A DNA stretch of 64,000 nucleotides from Roseibacillus sp. (lineage in GTDB: Bacteria; Verrucomicrobiota; Verrucomicrobiia; Verrucomicrobiales; Akkermansiaceae): positions 672,001 through 736,000 of the forward strand of contig JBPOGI010000002.1 of NCBI GenBank assembly GCA_051251855.1, read 5' to 3'. The position numbers and the translations under genes are program-made. The notes under the pieces were generated by a model. That model made no database searches and was not told where the DNA came from. It was given only the letters and a program-made list of their open reading frames with translations. Of this stretch, positions 1 to 64,000 are shown one piece after another. How positions within the stretch are numbered: the stretch's first letter is position 1; every line of letters starts with the position of its first letter.

Positions 1-3000
1 CCAGAGTTTGAGAGGGTGGGGGCCGGTGGTTTGGTTTTGGGTGGCGAAGTCGGAGGCGAGGCGTTGCCAGGGGGTCATGGCAGGGAGAACTGAGGATTCT
101 TCTTTTACTTGGTGTTCGGTATTGGGTGTTGGATGTTGGATGTTCACAGGATGGGTGAAGAGCTCCAATTGGAGGGGACGCTCGACTTGCCAGAGGGCGT
201 GGCGGCGGTGTTGGACGTCGGGGAGGTTGTTGAGGGCTCCGGTTTCGGCGAGAAGGCGGCGTTCTTTTTTGTTGGGACGGGCACGTTGCAGGAAGTCGGG
301 GAGGGAAGTGAAGGGGTGGTTGTTTCGTTCTGTTAGGATGCGGTCGATGGTGCCTTGGGTGAGGCCTTTGAGGCGGTGGAGGCCGAGGCGGAGGTAGGTG
401 GGTGTGGGGTTTTGGGGGGGGGCGTTCAACGCAGAGTCGCGGAGGACGCTGAGGTTCGCGGAGTTTGATTGGGTTGAGTTTTTTGAGTAGAGATTTTGAG
501 AGCGAGGGTTTTGGTTTTTGAGTTTTTGAGTTTTTGGTTTTTCGAGGGAAGGGGGACTGGACTGGGACTTGGGTAGTGGGGCGGACTGAAGTCCGCGGTC
601 CGTCTGGGGTTGGGGTTCGATGGTGGTGAGGTGGTCGCTGGTGAGGACGCAGACGGGGAGGGTGCGGATGCCGTGGCGCTTGGCGTCTTGCAGGAGGGTG
701 TTGACGTTGTAGAAGCCCATGGGCTGGTTGTTGATGAGGCCGGTGTAGAATTCGGCGGGGTGGTGGACTTTGAGCCAGCAGGAGGCATAGGCAATGAGGG
801 CGAAGGAGATGGCGTGGCTTTCGGGGAAGCCATACAGGGCGAAGGAGCCAATGGAGTGGATCACTTTTTCTTGCACCTCTTGGGCGATTCCTTTGGCGGT
901 CATGTTGTGGCGGAGTTTGTCGGTGACGGTTTGCATTTTGTCGTCGGAACGTTTGAAGGCCATGGCGCGGCGGAGTTCGTCGGCTTCGGTGCCGGTGAAG
1001 TCGGCGATGAGCATGGCCATGCGTAGGACTTGCTCTTGGAAGAGGGGGACGCCGAGGGTGCGTTTGAGGACGGGCTCGAAGAGGGGGTGGATGTAGTCGA
1101 TTTTTTCGAATCCTTGGCGGCGGTTGAGGTAGGGGTGGGCCAGTTCGCCGACGATGGGGCCGGGGCGGATGATGGCGACTTCGACGGCGACGTCGTAGAA
1201 GCAGCGAGGTTTGAGGATGGGGAGGGTGTTCATCTGGGCGCGGGATTCGACTTGGAAGGTGCCGATGGTGTCGGCGCGGCACATGAGGTCGTAGGTGGCG
1301 GGGTCGTCTTTGGGGATTTGGGCGATGTCGATGGGTTTGCCGCGTTGTTCGCAGAGGCGGAGGGCGTCTTCCATGGCGGCGAGCATGCCGAGGCCGAGGA
1401 GGTCGATTTTGACGATGCCGAGGTCTTCGCAGTCGTCTTTGTCCCATTGCACGATGGTGCGGTTGGGCATGGCGGCGGGTTGGATGGGGACGACTTGGTC
1501 GAGTCCGTCGTCGCAGATGATGATGCCGCCGGAGTGTTGGCCGAGGTGGCGGGGGAGGCTGAGGAATTGGTCGAAGAGGTAGGCGAGGGCTTTGAAGCGG
1601 GGGTGGCTTTCGGGGATGCCGGCTTCGGTGATGAATTGGTGGTGGGGAGTGTTTTTTTTGTGGCTGCCGTCGGGGACTTCTTGGGCGGGGATGCTGGCGC
1701 GGGGGGAGGCGTGGACGTCGGAGAAGCGGTTGGCGGTTTCTTCGGAGAAGCCGAGGACTTTGCTGACTTCGCGAAAGGCGGAACGGGGGCGGTAGGTGAT
1801 GACGTTGGCGGTCATGGCGGCGCCGCGGGGGCCGTATTTTTGGAAGACGTATTGAATGACGGATTCGCGGCGGTCGCCGGAGGGGAAGTCGATGTCGATG
1901 TCGGGCCAGGATTTGCGGTTTTCGGAGAGGAAGCGTTCGAAGAGGAGGCCGCCGCCGATGGGGTCGGCGGCGGTGAGTCCGAGGAGGTAGCAGACCACGG
2001 AGTTGGCAGCGGAGCCGCGGCCTTGGCAGAGAATGCCTTGGGAGTTGGCGAAGGAGACGATGTCGTGGACGATGAGGAAGTAGCCGGAGAAGCGGAGTTT
2101 GCGAATGAGGGCGAGTTCTTGTTCGAGTTGGGTGGTGACTTTTTTGCTGGGATTTTTGCCGTAGCGATGGGGGATGCCTTGGTAGGAGAGTTGGGTGAGG
2201 TGGGCGTGGGCGGCGTCGGGGTCTTCGCGGTGTTCGGGGAGGAGGGAGGGGAAGCGGTAGCCGAGGTTTTCGAGGGTGAAGTCGAGGCGCTCGTGCAGGC
2301 GGACGGTTTCGGCGAGGGCTTGGGGATGGTCGGGGAAGAGGGCGGCCATGGCGGCGCTGGATTTGAGATGGCGCTCGGAGTTGGGGCCGAGGAGGGTGCC
2401 GGCTTGGTCGAGGGTGGTGTGGTGGCGGAGGCAGGTGAAGACGTCGGCGATGAGTTTGTCTTGGCGGGTGGCGTGCAGGGGGGCGTTGCTGACGAGGAGG
2501 GGGAGGTGATAGCGGTCGGCGAGTTCGCGGAGCGTGTTGTCTAACAGTTTGTCGCTGCGGGTGAGATGACGGGTGAGGGCGAGGTAGAGGTGGTCTTTAC
2601 CGAAGAGTTCTAACAGGCGTTCGAGGTGGGCTTGGGCGGCTTTGTTGTTTCCGGCGAGGAGGTGTTGGTGGAGGGGGGTGCCGGGTTGGCCGGTGAGAGC
2701 GATGAGTTCAGAGATGCGCTCGCGGGTGAGGTCGAGATCTTCGCGTAGGAGGGTGTGGCCGAGATGGTGGTCGGTGAGGAGGCGGGAGAGGTTTTGGTAG
2801 GCGGGGAGGTTGGGGCAGAGGCAGGCGAGGGTGAGTGGATTGGGGTGGGGAGAGTGTTCGGGATGAGGAGGGGAGAGTTCGAGGGTGGCGCCGACGTGGG
2901 CCTTGATGCCAAAGCGTTGGGCGGCGGAGTGGGCGCGGGCGGATCCGTAGAAACCCATGTGGTCGGGGAGGGTGAAGGCGGGTTGGTTGAGTTCGGCGAC

Positions 3001-3078
3001 TCGTTGGGCGAGGGACTCGGGGTGGCTGCCGCCGCGGAGGAAGGAGAAGGCGGAGTGGGCGAGGTGTTCGATGAACAT
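1..3078 (-). CDS. dnaE2: Error-prone DNA polymerase III alpha subunit DnaE2/ImuC (3' end runs off the window)
   Basis: Not in the ORF track. Spot translations in the frame from ATG 3078 give MFIEHLAHSAFSFLRGGSHPE (PHP domain start), PDIDIDFPSGDRRE, QWDKDDCEDLGIVKIDLLGLGML and YLRLGLHRLKGL. Lies downstream of imuA-imuB. Confidence 0.93.
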   Translation of the reverse strand, partial: MFIEHLAHSAFSFLRGGSHPESLAQRVAELNQPAFTLPDHMGFYGSARAHSAAQRFGIKAHVGATLELSPPHPEHSPHPNPLTLACLCPNLPAYQNLSRLLTDHHLGHTLLREDLDLTRERISELIALTGQPGTPLHQHLLAGNNKAAQAHLERLLELFGKDHLYLALTRHLTRSDKLLDNTLRELADRYHLPLLVSNAPLHATRQDKLIADVFTCLRHHTTLDQAGTLLGPNSERHLKSSAAMAALFPDHPQALAETVRLHERLDFTLENLGYRFPSLLPEHREDPDAAHAHLTQLSYQGIPHRYGKNPSKKVTTQLEQELALIRKLRFSGYFLIVHDIVSFANSQGILCQGRGSAANSVVCYLLGLTAADPIGGGLLFERFLSENRKSWPDIDIDFPSGDRRESVIQYVFQKYGPRGAAMTANVITYRPRSAFREVSKVLGFSEETANRFSDVHASPRASIPAQEVPDGSHKKNTPHHQFITEAGIPESHPRFKALAYLFDQFLSLPRHLGQHSGGIIICDDGLDQVVPIQPAAMPNRTIVQWDKDDCEDLGIVKIDLLGLGMLAAMEDALRLCEQRGKPIDIAQIPKDDPATYDLMCRADTIGTFQVESRAQMNTLPILKPRCFYDVAVEVAIIRPGPIVGELAHPYLNRRQGFEKIDYIHPLFEPVLKRTLGVPLFQEQVLRMAMLIADFTGTEADELRRAMAFKRSDDKMQTVTDKLRHNMTAKGIAQEVQEKVIHSIGSFALYGFPESHAISFALIAYASCWLKVHHPAEFYTGLINNQPMGFYNVNTLLQDAKRHGIRTLPVCVLTSDHLTTIEPQPQTDRGLQSAPLPKSQSSPPSLEKPKTQKLKNQNPRSQNLYSKNSTQSNSANLSVLRDSALNAPPQNPTPTYLRLGLHRLKGLTQGTIDRILTERNNHPFTSLPDFLQRARPNKKERRLLAETGALNNLPDVQHRRHALWQVERPLQLELFTHPVNIQHPTPNTEHQVKEESSVLPAMTPWQRLASDFATQNQTTGPHPLKLW

Positions 3079-3603
3079 GGGGTGGGGTTATTTGTGATGG
3101 GTTATTTGTTGTCGGGTGGTCGGGGTTGGATTTTTTTAAACAGGAGATAAGGAGGAGAAGGAGGGACGGGGTTGGACTTTTTTCTGAACCACCGCCAAAG
3201 CGGGGCGCGCAGAAGGTAACGAAGATAGCGAAGGACGGGGTTGGGTGGACTGGGTTGGATTTTTTCAACGCAGAGGCGGAGAGGACGCGGAGTGAACACA
3301 GAGGACGGACCGGTGTTTTTTTTGAGGGGATGAGGAGGAGTCGAAAAAGGGACGGGGTTGGATGATGATTGTTTTGTTTTTTAATCGCAGAGGCGGGGAG
3401 GGATGGAGAGTTTTTGGGAGGAGGATGAGAGTGTTGTTTGTTGGTTCGTCTTTGGTTTTTGAGTTTTTGAACATTTGGTTTTTCCGAGTTGGCTAGAGGT
3501 TGTTGAGATGAGGGGATTTCGTTTTTAGGTTTTTAGTGCTTCGTTTTTCGGGTGGGTTTGACGTTCCAGTGGTCAGGGACAGGAATGTCCCTGCTCCTTT
3601 AAG
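3079..3603. repeat. Repeat-rich intergenic mosaic (GGACGGGGTTGG, CGCAGAGG..GGAGGACGCGGAG, TTTTTGAG units, GGGACAGGAATGTCCC palindrome)
   Basis: Block 3233-3310 recurs at 5067-5144. AAACAGGAGAT.AGGAGG occurs near 3137 and 5248. Confidence 0.75.
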
Positions 3604-5037
3604 TTAGTAGTGGCCGGTGAGTTGCCAGTGGTGGGGGGGGAGGTGGGTGAGGCGGGAGAGGGGGCCTTCGTGGAGCTGGACGTCCCATTCGTTGCCGGTC
3701 CAGTAGGTGTCGGGTTGCCACCATTGGCTTTGGAGGCGGTAGGGGCCGGTGACGGCGGTGAGGGGGCCGGGGTAGGGGCCGTCGAGGAGGGCTTGCGGTT
3801 GGTGGTCGGGGGTGGCGAGGACTTGGATGGGTAAGGGCGGGCGGAGACGCCGGAGGGGAAAGGATGAGGTGGAGAGGGTTGGCTCTGCGGTATTGTTTTT
3901 TTGGAAGAGGGTTTCGGGTGGGTGGAGGGTGAAGCGGTCGGGGTGGTGGCTGTCGAGGGCTTGGGGGATGCCGATTGATTCGCGGCCGAGGCAGGCGGTG
4001 AGTTGGTTGAGGGTGTGGGCGAATTTGTTGGGGTCGCGGAGGGCTTTTTGGAAAAGGTCATGTTGGCTGCGGGTGGGTTTGGTGACGGTGGCGTCGAGGG
4101 TGAGGGCGACGATGGGGGCGGGGGCGGTGAGGCCTTCGAGGTGGGTGGTGAGGAGACGAAGGAGTTGTTCGAGTTCGGTGGTGGGTTCGGGAATGCGCAG
4201 GGAGGCGAAGTAGTTGCGTCCGTTTTCGTAGTGGAGGGTGAGGAGGAGGGTGTCGGGGACGCGTTGGTGGGATTGCAGGCGGGCGGCGAGGGTGTGGAGG
4301 AGGTTGCGCAGGAGAAGAAGAAGGGAGTCGAGGGTGGCGAGGGGGTGGTCGAGGTCGAGGTGTTGGCGGTAGTCTTTGGGAGGGCGGTAGAGGGTGAGGA
4401 GGCGGTGGTGTTGACCGGTGGAGATGTCGTGGAGGCGGGCGGCTTGGGCGCCCAAGCGTTCGTGGAGGTCGGGGCGGGCGAGGGCGGTGAAGTCGGCGAT
4501 GGTGTGGAGTCCCCAAGTGGCGAGGGTTTGGGTGAGGTCGTTTTGTTCGGGACCGGGAGTGATGAAGCCGTTGAGGAGGAGGGAGAGGGGGGCTTGGTGA
4601 TGGTTGGGGCCAGCGAGGACGTTGAGATGGGCGAGGTCGGGAGTCTGGGCGAGGGCTGTTTGGAGGGGGAAGGTTGTGTGGGTGAGTGGGGGGAGGGTTG
4701 GTTTTTTCCAGGTGAGGAGGAGGGTGTCGGGGGCGGTGAGTTCGAGGTCGGGGGAGAGGGTGCGGGCGAGGGTGAGGAGTTCTTCGCGGAGGAGGACTTC
4801 GTTGTCGGGGCTGGCGGGGAGGATTTGGAGTTGGGGACAGCGGGCGAGGGCACGGGCGGTGGGAATGCCGGGGTGGAGCTGATTTTGGTAGGCGGCGGGG
4901 TTGAGGACGGTGAGGAGAGATTGCTTGCGGGGGGAGGTGGTTTCGTGGGTGAGGGCGAGGGGGGATTTCCAGAGCTGAGGATCTTCTAAGGTAGCGGCTC
5001 TCAAAGGGAGGGCTGGGAGATGGAGGGCGAGGAACAA
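3604..5037 (-). CDS. imuB: ImuB, inactive Y-family polymerase-like protein
   Basis: IMS-like N-terminus (LHPGIPTARALARCP), WGLHTIADF, C-terminal GPYRLQSQWW; middle gene of the imuABC cassette. Confidence 0.88.
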   Translation of the reverse strand: MFLALHLPALPLRAATLEDPQLWKSPLALTHETTSPRKQSLLTVLNPAAYQNQLHPGIPTARALARCPQLQILPASPDNEVLLREELLTLARTLSPDLELTAPDTLLLTWKKPTLPPLTHTTFPLQTALAQTPDLAHLNVLAGPNHHQAPLSLLLNGFITPGPEQNDLTQTLATWGLHTIADFTALARPDLHERLGAQAARLHDISTGQHHRLLTLYRPPKDYRQHLDLDHPLATLDSLLLLLRNLLHTLAARLQSHQRVPDTLLLTLHYENGRNYFASLRIPEPTTELEQLLRLLTTHLEGLTAPAPIVALTLDATVTKPTRSQHDLFQKALRDPNKFAHTLNQLTACLGRESIGIPQALDSHHPDRFTLHPPETLFQKNNTAEPTLSTSSFPLRRLRPPLPIQVLATPDHQPQALLDGPYPGPLTAVTGPYRLQSQWWQPDTYWTGNEWDVQLHEGPLSRLTHLPPHHWQLTGHY

Positions 5038-5398
5038 GATGGAATGATTCGTTATTTGTTATTTGGGGACGGGGTTGGATGGACGGGGTTGGGCTTTTTC
5101 GACGCAGAGGCGCGGAGGACGCGGAGTGAACACAGAGGACGGACTGGGGTGGATTTTGAGTTTTAGGGAATTTGTTTTTTGAAACGCCGCAGGAGCGGGG
5201 CACGGCAGAAGGCCGCAAAGTTTGCAAAGGACGGGGTTGGATTGTTTTTAAACAGGAGATGAGGAGGGGAAGGAGAGAGGGGGTTGGATGGATGAGGTTG
5301 GATGGATGAGGTTGGAGGGATGAGGTTGGAGGGACCTGGTGGCGTGGAGCGGTCAGTTTTGACGGAGCAGCGAGGCGAGTGAGGGCACTCGCGGTCTA
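5038..5398. repeat. Repeat-rich intergenic mosaic, same families as 3079-3603
   Basis: Shares the ~78-bp block and has GGATGAGGTTGGA tandem units. Confidence 0.7.
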
Positions 5399-6022
5399 TT
5401 AGGAAGAGTGGGCGGTGAGTGGGGTTTGGGCTTTGAGAGGATGGCTTTGGATTTTGGGGTGGAGTTGGGTGCGGAGTTGATGGAGGTCGTCGAGGGTGAA
5501 GGTGTTTTCGAGGCGGTAGCGGGCGGCGGCGGCGGCGATGAGAGGTTGGGGGGTGAGGGCGAGAAGGGAGGTGCCGGTGCTTTCGGCAAGAGTTCGGAGG
5601 CGATACCAAGAGGTGGCGGGGATGGTGCGGAGTTCGGGGAGGGGCGTGAGGGAGCAGTCGAAGAGGATGAGGGGGATGTTGCCGTCGCGCAGGAGGAGGT
5701 CGGCTGCTTGGAGGGATTTCTTGGGGTTGGCGGAGCGAAGCCAGAGGAGAGGGCGCTTGGGTTGATAGGAGGCAGGGTCGAAGCTGTCGCTGGGATCGAT
5801 AAGGGCGAGGGGGAGTTCGCTGGCTTTTTCTTCGAGGAGTTGAGAGATGAGAAGGGAGGAACCGGAGACGGCGGGAGGGGTGACTAGCTCGCTGATGGTG
5901 CCTTTGGGGAGAGGTGGGAGGCCAGCGAGGGTGTAGCTTTCGCCGGGGGGGCGTTGTTCATGGGCGCTGGGGAAGCGTTCTCGGAGTTGACGCCGGAGTT
6001 CAGAAATCGGAACGGAATTCAA
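5399..6022 (-). CDS. imuA: ImuA, RecA/SulA-like accessory protein
   Basis: LPKGTISEL, ALIDPSDSFDP, LQAADLLLRDGN, WYRL; first gene of the cassette; TTG start. Confidence 0.85.
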   Translation of the reverse strand: MNSVPISELRRQLRERFPSAHEQRPPGESYTLAGLPPLPKGTISELVTPPAVSGSSLLISQLLEEKASELPLALIDPSDSFDPASYQPKRPLLWLRSANPKKSLQAADLLLRDGNIPLILFDCSLTPLPELRTIPATSWYRLRTLAESTGTSLLALTPQPLIAAAAARYRLENTFTLDDLHQLRTQLHPKIQSHPLKAQTPLTAHSS

Positions 6023-6040
6023 GTGTTCATGAGAACACTT
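6021..6040. promoter_or_regulatory. LexA (SOS) operator, Verrucomicrobia type TGTTC-N4-GAACA
   Basis: AAGTGTTC-ATGA-GAACACTT with perfect 8-bp arms, abutting the imuA start codon. Confidence 0.88.
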
Positions 6041-6268
6041 ATCTTCAGGGCGATCAAGATCTTTTGGGAAGGAGGTGGAATCAGGACGAGCAAATCAGGC
6101 GTCTCTAGATATGTTGATGAGAAAGCGGCGCTCCTACTCTCATGGAAGTGAGAGGTGGAGTCGTTTGTCTCAAGTCATAAGACCGGACCGATGGTGGACG
6201 ACTGAAGTCGGATGGCATTGTGTTAAGGGAAGAGTCAGGAAATAACGAAAAAAGTGGCCGCAGGCTCA

Positions 6269-6413
6269 GGAGCGTGGCTTTTTAAGCCGCTGGGAGTGGA
6301 TCTCGCTCATAGGAGAGCGGACGAATCACCACAGGAACAGCGGATTCGGGAACGAACAGGCCTCCCCTTAACATTCTCTATTTTAAGGTGGCGGCTTGGA
6401 AAGACCACGCTCC
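6269..6413. repeat. Inverted REP doublet / MITE-like element, family A
   Basis: Ends GGAGCGTGGCTTTTTAAGCCGC ... GCGGCTTGGAAAGACCACGCTCC, essentially the same ends as 31281-31432. Confidence 0.8.
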
Positions 6414-6500
6414 CATTTCCTTGCCCTCGACGCGACAAGGTGTCTTAACACAGTGCCATTCGACTGGAGTCGACCCTCCTGCTCTCTATTAAGATCCTTA

Positions 6501-7391
6501 TTATAGACGTTCGTAGGGGATGGCGAAGGTGTCGCCTTGGTTGGGGTCTCCAGATTTGAGGCCTCTAGTGAACCAGCGGAGTCGTTGCTCGGAGGTGCCG
6601 TGGGTGAAGGAGTCGGGCGGGGTGCGTCCTTGCGAGAGGGCGTCATCTCCGATGGCTTGGGCGGCGCGCATGGCTTCTTCGATGTCGCCGTCTTCTAATA
6701 AGGGGACGCCATCGGAGGCCATGAGGCGTTTGTTGGCGTGATGAGCCCAGACGCCAGCGAGAAAATCGGCTTGAAGCTCCAGTCGGACGGAGAGTTGGTT
6801 ATATTGGCGTTTTGAGACGCGACCTTGTTGGCCGTGGACTTTACTGGTGTATCCGAGGAGCTTCTGGACGTGGTGGGCGACCTCGTGGGCGATAACGTAG
6901 GCGGGAGCAAAGTCGTAATCACGGGTTCGGTCGCGTGACATTTGCCGAAGTTGTCCAAAGAACTGCATGTCGAGGTAGACTGTTTCTTCAGCAGGAACAT
7001 AGAAGGGGCCCGTGGCGGCTTGGGCGACGCCACCGGTGCGCATTCTGGTCGAGCCACTGTAATTCACGAGCTTAGCGGGGCGATACTGAAGGTTGTACTT
7101 AGAGAAAATGTGAGCCCACTCCTCTTCGGTGGAGCCTAGGACGCGCGAGACATAATCAGCGAGCTCGTCACTTTCGGCGCTGGTGGGTTGTTGTGATTGC
7201 TCAATGGGCTGCTGGCCAAGGTTGCCTCCGCCTTGGCTGAGAAGCTCCAAGGGATTGATTTTAAAAACCAGGGCCAGCACGAGAATGAGAATGAGGCCGC
7301 ATCCTCCTCCTGCAGCGGCTGGACGGCGGCTTGCACTCTGGCCACGACGGTCTTCGACATTCTGGCTTCTTCTCAATTTTTCCCAACGCAT
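6501..7391 (-). CDS. Neutral zinc metallopeptidase, YpfJ/Zn_peptidase family
   Basis: SQNVEDRRG N-terminus, one TM segment, YVIAHEVAHHVQ, RLELQADFLAG, SFTHGTSEQR. Confidence 0.92.
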   Translation of the reverse strand: MRWEKLRRSQNVEDRRGQSASRRPAAAGGGCGLILILVLALVFKINPLELLSQGGGNLGQQPIEQSQQPTSAESDELADYVSRVLGSTEEEWAHIFSKYNLQYRPAKLVNYSGSTRMRTGGVAQAATGPFYVPAEETVYLDMQFFGQLRQMSRDRTRDYDFAPAYVIAHEVAHHVQKLLGYTSKVHGQQGRVSKRQYNQLSVRLELQADFLAGVWAHHANKRLMASDGVPLLEDGDIEEAMRAAQAIGDDALSQGRTPPDSFTHGTSEQRLRWFTRGLKSGDPNQGDTFAIPYERL

Positions 7392-7715
7392 GGCGATAGA
7401 ATGACTATCGCTTTCAGGAAGGAAAAGCCGTTTTTATTGATTTAACAGAGGAATACTCCAAGGGGCTTAATAAAAATGGGCCTCTCATCCTCGTTTAGAT
7501 GTCCTTTGTTTTTTAATAAATTAGGGGGCTGAAAAGCTAAATTTGCACGTTATTTAATATTTCCTAAATAAATAAAATTTAAAGTTAAGGGTTCGGTAAG
7601 GGCTGCAAACCTTGATTTTACGAGGAATATTTGGATTTTAATAAAAAATCATATGAGATTGATTGAAAATTCTCGGGGAAAATTTATAAAAGTGGGCGTC
7701 CAGCAAAAACAGATT

Positions 7716-8591
7716 ATGAAGATTAACAAATTGTTCACCGTCGGTTCCCTCGCACTTCTTGGAAGTGTCTTTGGTGAAGAGCCAGTCATTCCAACAGGTT
7801 TCCTCGATGCATCATCTTTGATGGTTCGTGCCGAAAGCAACGTCGACCTGACTTGGGAAGTTAATATCCCTGCTTCCGAAGTTGAAGAGCTCATCGAGAT
7901 TCCTGAAGAGGAGCCTACCATCATCGCTAAAGAAGATGTCGCTTTCGAAGTCCGTATGCTCGGTGCCGAGTATGCATGGAGAGGCAACTACGTTCTTGCT
8001 TACGGTCAATACACTTATGGTGACTCTCCGTGGTATACCTTTTTCTGGGGTTACGGCGACGACGAGAACGCACTCACTAAGAAGACTTGTGACGTCTTGA
8101 AAACTGGAGAAGAGCTTAACTTTATCTTCCGTGGTTCTAAGAATGGTTTTCGTATCATGCCTTGGCAGCACCGCACTTGGTTCGACCGTCGTTGGTCTGG
8201 AACCGGCCCTAGCTGGGAAGACAATGATACTCCTGCTCTCATCCTGAAGAACGGAGACAAGCTTCCTAAGCGCAAGACCGACTCAAGCCAAGTTGACGTT
8301 GCAAGCTTCCTTGCCCCTTACCTCGAGGAAGACAAGAAGACGATCAAGATTGGTCCTAAAGACCTTATCATCTTGGCCGAGCTTAACCGCGAGGCAGATG
8401 ACAAAGATGCGGATTACCAGGATTTTGTTATCCTCGTGACCTTTACCGAAGCGGAAAACAGCACCTGCACCCGTCGTTGGGTTCCACAACCTCCTGTTGT
8501 CACTCCTCCAACCACACCTACCACTCCAACCACGCCTTCTGAGCCTGACCCAATCCCTGAAGAGCCAGAGGTTCCTGGAGTTCCTGAGTAG
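7716..8591 (+). CDS. Secreted hypothetical protein with Pro/Thr-rich tail
   Basis: Signal peptide from ATG 7716 (MKINKLFTVGSLALLGSVFG); DADYQDFV motif; PTT repeats; ends in VPE. Confidence 0.75.
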   Translation: MKINKLFTVGSLALLGSVFGEEPVIPTGFLDASSLMVRAESNVDLTWEVNIPASEVEELIEIPEEEPTIIAKEDVAFEVRMLGAEYAWRGNYVLAYGQYTYGDSPWYTFFWGYGDDENALTKKTCDVLKTGEELNFIFRGSKNGFRIMPWQHRTWFDRRWSGTGPSWEDNDTPALILKNGDKLPKRKTDSSQVDVASFLAPYLEEDKKTIKIGPKDLIILAELNREADDKDADYQDFVILVTFTEAENSTCTRRWVPQPPVVTPPTTPTTPTTPSEPDPIPEEPEVPGVPE

Positions 8592-8642
8592 ATTTGATAG
8601 AAAAAGCTTCAAAAAATTCAAGAAACCTTTAATATCTGTGTC

Positions 8643-9215
8643 ATGAAAGTTACCGACTACCATTTTCTCTCCCTTCTGTTGCCGGCTGCGTTGAGCGCTC
8701 AGACAGTGGTTCCCCTCGACCCAAATTGTTGTGGGAACGACCCGGAGGGGATGGTTTTAGAAATTCGGCAGGCTGCTTCGGCAGAAGTCATCAATGCTCG
8801 CCGGAGCGCGGCAGCCACCAATGGCTACAGCTCTGCAAGTGTTGAGACTGAGGAAGAGAAGGTTGAAATCAAGATTGAGAAAGTCAGCTTTTTGTCCGGA
8901 AGCGAGTATCTCTTGGGAGCAAAAGGGTTTGTAATCATTCCTCGTGGATGTGCCATCATCCCAGGACGTGGAATCCAGATTCTAGCCGAGGCTCCAGCGG
9001 ATCAGAAGATGCAGACTTGGAAGGAATTCCAACAAGCGAATCCAGCCACACTCCGACTTCTTCCCATTACAGGGGAAATGCTGAGCGGTGATGAGGAGGC
9101 TTTGAAGTCCATTACTCAAAAAATCAAAACGTTGAAGGCAGGAGGACTTGCCTACGTAACGACCCTGAATGGGAGCCCGGTGAGTATTCCTGGCCTCTCG
9201 ACCATCGAGTCCTAA
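8643..9215 (+). CDS. Secreted hypothetical protein
   Basis: Signal peptide (LLLPAALSA-Q); co-oriented in a three-gene cluster. Confidence 0.7.
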   Translation: MKVTDYHFLSLLLPAALSAQTVVPLDPNCCGNDPEGMVLEIRQAASAEVINARRSAAATNGYSSASVETEEEKVEIKIEKVSFLSGSEYLLGAKGFVIIPRGCAIIPGRGIQILAEAPADQKMQTWKEFQQANPATLRLLPITGEMLSGDEEALKSITQKIKTLKAGGLAYVTTLNGSPVSIPGLSTIES

Positions 9216-9257
9216 TAGAGGACCCTTTATTTTAAATATTTCAACCCCCACCTATCA

Positions 9258-10283
9258 ATGAACACCACACTTTTTAAAGGCTTACTCATCGGAGCTTGCA
9301 GCACATCGTTAGTGACCGCCAACCCGGATGAATGGACCGTGACTCTTGTGCAGAAGCACTTGGAATCGGCCGGAGTCTTCCAAGGCGAAGTCGAGATGGA
9401 AGGTAACCGCGTTTCCTTTGCTCCTGTTCCCGAAGGCGGCTCTGAGTTCACGTTGTGGGCTTATCGACGCGGACCTAACGGATTGGAAGAGCATCAAGTG
9501 GACACTGAAGTTGTCGGAGCCTATCTTCCGAAGGGAAGGCTATGGATTACAACAGAGGATCCTTACACTGGAGGAATTCCTCGGACCCGCATCGACCAAG
9601 GCTTTACTTTGAACTTTGAGATCGAAGGACTCATGAGTGGTTCGGATGCTCCAAAAGCTGCAAAGAGGGTTCTGTTAGACCATAGGCTCGCTTCCGCTGA
9701 AGGAGATCCTAAGGAATCGAATCTCGGACCTGAGAAAGACTTCAAGCAGAGCTTTATCACGCGAAATGGTCCCGGAGGGATTCAATTCTCAGCGAGTAAT
9801 TTGCCTGGCACAGATATTTACAACGATTCGGGGGTAGAGACCTTTAGGCTCTATGCTTTGCCGGACGGTGAAACTGCGGAGTTGGAGCTGTCCTCTGCCC
9901 AAGTTCAAATTTGGCCAATGTCTCAGGCGTCTTTCCGCGGAATCTCTACTTCAGAGGTTTATACCATTGCCCCTGAGGTGGCGGTGGACTTGGTGAATCT
10001 CTATCCTGACAGCGAGACTTGGGTTCAGTTCTATCCCGGCGCACCTAGTCCTGGAACGAACGGAACTCGTCTCACCGAGACTGTTGTCATCGTTAACGAT
10101 GACCGTCCCCGGGATTCAGAAATGATTTTAACAAAGTTAGATACTGTCCTTTCGGACAATGGAACATGGACTTTGGAAGTTATCACACGCACTCCCTTTG
10201 GAGCTGAAGTGATTGAAAGTGCGACGATTGAAATTGACCGCGACCTGATGTTGCGTGGTTCTTTCCAAGCTCTCACCGATTAG
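9258..10283 (+). CDS. Secreted hypothetical protein, beta-rich
   Basis: Signal peptide; 341-aa ORF followed by a terminator. Confidence 0.75.
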   Translation: MNTTLFKGLLIGACSTSLVTANPDEWTVTLVQKHLESAGVFQGEVEMEGNRVSFAPVPEGGSEFTLWAYRRGPNGLEEHQVDTEVVGAYLPKGRLWITTEDPYTGGIPRTRIDQGFTLNFEIEGLMSGSDAPKAAKRVLLDHRLASAEGDPKESNLGPEKDFKQSFITRNGPGGIQFSASNLPGTDIYNDSGVETFRLYALPDGETAELELSSAQVQIWPMSQASFRGISTSEVYTIAPEVAVDLVNLYPDSETWVQFYPGAPSPGTNGTRLTETVVIVNDDRPRDSEMILTKLDTVLSDNGTWTLEVITRTPFGAEVIESATIEIDRDLMLRGSFQALTD

Positions 10284-10335
10284 AGAAGTCTTTAATTTTT
10301 GGCCCCGCAACTTGCTACGTTGTCAGACCATAGAA

Positions 10336-10375
10336 GAAAACCCCTGTGTCTTTTTATTAAGACACGGGGCTTTTC
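10336..10375. terminator. Probable bidirectional intrinsic terminator
   Basis: GAAAA-CCCCTGTGTCTT...AAGACACGGGG-CTTTTC between convergent genes. Confidence 0.7.
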
Positions 10376-10388
10376 TGTTTATGGCCAT

Positions 10389-13300
10389 TTAGTAAAGCTT
10401 CACCAAGCAGGGAGCTGCGGTGAAGAGGAGTTGAGCAGAGATGTCTTCCGCAGGGAGGTTGAGGAGGGCTGAGGTGGCGGCGCGATAGCTTTCCATTTGG
10501 GACTGGTAGTTCTGGGCTTTGTCTTGTGCTTCGGCCTCGTTGCTCACTTGGTCAGTTTTGAAGTCAATAATGGAGGCCGAGAGAGGTTTTCCGTTTGCAT
10601 CTTTGATAATCGTAACGCGGTCAATGGTTCCAGAGGTCCATTGGTCGTTGAGAAGAATCTCAAAGTTCTGCTCGCGCCAGAGTTCGGCTGTTTGGTTAGG
10701 CTCAAGAGCAGGTTTGGAAAGCGCCTGTTGGCAGGTTGGGTCGGACATGACTTTCAGAACAGGGGTGAGAGTTTCCTGAGGGAACTCACTTTTGTTCGGG
10801 AGAGGGTTGGCGGTGTCGGCCCATTCGATTTGTTCGAAAAGAGCGTGCACCGCAGAGCCGAACTCGAGGGCGGTGTTTTCTTGCGGGGAGAAACGTTGTT
10901 TTGTGGGGGCGGCGGTGGCGGTTCGAGAGGGGGTGCGCCGAGTAGGACGTGGTCGCGGGGTGAGTTGAGGTCTGGCTCGGGTTGGGGCTGAGGGTGCGGG
11001 TTTCGAGTCTTTTTTAGCGAGCTGCTGCCACCATTGAGGGTGGGAGGTTGGGAGTTCGCTTTCGTAGATTTTTTGGAAGGAGACGCCTTGGAGGGTGGCT
11101 TCTTGGGGGGCGTCCCAGGCGAGGGTGTTGTCGAGGAGTCTGACGAAGTTCTTGGAGGTTGATTTTGGCGGGAGGGGGGCGGCGATGAGGTAGTTGGCGT
11201 AGCGGGCGCGGGTGAGGGCGACGTAGAATTTGCAGAGTTGCTCGTAGCCGGCTTCGGCTTCGAGTTGGGTGCGGTGGCGGAGAAGCATCTCGTCCCCTTC
11301 GGCAATGGCTTTGCGGGGGAGGTCGAGGACCCATTCGACTTGGCGGGTTTCGCGATCGCGTTGCACGCCCATGGCGCTGCGGGCGGTGGTGAGGGCGTTG
11401 CCGCCGAGTTGGGGCAGGATGGCCATGTCGTAGGTGAGGCCTTTGGACTTGTGAATGGTCATCACTTGCACCGCGCTTTTGGAGTTGGGTTCGCGCAGGG
11501 TGTAGGATTTGGCGTAACCGAGGAAACGGTCGATGGAGAGTTCGCCGGATTGGTCGAAGATGCGGGCGGCGAGGGCGAGTTCGTTGAGTCTTTGCTTGGA
11601 AAAAGAGTCGTCTAACAGGTTGGCGTTTTCGCAGAGAGTCATCCAGTTGCGAAGGGTGGCTTCGAAGCCGAGTTGGTTGACTTGGTTGCGAATGAGGCTG
11701 GTAAGTTGGGGGAGGGTGAGTTTTTCTTGGGTGACGACTTGTTGCAGGGGGCTGATGGCGAGGTGGCCTTGGGCATACTCGTCGCCGGGATGGGCGGCGA
11801 GGTGAAAGAGGTTGAGGAAGGCGAGGGTGACGGGGTTGTCGACGGCAATGGCGACGTCGGACTCGGAGGCGACGGGGATGTTGCTGGGGGAATGGGTTCG
11901 AATGTAGTCCACGATTTCGCGGCCTTCCTTGTTGCCTTGTACGAGGATGACGCAGGAGAGTCCCTGTTGAATGGGTTGCACTTCTTCGAGGATGGCGAGA
12001 GCAAGGGCGTAGCAGTCTTCGTTGGTGACCTTTTCGCCGTCGGCGGGTCCGGGTTGGTAGTAGGCGGTGAGGCCGGGATGTTCTCGGTTAGGTTCGGCGA
12101 CTTGGTGGGGTGTCCAGTGCCATTGGTCAAGAGCGCGCTGGGGGAGTCCGAGGTCGGCCAAGGCTTGCTTATTGCCGAAGACTTGATTGAGAGGTTGGAT
12201 GACGTCTTCGCCCGAGCGCCAGGAGACGCTGAGGTCGCGCATCTTGAGGGCACGCTCGTTTTCGCCCTCGTAGCGTTTGGCGATGTCGCCGAAGAGTTGA
12301 GTGTCGCCGCCGCGCCAGGCGTAGATGGCTTGTTTGATGTCACCTACTTGGAAGAGGGAGCGTTCGCCGGAGAGGTCTTGCACCGCTTCATCGACGAGGT
12401 TCTCGATGATGGACCACTGCATGTAGGAGGTGTCTTGGAATTCATCTAACAGCCAGTGTTCGAACTTGGCGTCGAGGCGGTAGTCGATGCGGAGGCGGCT
12501 TTCTTCGCTGGGGCCTTGCGCTAGCAGGGGGCGGGGGGCGTCGGAGGAGCCGGCGAGGAGGACTTCGAGGTCGTGGAAGGTGAGTTTGCCTTTGCGCCGA
12601 ACTTGGCGAGAGTAGGTGGACTCGTAATGGGCGAGGATGGCCCAGATGCCTCGGGTGCGGGTGAGGTGGTTGCGGAGCTCGTCACCAACGTAGCGGGTGG
12701 TGATGTCGCTGATGATGCCGCACTCGCGGAGGCCGAAGGTTTGCTTCTTTCGGTTGACCGGAAAGGTGCATTCGCCAGCTTGGATTGCATCCCAGTTCTC
12801 GAGGAATTTCTCGAGGAAGAATTTGACTCGGGTAGCTGGTGGGGAGCCGGGGGTGAGGAGGGGGAGTTGGTCGCGGAACTCTTGCCAGAACTTGTTTTGG
12901 CCTTCGCTGAGCTCATCGGGATTAAAGAGTCCGAAGAGCGCATCGAGGCTACTGAGGTAGTCGGGGGTCTCGCGCAGCCAGGGATTGCCTTGGGGCCAGA
13001 TGCGTTGTTCGTTTCCCCAAAGGACGGGGCTGGCGGCGGCGAGGAGGATGTGGTGGTGCTTGCTGATGAAGTTATCTAACAGGCGCTGCACGGAGGCCTC
13101 GGTGCTGCCGAGGGTGGCGAGGCGGAAGGCTTCAAGGAATTCGTCTTGTTGGTCGGCGTCGCCCGCGCTTTCGAAGACGTGGCGAAAGACGTCGCTGCGC
13201 ACGAGTTCAGCTTCGTGTTCGCCGAGGATTTCGAAGCCACCCGAGAGTCCGAATTCAGCAGGAAAGCTGCGTACGATGTTGGCGAAGAGGGAGTCGAGGG

Positions 13301-13646
13301 TGCCCAGGAAGAGGCGCGGCATGCGCTTGATGAAGAGAACGAGGAGCTCTTGGTAGTGGCTTTGTTTGAGCTTTTTGAGCTGGGAGTAGAGCGGGTTCTG
13401 GACTTCGTCGGGTTCGCCAGCGAGTTCGCGAGCGGCTTCTTCGGAGGTGGCTCCTTTGGCGAGTTTCTTGAGGATTTCGTCGAAGAATTCACCGGCAGCT
13501 TTGCGGGTGAAGGTGACCGCGAGAATGGCCTCGGGACGCGGTTCTTTTCCGGCCAAGAGGTCGCGGCCCATGATGGCGATGTAGCGGTTGGTGAGTTGCC
13601 AGGTCTTGCCGGAACCCGCCGAGGCGAGAATCATTTCGTTATTCAT
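10389..13646 (-). CDS. addA: AddA-like UvrD helicase / PD-(D/E)XK nuclease
   Basis: ASAGSGKT, TFTRKAA, LLDEFQDT, VGDIKQAIYAWRG, MTIHKSKGL, YVALTRA; C-terminal GTIDRV..IIDFKT. Confidence 0.92.
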   Translation of the reverse strand: MNNEMILASAGSGKTWQLTNRYIAIMGRDLLAGKEPRPEAILAVTFTRKAAGEFFDEILKKLAKGATSEEAARELAGEPDEVQNPLYSQLKKLKQSHYQELLVLFIKRMPRLFLGTLDSLFANIVRSFPAEFGLSGGFEILGEHEAELVRSDVFRHVFESAGDADQQDEFLEAFRLATLGSTEASVQRLLDNFISKHHHILLAAASPVLWGNEQRIWPQGNPWLRETPDYLSSLDALFGLFNPDELSEGQNKFWQEFRDQLPLLTPGSPPATRVKFFLEKFLENWDAIQAGECTFPVNRKKQTFGLRECGIISDITTRYVGDELRNHLTRTRGIWAILAHYESTYSRQVRRKGKLTFHDLEVLLAGSSDAPRPLLAQGPSEESRLRIDYRLDAKFEHWLLDEFQDTSYMQWSIIENLVDEAVQDLSGERSLFQVGDIKQAIYAWRGGDTQLFGDIAKRYEGENERALKMRDLSVSWRSGEDVIQPLNQVFGNKQALADLGLPQRALDQWHWTPHQVAEPNREHPGLTAYYQPGPADGEKVTNEDCYALALAILEEVQPIQQGLSCVILVQGNKEGREIVDYIRTHSPSNIPVASESDVAIAVDNPVTLAFLNLFHLAAHPGDEYAQGHLAISPLQQVVTQEKLTLPQLTSLIRNQVNQLGFEATLRNWMTLCENANLLDDSFSKQRLNELALAARIFDQSGELSIDRFLGYAKSYTLREPNSKSAVQVMTIHKSKGLTYDMAILPQLGGNALTTARSAMGVQRDRETRQVEWVLDLPRKAIAEGDEMLLRHRTQLEAEAGYEQLCKFYVALTRARYANYLIAAPLPPKSTSKNFVRLLDNTLAWDAPQEATLQGVSFQKIYESELPTSHPQWWQQLAKKDSKPAPSAPTRARPQLTPRPRPTRRTPSRTATAAPTKQRFSPQENTALEFGSAVHALFEQIEWADTANPLPNKSEFPQETLTPVLKVMSDPTCQQALSKPALEPNQTAELWREQNFEILLNDQWTSGTIDRVTIIKDANGKPLSASIIDFKTDQVSNEAEAQDKAQNYQSQMESYRAATSALLNLPAEDISAQLLFTAAPCLVKLY

Positions 13647-16513
13647 GAGCGGGCGCTAGGTTGGAGGTTGGAAGAATCGATGGCGGAGAGTGGGTCGCCG
13701 AAGAGGAGGGGGGCGAAGTTGTCGTAGTTGGGCTTTTCAGCAGGGGGCCAGAAGACTTGTTTTTGGATGTTTTCGATGACTCCGAGGGCGCATTGACGGG
13801 CGGACTCTAACAGTTCGTCGTCGAGGGTGTGCCAGAGGTCGAGATGGATATCGCCTTTGGAGGCTCCCAGTTGCACGTAGCCGGAGACGCAGTCTTGTTT
13901 GGGGAAGCGGCTGGCGAGGGCGAGAAGGTAGAGGGGGATTTGGAGGTTGGTCCAGAGCATCGCTTTGCCTTTGAGAGAAGTGAGTTGCCAGATGGGGAAG
14001 CCTTCCGGGTTTTCGCTGCGCTTGGGGGCGCGCAGGTGGGCCTTGATGACGGGAGTGGGCTTCTTCTTCGTTTTGAAATCAAGGATGCGGAGGCCGTGAT
14101 CGGGGTGGGTTTCGATGCGGTCGATCATGCCGTTAATGGGCATGTCGCCTAAGGTGAAGGGGGCTTCCTTGGGGGCGAGGTAGGTTTCGGTTTCGAGAAT
14201 GGTCCAACCTTCGGCGCGGTTCTGAGCTTCGTGGCTGGCCCACCAGTTGAGGCGCTGGCGAATGGAGCTGGCCTGAATGAGAAGGGGGGCGGAGAGATTG
14301 GGGCCGTATGTGTTGGCGAGTTTGGTGGCGAGAATGTCTTCGAAGCATTCTTGAATCTCTTTGGCGGACTCTGAAGTGGCGGCAGTGGTTTTGAAAAAAT
14401 CTTCGAGAACGTCGTGAGTGAGGGTGCCGAAGTCGCGCGGGTTGAGCTCCATGCGATCGAGATCGGGCTCGCGCATCTTCAGCCCATATTGGAGGTAGTA
14501 GCGGAAGGGGCAGTCCAGGTAGGTCGAGAAGGCGGTGACAGAGAGGCGTTGGAAGCGCTCGGGGTCGGGGGTGGGTGGGGTGAGCTGCCAGGCCATTTTC
14601 CATGGGAGAGGAATGTGGTCGGATTCGGTTTCGCGGAAGAGGAGGTTGACGCGGTCGGGGAGTTGCTCGGGCGGGGTGGCGAGGAGGAGGCGCGAGGGGC
14701 GCAGGGGATCGTTTTTGCTATTGACGCGACCAAAGATGAGGTCGAGTTGACCATGGTCTTTGCGCGAAGCAATGAGGGCGGCCATGAGATAGCTGTCACG
14801 TGCTTGGCGACTGGCGTTGTGGCGCAGGCCGAGGAGGAGGCGGGCTTGGTTGGGGAGCCAGGGGTGGCTTTGGATGCTTTCGGGGACGAGGCCGTCGTTG
14901 CAACCGGTGAGAATGAGGTGAGGGGCGTCTTCCCAAGGGAGTTCGAGCCAGCCGGGGAGGTCGATGGCGTCGGGGAGGCGCTTGGATGCGAGGACTTGTT
15001 CTTCGAGGAGTGAAAGGAAGAGTTGGAAGCGTTCCGCGCCGGAGCTGTTGGGGAGAGTGAGGGCTCCGATGTCGGAGAGGGTTTGGTTAATGGATTGGGT
15101 GATGGTAGCGAAGCGATCTTCGTCGCTGATGGTGAGGTTTTGGTAGACTTCGCTGAGGAACTGGGGGAGAGCGAGGGAGAGGTTTTCTTTTTCTAACTGG
15201 TCGAGGTGAAAGCCGATCCATTGCAGGGTGCGGACGATGGGGGCTTTGTGTTTTTTGACTTGGTCGAGGATGCTAAGAGCATCGGGGATGGAGTCACAAA
15301 GGTGGCGTTCGTGGAACTCGTCGAAGGCTTCGAGGATGAGATTGGGTGAGAAGGTGTCTTGGCCCTCGGGGACTTGAAAGGAGCCTGCGGATTCAGCGAT
15401 ACCAGGGATGCGGAGGAGGTCGCGGAAGGTGGAGAGGAGGCGGGAAGCCGAGAGGTCACGCAAGGTGCGCAGGAGGTGGCAGATGCCTTGGCGGCTGAGG
15501 GGTTCACCAGCGGGGTCGAAGCTGGCCCAAGTGTGGCTGGTGAGGGATTTTTGAAGAGGGGCAATGACTTCGGGGTCGGGAACGCCGATAGCAGCGAGTT
15601 GATGGGGGGCGTCGTGGTTTTCTAACAGTTGGCAGGCGCGGTCGGCTTGCGCAGCGGGGGAGCTGCACTGATAGATGTTTTTATCGGGAATGGTGAGGTG
15701 GCGGTCGCTCCAAGAGTCGAGAGGCTTGCCGAGCCAGTCGAAATGCTCTGCTTCGGATTCGGGAGCGTGAATGAAGATATCGACAGGGCGGGTGCGGGCA
15801 ATGCGATCAATGAGAGGCTCTAAGGCTGGAGGTGGATCGGGAAGGCCGAGGAGGATAAGCTGGTCGTAGTCATCAGGGAGGGTCCAGGCATCGATGGCTT
15901 GGCGGCGGGCGGCGGAGCGGGCTTGCTTGCCTGCTTTTTCTAGTTTGCGAAAAGTGGCACGCTCGAGCTGGGCGAGCTCTTGCCAGCGTTCGGGCTCGAT
16001 GTCTTGCCCGCCGAGGACTTTGGCGGCGTAGCTGGCGTTGTGAGCTCCTTCACCGAGAAGGGACTGCACGCTGAGGAGTTCCTTGGCCGTCGCGAGGGCC
16101 CAAGAGAAATTTTGCGCAACGGGTTCGACCGGAAAGAGGTGAGTGAGGGAGGGGAGGTCGGCTTCGAGGAGGACTTCGATCCACGCTGCGAGAGATTCTG
16201 CTTTGGTGGCGGTGGGGAGAGCGTCAGTAGGCGGGACGAGGAGGTCGTCGGGATTGAGAATGAGAGGCGAGAGGACGCCGGTGTTTTTTTGCGCGGCATG
16301 AATGGCGAGGCATTCGCGCAAGCGTCGTGAGGCGTTGCGGGTGGGGACGATGAGGAGAAGGCGCGAAAGGTCGAGGGGGCCGCTTTCCCAATCGCGTGCG
16401 AGATGGTCGGTGGCAAGTTCCAAGAGGGGACGATGCCATCCGAGAAAATGGGAGGTCACTTGACGCTCGGGGGCGGCGAAGAGGTCGAGTTCGGATTGCT
16501 GGTCGGAGGCCAT
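13643..16513 (-). CDS. addB: AddB-like subunit with PD-(D/E)XK nuclease domain
   Basis: LSVTAFSTYLDCPFRYYL, GMIDRIE..ILDFKT, LQIPLY; 4-bp overlap with addA. Confidence 0.88.
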   Translation of the reverse strand: MASDQQSELDLFAAPERQVTSHFLGWHRPLLELATDHLARDWESGPLDLSRLLLIVPTRNASRRLRECLAIHAAQKNTGVLSPLILNPDDLLVPPTDALPTATKAESLAAWIEVLLEADLPSLTHLFPVEPVAQNFSWALATAKELLSVQSLLGEGAHNASYAAKVLGGQDIEPERWQELAQLERATFRKLEKAGKQARSAARRQAIDAWTLPDDYDQLILLGLPDPPPALEPLIDRIARTRPVDIFIHAPESEAEHFDWLGKPLDSWSDRHLTIPDKNIYQCSSPAAQADRACQLLENHDAPHQLAAIGVPDPEVIAPLQKSLTSHTWASFDPAGEPLSRQGICHLLRTLRDLSASRLLSTFRDLLRIPGIAESAGSFQVPEGQDTFSPNLILEAFDEFHERHLCDSIPDALSILDQVKKHKAPIVRTLQWIGFHLDQLEKENLSLALPQFLSEVYQNLTISDEDRFATITQSINQTLSDIGALTLPNSSGAERFQLFLSLLEEQVLASKRLPDAIDLPGWLELPWEDAPHLILTGCNDGLVPESIQSHPWLPNQARLLLGLRHNASRQARDSYLMAALIASRKDHGQLDLIFGRVNSKNDPLRPSRLLLATPPEQLPDRVNLLFRETESDHIPLPWKMAWQLTPPTPDPERFQRLSVTAFSTYLDCPFRYYLQYGLKMREPDLDRMELNPRDFGTLTHDVLEDFFKTTAATSESAKEIQECFEDILATKLANTYGPNLSAPLLIQASSIRQRLNWWASHEAQNRAEGWTILETETYLAPKEAPFTLGDMPINGMIDRIETHPDHGLRILDFKTKKKPTPVIKAHLRAPKRSENPEGFPIWQLTSLKGKAMLWTNLQIPLYLLALASRFPKQDCVSGYVQLGASKGDIHLDLWHTLDDELLESARQCALGVIENIQKQVFWPPAEKPNYDNFAPLLFGDPLSAIDSSNLQPSARS

Positions 16514-16566
16514 GGGCCTATTGAAGCGAGAACGCAGGGCAGGGGGAACGGCGAAGTGAGTGTTCT
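16454..16566. repeat. Direct repeat copy 1 (addB 5' end and upstream region)
   Basis: Recurs at 20573-20685 (offset 4119 bp). Confidence 0.9.
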
Positions 16567-16752
16567 TGGAGGAAATGAGTCACGGAAAGTAGCGTTCCTC
16601 TCCGAGTTGCGAACGTGCCGTCGTTTTCCAAAACTGCCGAGCGCGATGAAATTTTCGACTGGCTCAAATCGCCTTTTCATCCCCCAATTTTTGTCGTGTA
16701 GTGTGTTCTCTACTGGTATTTCGCCAGTTCCCATTTCGTTTATCATTTGCTT

Positions 16753-19700
16753 ATGCATGGTTCATTAAGAATTTTCTTTTGGTTATCTGCTGTTTTTTCA
16801 GTCTCTCCGATTCATGCTCAATCGTCCAATCAAGCGCCGGAACTGGTCTTCACAGGCGGAACGCTGGTGGAACGCTGGGCCCGACTGGGCAAGGACATCG
16901 ATGGCGAGGCTGTAGACGATTCTTCAGGCCGTTCAGTATCCTTGAGTGCAGACGGCTTAACCGCAGCCATCGGTGCAGGTGGTAACGATGGCAATGGCTC
17001 TGATTCCGGCCACACTCGCGTTTATCGTTACAATGAGAGGACGACGCAGTGGGAACAGCTGGGCGAAGACATCGATGGCGAGGCTGAAAACGATCGTTCA
17101 GGCGATTCAGTCTCCTTGAGTGCAAATGGCCTCATCGCAGCCATCGGTGCACCACGAAACGATGGCAATGGCTCTGATTCCGGCCACACTCGCGTTTATC
17201 GTTACAATGAGGGAACGACGGAGTGGGAGCAGCTAGGCGAAGACATCGATGGCGAGGCGGCAAATGATACAGGTAGTGCTGTATCCTTGAGTGCAGATGG
17301 CCTCATCGCAGCCATCGGTGCACCACGAAACGATGGAAATGGTACCTATTCCGGCCACACTCGCGTTTATCGTTACAATGAGGGGATGTTACAATGGGAA
17401 CAGCTGGGTGAAGACATTGATGGCGAGGCGGAAAGCGATTTTTCAAGCTGGTCAGTCTCCTTGAGTGCAGACGGCTTCACTGTTGCCATCGGTGCACCAC
17501 TAAACGATGGCAATGGCTCTGGTTCCGGGCACACCCGTATTTACCGTTACAATGAGGGAGCGACGCAGTGGGAACAGCTGGGCGAAGACATCGATGGCGA
17601 GGCGCAAGGCGGTTTTTCAGGCCATTCAGTATCCTTGAGTGCAAACGGCCTCATCGCAGCCATCGGTGCACCACATTACAGTAACAGTGACAATGGCTCT
17701 AGGTTCGGCCACACTCGCGTTTATCGTTACAATGAGGGGATGTTACAATGGGAACAGCTGGGTGAAGACATTGATGGCGAGGCTGCACACAATCGTTCAG
17801 GCTGGTCAGTCTCCTTGAGTGCAGGCGGCCTCACCATTGCCATCGGTGCAGTTGATAACGATGGCAATGGCTCTGGTTCCGGGCACACCCGCATTTATCG
17901 TTACAATGAGGGGATGACGCAGTGGGAACAGCTGGGCGAAGACATCGATGGTGAGGCGGTAGGCGATTTTTCAGGCGGTTCAGTCTCCTTGAGTGCAGAT
18001 GGCCTCACCGCTGCTATTGGTGCCGAACTAAACGATGGCAATGGCTCTAATTCCGGCCACACTCGCCTTTATCGTTACAATCCGAACCAAGTAATTTACT
18101 CCATCGCAGAGAACACTACCGCCATCACCAATGTCATGACGATGGATGATGCAGACTCGGAAGGCTCTGGACTCACTTATGGTCTCGCTGGAATAGATGC
18201 CGAGCTCTTTAGCTGTGATGAGACCACTGGCGAGTTGGCTTTTATCACGGCTCCTGACTTTGAAATGCCAACTGATGATGGCGCGGATAATGTTTATGAT
18301 TTGAATATCATCGTGACTGATTCGGGGACTCTCTTTGACTCTGAATCCATCGCCATCACGGTAACGGACGTGAATGAGTCCCTGAGCTTGACTGGAGCCG
18401 TCGATCTGAACTTGGGCCAGAACGGGATGGGAGCAGTGAATCTGATACTCTCAGACCAAGAAACTCTCAACGGACTGACAATTTTTGCAGAATCCAGCAA
18501 TCAGAATCTTTTGTTAGATTCCTCCTTGTTCTTCACGGGCGCGGGGTCATTGCGTACCCTCACGGTAATTCCTGTCGCTGGTCAAGTGGGCACGACTACC
18601 GTGACGATCACGCTTAGTAGTGACGCCTACAGTATCACCGAGACATTCATTGTAACAGTGGCAAACCAAGCCCCGGAGCTTGTCTTCACAGACGGGACGC
18701 TAACAGGGCTGTGGGAGCAACTGGGCGAAGACATCATTGGCGAGGGTGGCTTAAATTACTCAGGCAGTTCGGTATCCTTGAGTGCAGACGGCTTCACTGC
18801 TGCTATTGGTGCGCCTTTAAATGATGGAAATGGTACCTATTCTGGGCACACCCGCATTTACCGTTACAACGAGGGAACGACGGAGTGGGAGCAGCTTGGC
18901 GAAGATATTGATGGTGAGGCTGCATTAGATCAATCAGGCGGATCAGTATCCTTGAGTGCAGATGGCCTCATCATTGCTATCGGTGCAACTAGAAACGATG
19001 GAAATGGTACCTATTCCGGGCACACCCGGATTTACCGTTACAATCAGGGAACGATGCAGTGGCAACAGCTGGGCGAAGACATCGATGGCGAGGCTGAAAA
19101 CGATTATTCAGGCAGGTCAGTATCCTTGAGTGCAAACGGCTTCACTGTTGCCATCGGTGCTGGAGGAAACGATGGCAATGGTAATGCTTCCGGGCACGCC
19201 CGCATTTACCGTTATAATGAGGGGATGACGCAGTGGGAACAGATGGGCGAAGATATCGATGGCGAAGCGGCCAATGATTTGTCAGGCTGGACAATATCAT
19301 TGAGCGCAGACGGCCTCATCATTGCTATCGGTGCATTAAGTAACGATGTCAATGGCTTATCTTCCGGGCACACCCGAATTTACCGTTACAATGAGGGGAC
19401 GACGCAGTGGGAACAGCTAGGCGAAGACATCGATGGCGAAGAGGCATATGATCGTTTAGGCAGTTCAGTATCATTGAGTGCAGATGGCCTCACCGCTGCT
19501 ATCATTGCAAAAGGTGCCGATGGAAATCGTGCCTATTCCGGGCACACTCGAATTTACCGTTACAATGGGGTTACCGCGCAGTGGAAACAGCTGGGCGAAG
19601 ACATCGATGGCGATGGTTTGGAAGATAGTTCAGTATCCTTGAGTGCAGACGGCCTCACCATTGCTATCGGTGCAGGTAACAGTGGCTCTGGTTTCGGGTT

Positions 19701-20445
19701 TACCCGAATTTACCGTTACAATCAGGGCGCGTCACAGTGGGAACAGCTAGGCGAGGATATCGATGGCGAGGCTGCATACGATGGGTCAGGCGCTTCAGTA
19801 TCCTTAAGTGCAGACGGCTTGACTGCAGCCATAGGTGCGCCAGATAGCAGTAGAAATTTTAGCTTTTCCGGCCACACCCGTATTTACCGTTTTCAGCCGA
19901 CTCAAACGAATTACTACTTGGCAGAGAACACGACCGTTATCACTGATGTCCAGGCGAGGGATGATGTGGATTCGGAAAGTTCAGGACTCTCCTACAGCCT
20001 CACTGGAATAGATGCGGACCTTTTTAGCATCGACGAGATCACTGGCGAGTTAGCCTTTGTTACGGTTCCCGACTTTGAAATGCCAACTGATGATGGCGCG
20101 GATAATATTTATGATTTGAATATCACCGTGACTGATTCGGAAGGATTATTTGAGACCCAAGCGATAGCGATCACAGTAACGGAAGAGGTGACCCTCGAAA
20201 TCCTCAGTGCTCTCTATCTGGAGGAGCAAAGTGAAACCTTACTCGAATACCTGACTACGCCTGGAGCCATTTACGCGATAGAGTATTCCGAAGACCTCCA
20301 GAACTGGTTCAGAATTAGCCCGAGCTTCCGAGCGAATGCGAACATGACTCAATGGACCGACAACGGTCCACCCCAAACAAGTAGCCGACCTACCGGAGCT
20401 GGACGCTTCTACCGTTATCTTTTCCTTCAGCCCGCCGAAGAATAG
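16753..20445 (+). CDS. Secreted adhesin-like protein: two 7-repeat FG-GAP/integrin-like beta-propellers, each followed by a cadherin-like domain
   Basis: Signal peptide; 14 copies of a ~58-aa unit WEQLGEDIDGEA..SVSLSADG..AIGA..NDGNG..SGHTRIYRYN; two AENTT...DFEMPTDDGADNxYDL.I.VTD cadherin-like domains. Confidence 0.88.
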   Translation: MHGSLRIFFWLSAVFSVSPIHAQSSNQAPELVFTGGTLVERWARLGKDIDGEAVDDSSGRSVSLSADGLTAAIGAGGNDGNGSDSGHTRVYRYNERTTQWEQLGEDIDGEAENDRSGDSVSLSANGLIAAIGAPRNDGNGSDSGHTRVYRYNEGTTEWEQLGEDIDGEAANDTGSAVSLSADGLIAAIGAPRNDGNGTYSGHTRVYRYNEGMLQWEQLGEDIDGEAESDFSSWSVSLSADGFTVAIGAPLNDGNGSGSGHTRIYRYNEGATQWEQLGEDIDGEAQGGFSGHSVSLSANGLIAAIGAPHYSNSDNGSRFGHTRVYRYNEGMLQWEQLGEDIDGEAAHNRSGWSVSLSAGGLTIAIGAVDNDGNGSGSGHTRIYRYNEGMTQWEQLGEDIDGEAVGDFSGGSVSLSADGLTAAIGAELNDGNGSNSGHTRLYRYNPNQVIYSIAENTTAITNVMTMDDADSEGSGLTYGLAGIDAELFSCDETTGELAFITAPDFEMPTDDGADNVYDLNIIVTDSGTLFDSESIAITVTDVNESLSLTGAVDLNLGQNGMGAVNLILSDQETLNGLTIFAESSNQNLLLDSSLFFTGAGSLRTLTVIPVAGQVGTTTVTITLSSDAYSITETFIVTVANQAPELVFTDGTLTGLWEQLGEDIIGEGGLNYSGSSVSLSADGFTAAIGAPLNDGNGTYSGHTRIYRYNEGTTEWEQLGEDIDGEAALDQSGGSVSLSADGLIIAIGATRNDGNGTYSGHTRIYRYNQGTMQWQQLGEDIDGEAENDYSGRSVSLSANGFTVAIGAGGNDGNGNASGHARIYRYNEGMTQWEQMGEDIDGEAANDLSGWTISLSADGLIIAIGALSNDVNGLSSGHTRIYRYNEGTTQWEQLGEDIDGEEAYDRLGSSVSLSADGLTAAIIAKGADGNRAYSGHTRIYRYNGVTAQWKQLGEDIDGDGLEDSSVSLSADGLTIAIGAGNSGSGFGFTRIYRYNQGASQWEQLGEDIDGEAAYDGSGASVSLSADGLTAAIGAPDSSRNFSFSGHTRIYRFQPTQTNYYLAENTTVITDVQARDDVDSESSGLSYSLTGIDADLFSIDEITGELAFVTVPDFEMPTDDGADNIYDLNITVTDSEGLFETQAIAITVTEEVTLEILSALYLEEQSETLLEYLTTPGAIYAIEYSEDLQNWFRISPSFRANANMTQWTDNGPPQTSSRPTGAGRFYRYLFLQPAEE

Positions 20446-20533
20446 CTTTCGCGCACCACTTTGACATCGCACTGGATTACCAAATTGACGTCGGGTGATT
20501 TGGGGTGATTTACCACGCTGTTGTCGTTTTTTA

Positions 20534-20632
20534 TTACCAATGGGATCGTAATTTTTGGGGAGCACAACATTTGGTCACCTGACGCTCGGGGGCGGCGAAG
20601 AGGTCGAGTTCGGATTGCTGGTCGGAGGCCAT
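20534..20632 (-). pseudogene. Truncated duplicate of the addB N-terminus
   Basis: Encodes MASDQQSELDLFAAPERQVT, identical to AddB residues 1-20, then 12 unrelated codons and TAA. Confidence 0.8.
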
Positions 20633-20685
20633 GAGCCCATTGAAGCGAGTTCAATGGGCGGGGGGAACGGTGAAGTGAGGGTTCT
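20573..20685. repeat. Direct repeat copy 2 (addB 5' end and upstream region)
   Basis: Near-identical to 16454-16566 over the coding part, more diverged upstream. Confidence 0.9.
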
Positions 20686-20747
20686 CAGGGAAAGTTAGCC
20701 TGGGTGTTAGCTTGCCTATGCCTTGATGACGGACCGGTGGGGAGGAC

Positions 20748-21776
20748 TCAAGTTCCGCGCTCTGTTTGGGGCGAACATTGTCCCTTGAGGACTTCCGAGG
20801 TGCCGTCGGGGCTCTTTTGGAAGGCGTGAAGAATCTGACTCTCGCGATCGACATGGCGGACGACGAATTTCTCGGGGGTGACTTCGAGGTGGGTGAAGCC
20901 GAGGACTCCTTCAACAAAGGGACCGCGTTCTGGTTCTTCATCCGGCATGCGAATGGGGGCTCCGCCGCCGCCGGAAATGACGAAGGAGGTGGGGTGGTCT
21001 TCGAACTCGAGGTGTTGCAGGTCGTGCTCGTGGCCGCAGAAGTAGAAGTGAACTTTGTGTTTGCGGAAGAGCTCGTCCCACTCGGCGATTTGTTCAGGGA
21101 AGTCGCCGTAGTGACCACAGCTGTGAAGAGGGTGGTGGCCATTGACCACGAGCCAAGGGGCTTTTCTTGGCTTTGAGAGTTCAGTTTTGAGCCAAGCGAG
21201 TTGCTCTTTGCGTTCTTCGGGAGTGAGTTGGTCTCTTCTGTTAGAAAAATTGGAGTCGAGGCAGAGAACGGTCATGAGTGGCTTTTCCTTGGGGCCAAGG
21301 TCGAGACGATACCACTTGTTAGGCATGCTCCAGCGGGTGTTTGGTTTGTGTTTAGAGTATCCGATTTGGGCCTCGATTTTGACCTGCTTGGGCTGGTCGT
21401 CGTATTCGTGGTTTCCGAGGATGGCGTAGCATTTTCCTGGGAAAACTTTAGGAGGGTAGACTGCTGAGAATTGGGTTTTGAAGCGGGTGCATTTGACGCC
21501 GCCATTCATCTTTCCATAGAAGTTGTCGCCCATGAGGAACATGGCGTCGGGCTTGATTTTTCGGGAAGAGAGGTAGTTGGTCATCCCTGTTGCGACCTCT
21601 TTCTGGCGCTTCATATCGCCGGGCTTTCCCCAGTCTCCAATCATGGTGAAGTGGCTCGCGCCAGAGGTGAGAGAAGTCGGAGCGGCAAGGAGGGGAGCTT
21701 TCCCCGCAAGGATGGCAGCGCTAAAGCCGAAGGTCTGCTTGAGCACAGTGCGACGAGAGAGAGAGTTGGGGTTCAT
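20748..21776 (-). CDS. Tat-exported metallophosphoesterase (purple acid phosphatase/TRAP-like)
   Basis: SRRTVLK Tat motif from ATG 21776; GDWG, GDNFY, GNHEY, GHHP, GHEH. Confidence 0.88.
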   Translation of the reverse strand: MNPNSLSRRTVLKQTFGFSAAILAGKAPLLAAPTSLTSGASHFTMIGDWGKPGDMKRQKEVATGMTNYLSSRKIKPDAMFLMGDNFYGKMNGGVKCTRFKTQFSAVYPPKVFPGKCYAILGNHEYDDQPKQVKIEAQIGYSKHKPNTRWSMPNKWYRLDLGPKEKPLMTVLCLDSNFSNRRDQLTPEERKEQLAWLKTELSKPRKAPWLVVNGHHPLHSCGHYGDFPEQIAEWDELFRKHKVHFYFCGHEHDLQHLEFEDHPTSFVISGGGGAPIRMPDEEPERGPFVEGVLGFTHLEVTPEKFVVRHVDRESQILHAFQKSPDGTSEVLKGQCSPQTERGT

Positions 21777-21968
21777 GAGATTATTATTACCTAGCAGTAG
21801 AATGAACTCTATCTCAAAAAGGAGTGTTGAGAGTCTCCCTTTCAGTAGATGCCTGTGCGCGTTGTTTGGGCTGCGTGATTGCATTGGCTCTCTGAGATGT
21901 TGTAAAAGATGGTTATGAACTGCCCGTTTTTCTCTCGTTTTTTCGTTTTTTTCAGAGCTTCCTTTTTA

Positions 21969-22379
21969 ATGAGATTGTTCTTCCTTCCGGGTGTTTGTTT
22001 CTACCTGTTCTCTTGTGCTCCTCAATCTGGGGAGGTGGCGATGGAGAGTCCTTTTGATGGTGATTTTATCGCCGATGTTCGTTCTCCGCATACCGAGGAG
22101 GAATTGAGCGAACTGCTGATAACTCTGCCCGTGTGGGATATTCCTGCTGAGCGGATTCTCCCTTGGATCAGTGAGCTGGGAACAGTCTCTGATGATACTC
22201 TTTTGGTCGGTGGTGACGGAAGCCAGGACGCCCTCCGACTTCGTAAGCTTGATGACCCTGACCACTACGAGCTTCGAATAGGCACGGAGGATTGGCCTGA
22301 AGGCGGTCTCTCTTATTACACTCTTAAGCGAGTCTCCAATACTTGGCCCAAAGGCTGGCAGGTGCTTTCCCGCCGATGA
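21969..22379 (+). CDS. Hypothetical lipoprotein
   Basis: MRLFFLPGVCFYLFS-C lipobox-like signal; fills the intergenic gap. Confidence 0.6.
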   Translation: MRLFFLPGVCFYLFSCAPQSGEVAMESPFDGDFIADVRSPHTEEELSELLITLPVWDIPAERILPWISELGTVSDDTLLVGGDGSQDALRLRKLDDPDHYELRIGTEDWPEGGLSYYTLKRVSNTWPKGWQVLSRR

Positions 22380-22505
22380 GGAAGTTGGCTCGGCCTTTCC
22401 TAAACCTGCATTGCTTGCAGGCCCCTCGGATCGCGCTCTACGGGGTGCCTAGGCCTTGAGGAAATTGATTCTGGTCATTGCTCCAGTTTTACAGAGTAGA
22501 TGGAG

Positions 22506-23162
22506 TTATTGGACAATCTCGGCCTTCGAACCAACTTTGACTTTACTAAAGACGATAGGGAGGATGTCGGTTTGGCCTCGGATGCAGGCATGGGAGGCCG
22601 GGTAGCGGGGGACGTTACCGACATGGTGTCCGATGCCGGTCCAAGTGAAGCGCATCCAATAAGGCATGGAGGCCCCGAGGAATTTTCCTCCGGGTGGAAT
22701 TTTCGCGGTGCGTGAGTCGGCGTCGGAATTGATGACGTTTCCAGAGGCATCGAGAACTTTGCCATAGAGGTTTGAGCGCTTGTCTTTGATTTTTTCGAGA
22801 ATGGAGTAGGTTCCTGCGGGCGTCGGGTGGGTGGTCTTTCCGGTTGAGACGGGGTAGTCGATAGCGACTTCGTCACCATTCATGAGGAAGGCTCGTTGCA
22901 GGGAGAGAGAGATGACAATGCGGGAATTTGAGGAGTCGGTGCGAGCGAGGACTTCGTGATTGAAATAGGAAGTAGAACGTTCGGGATAGTTTTCCGCCTT
23001 AAAGTGCTCGTAGCTCCCTTCGGGGTGGGGATTCACCCAGACGGACTCTGTTGGTTCTTGGGCTTGTTGAGGGACGGGTGAACAACTGGCAAAGATGAAC
23101 AGGGCGGAGAGGCCAGTGAAAGTGTGAGTGAGAGTTTTTCGGAAGTTCTTGAGAATATTCAT
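22506..23162 (-). CDS. L,D-transpeptidase (YkuD family) lipoprotein
   Basis: Lipobox FAS-C; YPVSTGK, TPAGTY, MPYWMR, GHHVG..PASHACIR. Confidence 0.9.
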   Translation of the reverse strand: MNILKNFRKTLTHTFTGLSALFIFASCSPVPQQAQEPTESVWVNPHPEGSYEHFKAENYPERSTSYFNHEVLARTDSSNSRIVISLSLQRAFLMNGDEVAIDYPVSTGKTTHPTPAGTYSILEKIKDKRSNLYGKVLDASGNVINSDADSRTAKIPPGGKFLGASMPYWMRFTWTGIGHHVGNVPRYPASHACIRGQTDILPIVFSKVKVGSKAEIVQ

Positions 23163-23308
23163 GAGGAAAACAGGTCGGTTGGATTCAGGCTCACTGTGAA
23201 GAGGTTAGGCTGGCACACGATATTCCCGTCTTTCTGAAAAAAATGAGACAGGGAGGGGGGAGAGGTTGGGAGTTGAGTGAGTGAACTCAGGTTGAGGGCT
23301 GAGATTCG

Positions 23309-23872
23309 TTAGGCTTGGAGCACCGAGAGGGGTTGGTGGGCGAGGTCGAGTTCTTCGATGAGGTGAAGAAGGATGAGGAGGGAGGCGGCGGCGTCGAAGA
23401 GGGCGTCGTGCCAGTCGCGGTTGGGGACGAGGGTTTGGAGGGCGGGGGTGAGTCCGAGGTCGTCAGAGATGCGGCCGAGTTTGTGGGATTCGGCTTGGGG
23501 GTAGACTTTGCGGGTGAGCTTGAGGGTGTCGAGCCAGGGGCCGAAGGGGTGGCCGGGGAGGGAGTTGAGAAAGCGTTTTTCGGTGCCGTGAGCGTGGGCG
23601 ACGAGGGGGCGATTGCCGAGATGGGTTTGCAGGGTGGGGTAAAGTTGCAGGAGGGTGGGGGCGCCGAGAAGTTGCTCGTCGGTGATGCCGTGGACGCGTT
23701 GGGCGCCTCGGGTGACGGGGCGGTCGATGGCGAGGAAGCTGTCGTAGAGGACGGGTTTTTCGCCGAGGCGGGCGCAGGCGATGCCGATCTGAATGGGGAC
23801 GTCGGGTTTGCCTGGGACGGCTCCGGCGGCCTCGAAGTCGAGGGCGGCAAAGGTGGTCTCGGCGATGGTCAT
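23309..23872 (-). CDS. DEDDh 3'-5' exonuclease (DnaQ-like)
   Basis: AALDFE, VHGIT, WLDTL, HDALFDA; likely ATG at 23872. Confidence 0.88.
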   Translation of the reverse strand: MTIAETTFAALDFEAAGAVPGKPDVPIQIGIACARLGEKPVLYDSFLAIDRPVTRGAQRVHGITDEQLLGAPTLLQLYPTLQTHLGNRPLVAHAHGTEKRFLNSLPGHPFGPWLDTLKLTRKVYPQAESHKLGRISDDLGLTPALQTLVPNRDWHDALFDAAASLLILLHLIEELDLAHQPLSVLQA

Positions 23873-23997
23873 GGATTGAGAAGGAGGCAGTTTTTGGACA
23901 GGAGCAACAGGATTTTGTAGGATTATTTGATGGGACAGAATGAAACAAAATTTCTTTTGAGTGGGTTTTTGGTCAATGTGTTTGGAAATTTTGAAGG

Positions 23998-25869
23998 ATG
24001 AGGACATTTCCTTGGGTAGAAATGGAGATGTTGAAGCGAAAAGAATTTTTAGGCTGTTTGTTGCTGGGGTGGTCTCAGTTGAGTGGGGAGCAGATTTTGG
24101 TGGAGGCAGAGTCGTTTGATTCTCGAGGGGACTGGAAGTTGGATACGCAGTTTATTGAGCTGATGGGGTCGCCTTATCTTTTGGCGCATGGGATGGGGAC
24201 TCCGGTGGGGGGAGCTGAGACTCAGTTTACGGTGAAAGAGGGCGGGGAGTATCAGGTGTGGGTGAGGACGATTGATTGGTCCGAGCATCTGGGCCGTGCG
24301 GGTGGGGCGGGGAGATTCAGCTTGCAGGTTGATGGGAAGGAACTCGGCGGCGAGTTGGGTGCGGGGGAGTCGGATTGGTCTTGGGAGGCTGTTGGCTCGG
24401 CGACGCTGGAGGCGGGTGAACGCAAGATGAGTGTGAAGGATTTGTCGGGTTTCAATGGGCGCTTTGATGCGGTGTTTTTGAGCAATGAAGAGGGTGTTGT
24501 TCCTGAGGATGACTCGGCGATTTTGCCAGAGTGGAGGCGGGAATTGTTAGGGTTGTCGGAGACGCCCATTGAAGAGGATGGCTATGACCTTGTGGTTGTG
24601 GGTGGGGGCTATGGGGGGATGGGAACGGCGATTTCGGCGGCGCGTAATGGTTGCAAGGTGGCGCTGATTGAAAGCCGAGCGGTGCTGGGTGGAAATGGTT
24701 CTTCTGAGGTGCGGGTGTGGGCGATGGGGGAGCTTCCTCCATCGGAGTATCCTTTGGCGGATATCATTAGGGAGTTCATGGATGAGGCTGAGGCTTCGCC
24801 GGCTCCAGCGAGTCAATTTGGCGATGCGAAGAAGGAGGCTTTGGTTAAGAAAGAGGGGAACATTTCGCTGTTTCTCAATCAGCATGCGTTCGAGGTTGAG
24901 ATGGAGGGAGAGAAGATTGTGGCAGTTCATGGTCTTGATACACGGAGTAGTGAGGTGCGCCGTTTTAGTGCGCCTCTTTTTGCGGATTGCACGGGCCATG
25001 GTTGGATTGCGGTGAAGGCGGGGGCGGATACGCATATGGAAGAGAAAGGCCGTATGGGGATGAGCAATATGTGGATGTGGGGAAATGCGGAGAAGGAGGT
25101 TTCATATCCGCAGGCGGATTGGATGTTGGAACTCACTGAGAAGGACTTTCCTTTCCCGGTTCGCTTTCATGGGCAGTGGTTCTGGGAGGGTGGTTTTGAC
25201 AAGCATCCAATCGATGATTTGGAGGAGATTCGTGATTGGAATTTGTTGGCTGTTTATAGTTCGTGGAATGCAATGAAGAACAAGGGTGCGTATGCAAAGA
25301 GAGACCCCTCGAAGGCTGGCTTTGCGAAGGCACAGTTAACTTGGTTAGCTCATATCGGTGGCACGCGCGAGACGCAGCAGGTTTTGGGTGATGTGGTTTT
25401 GAATGAGGCCGATATTTTGGAGAAGAGGGAGTTTCCAGATGCGTGCGTGTTGACGACTTGGTCTATCGACTTGCACTACCCGCAGGAGAAGTATCTTCAG
25501 GCGGCCCCGGATCGGCCTTTTATCTCAAAGGCGGTTCATAATAAGGCGATTGACCGTAAGATTGGATATCCTATTCCTTACCGCTGTTTTTACTCGCGGA
25601 ATGTTCCCAATCTATTCACGGCGGGGCGCAATGTGAGTGTGACGCGGGAGGCGCTGGGGACGATTCGGGTGATGAAGACGATTGGGATGATGGGCGTGGT
25701 CGTGGGCAAGGCTGCTGCGATTTGTCGGGTGAAGGATACCGACCCGCGTGGGGTTTATGAGGAGTATCTGCCGGAACTGAAGTTCATGATGAGGCAGCCG
25801 GGGGAGACGCGGTATGAGGATTTGGATAAGCTGAAAGTGGCGCTAGAGGCGGCGGACAAGAAGAGTTGA
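23998..25869 (+). CDS. Exported FAD-dependent oxidoreductase (FAD_oxidored/PF12831-like)
   Basis: Signal-like N-terminus; DLVVVGGGYGG, LGGNGSSEVRV, DCTG, YPIPYRCFYS. True start may be a few codons downstream. Confidence 0.88.
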   Translation: MRTFPWVEMEMLKRKEFLGCLLLGWSQLSGEQILVEAESFDSRGDWKLDTQFIELMGSPYLLAHGMGTPVGGAETQFTVKEGGEYQVWVRTIDWSEHLGRAGGAGRFSLQVDGKELGGELGAGESDWSWEAVGSATLEAGERKMSVKDLSGFNGRFDAVFLSNEEGVVPEDDSAILPEWRRELLGLSETPIEEDGYDLVVVGGGYGGMGTAISAARNGCKVALIESRAVLGGNGSSEVRVWAMGELPPSEYPLADIIREFMDEAEASPAPASQFGDAKKEALVKKEGNISLFLNQHAFEVEMEGEKIVAVHGLDTRSSEVRRFSAPLFADCTGHGWIAVKAGADTHMEEKGRMGMSNMWMWGNAEKEVSYPQADWMLELTEKDFPFPVRFHGQWFWEGGFDKHPIDDLEEIRDWNLLAVYSSWNAMKNKGAYAKRDPSKAGFAKAQLTWLAHIGGTRETQQVLGDVVLNEADILEKREFPDACVLTTWSIDLHYPQEKYLQAAPDRPFISKAVHNKAIDRKIGYPIPYRCFYSRNVPNLFTAGRNVSVTREALGTIRVMKTIGMMGVVVGKAAAICRVKDTDPRGVYEEYLPELKFMMRQPGETRYEDLDKLKVALEAADKKS

Positions 25870-25991
25870 GCTCACGTGGCTGGATTTTTTTGCCGCAAAG
25901 ATGCTCAAAATCCGCAAAAAAAAGAACGGTCTTGCGTCTGCTCTGTTTTCTTTCTGCTCGTAGCTTGGGGTTGGCTGATTAATTCTTAACT

Positions 25992-27656
25992 ATGGCTCAA
26001 CGCTCTTTGCGACGAATCCAAGTGGGCGCTTATCGTCTGTTGGTTTTGGGTGCGTTGGTGGCGGCTTTGGTTTTTGGGTCGCGTGCTCGAATAGAGAGTG
26101 GGTGGAGTGCGGAGCTGGTTTTGTCTGAAGCGCGCGAGGTGATGTCGGAGGTGCATTCGGTGGGGCCCTTTGAAGAAGAGTCGGCGGAATTACTGGATGA
26201 GAAGGGTGAGCTGGTGGGGCATGTGGCGATGACGAGTCCGGCCTCGGATGCGGCGGTGGGTTACGCGGGGCCGACGAATGTGTTGGTGGTGTTCGATGCG
26301 GGTTGGAAGGTGAAGGGAATGCGGGTGTTGTCGTCGGCGGATACCTGGAGTCACTTGCGCAAGGTGGAGCAGGATGAGTCTTTTTGGGCACAATGGGTGG
26401 GGCGAGCAGAGAGTGAGTTGCCGGCTGAGATTTCGGTGGTGAGCGGGGCGACGCTGACGAGTGAGGCGATTGGGGATGGGCTGAGGGCGCGTTTTTCGGG
26501 GGAGCAGGTGGAGGGACCTTTCATGAAGGAGCCTTCGCTGGAGGTTGTGCGGGAGGTCTTTGAAGGGGCGGAAGCGGTGAACTCGGTGGCGGGGAAAGAG
26601 GGGGTGTTTCGTGTTGTAGGTCCAAGGGGGAGTGGGATGGGATTTCTTTTGCGGAGTGGGAATCAAGGAGGGCAGCCTCGTGGGTTCAATGGAGCGAGTG
26701 ATGTGTGGGTGTTTCTGGATGAGCAAGAGGAGACGGTGGTGAAGGTGTTGTTGGTGGGGAGTCGGGACAATGAGCCTTACCTCAGCGATGTGAGGGAGGA
26801 GTTGAAGTGGGCGGATGTTTTCGAGGAGAAGCGGGTTTCCGAGCTGCTTGGGGATGAGACGGCGAGCGATCAGGTTTTGGTTGTGAGCGGGGCGACGGTG
26901 ACGAGTCGGGCGTTGGTGGAAACGGTGAGGACGCTGTTGAGAGATTATAGGGAGCCGGAGATTGTTGAGCGCTGGTGGGAGACGCGGGATAGTGTGTTGG
27001 TGGGCTGGGTTTTGCTCGCGATTGGGATGGGTTATTCGCGTTGGAAGGGTGCGAAGAAGTTGCGTTGGGCGACTGATCTTGCGGCGATTTTGGTGGGTGG
27101 AATTTGGTTGGGTGTGATGGTGGGGATGGGGAGCTTGGTGGGCTGGAGTCGGGGTGAGTTGCCTTGGTCGAATTTTCCGGGATTGGTTTTGTTGGCGGCG
27201 GTGGCGTTGATGATTCCGGTGGCGACGGGGAAGAATACTTATTGTGCGAAGCTGTGTGCGCATGGGGCGGCGCAGGGGATTCTCTTTCGATTGACTAAGT
27301 GGCGGTGGGTTCCGAGTTCTCGGTGGCACAAGCGGTTGAAGATGGTTCCAGTGGTGACCTTGATAGCGGTTTTCCTGCTCGCGGCGGGAGGACTGCGTTT
27401 TGATTTTTCTTCGGTGGAGCCGTTCGATGTTTGGAGTGTGGGAATTTATGCGCTGGTGCCGGTGGTGATTTTTTCGGTGGGGTTGGTGGCGTCGTTGTTT
27501 ATTCCGAAGGCTTATTGTAAATACGGTTGTCCCACGGGGTATTTGCTCGATCACTTGGCGGCGAGTCGGAGTCGGTTGAATCAACGAGACTGGGTGGCGG
27601 GAGGGTTGGCTGTGATTTGTTGGGTCGTCGTTTTGTTCGTGGGGAGGATGGGATGA
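25992..27656 (+). CDS. Membrane protein with two FMN-binding domains and a NosR/NapH-like membrane domain
   Basis: VVSGATLTS and VVSGATVTS flavinylation motifs, VGYAGPT; TM helices with YCAKLCAHG and YCKYGCPTG. Confidence 0.88.
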   Translation: MAQRSLRRIQVGAYRLLVLGALVAALVFGSRARIESGWSAELVLSEAREVMSEVHSVGPFEEESAELLDEKGELVGHVAMTSPASDAAVGYAGPTNVLVVFDAGWKVKGMRVLSSADTWSHLRKVEQDESFWAQWVGRAESELPAEISVVSGATLTSEAIGDGLRARFSGEQVEGPFMKEPSLEVVREVFEGAEAVNSVAGKEGVFRVVGPRGSGMGFLLRSGNQGGQPRGFNGASDVWVFLDEQEETVVKVLLVGSRDNEPYLSDVREELKWADVFEEKRVSELLGDETASDQVLVVSGATVTSRALVETVRTLLRDYREPEIVERWWETRDSVLVGWVLLAIGMGYSRWKGAKKLRWATDLAAILVGGIWLGVMVGMGSLVGWSRGELPWSNFPGLVLLAAVALMIPVATGKNTYCAKLCAHGAAQGILFRLTKWRWVPSSRWHKRLKMVPVVTLIAVFLLAAGGLRFDFSSVEPFDVWSVGIYALVPVVIFSVGLVASLFIPKAYCKYGCPTGYLLDHLAASRSRLNQRDWVAGGLAVICWVVVLFVGRMG

Positions 27657-28420
27657 TGATTCTTGGGAAGTCCTTTGTAGCGGTGTCAGCAGCTCTTTTG
27701 TTTCTTTTGGCGAGTTGTCAGGAGGAATCAGAGTCGCTGGTTTTCTCCGCGACGGCTGGTCAGGCGATGGGCACGACTTGGATGCTGGCGATTCGCTCGG
27801 AGGATGCCGAAGCGTTTCAATTCAACTCTGAAATTGAGGTGCTTTTGAAGGGGCAGGAAGAACGGTTTTCGAATTGGAGTGAGGGTAGTGAAGTCTCACG
27901 GTTAGAACGGGGCGAGGGGGAGGCCTCTTGCGAGATGAGGGAATTGTTAGAGCTTTGCAAGGCGGTCAAAAAAGAGAGTGAAGGCTCCTTTGATATTTCC
28001 TGGAATGGTGGTCTCGATCTGGGCGGCGTGGCGAAAGGCTGGGCCGTTGATCGGGTGGGGGAGTTGCTTCAGGAAAAAGGGGTCGATAACTTTGTGTTCG
28101 AGTTGGGTGGGGAAGTGGTGGCGCGAGGAAATGGTCCAGGAAAAGAGGGCTGGGAAGTGAAGATAGAAGAGCCTGAGCCACTCGGTTCGAAGGTAGTTCG
28201 CACGGTGAGCTTGCGTGATGAGGCTTTAGCGACGAGTGGAAATTATCATCAGCCGGACCATCTCAAGGATGGTCGAACGGGTGAGACGGTGGGGGGTGAG
28301 TTCCGTTCGGTGACGGTGGTGATGCCGACGTGCGCGGAAGCGGATGCTTGGGCGACGGCGTTCTTTGTGCTGGGAGAGGAGCCGGAAGGTTTTGAGGGTG
28401 AGAGTTACTGGAATGAGTAG
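27653..28420 (+). CDS. apbE: FAD:protein FMN transferase (ApbE family), internally shortened lipoprotein
   Basis: ATGA overlap with the upstream gene; lipobox LAS-C; AMGTTW, LDLGGVAKG, ELGGEV, ALATSGNY, ADAWATA. Confidence 0.88.
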   Translation: MMILGKSFVAVSAALLFLLASCQEESESLVFSATAGQAMGTTWMLAIRSEDAEAFQFNSEIEVLLKGQEERFSNWSEGSEVSRLERGEGEASCEMRELLELCKAVKKESEGSFDISWNGGLDLGGVAKGWAVDRVGELLQEKGVDNFVFELGGEVVARGNGPGKEGWEVKIEEPEPLGSKVVRTVSLRDEALATSGNYHQPDHLKDGRTGETVGGEFRSVTVVMPTCAEADAWATAFFVLGEEPEGFEGESYWNE

Positions 28421-28430
28421 GACCGACTGG

Positions 28431-28460
28431 AGGGGCGGCTTTTATTGCTGCCCTCTTTTT
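28431..28460 (+). terminator. Putative intrinsic terminator
   Basis: AGGGGCGGC-TTTTATT-GCTGCCCTC followed by a T-run after apbE. Confidence 0.55.
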
Positions 28461-28583
28461 GATGAGAAGAGGGCTCTGGCTTCACTTTTTTCCCCTAATC
28501 CACGCGCAAGGAAGAAGGCGATCTATTGAGTTTCCTGACCGGAGATACAGGCGGCAATAAAGGCCGCCGCTCCAGTTTAGAGT

Positions 28584-29996
28584 TTAGGCGTGCTCTAACA
28601 GGATGGTGTTGACGGGTCTGTCGTCTTGGAGAGTGTCGGAGACGACGATGACGGGGGTGCCGGGCTCCATGTTGCGCTCTTGCCGAAGAACCTCGATTCC
28701 CTTGGCGATGGTGAGCCGAGGGGTGGTTTCGAAGTCGATGGCGAAGGAGCGCACGCCTCGCGAAAGGGTAAGAAAGCGACGGACTTGTTCATCGGGAGTG
28801 AATGCAAAAATGGGGGAGCGTGGTCGCATGAGCGCGGTGTGGTGAGCAGTGGCTCCAGAGCGAGTGAAGACTGCCATCACTGCGCCAGGCATGGAGTCGG
28901 CAAGCTGGACGGCGGAGCGAATAGTTTTTTGTTTGTCTGTTTGGAGGGTAGATTTTTCGGCAAAGCCTAAGCCGCCTGAGCGTTCGATACGACGGGCGAC
29001 GCGGTTGAGGACTTCGAGGCACGCCACGGGGTATTTACCGATGGAGGTTTCGCCTGAGACCATGAGGGCGTCTGCTTCTTCGAAGACGGCGTTTGCGACG
29101 TCGGTGACTTCTGCTCGGGTGGGAGTAGGGTTGGAGATCATCGACTCCAGCATGTGGGTGGCGACGATGACGCGTTTGCCTTTTTCGAGGCAGCGCTTGA
29201 CGATTTTTCGCTGAAGAATGGGAAGCTCTTCGATGTGAACCTCGATGCCCAGATCGCCGCGGGCGACCATGATGACGTCGGAGGCTTCGATGATGGAGTC
29301 GAGGTTGCGCATCGCTTCCTGATCTTCGAGCTTAGAGATTACTTGAGCATGTCCCCCGAGGCGCTCGATTTCGGCTTTGAGTTCACGGACATGGCCAGCA
29401 TCACGCACGAAAGAACCGGCCACGAAGTCAGCTTGGCACTCGACGGCAAGGTCGAGGTCTTCGCGATCTTTTTCGGTAAGAGCAGGGAGGTTGAGACGAG
29501 TTCCGGGCAAGTTGATGTGTCGTCTGGAGCCGAGTTCGCCGGGGGTGTGATTGACCGCGACGAGATGATCTTCAGCGATGGACTCGACTTCCATGAGAAG
29601 GGTGCCGTTATCGACGATGAGTTTGTTGCCCACTTTGACGTCGTTGAGGAGGCCGCCGTAGTTGACGGTGGTGGAAATGGGGAGGGTGGGCTCGGCTTCT
29701 TCGATTCGAAACTCGACACGATCGTTTTCTTTCAGCTGATAAGGTTCGTCCAGAGTTCCGGTGCGGATAGAAGGGCCAGTGAGGTCAAAAAGGATGCCGA
29801 CAGGGTACTCGCAACCGACAGCGATGCGACGGATGCGACGGACAGTGTCTCGCGCGACTTCATGCTTGGCGTGGGACATATTGATGCGGAAGCAATCTGC
29901 GCCAGCATCAATGAGTGCTTTAATGGTTTCGTCGCTATCGGAGGCAGGGCCAAGGGTGGCGAGTAGGCGCGTGCGGCGCATGGTAACGGGCTTCAT
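28584..29996 (-). CDS. pyk: Pyruvate kinase
   Basis: ATLGPAS, RINMSH, MVARGDLG, ATHMLESM, PTRAEVTDVANA, SGETSIGKYP. Confidence 0.96.
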   Translation of the reverse strand: MKPVTMRRTRLLATLGPASDSDETIKALIDAGADCFRINMSHAKHEVARDTVRRIRRIAVGCEYPVGILFDLTGPSIRTGTLDEPYQLKENDRVEFRIEEAEPTLPISTTVNYGGLLNDVKVGNKLIVDNGTLLMEVESIAEDHLVAVNHTPGELGSRRHINLPGTRLNLPALTEKDREDLDLAVECQADFVAGSFVRDAGHVRELKAEIERLGGHAQVISKLEDQEAMRNLDSIIEASDVIMVARGDLGIEVHIEELPILQRKIVKRCLEKGKRVIVATHMLESMISNPTPTRAEVTDVANAVFEEADALMVSGETSIGKYPVACLEVLNRVARRIERSGGLGFAEKSTLQTDKQKTIRSAVQLADSMPGAVMAVFTRSGATAHHTALMRPRSPIFAFTPDEQVRRFLTLSRGVRSFAIDFETTPRLTIAKGIEVLRQERNMEPGTPVIVVSDTLQDDRPVNTILLEHA

Positions 29997-30240
29997 CTAA
30001 GAGAAGTCAAAAGCAATGCGGGGGCCATGCCGAGAAAGGATTGGGGCAGAGAGACATTTTTTGGCTTCTTGGGGACTGAAAATGAGGTTTAGCGCAGAGG
30101 ACGCAAAGACTATAAGTCGAAGAGGATTTTTCCCGTGATTTGCAAAGCTTAGCGTGCTTGGCGTTCCTTGTGGTGAGGAAATCGTGTCTGAGGCCCATCA
30201 AATAGGTGAAAATGCCCCGAAAAACCTTTCTCGATTGAGA

Positions 30241-30269
30241 TTGACAGGGGGAGGGGGAATTCCTAGCTT
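30241..30269 (+). promoter_or_regulatory. Sigma70-type promoter for rplM-rpsI
   Basis: TTGACA-N17-TAGCTT. Confidence 0.7.
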
Positions 30270-30334
30270 CCGCGCCCGCCTGCGCCGTGATGGCACAGGC
30301 TGAAAATGGTCTAAGAGCCTCTGCTCCCATAATT

Positions 30335-30787
30335 ATGAGTACATATACTAATTCACCAAAGACATTCGCAGCCAAGGCTGACGAGATCGAGCGCGCGTGG
30401 CATCTCATTGATGCAACCGACAAAGTTCTCGGCGATGTCGCTGTCGAAGCCGCCACTCTTTTGCGCGGTAAGCATAAGACAATTTTTACACCTCACGTTG
30501 ATTGCGGCGACCACGTTGTCATCATCAATGCTGAGAAAGCCCGTTTCACTGGAAACAAAGAGTGGCAGAAGATTTACACTCGCTACACCGGTTTCGTCGG
30601 TAATCAGAAGGTAGAGACTCCTCGCAAAGTGCGTGAGCGTCGTCCCGAGTTGCTCCTTGAGCGCGCGGTATGGGGAATGGTTCCTCACAACAAGTTGGGC
30701 CGTCAGATCATCAAAAAGTTGAAGGTTTGTGTCGGACCTGAGCATCCACACGAAGCTCAGAATCCTGTTCCTTACGAAGTCAAGTAA
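30335..30787 (+). CDS. rplM: 50S ribosomal protein L13
   Basis: WHLIDA, LRGKHK..FTPHVDCGD, HPHEAQNP; ATG 30335. Confidence 0.98.
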   Translation: MSTYTNSPKTFAAKADEIERAWHLIDATDKVLGDVAVEAATLLRGKHKTIFTPHVDCGDHVVIINAEKARFTGNKEWQKIYTRYTGFVGNQKVETPRKVRERRPELLLERAVWGMVPHNKLGRQIIKKLKVCVGPEHPHEAQNPVPYEVK

Positions 30788-30823
30788 CCCTCCCTTTCTT
30801 AAACACTTTTACTATTTAATCTG

Positions 30824-31219
30824 ATGGCAACTGCTACTGAATTTACTGCAACAGGCCGCCGCAAGACGGCTGTCGCTCGTGTCTACCTCACTGAAGGTTC
30901 CGGCAAAATCGAAATCAACGGACGTGGGTTCGAGGAGTATTTCGCAACTCTTCCTCTGCAAGGTCTCGTGCTTGAGCCTTTCCAGGTCGCAAGTTTGATG
31001 AACAAGTTTGATGTGCGCGTCACTACCAAGGGTGGTGGTCTCCACGGTCAAGCTGGTGCAGTGAAGCTCGCGATTGCGCGTTCCCTTCTCCAAGTTGACG
31101 CTGAGCTTCGTCCTGCGTTGAAGGCTGCGGGTCTTCTTCGTCGTGACCCACGTGCGAAAGAGCGTAAGAAAGCGGGTCAGCCCGGTGCTCGTAAGCGCTT
31201 CCAATTCTCCAAGCGTTAA
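30824..31219 (+). CDS. rpsI: 30S ribosomal protein S9
   Basis: TGRRKTAVARV, GGGLHGQAGA, ARKRFQFSKR. Confidence 0.98.
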   Translation: MATATEFTATGRRKTAVARVYLTEGSGKIEINGRGFEEYFATLPLQGLVLEPFQVASLMNKFDVRVTTKGGGLHGQAGAVKLAIARSLLQVDAELRPALKAAGLLRRDPRAKERKKAGQPGARKRFQFSKR

Positions 31220-31238
31220 TCGCTGGATGTTACTTTTT

Positions 31239-31274
31239 GAAAGGCCGCTACCCTTCGTGGGTGGCGGCTTTTTT
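31239..31274 (+). terminator. Intrinsic terminator after rpsI
   Basis: AAGGCCGCTACCC-TTCGT-GGGTGGCGGCTT followed by a T-run. Confidence 0.85.
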
Positions 31275-31280
31275 CATATA

Positions 31281-31432
31281 GGAGCGTGGCTTTTTAAGCC
31301 GCCTCAACGGACCGTCACTACGGACCAGCTCGACGGACCAGTTCGACGGACCAGTTCGACGGACCAGCTCGACGGACCAGTTCGACGGTCCAGTTCGACG
31401 GTCCAGCTCTGCGGCTTGAAAAGCCACGCTCC
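31281..31432. repeat. Family A inverted REP doublet enclosing seven tandem 13-mers
   Basis: Terminal inverted repeats as at 6269-6413; (CGACGGWCCAGYT)x7 at 31318-31408. Confidence 0.9.
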
Positions 31433-31436
31433 CGTT

Positions 31437-32441
31437 CTACCAGCGGTAGGGTTCGGGGGCCCAGCGGTAGCCGTTGCCGGATTTGACGATGTAGCCGATG
31501 CCTGGGAAGGGGAGGTGGAAGCCGTAGCAGCGGGTGCCTTTCTCGGCGGCCTCGGCCCAGAAGACTTTGCGGGTATCGACGGCTTGCTTGGGATGATGAT
31601 CGAAGGCGATGGTCCAGTTAGGATCCGCAAACATGAGGAGATCATGATGGGCGAGGTCCATGAGGTGAAGGAACTCTTCGTCGCCAGACTTGATGCGAAA
31701 GGCGGCGTGACCTGCGGAGTGACCGGGAGCAGGTTCGATAGTGACGAGGCCGTCGAGAAGGGTGGTCTTCTCTTGAGGATGGGGCTTGAGAACGCTTTCG
31801 AGGATGTCGAAGTGCTTTCGAACCGTTTTGATCATGTTCGGAAGATTATTTCTATTTCGCTTGGTTTCGGAGAAATCAGGTTCGGGAGAGCGCCAGAAAT
31901 CGAGTTCCGATCTTAAGAGGTGAAGCTCGGCGTTGGGGAAGACTGCTTTGTTGTCGCGTGCGAATCCGTTGAGGTGGTCACTGTGGGAGTGGCTCAGGAA
32001 GGCCGCGGTGACCGAGTCGGTGGGGATGCCGGCGAGGGCGAGACCACTCGTGAGCCAGCCCATGCGATCATTTTCTTCTCCCCCAAAGCCAGCGTCGAAG
32101 ATGACGGTTTCCTTGTCGGTGCGCACGACGAGGATGTTGGCGTAGAGAGGGAGAGCCTCGTTGAGTTTACGGCCTTCTGATTGCACGAGCTTCTCCATCT
32201 CGGGACGGTCTTCTTCGGGCCACATCAAGCCGATCCCTTTGCCGATGAAGAAAAAGGCATCGGAGATGGACCAGGCTTCGGCATCGCCGATCTGAAACTT
32301 GTAAATGTGGGGTGCTCCGTGAATGAGCGGTGAGGTAGGAGTGGTGCCTTTGGTCTCCTCTTGTCCTGAGGAGAGAGCGGCGAGACCTAAGCTGGAACCG
32401 AGAGAGGTGGTGAGAAATTGACGGCGATTGGCGCTGGGCAT
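31437..32441 (-). CDS. Tat-exported MBL-fold metallo-hydrolase
   Basis: NRRQFL; FDAG, SHSHSDH, PGHSAGH, FHLPFPG. Confidence 0.9.
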   Translation of the reverse strand: MPSANRRQFLTTSLGSSLGLAALSSGQEETKGTTPTSPLIHGAPHIYKFQIGDAEAWSISDAFFFIGKGIGLMWPEEDRPEMEKLVQSEGRKLNEALPLYANILVVRTDKETVIFDAGFGGEENDRMGWLTSGLALAGIPTDSVTAAFLSHSHSDHLNGFARDNKAVFPNAELHLLRSELDFWRSPEPDFSETKRNRNNLPNMIKTVRKHFDILESVLKPHPQEKTTLLDGLVTIEPAPGHSAGHAAFRIKSGDEEFLHLMDLAHHDLLMFADPNWTIAFDHHPKQAVDTRKVFWAEAAEKGTRCYGFHLPFPGIGYIVKSGNGYRWAPEPYRW

Positions 32442-32544
32442 CTTATCTCTACGAAACCGCGCAGCCTTATCTTCCGCAAGAAAATTGCGGAGGCGGGACA
32501 GCTTGTAGGCTTGCCTCAGTTTCTCACTGGCTAGACTGAGCGGT

Positions 32545-33303
32545 ATGAAACTGATTTCTTGGAATGTGAATGGAGTTCGTGCCTGCCTGAAGAAGGGGTT
32601 GGCTGATTTTTTGGCTGCAGAGAATCCGGATGTGCTTTGTTTGCAAGAGACGAAGGCGCGTGAGGAGCAGGTGGAGTTGCCGCTAGAGTTTGGAGGGTAT
32701 CGTTCCTATTGGAATAGTGCCGAGAAGGCGGGTTACTCGGGGACTGCGATTTTCACGAAGACGGAGCCGATTTCGGTTACCCATGGATTGGGGATTGCGG
32801 AGCATGATACCGAGGGGCGTGTTTTGACGGCGGAGTATGAAGGGTTTTACCTAGTGACGGTTTATACGCCGAACTCTAAAGACGGGCTGCTGCGGCTTCC
32901 TTATCGGCAAGTGTGGGACGCGGCCTTTTTGGATTTTTGTAAGGAATTAGAGACGAGGAAGCCGGTGATTTTTTGTGGAGACTTGAATGTGGCTCATACT
33001 GAAATTGATTTGGCGCGTCCGAGTTCGAATCATAAGAGCGCGGGGTTTAGTGATGAAGAGAGGGCGGGGTTTGATGCCATGATCGAGGCGGGGTTTGTGG
33101 ATAGTTTTCGAGTGGAAAATCCGGGGGTGGAAGGGGCGTATTCTTGGTGGTCGTATCGGGGAGGGGCTCGTTCGCGGAATGTGGGCTGGCGTTTGGATTA
33201 CTTTAATGTGAGTGGCAAATTCGTTGAGAAGACGAAAGAGCCTGTTATCTACAATGAAGTGTTAGGTTCGGACCATTGTCCAGTGGGCTTGACGGTGGAG
33301 TAG
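32545..33303 (+). CDS. xth: Exodeoxyribonuclease III / AP endonuclease
   Basis: ISWNVNG, LCLQETK, GDLNVAH, GWRLDY, SDHCP. Confidence 0.96.
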
Positions 33304-33477
33304 ATGCGGTTGGTTGTCCTTTTGTTCAGGGGATTGTTATGCACTAAAGCGCACTTGGTTTTATTCAAAAATTGTGAGGAAAAAATTCGCAATTAGATTG
33401 AATAAAAGAGTGTTAAAAAAATTGCGACTCTTCGGAAAAACGTTCGTTAAATGGGGTGCTGATAAGGCAATAATACT

Positions 33478-33816
33478 ATGAACAAAAACAAAACTATTAT
33501 CGGAATCATCCTCTCTGGAATCCTCGCTGTAGGAGCTCAAGCTCGTCCCAATGACTCAAGAAAAAGTGACTCGCGTAATTCTCGGAGCCAAGCACCTTTG
33601 GTGCAGACGCAGAAGAAAGGGAAGGTGCAAAGCTACTCTCGAGGTCACTCAAAGGGCTACGGGCGAACTTATAATTCCCGCTCTGTAAGACCTGTTGCTC
33701 GGTTGCCTCGCAACTCCAAGCGCGTTTCGTTTCGTGGGGTGACCTTCTATGTTTCTAACGGGGTTTGCTACCAGCCCGCTCGCGGGGGATATGTTTCAGT
33801 GCGACGTCCTTGGTAG
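33478..33816 (+). CDS. Small basic secreted hypothetical protein
   Basis: Signal peptide (AVGAQA); RLP..V..RGVTFYVSNGVCY; followed by a terminator. Confidence 0.7.
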   Translation: MNKNKTIIGIILSGILAVGAQARPNDSRKSDSRNSRSQAPLVQTQKKGKVQSYSRGHSKGYGRTYNSRSVRPVARLPRNSKRVSFRGVTFYVSNGVCYQPARGGYVSVRRPW

Positions 33817-33847
33817 AAACGAGAAGTGAACCGTTTACCTGATTTCT

Positions 33848-33881
33848 AAGCCTGGTCTCTTTTGGGAGGCTGGGCTTTTTT
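33848..33881 (+). terminator. Intrinsic terminator
   Basis: AAGCCTGGTCTC...GAGGCTGGGCTT followed by a T-run. Confidence 0.7.
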
Positions 33882-33889
33882 CGGTAGGA

Positions 33890-33987
33890 CTGGGAGCGCT
33901 AGTCTTTGACCGGGTTCAACGAAAGAGGGCGACGAAACGGAGCGAAGAAACGGACCAGTGGGGCTGGTCAAAGACCGGCGCTCCTAG
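33890..33987. repeat. Inverted REP doublet, family B
   Basis: CTGGGAGCGCTAGTCTTTGACCGG ... CTGGTCAAAGACCGGCGCTCCTAG. Confidence 0.75.
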
Positions 33988-34009
33988 TGACGCTCGCAGT
34001 GACGTTCGT

Positions 34010-35284
34010 TTAGGCGATGGTGTCGCTGCCGAAGTATTTCTGCAGGGGTTCGGGCACGGTGATGGTGCCGTCAGCATTTTGATATTGCTCGATGAGAGCG
34101 ACCATCAAACGGGGAAGGGCTGTTCCGGAACCATTGAGAGTGTGGCAGAAGTTGTTTTTCCCGTCGGCATCTTTATAGCGCAGCTTCATGCGGCGTGCTT
34201 GGTAGTCGCCAAAGTTTGAGCAGCTCGAGACTTCGAGATATTTTCCGTGGCCTGGAGCCCAAACCTCGATGTCGTAGGTTTGGCAGGCACTGAATCCGAC
34301 GTCGCCGGTGCAGAGTTCGATAACGCGGTAGTGAAGACCGAGAGATTGAAGAGCGCTTTCGGCATGGCCGGTCAGCTCTTCTAACACTGCGGCAGACTTT
34401 TCGGGATGAGCCAACTGCACGAGTTCGATTTTGTCGAACTGGTGCATACGGATGATGCCTTTGTTGTCGCGACCTGCAGAACCAGCTTCGCGGCGGAAGC
34501 AGGGGGTGTGGGCGGTCATTTTGACTGGGAGCTGGTCCTCGGCCAAAATGGTGTCGCGATAGAGGTTGGTGACGGGGACCTCGGCAGTGGGCGCGAGGAA
34601 GGTTTGACCGTCGTTGAGGCCATACATGTCGTCTTCGAATTTTGGCAACTGTCCGGTGCCGAACATGCACTCACGATTGATGAGGTGAGGGACGTTGACT
34701 TCCTCGTAACCGTTGGTCTCAGTTTGAAGGTCTAACAGATACTGAATGAGGGCCCGTTGAAGCTTGGCTCCTTGGCCACGATAGACCGCAAAACCGCTGC
34801 CGGCGATACGCACGGCGTCTTCAAAGGAAATGATTCCAAGTCCCTCTGCGAGTTCCACGTGATCCTTGGCATCTGCGATCTCCTTTTTCTCTCCCCATTC
34901 GCGGAGGACGGGATTGGCGTCTTCGTCTTCGCCGATGGGGCAGCCTTCATGAGGAAGGTTGGGAATGGAGAGGAGGAGGGCCATCTGATGTTCTTCGGCC
35001 TCGTTGGATTGCTCGTCGAGGACGCTGATTTTGTCGCCAATGATGCGGACTTGCTCTTTGATGGCTTCGGCTTCGTCGGCTTTGCCTTGACCCATGAGGG
35101 CTCCGATTTGCTTGGAAAGGGTTTTGCGCTCGGACTGGAAACCCTGCTTGTCGGTTTCGGCTTTGCGGCGGGTTTCGTCGTAGGCGAGAACCTTGTCCAC
35201 AAGGGTGTGTGGGTCGCCTCCACGGGTGCGGACGCGGTCTTTGACGAAGTCTGGTTGTTCGCGAAGGAGCTTGATGTCGAGCAT
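34010..35284 (-). CDS. serS: Serine--tRNA ligase
   Basis: MLDIKLLR, GTGQLPKF, PTAEVP, CFRREAGS, EVSSCSN, HTLNGSG. Confidence 0.98.
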   Translation of the reverse strand: MLDIKLLREQPDFVKDRVRTRGGDPHTLVDKVLAYDETRRKAETDKQGFQSERKTLSKQIGALMGQGKADEAEAIKEQVRIIGDKISVLDEQSNEAEEHQMALLLSIPNLPHEGCPIGEDEDANPVLREWGEKKEIADAKDHVELAEGLGIISFEDAVRIAGSGFAVYRGQGAKLQRALIQYLLDLQTETNGYEEVNVPHLINRECMFGTGQLPKFEDDMYGLNDGQTFLAPTAEVPVTNLYRDTILAEDQLPVKMTAHTPCFRREAGSAGRDNKGIIRMHQFDKIELVQLAHPEKSAAVLEELTGHAESALQSLGLHYRVIELCTGDVGFSACQTYDIEVWAPGHGKYLEVSSCSNFGDYQARRMKLRYKDADGKNNFCHTLNGSGTALPRLMVALIEQYQNADGTITVPEPLQKYFGSDTIA

Positions 35285-35383
35285 TACGCGGCGGTTTAAA
35301 CATGAAATGGGGCCAGATTCACGAATTTGTTTGCCTTAAATAGGCGTTGTCGGGAACGAATTGGGCACTAACCTAAGCGGGGA

Positions 35384-36076
35384 ATGAACTGGCGTTGGTT
35401 TCAATACTTCTTTGCGATAGCAGCGGCGGTGGCTCCTTTGTTGGGGGTCTTCTTCTGGGGCTGGAATGCGCGTGAGGTGGTGTTAATCTATTGGTTCGAG
35501 AACTTGGTGATCGGCTTTTGGCAGTTGATGAAGATGGCGGCAGTGGGAGGCCTAAAGATGAAAATGGGAGGTCCCTTCGCGGCGCCGGGAGTCATCTTTA
35601 CGATGCTCTTTTTTGCGATGCACTACGGAGGTTTTTGCGCAGGGCACGGGGTGTTTGTGCTGGAGTTAACGGATGCAGGAGAAACCGGAGGAGCGATGGA
35701 GGTTCTCGATATGAAGAACTTGAAGGTGTTCTTGGGTCCTTTGGTGTTTTTGCAGATGCTCTACCTAGTGGCGCTGCAGGCTTGGGAGTCTCTTCCGGTG
35801 GCGAGCCTTTGGTCAGTGGCGTCGCTTTTTGCGATGCGGGGGCTGGGCTTTTTTCAGGACTTTATTTTCTCAGGTAAGTGGAAGGAGGCGCAGGTTCAGA
35901 AGCTGATGTTCGAGCCTTACAAGAATATCATTGCGCTCCATATTGCGATTGTCTTTGGGGCGGGGTTGGCAATGGCCTTCGAGGGGGCATGGCCGGTACT
36001 GGCGCTGATTGTAGTCGGGAAGCTGGTGATGGACTTTGTGAGCCTGCGGAAGCAGGAGGTGGAGTTGGGGAATTAA
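35384..36076 (+). CDS. Multi-pass membrane protein (DUF6498-like)
   Basis: GW..REVVLIYWFENLVIG, FFAMHYGGFC, MFEPYKNIIALH. Confidence 0.75.
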   Translation: MNWRWFQYFFAIAAAVAPLLGVFFWGWNAREVVLIYWFENLVIGFWQLMKMAAVGGLKMKMGGPFAAPGVIFTMLFFAMHYGGFCAGHGVFVLELTDAGETGGAMEVLDMKNLKVFLGPLVFLQMLYLVALQAWESLPVASLWSVASLFAMRGLGFFQDFIFSGKWKEAQVQKLMFEPYKNIIALHIAIVFGAGLAMAFEGAWPVLALIVVGKLVMDFVSLRKQEVELGN

Positions 36077-37101
36077 GGAGCGTGTTCTCGCTGTCCGATT
36101 TGTTCGATAGCCCACTCGGCGTGTTCGGAGATGAGTTCGTCGGGGTCTTGGGTGGCTTGTCGAAGGGCGGGGAGGTCGTCGGTGGTGCCGGTGTTGCCAA
36201 GGGCGACGCAGACGTTGCGGAGGAAGCGGGGGCGTTTGGAGCGCTTGATGGGGGATTTGCTGAAGAGGCTGCGGAATTCGAGGTCGCTGAGAGCGAGGAA
36301 GTCGCGCAGGCTGTGGTCGAAAATGGTCTCTCGGGCGTGGAGCTGGGTTTCTTGAGAGACTTTTGCGAAGCGGTTCCAAGGGCAGATGGTGAGGCAGTCG
36401 TCGCAGCCGTAGATGCGGTCGCCCATCATGGGGCGGAGTTCGAGGGGGATGGGGCCTTTGTGCTCGATTGTGAGGTAGGAGATGCAGCGTCGCGCATCCA
36501 TGGAGTGGGGGGAAGTGATGGCTTGGGTAGGGCAGGCGTCGATGCAGGCGGTGCATTTGCCGCAGTGGTCGTTCTCGGGCTTGTCGATGGGGAGGGAGAG
36601 GGTGGTGAGGAGGTCGGCGAGGAAGAACCAGGTGCCGAGGCCCCGATGGATTTGGACGGTGGATTTTCCGTTCCAGCCGAGGCCTGCTTCGTTGGCGAAG
36701 TCGCGTTCGAGGACGGGGCCGGTGTCGGTGTAGTAGCGTTGGGTTCCACCGTGTTGTTCGAGGAAGGTGTTGAGTTCGCGGAGACGGGGAGTGATGATGT
36801 CGTGGTAATCGCGGTTCCAAGAGTAGGATGCGATGCGGTAGTTGGCGGGCGGGTGTGGCCCGGTGTGGTAGTTGAAGGCCATCACGACGACGGACTGACA
36901 GCCGGGGAGGACGATGCGCGGGTCGGAGCGGCGCTCGGGGTCGCGCTCCAGCCAAGTCATGTCGCCGTGCTTGCCGTCCTTGATCCAATCCTGGTAGGCA
37001 TCGGCGTGGGGGGCGCGAAGAGCGGGTGCGACTCGGAGGTCTGCGAAACCGAGTTCGCGGGACTTTTCGGTGAGAAGGGATTTGAGTTCGGCTGGGTCGA
37101 T
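36073..37101 (-). CDS. queG: tRNA epoxyqueuosine(34) reductase; extended upstream of the tracked ATG to a probable ATC start
   Basis: DTGPVLER, CGKCTACIDACPT, RCISYLTIE, GCDDCLTICPWN. The frame stays open 47 codons upstream of ATG 36960 with a QueG-like N-terminus. Confidence 0.9.
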   Translation of the reverse strand: MDPAELKSLLTEKSRELGFADLRVAPALRAPHADAYQDWIKDGKHGDMTWLERDPERRSDPRIVLPGCQSVVVMAFNYHTGPHPPANYRIASYSWNRDYHDIITPRLRELNTFLEQHGGTQRYYTDTGPVLERDFANEAGLGWNGKSTVQIHRGLGTWFFLADLLTTLSLPIDKPENDHCGKCTACIDACPTQAITSPHSMDARRCISYLTIEHKGPIPLELRPMMGDRIYGCDDCLTICPWNRFAKVSQETQLHARETIFDHSLRDFLALSDLEFRSLFSKSPIKRSKRPRFLRNVCVALGNTGTTDDLPALRQATQDPDELISEHAEWAIEQIGQREHAP

Positions 37102-37227
37102 GAGGGGACTCTAACCTGAGAGGATGGGGGAGTGGAGAGCGAATTTTGGTCAGGTGCTGTGGGGTGACTTGTTTTTTACGGGAAGTGGAGGGAAGCTATC
37201 ACTGTGGGAAACGGCGAGCAGGTTTTT

Positions 37228-38439
37228 TTGAAACGAAATTGGAAGAGATTGCTTCTTGGCTATCTCGCAGCGCTTGGGGCTTCTCAACTCTACCTCGGGT
37301 TGCGGGGGGAGAATGATTCGGTGGAAAGTGAAACTTCGGTTGAGACTCCGGATGGAGTGCTAGCTTATCATGAGTGGGGTGAGCGGGAAGGGGTGCCGTT
37401 GATTCTTTCCCATGGCAGCCCCAGTGGGGGTGGGGGCGGTGACTTTGAGGAGTTCGCGATTGAGTTGGCAAAGGAGCGTTGGGTGATTGCGCCTGATCGG
37501 CTGGGCTTCGGTCGTTCGTCAAAGAGTGCCAAGGATCTTTCTTTTTTAGCGGATGCGTCTTCCACCTTTGTGCTCATGGATGAGCTTGGGATTGAGACGG
37601 CGGATGTGATGGGATGGTCGTATGGAGGCGGGGTGGTTTTGGAGATGGCGTCTCGGAGACCCGAGCGAGTGCGAAGTGTGGGTTTGTTGGGAGCGATTGG
37701 GATTCAGGAGGGTGAAGGCAGTGGCAGTTATTGGGTCGAGCATCTCAAGTATAAGGCTTTGTGGGGGGCGCTGGTTGCTTTGCCGGAAGTGATTCCGCAT
37801 TTTGGGTTGGCAGGACCGCGTTGGTTTCGGCGGTCGTTTGTGAAGGATTTTGCGGATGCGGACCAACGGCCTTTACGAGGGATTATGAAGTCTTTGAAGC
37901 AACCGGTGCTGATCGTTCATGGAAAGGACGATCCCTTAGTACCGGCTTGGGCTGCGGAGGAGCATCATGAGCTTCTTGGGCAGAGTCGGCTGGAAATTCT
38001 CGCGGGGTCTCATTTTTTCCCCGCGGGTGGAGAGGGAATGGAGTCTGCGGCGAAAGCCGTGGAAGGGTTCTTAGGGGAAGTGTCGGAAGAGAGGGTGGTT
38101 TCGGGGAGTCGTTACGAAACTAAGCGAAAGAATATGAAGGCGCTCTGGGAGGGAGGACCGGAAGTCCGGGGTTGGAAGCCTTGGTGGCTGGTGATGGGGT
38201 TGAGCGCGGCTTTGGCTTGGTGGCGACCGCGGTTGACTTTGTTTATCGTGGCCTTGGGTGGAGGGCTGCTGATGTGGGATGCGGTGATTGGGTTTGTGGC
38301 GGTTTTTGGGGCTTTAGGTGGGAGGAAGTTCTTCGGAAAGCCTCTTGAGAAGCCAAGGTCGCGATGGTTTCCGATGCACCTCTTTTTCGATTTGGTGGCA
38401 GGGAGTTTAATTGGGGGCATGTTGCTGGCGGCTTTGTGA
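37228..38439 (+). CDS. Alpha/beta hydrolase with membrane segments
   Basis: SHGSP, APDRLGFGRS, GWSYGG nucleophile elbow, HGKDDPLVP; likely TTG start at 37228. Confidence 0.85.
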   Translation: MKRNWKRLLLGYLAALGASQLYLGLRGENDSVESETSVETPDGVLAYHEWGEREGVPLILSHGSPSGGGGGDFEEFAIELAKERWVIAPDRLGFGRSSKSAKDLSFLADASSTFVLMDELGIETADVMGWSYGGGVVLEMASRRPERVRSVGLLGAIGIQEGEGSGSYWVEHLKYKALWGALVALPEVIPHFGLAGPRWFRRSFVKDFADADQRPLRGIMKSLKQPVLIVHGKDDPLVPAWAAEEHHELLGQSRLEILAGSHFFPAGGEGMESAAKAVEGFLGEVSEERVVSGSRYETKRKNMKALWEGGPEVRGWKPWWLVMGLSAALAWWRPRLTLFIVALGGGLLMWDAVIGFVAVFGALGGRKFFGKPLEKPRSRWFPMHLFFDLVAGSLIGGMLLAAL

Positions 38440-38470
38440 AGCAGCCTTGAGGCGGGAGAGTCCCAATTAT

Positions 38471-39475
38471 TTATTGGCCCATGGCGGCGGTCCAGCCAAC
38501 GGCGGTGAGTCCGACGAAGACGAAGAGTCCAATCGCTAACCAGGCGATGAACTTGGGTTTCATGATGGTGGAGTAGAGAAAGAGGAGCTTGACGTCCATC
38601 ATGGGGCCAAAGACGAGGAAGGCGAGGCGGGCTGCGGTGCGCGCGGCGGCGGGTGGGGCTAAAGTCGCAGCGATGAAGGCATCAGAAGTGCTGCAGAGGC
38701 TGAGCAAGAAGGCGAGCGCCATGAAGGCGGCGGTTTGCCCGAGGGCGGAGCCTTCCATGGATTCGAGCCATTCGGCTCCGGGGGCGATGCCGACGTTGAA
38801 GAGGGCGGTGATGATGACGCCAATGGTGAAGTATACACCTACGTCGGTGAAATCCTTGAGGGCCGCGCGCATGGAGAGGACGACACGGTTCTGTCCCTCG
38901 CTGCCGTGGTGATGATCGTCGTGCTCGTGATGATGGTCATGGTCGCAGTCTTTGTGGTCGCAGTCGTGGTGAGGGTGTTCTTTCTCCTTCTTGGTGTCCG
39001 CGGGCAGTACTTTAGGCTTGAGGATTTTGTCCATGGGAATGCGGAGGACAATGAGACCGACAAGGATGGCGGCGAGGTAGCCGAGGAGGACGCGGGAGAA
39101 GGTGAAGAACTCGGCACGCTCGGACCAGGTCTCGAAGTCGGGGAAGGCATTCCAGGTCGAGAAGATGGTGATGGGGTTCACGATGGGCGCGGCCAGCATA
39201 TAGGCGAAGGCGCAGCTCACAGGGAGGCCTTTGGCGACGAGACGACGAATGACGGGGACGACGGCGCACTCGCAAACGGGGAGAATTAAGCCGAGGAGGC
39301 CGGAGACAAGAACGGCGGCTGTCTTGTTCTTAGGGAGCATCTTTTCCATCGCTCCGGCGGGGAGGTAGACCCCGAGAAAGCCCGAGAGAAGGGTCCCAAG
39401 CAGGATAAAGGGTGCTCCTTCAAAAAGGATGGATTTGAAGGCGATGGCGAAGTTGGCGAAGTCGTCAGGGGACAC
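38471..39475 (-). CDS. DUF318/ArsP-family permease with a His/Asp/Cys-rich loop
   Basis: EGAPFILLG, PVCECAVVP, MLAAPIVNP, LSLCSTSDAF, FLVFGPMMDVK; loop HPHHDCDHKDCDHDHHHEHDDHHH. Confidence 0.88.
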   Translation of the reverse strand: MSPDDFANFAIAFKSILFEGAPFILLGTLLSGFLGVYLPAGAMEKMLPKNKTAAVLVSGLLGLILPVCECAVVPVIRRLVAKGLPVSCAFAYMLAAPIVNPITIFSTWNAFPDFETWSERAEFFTFSRVLLGYLAAILVGLIVLRIPMDKILKPKVLPADTKKEKEHPHHDCDHKDCDHDHHHEHDDHHHGSEGQNRVVLSMRAALKDFTDVGVYFTIGVIITALFNVGIAPGAEWLESMEGSALGQTAAFMALAFLLSLCSTSDAFIAATLAPPAAARTAARLAFLVFGPMMDVKLLFLYSTIMKPKFIAWLAIGLFVFVGLTAVGWTAAMGQ

Positions 39476-39763
39476 GCTGAGGAGGAAACCAGAAATGAGA
39501 GTAGAAATGCGAGCAATAACGAGTGTGAGTCTTATTGGCGCGGGGTTTTAGCCATCAGGGAGAGTAGAAAGTTTCCCAGTAAATCCTCAGGAGTTGTTTT
39601 TCATGTAATTATTTTGTTTTAAGTTGGTTGCGTTCTTTTTGTTGCCTTGTTTGGGCTTTTGGGAAAGCCCTTTCGGTGACCGATCTGTGTTCAATTCTCT
39701 GGAATAGTTGCGGCAACTGACTGATGTGGTAGGTTTTGACTGTTCTTAGATGAACAAACTACA

Positions 39764-40339
39764 ATGAAACTAAAATTCGTATTTACGATGATGGCTGCTA
39801 GCGGTCTCTTCGTTGCGCCTGTTTTTGCTGACCATCATGGTGAGAAAAAGGCTGCAACAGAGGCATCAGCAGAAGGTTCAGTAGCGGCCTACGTGGTCGC
39901 TGCTTCTGGCGGCGGGTGAGGCGCTGCAGGAAAGGTCAGTTCGGCCTTGAAAAGTCAGGAAGGTGTCAAAACCGTCATTCTCTCCGGTCTCCGTGCCACA
40001 GTCATCATGGATGACGGCGCAGCTCTAGATGAAGCGAAGGTGAAAGCCGCCATCAAAGGAAAGAAGATGGAGTTCGTTTCCATGGAGAAGACCCAGATTA
40101 CTCGCCCTGTAGCGGCCTATGAGCTCGTGGTGAGCGGCGCTACATGAGCAATCAAAAATGAAAAGGCCCGTGTGGCCTTGGAAAAATTGGACGGAGTTTC
40201 CGGTGCGTTTGTGAATAACAACATCGCGCTCCACTTCTCAGAGGAAACCGAACTTGATGAGAAGCTTGTTGCTTCTGCTATCAAGGAGTTTGGAATGAAG
40301 GTGAAGAGCACCAAGAAGCTCGAAGCATTGCCATTCTAG
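39764..40339 (+). CDS. Candidate double-selenocysteine secreted protein with tandem HMA/MerP-like domains (191 aa; in-frame UGA at codons 52 and 128)
   Basis: One frame from ATG 39764 to TAG 40337-40339 with TGA at 39917-39919 (SGGG-U) and 40145-40147 (SGAT-U); signal peptide; SECIS-like hairpin after each UGA; terminator after the TAG. Confidence 0.82.
39932..39948 (+). promoter_or_regulatory. SECIS-like hairpin 1
   Basis: AAGGTC-AGTTC-GGCCTT, 12 nt after the first UGA. Confidence 0.7.
40163..40179 (+). promoter_or_regulatory. SECIS-like hairpin 2
   Basis: AAGGCC-CGTGT-GGCCTT, 15 nt after the second UGA. Confidence 0.72.
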
Positions 40340-40360
40340 CAGTTTCGATTCGATTAATTT

Positions 40361-40400
40361 TGAGAGGCCTGTCGCATCGTGCGGCAGGCCTTTCTTTTTT
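40361..40400 (+). terminator. Intrinsic terminator
   Basis: GAGAGGCCTGTCGCA-TCG-TGCGGCAGGCCTTTC followed by a T-run. Confidence 0.85.
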
Positions 40401-40495
40401 GGCTCTGTCAGGTTTGGGGAGTGAGAATACGGAGTTGATGTTGAGGAGCTTCGACTTCAGGCGTCGAGCGTTGAGGTAAAGCATCAGTTGGGGAA

Positions 40496-40532
40496 CCGGA
40501 CTAGTTGTGGACGACTGAAGTCGACCCTCCTG
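40496..40532. repeat. REP-like palindrome, family C (CGACTGAAGTCG)
   Basis: Related copies at 6183-6210, 6461-6480 and inside dnaE2 at 581-596. Confidence 0.7.
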
Positions 40533-40553
40533 TTGCCGCCGCCTCGGCTCCGC

Positions 40554-41921
40554 TTACTTGATGGGATGGGATGCCGCCTTGAGGTAGGATTTGGCCTTGG
40601 CGAGAGTTTTTTGGTGTTCCTCTTTTCCTGCGAGGTTGTTTTTTTCGAACGGGTCGGCCTCAAGATTGAAGAGTTCGAGGCTTCCTCCTTTGGCTTTTTT
40701 GTAGGCTTTCCATTTTCCGAAGCGAAGTGCTTGGGAATGAAGGGCTTGCTTTCCGCCGGTGGTGAACTCGATATAAAGATACTCGTGTTCTTCCTGTTCG
40801 CCGTCTTTGGTAAGGGTGGGGAGGAAGGAGAGGCCTGTGTTTTGCTCGGGGATGGGTTGAGCGAGGATCTGAGAGAAGGTGGGGAGGAGGTCGTGAAAGC
40901 CGCTGAGGTGATGGGTGCTGCTGCCTGCTTCAATTTTTCCGGGCCAGCGAGCGAGCATGGGGGACTTGATGCCGCCTTCATGCATGTCGCGTTTGTGGCC
41001 ACGAAGTCCGCCGGTGGAGTTGAAGAAATCGGGATCATGACCGCCTTCTTTGTGGGCGCCGTTGTCGCTAGCGAACATCACGAGGGTGTTGTCGTCGATG
41101 TCGAGCTCTTCGAGCAGGGTCATGATGGCTCCAACTTCATCGTCAAGGTGCTCCATCATGGCGGCGAATCCGGCGATGGGATTGATGACGTCGGGGGTTT
41201 CGTCGAATTCACCGGCTCCATAGCGGCCGATCTTGTTGTCGAATTGAGGGAAGACTCTACGCCACTTTTCATGTAGTTCTTTAGGTGCGTGCATGGCTGC
41301 ATGGGGGATGGCAGTGGGAATATAGCAGAAGAAGGGGGCATCGGATTTGGTGCTGTTAGAAATGAAATCGCGAGCGGCCTCCATGACGATGGGGTTAAGG
41401 TAGGTCTTGCTGTCGAGCGGGATTTCTTTGCCGTTGTGGACGTAGCTGGTGGGGTAGTAGGTGTGAGCGATGAGTTGGCTCTTCCAGCCACAGAATTCGT
41501 CGAAACCGTGGGTGTGAGGGCTTTGTTTTCCAGTCTTGTTAGTGACCCCTAGTCCCCATTTTCCAAAGGCTCCTGTGCGATAGCCGGCGGCCTTGAAGAC
41601 TTCGGGGAGGACCGTGAGTTCTTCGGGGAGGGCAGCTTGGTCTTCGCCGGGGACATTGCCGCGGAGGTAGAGCTGACCTGATTCGATACCCGTCATTAGG
41701 ACGGCGCGGGAGGGGGAGCAGACGGTGTTACCTGAGTAGTGGTTGGTGAACTTCATCCCCTCGGTGGCAAGTCTGTCGATGTGAGGCGTCTCGAATTTTT
41801 CCTGTCCATAGCAGGAGAGATCACCGTAGCCGAGGTCGTCGGCGAGGATGTAGATGATGTTTGGTTTCTCAGCCGAAAAGGCGAGGGTTGGGATAACGAG
41901 TGAGAGAAGAAGGAGCTTCAT
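40554..41921 (-). CDS. Sulfatase (arylsulfatase, S1 family)
   Basis: Signal peptide; PNIIYILADDLGYGD, CSPSRAVLMTG, GKWGLG, SDNG. Confidence 0.94.
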   Translation of the reverse strand: MKLLLLSLVIPTLAFSAEKPNIIYILADDLGYGDLSCYGQEKFETPHIDRLATEGMKFTNHYSGNTVCSPSRAVLMTGIESGQLYLRGNVPGEDQAALPEELTVLPEVFKAAGYRTGAFGKWGLGVTNKTGKQSPHTHGFDEFCGWKSQLIAHTYYPTSYVHNGKEIPLDSKTYLNPIVMEAARDFISNSTKSDAPFFCYIPTAIPHAAMHAPKELHEKWRRVFPQFDNKIGRYGAGEFDETPDVINPIAGFAAMMEHLDDEVGAIMTLLEELDIDDNTLVMFASDNGAHKEGGHDPDFFNSTGGLRGHKRDMHEGGIKSPMLARWPGKIEAGSSTHHLSGFHDLLPTFSQILAQPIPEQNTGLSFLPTLTKDGEQEEHEYLYIEFTTGGKQALHSQALRFGKWKAYKKAKGGSLELFNLEADPFEKNNLAGKEEHQKTLAKAKSYLKAASHPIK

Positions 41922-41993
41922 TGAGACTATAGAAACGAATGGAAGCGGTTCTGTCTATCGGTAGCTTGGCCTACTTTGTGTTATGAGGAGGTG

Positions 41994-43427
41994 CTATTTG
42001 CGCAATAGTTCGATGACGACCTCGGCGGTTTCAGGGTCGCGGAGGAGCCAATGGCCGCTGCGGACGATGGTTTGAGTGTCGGCTTGGTCCAGACTGGCTG
42101 AGGTATAGGGGACGACCCAGTCACCGAGGCCGCGCTGCCCTCCGGTGACGGTGGCGACAATATTGTGGAGCTCGACTCCTTGGCGGATAGGCATTTCGTT
42201 GAGGGCCTTGAGGGCACCAGAGTGAGGGTTGAGCTCAGAGACAGAGACTTCGTTGCCGGCTAGCAGGGCTGCTCCTTGTTGTGTGAGGAGGCCGGGTTCG
42301 GCGAAGGCGAGGTTTTGAGCGGTGCTGAGGGTGGTGCCAAGGACTCGCGCGGGGGCTTTCACGAGGGTTCGAGCGAGCCAAAGCAGAGGGCCTCCGGCGA
42401 GACGGGCCCCCTTGTGAGGAGTCGCTAGGAAGATGACCTTGGAGGGCTCGGCGAGGGGCTCGAAGAGGAGTTGTTCGCGAAGGCGTTTCTTTTGATAGGG
42501 CAGGAGTCGGATGTCGTCGAGGGGGCGGTTGAAATACTGGTTGTAGAGTTTTTCGGGTTGTTCGGAGAGAGAGAGTCGGCTGATGAGCCCGCCCATGGAG
42601 TGGGCGATGATGGTGGTTTCTTTGCGGAGGGGATGATGGATTCTTTTGGGATCGAGGGTCTTGGTGAGAGTGCGAAAGTCCTCGCGAAAATTAGCAGCGG
42701 CGAGAACCCAGGGGTCGCCAGTGGGGTAGAAGTAGTACCAAAACTGATAGCGGTCCCAGAGGTCGGGTTTGCTGGCGATGGTGGAAGCGAGGCGTTCAAA
42801 GTCGACGGGTGTGGACATCAAGCCGTGCACGAAGATGAGGGGAATCTTTTCTGGGTCGTATTCGGTAGCGAGATAGAAGCCTCTTCTGTCGGACCAACCC
42901 GTAGGGTCAATGAGGGCCAGAAAGCGGACGATGGGATTGTCCTCTTGCTTTTGAACGTAGTCGAAGGGAAGGCGATAGTTGCTGGCGAGAGGGAGTCCGT
43001 TGAGGCGGTCGTTTTCGCGAAAATCGAGGGCGGTGAGTTTGAGGCTACCGTCTTGTTCGGAGCGAGCGACGATGGTGGCGGGTTGGCTGGTGAACTGCCA
43101 AGCACGCGCAGTGATTTCTTTAAGTGGCTGGTCTGTGCCAGTATGAACCATAGCCAAGGTTCCCAAATGGTTGGGGTCTTTGTCGTCCTTGGAAAATTGT
43201 TCAGCAGGTGTGAGGTCGGCGATGGTTTGGAGTTCCTCGTGTTCGTCGACGAGACGAATGGGGCGTCCAGCCACGGTGGCGGGGTAGTTGTTGCCCGCCC
43301 AATGCTCGACGAGTTGGCGGGTGGTCTTTTGGGTGAGATAGCCGGTTTCGTGCGGGAGGCGTGGGGCCTTGGGGACGGAGGTGCACGCTCCGAGAAGGGC
43401 GGTAAGGAGAAGAAGGAGGATGCGCAC
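41994..43427 (-). CDS. Alpha/beta hydrolase lipoprotein (lipase/esterase-like)
   Basis: Lipobox LGA-C; IFVHGL, AHSMGGL, FLATPHKG, DWVVPYTS. Confidence 0.85.
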   Translation of the reverse strand: MRILLLLLTALLGACTSVPKAPRLPHETGYLTQKTTRQLVEHWAGNNYPATVAGRPIRLVDEHEELQTIADLTPAEQFSKDDKDPNHLGTLAMVHTGTDQPLKEITARAWQFTSQPATIVARSEQDGSLKLTALDFRENDRLNGLPLASNYRLPFDYVQKQEDNPIVRFLALIDPTGWSDRRGFYLATEYDPEKIPLIFVHGLMSTPVDFERLASTIASKPDLWDRYQFWYYFYPTGDPWVLAAANFREDFRTLTKTLDPKRIHHPLRKETTIIAHSMGGLISRLSLSEQPEKLYNQYFNRPLDDIRLLPYQKKRLREQLLFEPLAEPSKVIFLATPHKGARLAGGPLLWLARTLVKAPARVLGTTLSTAQNLAFAEPGLLTQQGAALLAGNEVSVSELNPHSGALKALNEMPIRQGVELHNIVATVTGGQRGLGDWVVPYTSASLDQADTQTIVRSGHWLLRDPETAEVVIELLRK

Positions 43428-43716
43428 AGGAAGAGAGTCCAGAATCCAGAGTCCAGAGTCCAGACTTCCCTGAGGCGAATCTCACCCAGAGAGTGTCTGA
43501 GAGATGGGAGGTTTGGTAGCGGGGGGGCTTGCGCTTTTTGCTAAGGGGGAAGGAGCGCTTCGGATAGGTGCGAGAACTTTGGAGTCCGCTGGCTCGCTTG
43601 GAACTTTCGTTGCGAGCTTACCCAGGGCGATGCCCTAGTCTGTTTTCTCTCATCCCTTTGGGGCTGACGATGCGAGGTGTCGATTTCCGCAGGAAGACCG
43701 ACGGGTTGCGTGATTT

Positions 43717-44760
43717 TTATAGAAAGACCTTCTGGCCATCATTCTGGGCGCTTTCGTAGATGGCGCGGATGACGGCGACAGATTTGCGGGCTTCGGCGGA
43801 GGAGGTGCTGGGTTCGCGGCCTTCGGCGATGGCTTGAACGACTTCTTCGAAGTTGCGTTGGTGTTGGTAGAAGTTGATGGCGGAGGGGTCGTTGGCTCCG
43901 AGTCCGGCTTCTTGCCCTTTCATGTGCTTGGAGAGGATTTCGGCGTCGATGGGCTCTTCCTTCATGAAGTCCCAGATTTCGAACGCTTCGTCGGCGAGGA
44001 ATACTGAGCCTTCGGTGCCGGCCAGTTGGACGCGGGCAGGGTGTCCGTCTTTAGACCAAGTGGCGGTTGAGGCTTCGATGACGCCGCGGGCACCGTTTTC
44101 GAATTCGATGAGAGCGACGCAGTGGTCTTCTACTTCGATGCGTTCATGGGCGAGAAGGGCGGTGTTTGCTTGCACGGACTTGATCGGGCCGACGAGGTGG
44201 AGGAGGGCGTCCACGGTGTGAATGGATTGGTTCATGAGGGCGCCACCACCATCGAGGGCCCAAGTGCCGCGCCAACCTGCGGAGTCGTAGTAGGCTTGGT
44301 CTCGAAACCATTTGATGTAGGCGGAGGCGGAGGTGAGGACTCCGAAGCGTCCGGCTTCGACGGCAGCCTTGAAGGCGTCCATTCCGGGATGAAAGCGACG
44401 GTTGAGGACGGCGGCGAGGGTTTTTCCGTTGGCGGCGGCGGCGGCGATGAGCTCGTCGCAGCGCTCGGTGGTGACTTCGAGAGGTTTCTCGACAATGGCA
44501 TGCTTGCCGGCGTTGAGGGCAGCGAGAGTGGGGTCGAGATGGGCTCCGCTAGGGGTGCCGACGGTGACGATTTCGAGTTCGGGGTCAGCGAGGAATTCCG
44601 CCAGGTCGGAGAAGCCCTTGGCACCATACTCTTCGGCGAGCTTGTCCGCTCGGTCCTGATGGAGGTCGAAGACTGAGTGGAGAGTGCCGCCGGTCATAGC
44701 GGTGATAGCTTTGGCGTGAAAGTGGCCGATCATGCCGGCGCCGATGATTCCGAATTTCAT
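43717..44760 (-). CDS. Gfo/Idh/MocA family oxidoreductase
   Basis: FGIIGAGMIG, VEKPL, WRGTWALDGGGALMNQSIH. Confidence 0.93.
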   Translation of the reverse strand: MKFGIIGAGMIGHFHAKAITAMTGGTLHSVFDLHQDRADKLAEEYGAKGFSDLAEFLADPELEIVTVGTPSGAHLDPTLAALNAGKHAIVEKPLEVTTERCDELIAAAAANGKTLAAVLNRRFHPGMDAFKAAVEAGRFGVLTSASAYIKWFRDQAYYDSAGWRGTWALDGGGALMNQSIHTVDALLHLVGPIKSVQANTALLAHERIEVEDHCVALIEFENGARGVIEASTATWSKDGHPARVQLAGTEGSVFLADEAFEIWDFMKEEPIDAEILSKHMKGQEAGLGANDPSAINFYQHQRNFEEVVQAIAEGREPSTSSAEARKSVAVIRAIYESAQNDGQKVFL

Positions 44761-44941
44761 GTTGAGAGTGTTAAAGCGGGTGAGAGGAGTTTTTGCAAGT
44801 CACTGGAATACGTCACTTAGAAAGGGTGATGATTCCGGAGGGGCTTGGTTCGCGGATTCTACGACCCAAGAGGGGCTGGACTTACGATTGATTGATGCTG
44901 AGAGCTTTTTTAAATCAGCGCCTTCGCTGAAACGGCGACCA

Positions 44942-46357
44942 TTAGGGGGCTTTGGCGGGTGGGATATGGTTTTCAGTGAGCAGCTTTTTCATCATTTCTA
45001 GAGCGGGTTGATACTCACTCTCCTCAGCAACGTTCTTCCATTCGTTGGGATCCTTTTCATGGTCATAGAGCTCCATGGAGCCATCGCCATACTCGATGTA
45101 GCGGTAGTGTTGATAACGAAGCGCCTTTCCGCCCTCCTTTCGGTAGGTGAGTGTTGGGTGATCCCAGTCAGCCTTTGGGTTTTCTAAGAGCGGTTTGAGG
45201 CTGCGCCCGACGACCTTGGTGTTGGCTGGGAGACTACAGAGGTCGACCAGAGTGGGGTAGATGTCGATCAGCCCTACCACTTTGTCGCATTGACCCCGGA
45301 ATTTTTCGCCCTGCATGCTGGGCGGGAGCTTGATAATGAGGGGGGAGAGCCCCGAGCGTTCCCAAAGGGTGTGTTTTTGGAAGGTGTTTTTCTCGCCCAT
45401 GTGATAACCATGATCGGACCAAAGAATGACGATGGTGTTTTCGGAGTAGGGGCTTTCTTTGAGAGCCTTGAGAACTTCCCCCACTTTACTGTCGGCGAAA
45501 GTGATACTGGCAAGATAGCTTTGCGCGATGTCTTTCCATCTGTTGTTCTCAAGGGCCCACTCTGTTCGGGGGTAGCCTTCGTTGATGGTTGCCAATGCAG
45601 CTTCTGGCACGTCATCGAGGTCTTCTTTTTGGTAGGGCGGTAGCTTGATGGCTTCGCGATCGTAGAGGTCAAAGTATTTTTGAGGGACATACCAAGGAAC
45701 ATGAGGGCGAAGAAATCCGACCATTAACATAAAAGGTTTATCGTGTTGTTCTTGTAAGCGTTCTACGGCCCAAGTTGCTGCTCGGCTGTCGCTCATACTT
45801 TCCTCGGGTTTTTCCCAGGGACCCCAATCGGTCAGAGTGTTCTGAGAGGGCCACTCGAGCTTGATTTTCTTCCCAGTTTTCTTGTCCCTGAGGTAGTCCC
45901 AGCTTCCGCGTCCACCGGAGAGGTCGAGATTCTCTTTAGGGAGGTGTTTGTGAAGAATTTTTCCGACCGCCATGGTCTTGTAGCCGCCCATTTTCTTCAA
46001 ATAGCCATGGAGGAGTTCTGACCCAAGAGACTGGGCAGTCTTCTCCACAAATTCATCCTCGGCCTGCAGTTTGGGGGAGTTGAGTTGGTGGTAATAGAGA
46101 CCGCTCATCAGACTGGCTCGAGAAGGGCCGCATACAGGATACTGGCAGTAGGCCTTGGAGAACCAAACGCCCTCGCTGGCCAATTGGTCCATGTGAGGCG
46201 TAATGGCCTGTGAGTTGCCAAAATAACCTGCCCAGTCGTTGAGGTCATCGACGGCAATGAACAAGACGTTTGGCCTTTTGGCCGCGTTCGTTTGGAAGGG
46301 AAGGCCTGCGAGTATCAGCAGAGTCAGGAGTCGAAAGTGGGATCTTAGAATTTTCAC
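44942..46357 (-). CDS. Sulfatase (iduronate/choline-sulfatase-like)
   Basis: Likely GTG start at 46357 with signal peptide; PNVLFIAVDDLND, CGPSRASLMSG, RPHVP, SDHGYHMGEK. Confidence 0.92.
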   Translation of the reverse strand: MKILRSHFRLLTLLILAGLPFQTNAAKRPNVLFIAVDDLNDWAGYFGNSQAITPHMDQLASEGVWFSKAYCQYPVCGPSRASLMSGLYYHQLNSPKLQAEDEFVEKTAQSLGSELLHGYLKKMGGYKTMAVGKILHKHLPKENLDLSGGRGSWDYLRDKKTGKKIKLEWPSQNTLTDWGPWEKPEESMSDSRAATWAVERLQEQHDKPFMLMVGFLRPHVPWYVPQKYFDLYDREAIKLPPYQKEDLDDVPEAALATINEGYPRTEWALENNRWKDIAQSYLASITFADSKVGEVLKALKESPYSENTIVILWSDHGYHMGEKNTFQKHTLWERSGLSPLIIKLPPSMQGEKFRGQCDKVVGLIDIYPTLVDLCSLPANTKVVGRSLKPLLENPKADWDHPTLTYRKEGGKALRYQHYRYIEYGDGSMELYDHEKDPNEWKNVAEESEYQPALEMMKKLLTENHIPPAKAP

Positions 46358-46375
46358 TAGAGTATGGTGGCTGCT

Positions 46376-46423
46376 GGTTTTTCTCGCGCCATTCGGTCCG
46401 GCGATGATGATGGCGGTGGGCAT
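46376..46423 (-). pseudogene. Short remnant resembling the N-terminus of a zeta-toxin/AAA-type P-loop ATPase
   Basis: MPTAIIIAGPNGARKT (compare IIAGPNGAGKT); REP half-site at 46447-46467 just upstream. Confidence 0.5.
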
Positions 46424-46529
46424 TGTGATCTCGAACTGCTGGTGGGGTGGCTTGCAAAGCCACGCTTCTAATCGCCGCATTTGAAGACCCCGCCTTGGCG
46501 AGGGATCCTTCGAAGCTAAGGTCTTGAAA

Positions 46530-48329
46530 TCAGTCGCCTGATTTTAAGACCTTGATGAAGGCGTCTTGGGGGATGTTGACTTTGCCGAAAGCTTTCATCT
46601 TGGCTTTGCCTTTTTTCTGCTTCTCTAACAGTTTTCGCTTTCGAGAGATATCTCCGCCGTAGCATTTGGCGGTCACGTTTTTGCGCATGGCGCTGATGGT
46701 CTCGCGGGCGATGATGTTGCCGCCGATCGCTGCTTGGATGGCGACGGTGAACATTTGGGTGGGGATGACTTCTTTGAGTTTGGCGGCAAGTTCGCGGCCG
46801 CGGGCTTGTGCCTTGTCACGGTGGACGATGGTGGAGAAGGCTTCCACGGGTTCGGCGGCGATGAGCATGTCCATCTTGACCATGTTAGCAGCGCGGTAGC
46901 CGGCGTGTTCGTAGTCCATGGAGCCGTAGCCGCGAGTCATGGATTTGAGTCGGTCGTTGAAGTCAACGAGGATGTCGGCAAGGGGGACGACGGCGGTGAG
47001 GAGGACGCGGAATTCGTCGATGGTCTCGGTGTTTTCGAGTTCGCCGCGCTTTTCCATGATGAGCTGCATGGCGTCGCCGATGTACTCCCCGGGGAGCATG
47101 ATGAAGATGCGCACCATAGGTTCGCGGATTTGTTCGATTTCTTGCTGCTCGGGGAGGAAGGAGGGGTTGTCGATGATGAGTTCTTCGCCGTCGGTCTTGG
47201 TGACTTCGTAGATGACGGAGGGGTAGGTGGAGATGACGTCCATGTCGAACTCGCGGCGGAGGCGTTCTTGGATAATCTCCATGTGGAGGAGGCCGAGGAA
47301 GCCGCAGCGGAAGCCGAAGCCAAGGGCGGTCGAGCTTTCGTTTTGGAAAGTGAAAGCAGCGTCGTTGATCTGGAGTTTGCCCATCGCGATTTGAAGGGCC
47401 TCGTAGTCGGAGGTGTCGATGGGGTAGATGCCGGAGAAGACCATGGGGCGAATCTCTTTGAAGCCGGGGAGAGGCTCGGGACAGGGGTTTGCCTTGAGGG
47501 TGATGGTATCGCCGATTTTGATTTCGGCGGTGGTCTTCATGTTGGCGATGAGATAGCCCACATCGCCAGCGACGAGGCAGTCGGTCTTTTTCATGCCGGG
47601 GATGAAGACGCCAGTTTCCTTCACCTCGTAGTGGTTCTCAGTGTGGAAGAGCTTGATGCGGTCGCCCTTTTTGACGGTGCCGGACATGACGCGCACGTAG
47701 GAGATGACGCCCCGATAGGCGTCGTAGAGGCTATCGAAGACAGAAGCGCGTAGGATGCCATCTTCGGAGTCAACGGGAGGAGGGACGAGCTCGATCACTG
47801 CTTCGAGGATATCCTGGATACCAAGGCCTTGTTTGGCGGAGGCGGGGATGGCGGTTTCGCCGGGGATGGCGAGGATGTCCTCGAGTTGCTGGCGACACTT
47901 ACCAACGTCAGCGGCGGGAAGGTCGATCTTGTTGAGGACGGGGACGATGGCAAGGTCTTGCTCTAGGGCGAGGTTGACGTTGGCCATGGTCTGCGCTTCC
48001 ACGCCTTGGGCAGCGTCGATAATAAGAATAGCGCCTTCGCAAGCGGCGAGGCTGCGAGAGACTTCGTAGGAAAAATCAACGTGTCCGGGGGTGTCGAGGA
48101 GGTTGAGTTTGTAGGTAATTCCGTCTTTGGCGGTGTAGGCCATGGTGACGGGGTGGGATTTGATGGTGATTCCTTTTTCGCGCTCCAAGTCCATGGCGTC
48201 GAGGAGTTGAGCCTTGGAGTCGCGCTCGGCAACGGTTTGGGTGAACTCCAGCAGTCGATCGGAAAGGGTGGTCTTTCCGTGATCGATGTGCGCGATGATG
48301 GAGAAGTTACGAGTGAGGCTGGTATCCAT
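46530..48329 (-). CDS. lepA: Translation elongation factor 4
   Basis: RNFSIIAHIDHGK, DTPGHVDF, GFRCGFLGLLH, KCYGGDISRKRKLLEKQK. Confidence 0.98.
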   Translation of the reverse strand: MDTSLTRNFSIIAHIDHGKTTLSDRLLEFTQTVAERDSKAQLLDAMDLEREKGITIKSHPVTMAYTAKDGITYKLNLLDTPGHVDFSYEVSRSLAACEGAILIIDAAQGVEAQTMANVNLALEQDLAIVPVLNKIDLPAADVGKCRQQLEDILAIPGETAIPASAKQGLGIQDILEAVIELVPPPVDSEDGILRASVFDSLYDAYRGVISYVRVMSGTVKKGDRIKLFHTENHYEVKETGVFIPGMKKTDCLVAGDVGYLIANMKTTAEIKIGDTITLKANPCPEPLPGFKEIRPMVFSGIYPIDTSDYEALQIAMGKLQINDAAFTFQNESSTALGFGFRCGFLGLLHMEIIQERLRREFDMDVISTYPSVIYEVTKTDGEELIIDNPSFLPEQQEIEQIREPMVRIFIMLPGEYIGDAMQLIMEKRGELENTETIDEFRVLLTAVVPLADILVDFNDRLKSMTRGYGSMDYEHAGYRAANMVKMDMLIAAEPVEAFSTIVHRDKAQARGRELAAKLKEVIPTQMFTVAIQAAIGGNIIARETISAMRKNVTAKCYGGDISRKRKLLEKQKKGKAKMKAFGKVNIPQDAFIKVLKSGD

Positions 48330-48414
48330 GAAAATTTCGCCTGGGTAGGCGGGAGGGGAGCCTCTTGAATCCTAGGGAAAGAGTCAAGACAGGGGTGACG
48401 AGAACAATCTGGTT

Positions 48415-49584
48415 TTAGATGGCCGCTGCTGGCTCCGATATTTGGTCGTAACCGGCTGATTTCGGCTGTGCCTGTAGCATGAGGCGGCAGTAGCGTTCTC
48501 CTTCAACTTCAAATTGCATAAGGGTGCCGCGGGCGGGTATCTCCGCGCCATCAGCATGGTTTACGGCGCAGTTAAAGGAAGCGTATCCACTCTCATTGAG
48601 GCGCGTAACAGCCTGGCGGAAGGCTCGAAGGCTTTCGTCTGTGAGAAGGTCGTCGATGGGGCGGCCGATGAGGCGAGTTGAGTAAACTCCGGTGAGTTTT
48701 TCGACGTGGGGATTCACCTCGGTGATACGACCAAATTGGTCATAGCGCACGAATCCGTCGGTCGCGTTCTTAATCGATTGCGCCATACTTTGCTCGTATG
48801 TGGTGCACTTCTTGACCTCTTCTTCGAGGTAGCTCAGGTCGCGCACGGTGGCGAGAATAAGGGATTGCTCTTGAAACCGAAAATCACTGAAGCAGATGGA
48901 GACGGGGATGGTTCTTCCTGCTCCCACGTTCATTCGACAGTCGAATCGGGTGCGGGACTGTTGCTTGAGTTTACGAAATGCCTGAAAGGCCAGAGAGCGT
49001 CCTTCTCGGGAGGTCAAGTTACTGACCCTAAGACCAATCAGGCTTTCGGCTGGTCTGCGGGTCATGGATACCATGGCGCGATTGGTATTAATGATCGCGC
49101 CGCTCTCATCTGAGACGACGATTCCATCTGGACATGCTTCGAAGAGCTTTTTGGTGTAGTCCTTGAGGCTCTGCATTCGAAGAATATCGCGGAGTCGGCG
49201 TTCCTGTTGAATGAGGAGCGAAGTGAAAATTCTGAGGTTGTCGGAGTTGAGTTCGTCGAAAGGGCGGTAGAGTTTGAGAGTCCTCGTGGTGCCGGAGATT
49301 GGAACTTGAATGGCTTCTGAGTCCTCTAACTCTAATTCGGGGTCTGGCTCGTTGCCGTTTTCAATATAGTTGAGGTGGGCGCAATTCAAAAACTGGGCTC
49401 CAAACTCGAGAATCGTGATGATGTTGATGGACGGATCTTCGCCAAGTTCCAAGAGTACCGAGCTCAGGTCTGGAGAGGTGATTGGCTGAGCTTGTCGACT
49501 GGGCTCCATCTCGTCTCTGGACTTGGAGGGGATTTGAGGGGATTTGTTTTCAACTGAAATTGGGGCGATTGTCATGAGTAGCAA
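48415..49584 (-). CDS. Tandem PAS-domain protein with no evident output domain
   Basis: LFEACPDGIVVSDESGAIINTN and IKNATDGFVRYDQFGRITEVN; start uncertain. Confidence 0.8.
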   Translation of the reverse strand: MLLMTIAPISVENKSPQIPSKSRDEMEPSRQAQPITSPDLSSVLLELGEDPSINIITILEFGAQFLNCAHLNYIENGNEPDPELELEDSEAIQVPISGTTRTLKLYRPFDELNSDNLRIFTSLLIQQERRLRDILRMQSLKDYTKKLFEACPDGIVVSDESGAIINTNRAMVSMTRRPAESLIGLRVSNLTSREGRSLAFQAFRKLKQQSRTRFDCRMNVGAGRTIPVSICFSDFRFQEQSLILATVRDLSYLEEEVKKCTTYEQSMAQSIKNATDGFVRYDQFGRITEVNPHVEKLTGVYSTRLIGRPIDDLLTDESLRAFRQAVTRLNESGYASFNCAVNHADGAEIPARGTLMQFEVEGERYCRLMLQAQPKSAGYDQISEPAAAI

Positions 49585-49830
49585 GGGTGATGAACGCCCT
49601 TAGTCTTAGTTGAAGTTTAAGAAGTCTCAAGTTTATTTTTTACAAAATGCACGAATGATTTTTGTCATAAATGTCATAATTTGGATTTTTTAGGTGAATT
49701 CTCTATCGAAAGGTCATTTTCGCGAGTTTCACACGCCTCCCTCAGCTTTTTCTTTGGCGTTCCGTGCTGGAAGCGTATCTCATTCCTAGATTCGAAATGC
49801 CGGAGTGGTTCTCGACTCCTGGTTTTCTCG

Positions 49831-50853
49831 CTAGGAAGCTTTCTGGATTGGCTTGCTGCCTAAGGGTCCTTTTAGAGACCAGAGAATGAAGGCTGCTCCG
49901 ATCACGATGAAGAAGAGAGAGTAGAATTGGCCTTTGGTAAGAGCACCAATCATTGCGGAATCTGGAACTCGGAATTGCTCCACGAAAATTCGGCCGAGAG
50001 AGTAGAGTAGAAAGAAGAGTCCGGTGAGTAAGCCCGTGGGAAGTTTGGGGCAGCGAAACCGAAGGATTATGAGGAGGATGAAGAGGAGCAGTCCTTCTAG
50101 TAGTCCTTCGTAAACTTGAGAAGGGTGCCGATTGAGGAGGAAGGGTTCGACGGCAGCTTTGACGTCATCACTCGCTCTGATAGCGGCGGCGAGGGCTTGC
50201 TCTCCACCAATGTGGCTGCTGAAAGCTTGTTCGAGCGCTTGGCGGGGTTCGCCAGTAGAGGTTTCGATGGCGACACGCATGGCGTTGGGATAGTCGGCGG
50301 CTTCGGGGCATTTGTTGTTAAAAAGGGCGCCTGGAAATTTGACGAGCCACGGGAGATTACCTTTTGAGATGTGTCCAAAAAGCTCGCCGTTGATAAAATT
50401 GGCCATTCTGCCAAAGAAAACTCCCAAGGGGGCGACGCAGACGATGGCGTCGCCCAAAGCGGCCCAAGAGACTTTGGTGCGGCGGGCGTAGAACCAAGCA
50501 AAGATGGTTAATCCAAGGATGCCACCGTGGGAGGACATCCCACCGTCCCAGACTTTGATGATAGTGAGGGGATCGTCAGCGATTTGGCTGCGACCGTCGA
50601 CCGTGGGAAGCATGTAAAAAAGGACGTATCCAATGCGGCCTCCCAGGAAGACCCCGAGAAAGGCCCCATAAGCTACGAAGTCTGAGACTTTGTCTGGGGC
50701 GACAGGGAGAAGTTCTTTCTCGGCCATTTTTTTGAGAAGCCACCAAGCAGCGATGAATCCAGCGAGGTAGGCGAGGCCGTACCAGCGCACTTTGAGGGTC
50801 TCAGAGAGCGAAAAGAGGACGGGGTCGAGATCGTGGACGTAGGCGAGAAGCAC
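49831..50853 (-). CDS. lgt: Prolipoprotein diacylglyceryl transferase
   Basis: RWYGLAY, GGRIGY, GGMSSHGG, GRMANFINGEL, RHPSQVYE. Confidence 0.96.
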   Translation of the reverse strand: MLLAYVHDLDPVLFSLSETLKVRWYGLAYLAGFIAAWWLLKKMAEKELLPVAPDKVSDFVAYGAFLGVFLGGRIGYVLFYMLPTVDGRSQIADDPLTIIKVWDGGMSSHGGILGLTIFAWFYARRTKVSWAALGDAIVCVAPLGVFFGRMANFINGELFGHISKGNLPWLVKFPGALFNNKCPEAADYPNAMRVAIETSTGEPRQALEQAFSSHIGGEQALAAAIRASDDVKAAVEPFLLNRHPSQVYEGLLEGLLLFILLIILRFRCPKLPTGLLTGLFFLLYSLGRIFVEQFRVPDSAMIGALTKGQFYSLFFIVIGAAFILWSLKGPLGSKPIQKAS

Positions 50854-50900
50854 GGGGGCTTTTTAAGGTCAAACAGGGGAAGGTCGAAATGAAAATCCGT

Positions 50901-51518
50901 CTATTGGTCCAAATAGCTTGCAAGTGACTCGCGGAGAGTGCCTCGGGCGCGAAAAAGCTGAGATTTAACTGCTGAGACGGTGAGGTCGAGGACTTCGGCG
51001 ATTTCCTCGTAGGGAAGGTTTTGGTAGCGACGAAGGACGACAGCGAGGCGTTGTTTTTCGGGGAGAGCCTCGATGGCTTGGTCGATAGCGCTCTGAAGTT
51101 CGGCATTGAGATGCTCGTTATCAGGCTGCTGGTTGGGATTGGTGGGGAGCTCGAGCTCGTATTCGTCCTTCCGTTGATCGAGTGAGGATTCTTTGCGTCG
51201 AGATTTACGTCGAGTCTCGTTGAAGACCAGATTGCGGGTGATGGTGTAGAGAAAGGTGGTGAATTTGGCGCTTGGTTGGTAGCGAGCGCGGGACTTCCAC
51301 AATCGCAGAAAGACTTGTTGTGCAATGTCTTCGGCCTCACTGGCGTTGCCGAGCATCTTGGCGACGGTGCCGACGACGGCGTTCTGATGGCGCTCAATGA
51401 GCTCACGAAAGACTTCGTGGTCGCCTGTGGCTTGAACCTGGAGCATCAGCTCCACGTCCCGCGCGTTTTCTTGTTCCGGGTCGGGGGGCATTTCACTCAT
51501 CTGCGCAACGGCTACCAT
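50901..51518 (-). CDS. ECF RNA polymerase sigma-70 factor
   Basis: AEDIAQQVFLRLW, FTTFLYTITRN, LPEKQR, YEEIAEVL, VKSQLFRAR; start at 51518 or 51500. Confidence 0.93.
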   Translation of the reverse strand: MVAVAQMSEMPPDPEQENARDVELMLQVQATGDHEVFRELIERHQNAVVGTVAKMLGNASEAEDIAQQVFLRLWKSRARYQPSAKFTTFLYTITRNLVFNETRRKSRRKESSLDQRKDEYELELPTNPNQQPDNEHLNAELQSAIDQAIEALPEKQRLAVVLRRYQNLPYEEIAEVLDLTVSAVKSQLFRARGTLRESLASYLDQ

Positions 51519-51717
51519 CGATAGGTAGGAAAGAACCGCACGGCGAGACGGAAGTTGCGGGGAAATCGTCAAATAGTGGATTCTTGTTAATTTGGCACAG
51601 ACTTTGTTTTAACTTTTCCGTGACAGAGTTTTTCTTGCCGATTTTGAGAAAGAGGGGAACTTTGTTGTGTAGACATTGTGTTGGCATCGGGCTGAGTCTG
51701 TGCCCATTCTTTTTTTA

Positions 51718-52377
51718 GTGAAAAAAATCCCCAGTAGAGGCTTTAGCCTTGTCGAACTCCTCGTTGTGATGGGGATTATGGTGTTGTTCCTTGTCATGGG
51801 GGCTTCGCTCTTTCGTGGCGTGGGGAGGGGTGAGAGCCGAGAGGCTGTGCGGTCATTGATTCTCGCTGGTCTCAACAATGCGCAAACACGGGCAATTTCT
51901 TCGGGGGAATCGGTGGGGATGGTGATGATGCCCTATGAAGAAGGGCGCGTGGGACAGATGGGTCGATCTTTTACCATCTTTGAGGTGAAGAAAGATGATG
52001 TGACGGGAGACTTTGTGGCCGGCAAGCAATTGCGAAGGTGGGCCTTGCTACCGGGGCGCTTCGTTTTCTCGAAGGGGTTCACTGTTTCAGAGTCAGGGCA
52101 GAACGCCTACAATCAGCCCAATGTGGTCAACGTTTCGATTCGGGAAGGGAATGGGGGGAGCAAGCGGAGTGTAGATATGCCTGCGATTATTTTTGGCGGG
52201 ACGGGCAACGTGATCTGGCCCGCAGGAGAAGCGGAATTGGAATTGCACATGATGGAGGGCAAGATTCTTGACGGCGTGGTCACTGGATCCAGTGTTGGGG
52301 AAGATGAGTGGCAGAAGCGGGAAGTGATCGTTATCGGAAGGCAGACGGGAAGAGCCCGATATTTACAAACTCAGTGA
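51718..52377 (+). CDS. Prepilin-type protein (Verru_Chthon cassette D / FimT-GspH-like)
   Basis: G-FSLVELLVVMGI N-methylation motif; C-terminal QTGRA; GTG start at 51718. Confidence 0.82.
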   Translation: MKKIPSRGFSLVELLVVMGIMVLFLVMGASLFRGVGRGESREAVRSLILAGLNNAQTRAISSGESVGMVMMPYEEGRVGQMGRSFTIFEVKKDDVTGDFVAGKQLRRWALLPGRFVFSKGFTVSESGQNAYNQPNVVNVSIREGNGGSKRSVDMPAIIFGGTGNVIWPAGEAELELHMMEGKILDGVVTGSSVGEDEWQKREVIVIGRQTGRARYLQTQ

Positions 52378-52949
52378 GACAAGGAATTCCAGAGGTCCGC
52401 GGGCATGGCTACACTCTTACCGAGGTGATTCTCGCGATGGCAGTGATGGCCGTTTCGGTGCCCTTGATTTTGGGGCTGGTGGTTGCAGGAGGGGAAGCGA
52501 GTCGACAGGCTGAGCGAGAGACGCGGGGAGTGATGACAGCAAGGACGGTTTTTGAAGAGATTCGAAGGGCGCAGAACGGGAACAGTGCCTTTATCGACGA
52601 GGTCGATTTACCGTGGGCTGAGAATACGGAGGAGTCGATGATGGACGGAACGGCTTCGGCTTCAGGCGACGAAGCTGACGAGTGGCTCATTTTTGAGCTG
52701 AATGTCGATGGTGATATTTTAAGGAAGTCCGATGATATGGAGTACGATGGTCGCTGGTCTGGGGAAGGGGTAGAGGTTGTGAGTCTGGCTGCGGTGCGAG
52801 GATACTTTCAGGAGGTGGAGGATGTTGAGTTGGCTGATGGGGAACCTCTGAATGTCTTTCTCGTCGAGGTTCGAGTAGAAACTCCAGCTCGCGCGGAGGC
52901 CAAGAATCGAACGCGCTTAACCTTTGTTAGAAGTGATTCCTTAAAATGA
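52374..52949 (+). CDS. Prepilin-type protein (Verru_Chthon cassette B / PilV-GspI-like)
   Basis: G-YTLTEVILAMAV; GTGA overlap with the upstream gene; V.VETPA motif. Confidence 0.8.
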   Translation: MRQGIPEVRGHGYTLTEVILAMAVMAVSVPLILGLVVAGGEASRQAERETRGVMTARTVFEEIRRAQNGNSAFIDEVDLPWAENTEESMMDGTASASGDEADEWLIFELNVDGDILRKSDDMEYDGRWSGEGVEVVSLAAVRGYFQEVEDVELADGEPLNVFLVEVRVETPARAEAKNRTRLTFVRSDSLK

Positions 52950-53722
52950 AATCGTCACTCACAATATCAAAAGCGAGAGCGGGCTTTTCGTTGATTGAGG
53001 TCCTTGTTGCGGCGGGAGTAGGCACTGCGATTATTCTCATGATGGCCATGGCAATGAGGGTGGGCACTGATGGTTTCAATGAGGCGACCCGTCGCATTGA
53101 TGCGTTGGTAGAGGCGAGGGCGGCATTAGGAGTGATGGCGGATGATGTCTCAACCATGGTTGGAACTGGGGAAGAAGAATTTGGGTGGTCCGAGAGTGAG
53201 GAGCGATTCCACGAAGTGTGGTTTTTAAGCGTGAAGCCGATTGAGGCTCAGGATCCTGAGAAGGCGGTAGGTGATGTTTGTTTTGTTCACTACTTTACGG
53301 CAGTCACTCCGGATGCTCCAGTTGAAGGTGCCGCCTCTTCACGTAAGCTCTACCGCCGCTTGCTGAGTAGTGGAGATGTCATTAACGATATCGCTGCAGG
53401 GAAGCTCCCTGAGCCAGATCCTGACCCTGATCGAGCGGAAGCAATTGCCTTTAACGTAACGAGGTTCGAGGCGCAGCCGCTTGCGAGGCCCGTCGAGGAA
53501 GGCCCCTTGATTGAGTGGGTGCAAGGAGGAGGTTTGCCGGTCTCGTTGGGTATCGATTTTCAGGTGGTTGATGGAGATACGGCCGCGCTGATGCGTAGCG
53601 AAGAGGACTGGAATCTCACCTCTCAATTAGCACAAACTCTCATTCTGACTGAGGGTGATGACGATGAATCTAACAAAGGACGCGACTTTCAACTAAACCT
53701 CGAAATAGGCCATGCAAACTAA
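52946..53722 (+). CDS. Prepilin-type protein (Verru_Chthon cassette C / PilW-GspJ-like)
   Basis: G-FSLIEVLVA, EARAALGVMADD, GDVCFVHYF, LYRR. Confidence 0.82.
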   Translation: MKSSLTISKARAGFSLIEVLVAAGVGTAIILMMAMAMRVGTDGFNEATRRIDALVEARAALGVMADDVSTMVGTGEEEFGWSESEERFHEVWFLSVKPIEAQDPEKAVGDVCFVHYFTAVTPDAPVEGAASSRKLYRRLLSSGDVINDIAAGKLPEPDPDPDRAEAIAFNVTRFEAQPLARPVEEGPLIEWVQGGGLPVSLGIDFQVVDGDTAALMRSEEDWNLTSQLAQTLILTEGDDDESNKGRDFQLNLEIGHAN

Positions 53723-56700
53723 TATCCCCCAATTTTGCGCATTCAAAAGCAGACTTTCATCAGGCTTCGCTCTGCCGGCAGTGCTGATCATTTCCACAGG
53801 TGTTCTCATTTTGTTGGTGACTTTGATGACCATCGTGGAATTGGAACGCACGACGTCCAAAGCGCGTGTGGGTTCTTATCAGGCGGACTTGGCTGTCGAG
53901 TCAGGTTTCGAAGAGGCGAAGATGATTTTGGCTGGAGCTACTGCTTCTGACAGTTACGCCATCGGAGTGGTTCCTTTTGCCGCAGAGTTTGATGATAATG
54001 ATGACGGCACCATTTCCTCAGAGGAGGATGGTAACCTGAGTATTGCCAACGAAGAAAAGGGGCGTCCCTATCTTTATGCCATTCAAGGGGAGGTCGAAGG
54101 CGGTGGGGTGAATTTTCGAATGACGCCTCTCTTTGCCACCCACGAGGGGCCAGGAACGCAGGCTGTTAATAGGGACGGGGAGTTGACTCTGCCCACCGAA
54201 CCTGGGCTGTCGCTTCAGCAAAAGAGCAATCTGGATAATCGGGTCGCAGTGAGGGGGACGCCGCATATTCAAGCGCCGGTCACCGCTTGGAGGACGATTA
54301 GGGACGATGAGGACATTCCGATTGCTCGTTACTCTTATTGGGTGGAAGACATGCAAGGCTATCTCGATGCTGAACAGGTTGCTGGCAATAGGCGTAATAG
54401 CGGGGCGCATGGTCGAGCCAATGAGGTATGGACGCAGCAGGTTGATTTGTGGAATGAGGAAGTGAGTTCAATTGCTGAAAAGTACGTTGAAGATGGCGGA
54501 GCGGTGCCGTTGTGGCCTGCGCCAGGACTGAATCCAGCCTATGCGAAAGCAGTGACCGGAGAAGATGAAGCGGTTGCAGAAGAGAGCCTTTTGAGTGAAA
54601 TAGCGGTCTTTACTTTGGACCAAAGTAAACCTGGGGTGAAGGATGAGAGCGACCTTGACGATTCCATGAGGGAGCTGGCGCCCAAAGCTCCGACACCAGC
54701 CTCTTTGTTAGCTCTTTCTGGGGTGGAAGCTCCCTTGGAGCGGGTGCCGGAAGGGGTTGAGCGAGGCCGGCTGGAATTAAAGGGTGGAGGCGATCCTGAG
54801 CCTCGATGGATTGAAGAGAGTTTTGTCACTGGCAATCAATCGTGGGAGGAATTTGCGCTCATACCCTTTGCGCCCGGGTTGGATCCCGGTGTGATGGGTG
54901 AGCTACGGCTGAATTTGAACGAGAAACTCGAAGAGTTGGAGGGAGCTACCGCTGCCGCTGGTGGGACTGTCTCGCAAGGGGTGGTCGAGGAGATTGCGGA
55001 CCACATTGCGGAGGCTCTCCCAAGATTTTCTTCTCAAAGGCGAGGTGGATTTGGCGATTGGCAAGAGGGCGACGAGCAGGATGCTGCTTACCTGAAAACT
55101 TTTGCGGCGAGCCTCATCGATTACGCAGACACCGATAGTGTGCCGACGATGGATGAAGACGAATATCGAGGAGTCGACTCTCATCCTTTCATCACGGAGT
55201 ATCTTATCACACATCGGATTGATGGTTTTGAGAAAAGGAACGGAGCCAACTTTATTGTGATCGAGGTCGAGACTTTTGCGGAGCTTTGGAACATGAGCAA
55301 CTATCCCGTCACTGGGAACTTTGAGTTAGGTTATATCAATCCGTTTGTTTTTGAAGCGTTGGGGAATCCTGAGATTGATTTCATGACTCCGCTTGATGAG
55401 ACCGTTCCGAGTTCATCGCAGAGTTGGTCGAGTCATTTCCTTACAAAGGATGAGGAAAGCAACCGTTGGTATTCGACGCCGAAGGAAGTCACCATTCCGG
55501 CCAACGGATACACGCTGGTTTCTACCGGAATTATCAGTAACCACATTTTGGTGTCGCCAAGTGGAGACTTCTTGCCTCTTCCGATCGAGCTTTCGATTCT
55601 CGAGCGTGAGGAAGTCGCAAATTATCGCTTGAAGTGGGATGATGTCTTGTGTGATCGCAGTGGGGGCGGGCTCGAACTCACTACGATGACTCTAGATTTG
55701 TCGAGTCGGTCCCAAGTGACTAAGGCGGTCATTTGTGGGACGTGGGGAGAGTTTCGCAATTTCTACAGTGGGATGTATGACCCTCGTCAATCATGGTGGG
55801 CGGGGCTGGATAATGAAGAGGGAGTTGTTTCGGAGAATAGTTACCCTCAAAACTATAGTCCAGGTCGACGCACAGTGAGGTATGGTTCCATCGGGAGACA
55901 CGATGAAGATGCACTGCATGGCCGAGTCCTTGTGTCCCAGTGGCCTGATGGGGGGCATGATTCTTCCTTCGAGCTAGGGTCATTTCATAAGGCTGGGAGT
56001 GGGACAAGCGACCGAGCGCTTCGTCCAGATTCACCCGACCTCTATACAGAAGATATCGAAGCTGAACCTCTGAAGTCGCCTTTGTTCGTGTCAAATTTAG
56101 GCCGTTTTTTCAGCGAGTCAGAACTGGGCAATGTCTATGACCCCCACATGTGGCAGCACAAAAGCAAGCCCAGTAATACTCAAGAGATTTGGTATCAGGG
56201 GAGTGCGAGCGATAGCCGGAATAACAATGTTCCGGAGGTTGAGGTGGCATCGAAGCCGTCGACCGTGGTGGGAGGTGGCAACACGATGCGTATCGGGCGG
56301 CCTGAGCATGCTCGTTTCGATGAAATCGGGGTTCGTGCTTCTCATTTGTTAGACCTCTTTCATTGCGGGGAGCCCTACTCCATCACCTTGAGTGAGCAAA
56401 CGGGGGACAAGCGGCGTGTTCAGGGACAGGTGAATGTGAATACGGCATCACGTGAGGTCTTGCGAAGTCTAGTGGCAGGTATTTTGGCAACTGACCCTGA
56501 GATTTGTAAGCAACTCAACTCGTTCAATACGCGAGATACTTTCGCTCCACGGACCTCGGATCGATTTGAGAAGATTTCGGCAACTGACGCCATTTCTGGT
56601 AAGGGAGGTTTGACCGATGAAGGGGGTGCAATTGCGGATGCTATTATTGCCAGTCGACCTTTTGTCTCGCGTTCACAACTAGCAAGTTTGATCTATCCTT

Positions 56701-57032
56701 CGGGACTTGGGTTGGATTCCGATTTAGTGGGGAAGGCTGTCTTTGGAAACAAGCTCAACCACGACTCAGATGCCGATTTACAAATGAGTGATCGCGCTAT
56801 GGAGGAAGTTTTCTCCCGCGTTTATAACTCGACGACAGTAAGAAGCCGCAATTTTCGGATTCATGTGATTGGACAGGCTCTCGAGCAAACTCCTTCGGGG
56901 AATCTGCGAATCAAAGCGACGCGAAAGAAAAGCTATCGCGTCTTCGTGAATCCTGGTGAACAAAATTCTGAATTCGGTGACTTCGATCCTCAGCAAGTCA
57001 CGATAGAAACAAGCTATGAAACAAATCTATAA
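53712..57032 (+). CDS. Large prepilin-type protein (Verru_Chthon cassette A / PilX-GspK-like)
   Basis: G-FALPAVL without Glu5, ARYSYWVED, VNVNTASREVL, TTVRSRNFRIHVIGQ. Confidence 0.82.
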   Translation: MQTNIPQFCAFKSRLSSGFALPAVLIISTGVLILLVTLMTIVELERTTSKARVGSYQADLAVESGFEEAKMILAGATASDSYAIGVVPFAAEFDDNDDGTISSEEDGNLSIANEEKGRPYLYAIQGEVEGGGVNFRMTPLFATHEGPGTQAVNRDGELTLPTEPGLSLQQKSNLDNRVAVRGTPHIQAPVTAWRTIRDDEDIPIARYSYWVEDMQGYLDAEQVAGNRRNSGAHGRANEVWTQQVDLWNEEVSSIAEKYVEDGGAVPLWPAPGLNPAYAKAVTGEDEAVAEESLLSEIAVFTLDQSKPGVKDESDLDDSMRELAPKAPTPASLLALSGVEAPLERVPEGVERGRLELKGGGDPEPRWIEESFVTGNQSWEEFALIPFAPGLDPGVMGELRLNLNEKLEELEGATAAAGGTVSQGVVEEIADHIAEALPRFSSQRRGGFGDWQEGDEQDAAYLKTFAASLIDYADTDSVPTMDEDEYRGVDSHPFITEYLITHRIDGFEKRNGANFIVIEVETFAELWNMSNYPVTGNFELGYINPFVFEALGNPEIDFMTPLDETVPSSSQSWSSHFLTKDEESNRWYSTPKEVTIPANGYTLVSTGIISNHILVSPSGDFLPLPIELSILEREEVANYRLKWDDVLCDRSGGGLELTTMTLDLSSRSQVTKAVICGTWGEFRNFYSGMYDPRQSWWAGLDNEEGVVSENSYPQNYSPGRRTVRYGSIGRHDEDALHGRVLVSQWPDGGHDSSFELGSFHKAGSGTSDRALRPDSPDLYTEDIEAEPLKSPLFVSNLGRFFSESELGNVYDPHMWQHKSKPSNTQEIWYQGSASDSRNNNVPEVEVASKPSTVVGGGNTMRIGRPEHARFDEIGVRASHLLDLFHCGEPYSITLSEQTGDKRRVQGQVNVNTASREVLRSLVAGILATDPEICKQLNSFNTRDTFAPRTSDRFEKISATDAISGKGGLTDEGGAIADAIIASRPFVSRSQLASLIYPSGLGLDSDLVGKAVFGNKLNHDSDADLQMSDRAMEEVFSRVYNSTTVRSRNFRIHVIGQALEQTPSGNLRIKATRKKSYRVFVNPGEQNSEFGDFDPQQVTIETSYETNL

Positions 57033-57693
57033 ATTTCTCTGGATACTCTTTATTCCTTTGCTGCAGGCACAGGAGCCGCCTCCGAATATGGGCTTTTTGC
57101 GCTTCATGAATCTCGTGGATGCGGGCGAAGGCAAGACTAAGCTTCGGATCAATGGGAAGGACATCTGGGAACCAGGTTATAGGCTGGGGCAAAAGACGGG
57201 CGCTTTGCCCTACTCTAACGGAACCTTAGACGTGGTGGTCTCCAAAGAGGGCTGCATTACCGCAGAGCGTGAAGTTGAGGTCGAAAAGGGGAAGTCGCAG
57301 ACCATCGTGGCGTTTGCTGAAGAAGTGTTTGATGACGAGGGAGTCTCCTTAGGCTGGGGCGTTAAGTTGGCTAGGCTATCTCAGCATACTCCTGAGAAGG
57401 GGCTGGTGGTGACCTTCATTTCCTTCTGTAAGGAAGACGCCATCGATTTGGAAATCGATGAATCCCAGAGCGACAAGCAATTCACTCAGACTGTCTATAA
57501 GCGAAAGACCGCGAGGCTGAAGCTGGTCGACAGTGGAAGAGTGCGGGCCTCGGTAAAGTGCAATGGAGAGCACATCGGAAGCATCAAGGTAGATGATCAA
57601 GGAAACTATGTGGCCATGATCTACCAAGGCGACGACGGGAAACGAAAGATGAAGGTCTTCTTCGATCCGAATTTCATGATTTCAGGAAGTTAA
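57016..57693 (+). CDS. Secreted beta-sandwich protein of the pilin cassette (DUF4397-like)
   Basis: Signal peptide; GFLRFMNLV; overlaps the cassette A gene. Confidence 0.65.
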   Translation: MKQIYKFLWILFIPLLQAQEPPPNMGFLRFMNLVDAGEGKTKLRINGKDIWEPGYRLGQKTGALPYSNGTLDVVVSKEGCITAEREVEVEKGKSQTIVAFAEEVFDDEGVSLGWGVKLARLSQHTPEKGLVVTFISFCKEDAIDLEIDESQSDKQFTQTVYKRKTARLKLVDSGRVRASVKCNGEHIGSIKVDDQGNYVAMIYQGDDGKRKMKVFFDPNFMISGS

Positions 57694-57694
57694 A

Positions 57695-59167
57695 ATGAGT
57701 AGATTCAATCGTCGACAGTTTTTGACAAGCTCTGCAGCCACCCTTGCATTGGCGGGAAAGGGGAGGGCGCAGGAAGCTTCGTCTGAGCTCGCTATTTTTC
57801 ACACGACGGATTTGCATGGGCATATTTTGCCAACAGCATCCTATGGCGGTGAGGATGACTTGGGGGGGCTGGCCCGATGCGCGAGTCAGATTCGAGCTTG
57901 GCGCAAGGAATCGCCCGAGAACCTTTTGCTCGATATTGGTGATGTCTATCAAGGCACGTTGGTGAGCTGGCAGACCCGTGGTAAGCTAATGATCGATCTC
58001 TTTAATAAGATGGGATACGACGCTTGGGTTTTGGGGAATCACGAATTTGATTGGGGTCCAGAGGTCGTTGAGGAGGCGTTGAATCGTTCTCACATGCCAG
58101 CCTTGGCTGCCAATGTGAAGCTGGACGGCAAGCTTGTCGGAGCGGATCGCGATGAGGGGCTTTTTCAGAAGTTAAAGCCTTGGATCATCAAAGAAGTGGG
58201 AGGAGAGAAGGTTGGGGTAGTCGGTTTGATTACTCCGGGTTTACCAGCTTGGTTACGAAAAGAGTTATTAGGGCCATTGGAGGCTGTGGACCCGGCGCCG
58301 GTGTTGAAGCGCTGTGTGGCGGAGTTGAAGGCAGAGGGGGCTACGAAGATTGTGGTCGCGGGTCACATGGGATTTCGGGAGAGAGGAGACGATTATGCCA
58401 ATCCGCTGGCACACACCTTGAAGGGCTCTGGCGTTCATGCTTATTTGGGTGCGCATTCACATCGTCGTAACGAACGGTGGTTGGTAGAGGGGGTTCCCTG
58501 TACGCAGGCGAGTTATCATGGGTTGGATTGCGGAAGAGTTCGCTTTATGGGGGACTTGGCTCGCATGGAGTTGAGTCGGATGGATAAGAGCGTCGAGTTG
58601 GACGCGATGGTAATGGAAGCTTCGGAGCCGTTTTTGGAGGAAGCTCAAGAGGAAAAAAAACGGAATGTCGGTGAGATTCCGGCTGAGATTCGAGGGAAAG
58701 ATGCGGTGAGGGACTTTCTTTGTGAGTCGTTCCTAGCGGCAGCTTCAAAAGTGGGTCAGGAAGTGGATGCCGTTTTTCATGGCACCTTTGGGGGGAGCGA
58801 GATTCCAGCAGGAGGTTTCTCTGTATCGGATGCGTGGAAGCTTTTGCCCTACGAAAATATGATGGTGGTGGGTGAGTTGACGAGTGAGGAGTTGGTGGCG
58901 ATTCTCAGAGAGGACAGCGCAGACCGTTATTCGGACCGAGTCCTGATGGGGCTGCAAGTGATTGAAGACGACGACGGAAAGCCGGTGGGGATTCAAGGGA
59001 CTCCGGAACGGAAGCGTTATCGGGTCCTGTTTAATAGTTATGACGCTCAGTCGGGAGGCCGCAAATTGAATGTTTTACGCGATTCGTTGGCGAAGCCGGC
59101 GGCCAAGTCGCAACTGCTTCCGTTAGGAACTCGTGAAGCATTGATTGATTACGTTGCGAATTTGTGA
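57695..59167 (+). CDS. Tat-exported 5'-nucleotidase / UDP-sugar hydrolase family protein
   Basis: NRRQFL; HTTDLHG, DIGD, GNHEFD, GHMG, GAHSH, LPYEN. Confidence 0.92.
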   Translation: MSRFNRRQFLTSSAATLALAGKGRAQEASSELAIFHTTDLHGHILPTASYGGEDDLGGLARCASQIRAWRKESPENLLLDIGDVYQGTLVSWQTRGKLMIDLFNKMGYDAWVLGNHEFDWGPEVVEEALNRSHMPALAANVKLDGKLVGADRDEGLFQKLKPWIIKEVGGEKVGVVGLITPGLPAWLRKELLGPLEAVDPAPVLKRCVAELKAEGATKIVVAGHMGFRERGDDYANPLAHTLKGSGVHAYLGAHSHRRNERWLVEGVPCTQASYHGLDCGRVRFMGDLARMELSRMDKSVELDAMVMEASEPFLEEAQEEKKRNVGEIPAEIRGKDAVRDFLCESFLAAASKVGQEVDAVFHGTFGGSEIPAGGFSVSDAWKLLPYENMMVVGELTSEELVAILREDSADRYSDRVLMGLQVIEDDDGKPVGIQGTPERKRYRVLFNSYDAQSGGRKLNVLRDSLAKPAAKSQLLPLGTREALIDYVANL

Positions 59168-59173
59168 GCTCAG

Positions 59174-59512
59174 ATGAAAGACGTGGAGTTCTATCTTTGC
59201 CCTGAATGCGGTGCTGACGTACCTGTGGGTTCAACCGAGTGTAAAGCTTGCGGGCCCCGCAAAGGAGCGCAAAAGATGAGGCGCAAGAAGCAGAAGACCG
59301 CGCGCAAGAAGCGGTCTTGGGAGCAGGATTCAAGCTATGACGGCTTGGGGCTCTCGGATGATGATTTTGACTACGAAGACTATGTCGAACGTGAGTTTGG
59401 CGGCAAGCCACACCGGCGCGTGGGAATCGCTTGGTATTGGTGGCTGACGGCTGTGGCCTTAGTGGCAGCAATGCTCTGGGCGACTATTGGCGGGCTTGGC
59501 TTTGGAGGGTAA
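59174..59512 (+). CDS. Zinc-ribbon membrane protein
   Basis: CPECG...CKACG, acidic DDFDYEDY stretch, C-terminal TM segment. Confidence 0.75.
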
Positions 59513-61778
59513 TTGTGACTGCGCAGTATTTGTAGTTGGGTTGGCGGGAGTGGGGGTCGAAAGAGGAGTGGGTGAGTTTGTTGATCTCCTTATAGTGCAT
59601 GGGGAGGAAGACTTGGCCGGGTTGTACGGTGGGGGCGAAGTAAGCTTGGGCTGTGATGTTGGCGCGGCGGCTCGTGATCGTGACCTGGCTGCGGTCTGGA
59701 ATGTTGAGCTTTGCTGCGTCGTCGGGGTGGATTTCTAGGTAGCACTCTTGGGGGTAGAGTTTGCGGAGGATCTTTGATTTGTTGGTCCGGGTTTGGGTGT
59801 GCCATTGGCTGCTGGTGCCACGTCCGGTGAGAAGGATAAAGGGGAAGTCGTCGCAGGTGGGCTCGGCGAGAGGGGAAGGCTTATCAAAGAGGAATTTGGC
59901 TTTGCTGTTTGGGTGGTAGAATTTTCCGTCGCCGAAGAGGCGGCGTTCGCTGGTTGAAGGGAGAGCGGGTTTGTAACCCGTTTCACTACCAGATCCCATT
60001 TGAGGGTTCGGTTGGGCGGCTTGCAAAGCCACGCTCCCGTGAGGAAAAGGCCATTGGATTCCACCGGCTTGTTCGATGTGGTCGTGGTCTCGGATGCCAG
60101 TGATGTCACAGGGCTGGCCTTTGCTGAGAGACTTCATTGCTTGGAAGGCATCGTTGGGGGTAGGCCATTTTTTGAGGAAGTCACAGCCACCCCAGCGGTC
60201 GGCTAGGGCATGGACGATGCGGAAGTCAGTGAGGGCCTGACCAGGCGCTTCTTTGACTTGGCGAATGGTGCCAAAGCGGCGCTCGGAGTTAATAAAGGTG
60301 CCGTCTTTTTCACCCCAACCTGCGACGGGTAGCACGAGGTCAGCCATCTGTGCTGTTTCGGTAGTTTTGTAAATATCCTGCACGACAAGGAAGTCGAGTT
60401 TTTCCCGGATTCGAGCAAAATTCTCTTGAGCGATCCAGGAGTGGTTGGGGTTGGTTGCGATGACCCAAAGTCCTTTGATTTCGCCGCGGTCGATGGCGTC
60501 GATGATTTGGTCGTAGGCGTAGCCAGTTTCCTGTTGGATACGTTCTTCTTCGATGCCAATAATGCTGGCAACTTTGGCGCGGTGTTTGGCGTTGCCGAAA
60601 TCGTGACCACCCAGAAGGTTGGTAGTGTTAGAGAAGAGGCGGGAGCCCATGGCGTTGCATTGACCAGTGATGGAGTTGGCTCCGGTGCCGGGCTTTCCAA
60701 TGTTGCCGGTCATGAGGCAAAGGTTGATGATGGCTTGGGCTGTGCGGACTCCTTCGTAGCTCTGATTGACGCCCATGGTCCACCACCAAGAGACGCGCTT
60801 GCCTGGCTCGGATACGAGGTGCGCGAGAGATTCGATTTCGGCGACTGTTTGACCACATTGGGGAGAGATTACTTCGGGGGAGTAGTCTTTGAGGAACTCC
60901 TGGAAGCCCTCAAATCCCTCGGTATTGGCGAGGGATTCGTGGTCGAGGCGATTGTCACGTACGATGCAGTGGGCGACTGCGTAGAGCAAGGCGAGGTCGG
61001 ACTTCGGGGTGAGTGGGACGTGGCGGGTAGCAACTTGAGCAGTCTCGGTACGGCGAGGGTCGATGACTACGATTTCGGGACTTCGCTGATTACTCATCAC
61101 TCGTTGCCACATGATGGGGTGGGCGATGGCAGGATTTGCTCCGACGAAGACGAGAACGTCGGATTCTTCGAAGTCGGCATAGGTGTAGGGTGGCGCGTCG
61201 AAGCCGAAGGATTGTTTGTAGGCCACGACAGCGGTGGCCATGCATTGACGTGTGTTGCCATCACCGTGCTTGGTCCCGATGCCGAACTTGGCGAAAGAGC
61301 CAAGAAGGAAAAAGTCTTCACAGGTGATTTGTCCGGTGGAGATAAAGGCCACGGAGTCTTTGCCGTGTTCTTCTTGGATGGACTTAAAGTTGTCGCAGAA
61401 GGAATCGAGAGCGGTGTTCCAGTCGGTGGGCTTTCCGTTTAACAGAGGGGTGTCGGCACGTTCGTCGGAGTCGAGGACGGCGAGGGCTTCCCAACCTTTG
61501 GGACAGGCCATGCCGAGGTTGACGGGGTAGTCGACGTTGGGGGTGAGGTTGACTGGCTTGCCGTCTTTGAGGGAAATGGTGAGGCGGCAACCGGTGGAGC
61601 AGTAGCCACAGATGGAGGTGGTGGTGGTGTCGGGAGTGGCTTCGGCGGGGACTTGGCCGAGGCCGAATTTGCCGGGTTGGCGAAGAAGCTCGGAGGTGAG
61701 GGGGCCGGTGCGAGAGTGGAGTTGGGTGTGCTGTTTCACGAGGTTGCCCAGGCTCTTTTGTTTGGTGGAGATGGTCAT
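59484..61778 (-). CDS. Molybdopterin oxidoreductase, assimilatory nitrate reductase catalytic subunit (NasA/NarB-like)
   Basis: [64 protein letters not shown]; no Tat signal. Confidence 0.9.
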
Positions 61779-61879
61779 GGTTGGATTGACGAGCTTGGAT
61801 TCTTTCGACGCAGAGCCACGGAGGTCTCAGTGTGGTCGCAGAGATTTTTTTGAGAGATTGGGGAGGTGAGACAGTGCTG

Positions 61880-63412
61880 TTAGTGAATGAAACCGGGCAT
61901 TTTGAGAGGGCGGACGGCTTTGAAGTAGAGGGTGCGTTCGGCGAGGACGCTGACAAGAAGGAAGGAGAGCCCGATGGAGGGGGAGAGGAAGGTGAAGAGA
62001 GCAGCTAGAATCGCGGTCGTCACGCGAACTTGGGCGATAGGCTTAAGGACGGTGGTGATGATGGTGCGCTCTTGGTTGAAGTCAGGATGGCGAAGCTGAA
62101 AGTAATCGAGGGCGAGGGTGGAGAGGATAGCGAGGGAAAAGAGGGAGGCTAGTAGAGGGGTAGCGAGGGTCGCTACTCCAAGGCTAAAGAGGATGACGGT
62201 TCCAAAGAAACGCGGGAAGGTGATGCCGGACCTCCAGAGAACACGAGGAGTTGTTTGGTAAATTTTGACGCTGGTGAAGACGGCTGCCAGAGCTGTTAGG
62301 ATAGAGAGAGTTTGGAAAGGAGGGCTGTTGATGAGGCTTGGCAGGAAGCTCATGAAGGAGGGGAGTTCGAAGGGGAGGTGGTTGAGGAGAGGGGCTGTTA
62401 GGAAAGCACCAAGGATGGTGAAGGCAAGGAGCTCGCGGGAGAGCCAGCTGGTTTTGAGGCCAAGGAAGAAGCGCCAGGCTTTGAGGGGCTGTCCGAGGTG
62501 GAGGGTGGCGGCGATGAGACCAATGGAGAAGAGGGTGAGGGCGGTTATGCTGAGAACCAAGTGACTTGTAGATGCGGAGACGAGTTCTGTGTTCCCTATA
62601 AATATGCCCACGGCAGCCTGGGTAAAGGTGAGCATGAGAACGAGAGGCCAGTGGGCATGCTCTGGAGTGAGGTTTTCGTGGTCGGCGGCGTGGGCGGTGA
62701 GGGGGACTTCGCGGCCGGTGTATTTGGTGGTTGGCTGGGTGATAGAAGCGAGGGGAGCGCCGCTGAGCCAGCCGAGGTTGCGTTGGCCGAGTTTGGATTT
62801 TTCCTCGATGTTGACTTTGACAATCTTGATGGCCTCGGTGGGGCAGGCTTGCACGCAGGCGGGGGCCTCTCCCTCGGCGAGTCTGTCGTGGCACATGTCG
62901 CACTTGCGAACGATGCCTCTTTTTTTGGAGTATTTAGGGACATCGAAGGGGCACTTAAAGATGCAGTAAGAGCAACCGATGCATTGGTCGTCGAGATGGC
63001 GGACGATGCCGGTGTCTTCGGACTTTTCGTAGGCTTGCACGGGGCAGCCGTTGAGGCATTCGGGGTCGGCGCAGTGGTGGCAGGCGGTAGTGATGGTTTG
63101 TTGCCAGCCGGGTTCTTCTTCGCCGCCTAATAGGAGTCCGACGTCGCGCCAGGATTCGTCTTCGTCGAGTCCGTTTTGGCTATGACAAGCCGCGACGCAG
63201 GCTTTGCAGGAGGTGCATTTGTCGAGGGCGACTTCGAAGGCGTATTGTTCGCCTTTGCCGGGTTTGGAAAGGGGGATGAGGTTGCGGTAGTGACCAGCGA
63301 GGTCGGGTTCGCGGTCGTGTTGTTCGGAAAAGTCAGCGACTGGAGTGTAGAGCTTTTTCTGATCGGCGAGGAGGTCGTCGATGAGCGTCTTTTCTGGAGC
63401 GAGGGCAGGCAC
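61880..63412 (-). CDS. DmsB-like 4Fe-4S / DmsC-like membrane anchor fusion
   Basis: CTSCKACVAAC, CHHCADPEC..CP, CIGCSYC..CP, KCDMC..PACVQACP; HWPLV, HLGQP, SWLSRE, ERTLYF. Confidence 0.9.
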   Translation of the reverse strand: MPALAPEKTLIDDLLADQKKLYTPVADFSEQHDREPDLAGHYRNLIPLSKPGKGEQYAFEVALDKCTSCKACVAACHSQNGLDEDESWRDVGLLLGGEEEPGWQQTITTACHHCADPECLNGCPVQAYEKSEDTGIVRHLDDQCIGCSYCIFKCPFDVPKYSKKRGIVRKCDMCHDRLAEGEAPACVQACPTEAIKIVKVNIEEKSKLGQRNLGWLSGAPLASITQPTTKYTGREVPLTAHAADHENLTPEHAHWPLVLMLTFTQAAVGIFIGNTELVSASTSHLVLSITALTLFSIGLIAATLHLGQPLKAWRFFLGLKTSWLSRELLAFTILGAFLTAPLLNHLPFELPSFMSFLPSLINSPPFQTLSILTALAAVFTSVKIYQTTPRVLWRSGITFPRFFGTVILFSLGVATLATPLLASLFSLAILSTLALDYFQLRHPDFNQERTIITTVLKPIAQVRVTTAILAALFTFLSPSIGLSFLLVSVLAERTLYFKAVRPLKMPGFIH

Positions 63413-63465
63413 GGATAGTCTGTTTGAACCGCAAAGACGCTAAGGCGCAAAGGGTCGAAGTGTGT

Positions 63466-64000
63466 TTATGATGCGAGGGCTCCGGTGAGGTTGTTAACCC
63501 ATTCATCGAAGGGATCGTCGTAGTCGACATCGCTTTCGATGAGGGGGGCGAGGCGTTGGGCTCCGAGTTTTTCGAGGACGGTGTCGAACTCTTTGGCACA
63601 TTGGTTGAAGTCGGGATACTCGGAGTCGCCGAGGCCGAGGACGGAGAAGGTGGTGTTCTCGAACCTGGGAGCGCTGTCGGAGTGGAGGAGTTCGTGGAGT
63701 GCTTGGGCGTTGTCAGGTGGTTCGCCGTCGCCGTAGGTGGAGGTGATGACGAGGAGGTTCTCTGTTTGGGTGAGTTGATCTGCTTCGGCTTCGGCCATGT
63801 CGGTGATGGTGACTTGGTGACCGGCAGCGGTGAGAGTTTTGGAGGCCTTTTTGGCGAGGGTTTCGGAGTTTCCAGTCTGGGAGCCCCAGAGGATGGTAAG
63901 GGGTTTGCCTTGAGGGGTGGTGGTCTCGGTGGGCTGTGCTGGGGTGGCTGCGCCTTGTGCTTGCATGCGGACGGCGAGGTAGCCGTTGAGCCAACCGATT
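63466..64000 (-). CDS. Flavodoxin-domain protein resembling the CysJ N-terminal half (5' end off the window)
   Basis: GWLNGYLA at the window edge; GSQTGNSE, TSTYGDGEPPDNA, LGLGDSEY; stops after the flavodoxin domain. Confidence 0.85.
   Translation of the reverse strand, partial: IGWLNGYLAVRMQAQGAATPAQPTETTTPQGKPLTILWGSQTGNSETLAKKASKTLTAAGHQVTITDMAEAEADQLTQTENLLVITSTYGDGEPPDNAQALHELLHSDSAPRFENTTFSVLGLGDSEYPDFNQCAKEFDTVLEKLGAQRLAPLIESDVDYDDPFDEWVNNLTGALAS

Follow-up and report, generated by a model that had tools for sequence, protein, structure and literature searches.

An unannotated Roseibacillus gene for a predicted exported tandem HMA protein with one probable selenocysteine per domain

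Among described proteins of the HMA fold, CopZ, MerP, and the tandem HMA domains of Bacillus subtilis CopA (PDB 1p6t and 2rml) keep a CxxC loop in each domain, those of CopA being cytoplasmic parts of an ATPase. HMA-type proteins that bear selenocysteine (Sec, U) are already known. Table 1 of a 2026 inventory (PMC13188914) includes a cation-transporting ATPase with a UxxC motif and the family UxxU_metal_bind (NF041115), entered there as a putative mercuric reductase with two Sec. The MerT/CopZ fusion-like selenoprotein NF045683, a membrane transporter like the ATPase, also has Sec within or next to a metal loop of the HMA/CopZ type, and PMC2398784 enters, without detail, a MerP selenoprotein from GOS. 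Here we describe a gene within a 64,000-nt stretch of Roseibacillus sp. DNA (the window) whose predicted product shares with NF041115 an HMA-like domain, Sec in the ligand loop, and two Sec per chain, but has a signal peptide and distributes its Sec over two domains, one in each, where NF041115 consists of a single 74-position domain whose UxxU loop carries both Sec. None of the 119 families in Table 1 of the inventory has this tandem, one-Sec-per-HMA architecture, and the literature covered (including 10.1101/2022.07.06.499078, PMC2398784, PMC12013277, PMC13745706, PMC13326102, and PMC4807772, with bioRxiv supplements, BSepDB, and subscription journals outside its scope) contains no description of it in the portions available; Table S9 of PMC4807772 holds one hypothetical protein with a Cys homologue that is not identifiable from the table. 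The tandem double-Sec HMA family is, in this scope, missing from the selenoprotein catalogues checked.

The gene occupies 39764..40339 on the forward strand, from an ATG at 39764 through in-frame TGA codons at 39917-39919 (codon 52) and 40145-40147 (codon 128) to a TAG at 40337-40339, and would encode 191 residues, none of them Cys. A first-pass annotation of the window had proposed this hidden frame, its freedom from Cys, and its internal repeats, all of which hold. It had also stated that the open reading frame track shows only a 66-aa fragment; that piece is listed, together with 51- and 55-aa pieces of the same frame, which are all that remains of it under table 11. An identical run of 11 bases opens both repeats, at 39881 and 40109, giving an offset of 228 nt (76 codons); the halves share 17/76 residues and align profile to profile with a probability of 98.5 (E 3e-15). 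The stretch from Sec to the first helix is one residue shorter in domain 1 than in domain 2. One unconserved Cys occurs in the domain region of 4/38 homologues. No paralog of the gene was found in the source genome, where a weak second match shares the signal region only, and no longer fused form was found among 8000 longer candidates, which is weak evidence.

Seven aligned upstream regions share conserved blocks that mark a probable sigma-70-type promoter at 39708..39735 (+), absent from a consensus scan, with a -35 element TTGCGG (39708-39713), a 16-nt spacer containing TG, and a -10 element TAGGTT (39730-39735). The one match of the consensus scan (39736-39765) runs into the ATG and was discarded. 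The same seven regions showed no conserved palindrome or operator-like site of the kind expected for metal regulation. Beyond the TAG, as noted at first pass, is a terminator-like element (40362..40400, +) made up of a hairpin at 40362-40394 with 15 pairs, 9 of them G-C, and a T run. Contigs from 3 runs of 2 studies, most of them derived from relatives, together cover 39753-40338 but no flanking sequence, and one of 608 nt includes both UGAs. A single run is recorded as RNA, and its coverage is of the first UGA only; dissimilar flanks would not align. The coverage is a weak hint of transcription.

Both TGA codons are conserved throughout the family. In a set from which duplicate loci and one unrelated match had been removed, all 38 distinct homologous genes, read as DNA, have TGA at both sites (39917..39919, motif GGG-U-G, and 40145..40147, motif SGAT-U-A), spaced by 75-78 codons. 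Conservation of the coding frame continues past both sites under purifying selection, with dN/dS against six close relatives of 0.03-0.30 before, between, and after the TGAs (2/18 comparisons were saturated). Full-length matches were present in 18 of 61 related genomes at identities down to 32%, all with two TGAs. When 401 genomes of the order were sampled, some match was obtained in 37 and a full-length one in 28, the latter again all with two TGAs, and 6/6 metagenome loci retrieved with a protein-level pattern that omits the codon have TGA twice. Homologues 62-81% identical occur in records named Roseibacillus persicicus (81%), uncultured Roseibacillus, and Verrucomicrobiota MAG. A phylum-wide search of 401 genomes, a sample with few carrier genera, returned only the source genome and one ordinary HMA protein.

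The source genome contains selA, selB, selC (tRNA-Sec), and selD, all above curated cut-offs, and its selD has an in-frame TGA of its own. The only tRNA with a TCA anticodon found by ARAGORN is called tRNA-Sec. Among relatives, the tandem gene is present in 18/30 selA-positive and 0/31 selA-negative genomes, although these genomes are kin and not independent; a deep profile did not find it in four selA-positive genomes (G005, G024, G027, and G056). TGA also serves as a terminal stop, in lepA and in 6/38 family genes, which is at odds with an alternative code (table 4/25) in which TGA is unused as a stop. The first-pass annotation had argued the same from lepA, which does end in TGA, and had given a single position, 25869; a TGA triplet stands at 25867-25869.

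Each TGA is followed by a hairpin with a 6-bp stem and a 5-nt loop. Hairpin 1 (39932..39948, +; loop AGUUC) begins its stem 12 nt and its loop 18 nt past the UGA, and hairpin 2 (40163..40179, +; loop CGUGU) begins them 15 nt and 21 nt past. Over the 38 genes, a mean of 5.66 of 6 positions pair in hairpin 1 and 5.95 of 6 in hairpin 2, compared with 3.93 ± 0.13 and 3.86 ± 0.13 after synonymous randomisation (300 rounds of codon re-drawing; maximum 4.29). G occupies loop position 2 in 76/76 hairpins, as part of GU at positions 2-3 in 38/38 copies of hairpin 1 and 34/38 of hairpin 2. Across the 76 hairpins, a given stem position can be filled by several pair types, as in compensatory change, and degenerate codons are frozen within the hairpin (e.g. 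Arg is CGT in 20/20) and variable outside it. Hairpins of the same shape follow the UGA of fdhA and selD in the source genome. Hairpins 1 and 2 fit the shape of the SECIS consensus as given in PMC13188914 (loop of 3-9 nt, stem of 4-16 bp, G as the first or second loop base with G/U after it, and a distance of 16-37 nt to the UGA). Of its energy limit of -7.5 kcal/mol, hairpin 2 (-8.7) and the 44-nt region of site 1 (-8.6) fall on the passing side and isolated hairpin 1 (-6.7) does not. Because the 44-46-nt hairpin regions are no more stable than shuffles (z 0.67 and -0.92), the case for SECIS elements is a comparative one.

Database copies of the protein at first appear to contradict Sec. Of 16 aligned homologues, 14 have Trp at the covered sites, one has Cys at both, and one has Cys at site 2. 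The Trp copies derive from contigs of about 0.7-3.2 kb, and one 90% cluster mixes 6 members that have Trp with 4 that end exactly before that residue. The best explanation for Trp in these copies is a gene caller that applied code 4 to TGA, and we rejected Trp as the residue at both sites; this argument is indirect, as no DNA locus exactly matched a Trp protein (best 80%). A separate clade of five full-length proteins, available as protein records only, has Cys at both sites. Whether UGA is conserved or alternates with Cys was a check proposed with the first-pass annotation, and it has a double answer: TGA in 38/38 genes and Cys/Cys in the separate clade. These Cys/Cys orthologs and the SECIS hairpins are the strongest evidence for Sec and had been missed at first pass, when Sec was suggested as the probable reading of UGA; none of the grounds on which that suggestion was to fall (conservation ending at the first UGA, missing Sec machinery, non-Cys residues in homologues) was borne out. 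From the sequence comparisons, both UGA codons are almost certainly decoded as Sec by the ordinary SelB/SECIS route with one hairpin each, and the gene is strongly supported as a real, unannotated double selenoprotein. A 208-aa database protein (P0093) showed weak similarity to the Cys clade and had no Cys-loop motif, and P0018, P0028, and other repetitive matches were treated as composition noise.

The product is predicted to be exported, as claimed at first pass. Residues 1-22 (39764..39829) resemble a signal peptide and are followed by a low-confidence Ala/Glu-rich linker, with low pLDDT over residues 1-38; by a simple heuristic of our own, distinct from a trained predictor, 35/38 homologues have such a start (basic n-region and hydrophobic stretch), and one miss is a cut at a contig end. 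A few homologues have a lipoprotein-like Cys. AlphaFold2 models (mean pLDDT 84 and 89.6; pTM 0.72 and 0.76, the latter despite the 38-residue low-confidence N-terminus) contain two beta-alpha-beta-beta-alpha-beta domains, at residues 39-113 (39878..40102; pLDDT above 90) and about 116-191 (40109..40336; modelled core 117-185). Each matches HMA domains with Z 9-10, domain 2 superimposing on the ZntA N-domain (1mwz) with Z 9.8 and an rmsd of 2.0 over 70 aligned residues. No solved structure was found to match both domains together, which does not show a new arrangement; superposition of the whole model on the CopA tandem was poor (TM 0.31, rmsd 14.9). The top structural matches include rice integrated HMA domains, and HMA folds without metal function exist.

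At the level of profiles, the family aligns with the CopA tandem HMA domains (E 1.7e-10) with Sec opposite the first Cys of the CxxC loop and no counterpart of the second, bearing out both the HMA fold and the ligand position proposed at first pass. Across the 38 genes there is no Cys at U+2 to U+5 (0/38) and no conserved second ligand (Cys, His, or Met) at these positions; three database proteins retain Cys at U2+4, and Thr stands at U2+3 in 26/38 genes, with no such motif at site 1. The protein belongs to the HMA superfamily by fold and homology and lacks its two-ligand CxxC. It reaches no Pfam or NCBIfam cut-off, with 17.2 against the gathering score of 24.8 bits for the HMA model PF00403, 13.6 against 92.55 bits for MerP (TIGR02052), and 22.8 against 95 bits (E 7.7e-5) for its best NCBIfam match, NF041115. 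NF045683 does not match it and matches single-domain kin weakly. The 468-position model of MbdU (NF045648), a double selenoprotein that binds metal, has no match in the source genome at E <= 1, and the tandem protein has no CU dipeptide.

Single-domain kin of the tandem protein, reached via weak matches and inspected at 40 loci, are exported HMA proteins of the same order that pass or approach the Pfam HMA cut-off. They share with it a signal peptide, the fold, and, in the Sec forms, Sec at the first ligand position followed by a similar in-frame hairpin, but have one domain and keep the second Cys, as CxxC, UxxC, or UxxxC. SCO1/SenC lies beside nine distinct CxxC loci and beside 0/12 Sec-form loci; a CxxC HMA gene with SCO1/SenC is likely a copper-delivery cluster. 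One of the nine (L085) additionally adjoins HupE/UreJ and a TonB-dependent receptor. The single-domain Sec forms comprise eight UxxC loci, three UxxxC loci (L077, L080, and L105), and a further one (L104), and the four scanned reached no NCBIfam cut-off. Among 12 selA-positive relatives without the tandem gene, 6 carry a single-domain Sec-HMA gene, and two genomes carry both kinds.

In a midpoint-rooted tree of 76 domains built from a short alignment (tandem domains from 18 of the 38 genes and from 3 Cys-clade members, plus 34 single domains), the tandem domains group together (98/90), apart from the SCO-linked single-domain clade and split into domain 1 (99/89) and domain 2 (98/83). As each of the two domain clades also holds the Cys forms, one old duplication would account for the tandem. 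The first-pass annotation had considered two independent nonsense mutations at the same ligand residue unlikely; recoding stands, but the tree suggests that a single inherited codon was probably duplicated along with its domain to give the two TGAs.

We favor, with a probability of about 0.5 for the whole statement including function, an exported double-Sec tandem HMA protein that serves as a periplasmic carrier or buffer of a soft metal, most plausibly Cu(I). A stand-alone gene, both of whose UGAs are almost certainly recoded through SelB with a hairpin each, would yield a protein that, after export and signal cleavage, consists of two HMA domains descended from a single ancient duplication, with Sec at the first CxxC ligand position of each and no second ligand. 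In binding a soft ion, the two selenolates would stand in for the lost CxxC pairs: they could come together between the domains (Se-M-Se), or each could join with a partner-protein thiol at hand-over. The fixed spacing of the sites, the loss of both partner Cys, the retention of both Sec, and the switch of both to Cys together suggest that residues 52 and 128 act jointly; the pTM of 0.76 was counted on the same side. The choice of copper follows from the link of the CxxC kin to SCO and from the source genome, which has SCO and no other exported HMA detected (in particular, no single-domain one was found there). This link to copper is by ancestry only, given that the tandem clade lies apart from the SCO-linked clade. 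Export, metal binding, the choice of metal, and the two-Sec geometry are what we infer here. More tentatively, and as something we think doubtful, U52 and U128 may meet as one two-coordinate Se-M-Se site with all-Sec ligands from two HMA domains, in a natural metallochaperone that arose by duplication and loss of both partner Cys and handles Cu(I) or Hg in the periplasm of Verrucomicrobiales.

The neighborhood speaks against a metal carrier, as do the missing second ligand and operator palindrome. Pfam assigned the 69 immediate flanking ORFs of 38 loci to unrelated housekeeping genes, and none is a SCO, copper, or mer gene. In the window, an ArsP_1 permease with a His-rich loop lies at 38471-39475 (-), divergent from the tandem gene. 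Only 4 close loci have ArsP_1 next to the gene; we do not count it as a partner, and beyond this lineage-limited neighbor nothing supports a role in arsenic handling.

The absence of metal-linked neighbors and the loss of the CxxC pair would both accord with a periplasmic redox selenoprotein, in which the Sec pair cycles as a diselenide or reacts with peroxides or oxidised thiols, serviced by the exported Trx/TlpA-like selenoproteins of the genome, with the HMA fold a mere scaffold. The Thr at U2+3 in 26/38 genes resembles the UxxT of redox selenoproteins in Table 1 of PMC13188914, and several Prx-, Trx-, and TlpA-like TGA genes of the source genome have the same hairpin. Site 1, however, lacks a UxxT-type motif, the fold is not thioredoxin-like, and the closest kin retain metal-type CxxC/UxxC loops, some of them SCO-linked, so that we consider the redox role unlikely, if worth weighing.

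Somewhat further from what we expect is that the protein, rather than carrying copper for delivery, acts constitutively in the periplasm as a sink that takes up toxic soft metals (Hg, methylmercury, or Ag). Sec has a very high affinity for Hg, the protein has weak profile similarity to MerP/MerTP models, and the gene stands alone with its own promoter. Yet no MerA exceeded the cut-off in any of the 61 related genomes (0/61), which would leave bound Hg without a known route of reduction, and mer genes are absent among the neighbors; we judge such a sink to be improbable. Hg resistance through a mer system is disfavored because of the same lack of MerA. That the Sec residues are cargo of a selenium storage or delivery protein accords with strict co-occurrence with selA and with two Sec in a small exported protein, but two Sec per 170 aa make a poor store, and retention of both positions in the Cys/Cys clade points to chalcogen chemistry and not to Se content, making this a very remote prospect. 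Hardly credible is a decoding of UGA as Trp or Cys, or its use as a true stop leaving a pseudogene or three small peptides, for in spite of Trp at both sites in most full-length database copies, this reading is opposed by the TGAs of all 38 genes, the mixed 90% cluster, the use of TGA as a stop, and the sole TCA-anticodon tRNA (called tRNA-Sec), and leaves the SECIS hairpins and selA dependence unexplained.

The ligand arrangement, one Sec per HMA domain in an exported protein with no partner Cys, is new to the catalogues checked, while the recoding mechanism itself is ordinary. Databases carry the tandem protein as fragments or with false Trp, so current annotation is wrong. The CxxC, UxxC, and UxxxC single domains and the U/U and C/C tandems form a natural series with which what selenium contributes to a metal-binding loop can be tested directly, using a small soluble protein.

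The source genome is selenoprotein-rich, as it has further TGA-plus-hairpin genes, namely a Prx-like (C8:303832), two Trx-like (C11:42440 and C1:1584111), a TlpA-like (C11:99365), and an fdhA gene (C1:1403243), all on the forward strand. Outside the window, at C6:417091 (+) of the same genome, an FG-GAP-like frame of 614 codons, a TGA, and 226 codons carries a hairpin of that type with a perfect 6-bp stem; Table S9 of PMC4807772 includes ASPIC/FG-GAP candidates that resemble it. In a selA-positive relative, a match to pyridine nucleotide-disulfide oxidoreductase has two in-frame TGAs (G053:C138:23736-25133, -). The source genome also contains a tight cluster of ten tRNA genes (C10:114076-115599), several of whose anticodons are duplicated elsewhere in the genome, and a second tRNA called Trp(CCA) by ARAGORN (C1:686953-687039) that, at 87 nt, is longer than the ordinary tRNA-Trp.

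Follow-up and report, generated by a model that had tools for sequence, protein, structure and literature searches.

The two hairpins that follow a pair of in-frame UGA codons in a short reading frame of Roseibacillus sp. are very probably canonical bacterial SECIS elements, one per UGA, in a candidate double selenoprotein that is exported and built of two HMA domains in tandem. This assignment is supported by conservation of the hairpins in UGA-containing homologs, covariation, the presence of Sec machinery in the genome, and loss of the hairpins in one Cys homolog. A further proposal from an earlier, sequence-only reading, that the consensus of the two hairpins (AAGGYC-NGTNN-GGCCTT) represents the SECIS of the lineage and could serve as a probe for hidden selenoproteins, has to be given up. 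Unprefixed positions refer to the window, i.e., the whole 64,000-nt stretch of DNA that was analysed.

Results

A hidden reading frame with two in-frame UGA codons

The hidden ORF (39764–40339, + strand) runs from an ATG at 39764 to a TAG at 40337–40339 and encodes a candidate double selenoprotein of 191 aa with U52 and U128 if both in-frame TGAs are read; translation table 11 lists just a 66-aa fragment here. UGA1 (39917–39919, +; candidate Sec52) occupies the place of the first Cys in the HMA CxxC loop and is replaced by Cys in homolog P0021. When the protein is aligned to CopA and MerP, UGA2 (40145–40147, +; candidate Sec128) falls on the first Cys of their GMTCxxC motif; it is replaced by Cys in P0017 and P0021. 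The N-terminus resembles a Sec-pathway signal peptide (39764–39829, +; a basic N-end, a hydrophobic core and a V-F-A site, judged by eye), and homologs have similar N-ends. It is followed by two HMA-like domains at 39881–40099 (+; loop GGGU) and 40112–40318 (+; loop GATU), both of which lack the second Cys of the loop, as do 18/18 aligned members of the family.

The two halves of the protein are paralogous domains (hhalign 98.6%, E 1e-15), and an AF2 model (pLDDT 93) predicts a ferredoxin-like beta-alpha-beta-beta-alpha-beta fold for both. The best fold match is the N-terminal domain of ZntA (Z 9.7, rmsd 2.0 over 70 residues). The packing of the two domains has no match among solved structures, which match single domains one at a time (Foldseek TM about 0.36). 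In B. subtilis CopA, a family profile matches the tandem domains (E 1.4e-9), and it also matches MerP (E 0.0014). In profile searches, the protein passed no Pfam or NCBIfam cut-off, its score against PF00403 being 17.2 bits vs a gathering cut-off of 24.8. The protein appears to represent an unlisted family of exported tandem-HMA-fold selenoproteins.

Just 3´ of the true TAG, an intrinsic-terminator-like hairpin with 15 pairs and a T run (40362–40400, +; a consensus match) would be compatible with a one-gene transcript that covers both UGAs. A search for sigma-70-like matches gave one, at 39736–39765, which runs into the start codon; with 0.5 expected, this is the chance level. Four RNA runs contain sequence from relatives over parts of the gene and are uninformative on level, strand and read-through. 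Upstream, at 38471–39475 (−), the window encodes a divergent ArsP_1/SO_0444-like permease with a His/Asp/Cys-rich loop. This permease adjoins only 4/32 loci (flanks of about 1.4 kb, some incomplete) and was therefore rejected as a defining neighbour of the gene.

A hairpin behind each UGA

The sequence-only reading placed a hairpin with a 6-bp stem and a 5-nt loop 12 nt after UGA1 and 15 nt after UGA2, and position and folding confirm both. SECIS 1 (AAGGTC-AGTTC-GGCCTT, 39932–39948, +) has the loop AGUUC at 39938–39942, 18 nt after UGA1, and SECIS 2 (AAGGCC-CGTGT-GGCCTT, 40163–40179, +) has the loop CGUGU at 40169–40173, 21 nt after UGA2. Folded alone, each adopts the expected stem and loop, at −5.6 kcal/mol for site 1 and −7.6 kcal/mol for site 2, with z-scores of −3.85 and −2.69, respectively (1/200 shuffles as good). 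The whole 44–61 nt behind the UGAs fold no better than shuffles (z 0.67, −0.34, −0.92, −0.45). The outcome of the bSECIS energy criterion (MFE <= −7.5 kcal/mol; excerpts of PMC13188914) depends on the segment folded, the UGA-proximal 44–59 nt giving −8.6 to −13.4 and −9.3 kcal/mol, values no better than those of shuffles. Neither hairpin was matched in a search of Rfam at E <= 5, which gave only two chance matches in other parts of the 1-kb region.

Within the 64-kb window, AAGGYC-NGTNN-GGCCTT is matched twice at <=1 mismatch vs 0.05 expected, and 0/100 shuffles gave two matches; as these two sites themselves supplied the motif, the test is post hoc. The two hairpins are alike because the HMA domains are internal duplicates and because both stems encode a K-[V/A]..A-L helix. 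The description of the encoded peptides as different is accordingly correct for the loop residues (SS vs RV) and overstated for the remainder, since both stems encode K-[V/A] and A-L in paralogous domains.

Orthologs and database versions of the gene

The gene was found in 18/61 related genomes, each copy with two TGAs. All 18 carriers have selA, and 0/31 selA-negative genomes have the gene with this query, the genomes being kin and not independent. A sample of the order gave 28 full-length two-TGA loci among 401 genomes together with 6 weak single-domain matches, two of which were inspected and are ordinary CxxC HMA proteins without a hairpin. In a phylum-wide sample the gene was present in 1/301 genomes, the source genome alone. 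The ortholog set consists of 32 distinct Verrucomicrobiales loci, and hence 64 hairpin sites, from genomes that are related and not independent; 14 of the loci were found only after the structure had been fixed.

Among named homologs, those nearest (62–81% identity) come from Roseibacillus and a Verrucomicrobiota MAG. Database versions are either full-length with W at both sites, presumably from translation of TGA under code 4, or fragments of 46–80 aa that end on the residue before U128. Cys is present in two protein entries, at both sites in P0021 and at site 2 in P0017. The P0021 gene is divergent to a gene for a ZigA-like COG0523 zinc metallochaperone GTPase (L099:1089–2351, −; NF038288 598 bits vs a cut-off of 600). 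Two more distant exported HMA repeats, P0025 and P0125, have W where the first Cys is expected. P0025 comprises three domains, each with GMTW (Pfam HMA E 1.6e-34), and both are probably further mis-translated Sec-HMA families outside Verrucomicrobiales.

The exact motif is confined to this gene

If AAGGYC-NGTNN-GGCCTT were a lineage-specific SECIS sequence read by the SelB of this lineage, it should recur at other Sec sites. The near-identity of two copies in one gene speaks for such a role, as does a Redoxin site at C10:234380, the one other site that lies within 3 mismatches of the motif. The remaining evidence makes it very unlikely. The exact motif has only 2 matches in the 4.96-Mb genome, both in this gene, and used as a probe for hidden selenoproteins it returns just these known sites. 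It is found at 0/13 other family-supported Sec sites, which deviate by 3–7 mismatches, and at 15/32 (site 1) and 11/32 (site 2) orthologous sites, or 26/64 in all. In the 22 genomes with a UGA-containing SelD, the SelD hairpin has a different stem at about 32 nt from the UGA. The looser genome scan suggested by the sequence-only reading (spacer 10–18, 6-bp stem, loop NGTNN) gave 449–450 matches among about 175,600 TGAs; it recovered 3/13 supported Sec sites and is therefore neither sensitive nor specific on its own.

The 13 sites used here were assembled from 178 candidates, defined as TGAs with coding-like flanks and selected with no hairpin filter. Of these, 21 were fetched, picked by eye with the hairpins on display. 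The test set consists of the 12 that have a Pfam or NCBIfam domain spanning the TGA, to which SelD was added. Six without a family spanning the codon were set apart as "extra", and three (a PPIase end at C7:510439, C1:25501, and an SMC end at C6:450783) were dropped because no domain extends across the TGA.

A generic rule (stem >=5 bp and a 4–5 nt loop N-G-[U/G], 16–37 nt from the UGA) matches 12/13 of these Sec sites vs 6.6% of 175,622 TGAs and 19/364 TGAs that end long ORFs. The figure of 12/13 is optimistic because the test sites were chosen by eye and the loop rule was widened to 4–5 nt afterwards. Combined with the coding filter, the rule selects 22/178 candidates, made up of 11 family-supported sites, the 2 sites described here, 4 further candidates and 5 unsupported ones (17 plausible). 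As far as these scans can tell, the exact hairpin sequence is specific to this gene and not lineage-wide; what the candidate selenoprotein genes of this genome share is the generic published bSECIS, in which a stem of any sequence carries a small loop whose second position is G and whose third is U or G.

The hairpins are conserved as RNA

Both UGAs are kept in 32/32 loci, and the spacing between hairpin and UGA is fixed, with the loop at 18 or 21 nt. The hairpin is retained throughout the UGA homologs. All 64 loops conform to N-G-[U/G], starting with AGT (15), CGT (43), CGG (3) or GGT (3), and thus three amino acids (Ser, Arg, Gly) share this pattern; in the genome at large, Arg is encoded by CGT in 18% of cases and Ser by AGT in 13%. 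Stems reach 4 bp or more at 63/64 sites and 5 bp or more at 57/64, compared with 7 and 3 of 4613 other in-frame offsets. The weakest stems are one of only 3 bp and six of 4 bp, and the inner four pairs fail in 1/256 cells. Among the first 18 loci, 91% (site 1) and 97% (site 2) of stem cells pair, and slid controls reach at most 64%.

The check for covariation was carried out on the same 18 loci and gave 12 (site 1) and 14 (site 2) two-sided changes, numbers reached by 0/500 shuffles. Pair-count and pair-type measures at site 1 are not above shuffles (211 and 388 of 500). At least 3 changes of the closing pair at site 2, between the states C-G, U-A and G-C, fall on the protein tree, and one homolog (L038) has the site-1 loop at site 2. 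RNAalifold predicts the hairpin stem as the sole structure, and folding of the alignments reveals no conserved lower stem at either site. Folding of single sequences prefers other structures at several homologous sites (e.g., L024, L027, L028 and L033 at site 1, and L030 at site 2).

Pairing of this kind could also arise as a by-product of the codons for the K-[V/A]-x-x-A-L helix, in which case the UGA would be recoded by another signal or not at all. This explanation draws on the observations that both stems encode nearly the same residues in duplicated domains and that overall folding z-scores are weak. We regard it as highly improbable, and marginally more so than a lineage-specific motif. 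The probability of a hairpin given the peptide is about 0.6–0.7% per site (median P 0.0058 at site 1 and 0.0072 at site 2, with the codon usage of this genome applied to all loci). Synonymous codon identity at the three hairpin-core codons of site 1 is 1.0, 1.0 and 0.92 and elsewhere 0.24–0.64; at site 2 the rise is less clear, with peaks at 0.81 and one outside codon that reaches 0.85. Pairing persists through changes of amino acids (the peptides RLRADL and KISSIL), and conversely, the Cys homolog P0021 (DNA L099), a single distant sequence, retains x-x-A-L and has the stem at 0/2 sites. Codon choice and the loop residue both indicate that the hairpins are under selection as RNA.

UGA is a stop codon and the genome encodes selenocysteine machinery

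The genome encodes selA, selB and selD above TIGRFAM cut-offs, and selC (tRNA-Sec) above the Rfam cut-off. SelB has wing_2 and wing_3 domains, and selD itself contains one in-frame TGA. Reassignment of UGA to Trp, which would allow the gene to be read without any SECIS, has been reported for some Verrucomicrobiota (excerpt of PMC13462651) and would account for the W at both sites in database homologs. It is scarcely credible here. TGA ends 450/2090 long ORFs as a normal stop and RF2 is present, and general reading of UGA as Trp is therefore ruled out. In addition, tRNA-Sec is the only UCA-anticodon tRNA found in the genome, the UGA position aligns with Cys in HMA domains, P0017 and P0021, and the gene tracks selA. 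In a separate part of the genome (C10:114076–115599), 10 tRNA genes are found within 1.5 kb, an arrangement that also occurs in phages or integrated elements.

Action of the hairpins on the opposite strand (e.g., as an antisense intrinsic terminator), favoured by a terminator-like consensus score of hairpin 2 on the minus strand, or a split pseudogene in which the UGAs are true stops, is just as hard to credit, since stem cells with G-U outnumber those with A-C by 29 to 3 and so favour the sense (mRNA) strand, the UGA spacing is fixed in 32/32 loci, and homologs with as little as about 28% identity still have both UGAs and the reading frame past them.

Discussion

Relationship to known SECIS elements and HMA proteins

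Bacterial SECIS elements are characterized by a 3–9 nt apical loop, a 4–16 bp stem and a G as the first or second nucleotide of the loop, after which G or U is usual (excerpts of PMC13188914). The hairpins described here have loops of 5 nt, stems of 6 bp, G at position 2 and spacings of 18 and 21 nt, and each stands behind an in-frame UGA that takes the place of a conserved Cys, in a genome that uses Sec. The covariation seen among UGA homologs agrees with the same assignment, as does loss of the hairpins in a Cys homolog, L099 being the sole Cys control, and the hairpin of the genome's own fdhA has a like geometry (7-bp stem, 5-nt loop, 18 nt). There are also differences. The loop ends are unpaired, whereas most bSECIS have an N1..N2-paired loop sub-pattern (same excerpts of PMC13188914); the stem is gene-specific and without a conserved lower stem; and, in contrast to recoding of the E. 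coli fdhF type, one short ORF has two UGAs, separated by 228 nt, and a paralogous copy of the hairpin for each. By loop, stem and spacing, the hairpins are further members of the known bSECIS class.

The nearest relative among selenoprotein families is NF041115, the UxxU metal-binding (seleno)protein, which has in common an HMA-like loop with Sec at a Cys position and is the best NCBIfam match for 15/18 members, at 22.8–24 bits vs a cut-off of 95. NF045683, a MerT/CopZ fusion selenoprotein, is matched by 1/18 members only (E 0.0096). These two families have UxxU or C/SxxU in one domain, whereas the present protein joins a putative signal peptide to two domains, each of which carries a single Sec with neither a second Cys nor a second Sec. 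The predicted ferredoxin-like fold of both halves is that of PF00403 (HMA; MerP, CopZ and the N-terminal domains of CopA and ZntA), the CxxC of which is replaced here by U-x-x-(A/K/T), at a score below Pfam gathering. The gene is a candidate HMA-type selenoprotein variant with one Sec per domain, no partner Cys, a tandem arrangement and export. The family is absent from the 119-family selenoprotein table of a 2026 review (PMC13188914), and literature searches returned no paper on it; Haft and Tolstoy 2025 (mSystems) or the BSepDB table could mention it.

A model for insertion of two selenocysteines

By analogy with established SelB/SECIS biology, the hairpins would bind SelB and direct Sec insertion at both UGAs. 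With UGA1 in the A site, SelB-GTP-Sec-tRNA(Sec) would bind the G-[U/G] loop 18 nt downstream through its C-terminal winged-helix region and out-compete RF2, yielding Sec52. After another 76 codons, the same process would take place with hairpin 2, the loop of which is at 21 nt, to yield Sec128, and translation would stop at TAG 40337, followed by export of the protein. The hairpin pair would descend from internal duplication of the HMA domain, and its stems must then also encode the helix K/R-[V/A]-x-x-A-L, with a loop residue that is always Ser, Arg or Gly as a consequence of the N-G-[U/G] codon.

MerP is an exported protein (its NCBIfam name includes "periplasmic"), and MerP and CopZ bind metal through thiolates. 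One possibility, to which we give an even chance, is that each HMA loop similarly presents a lone selenolate as a ligand for a soft metal (Hg, Cu or similar) outside the cytoplasmic membrane. The gene context that touches on such a role is thin, and consists of the ArsP-type permease in 4/32 loci and the ZigA-like zinc chaperone beside the Cys homolog. A redox role of the protein is the main alternative, less favoured than metal binding and, in our view, rather unlikely.

A more far-reaching picture may be drawn tentatively, with the balance somewhat against it in its entirety. The gene would define an undescribed Verrucomicrobiales family of exported double selenoproteins in which CxxC has been traded for a lone Sec per HMA domain, so that coordination could be monodentate, or Se-metal-Se across the two domains (or the pair could act as a diselenide switch), in a manner unseen in MerP and CopZ. 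The SECIS loop would fix the amino acid (Ser, Arg, Gly) at one helix position, and the host lineage would be a group whose wealth of selenoproteins has been overlooked, this one genome having at least 15 supported UGA-Sec sites.

The RNA signal is a textbook bacterial SECIS and therefore changes no rule. Its significance is that the hairpins are strong evidence for a selenoprotein gene that gene callers destroy. A 576-nt gene with a pair of paralogous SECIS elements at 18 and 21 nt, for which 64 natural variants are at hand, also makes a compact test bed for SelB recognition (loop vs stem, spacing) and for double Sec insertion in one short bacterial ORF. For annotation of the lineage, the generic hairpin rule combined with a coding filter is a usable tool, which the exact motif is not.

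Other candidate selenocysteine sites in the genome

The 13 further in-frame TGA sites that are spanned by known domains suggest a large selenoproteome. They are found at C11:42440+, C1:1584111+, C8:303832+, C6:461829+, C9:312528+, C6:486626−, C1:1812084+, C11:99365+, C10:234380−, C9:35000−, C11:191993−, C1:1403243+ and C7:93151+, and comprise two Trx-like proteins, Prx, MsrA, ArsC, DUF3179, VPGU-Trx, two redoxins, Rdx, MiaB, FdhA and SelD.

Four additional sites have no family match. Two of these, C1:1073661− (L103) and C8:392860− (L113), combine coding-like flanks with a generic SECIS hairpin and no Pfam or NCBIfam family, and are candidates for unlisted selenoproteins; the contexts are a Gly/Gln-rich linker (GPG-U-QG) in one and, in the other, a protein that looks secreted (GET-U-NN) and may be laid out like a thioredoxin. 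The remaining two, C7:209947− (L102) and C11:155881− (L114), would encode proteins with UxxC in one case and GGG-U-GGG in the other. Both hairpins contain a G-U loop and fail the 5-bp rule through one internal mismatch or a 4-bp stem, and the loop of L102 is identical to that of SECIS 1.
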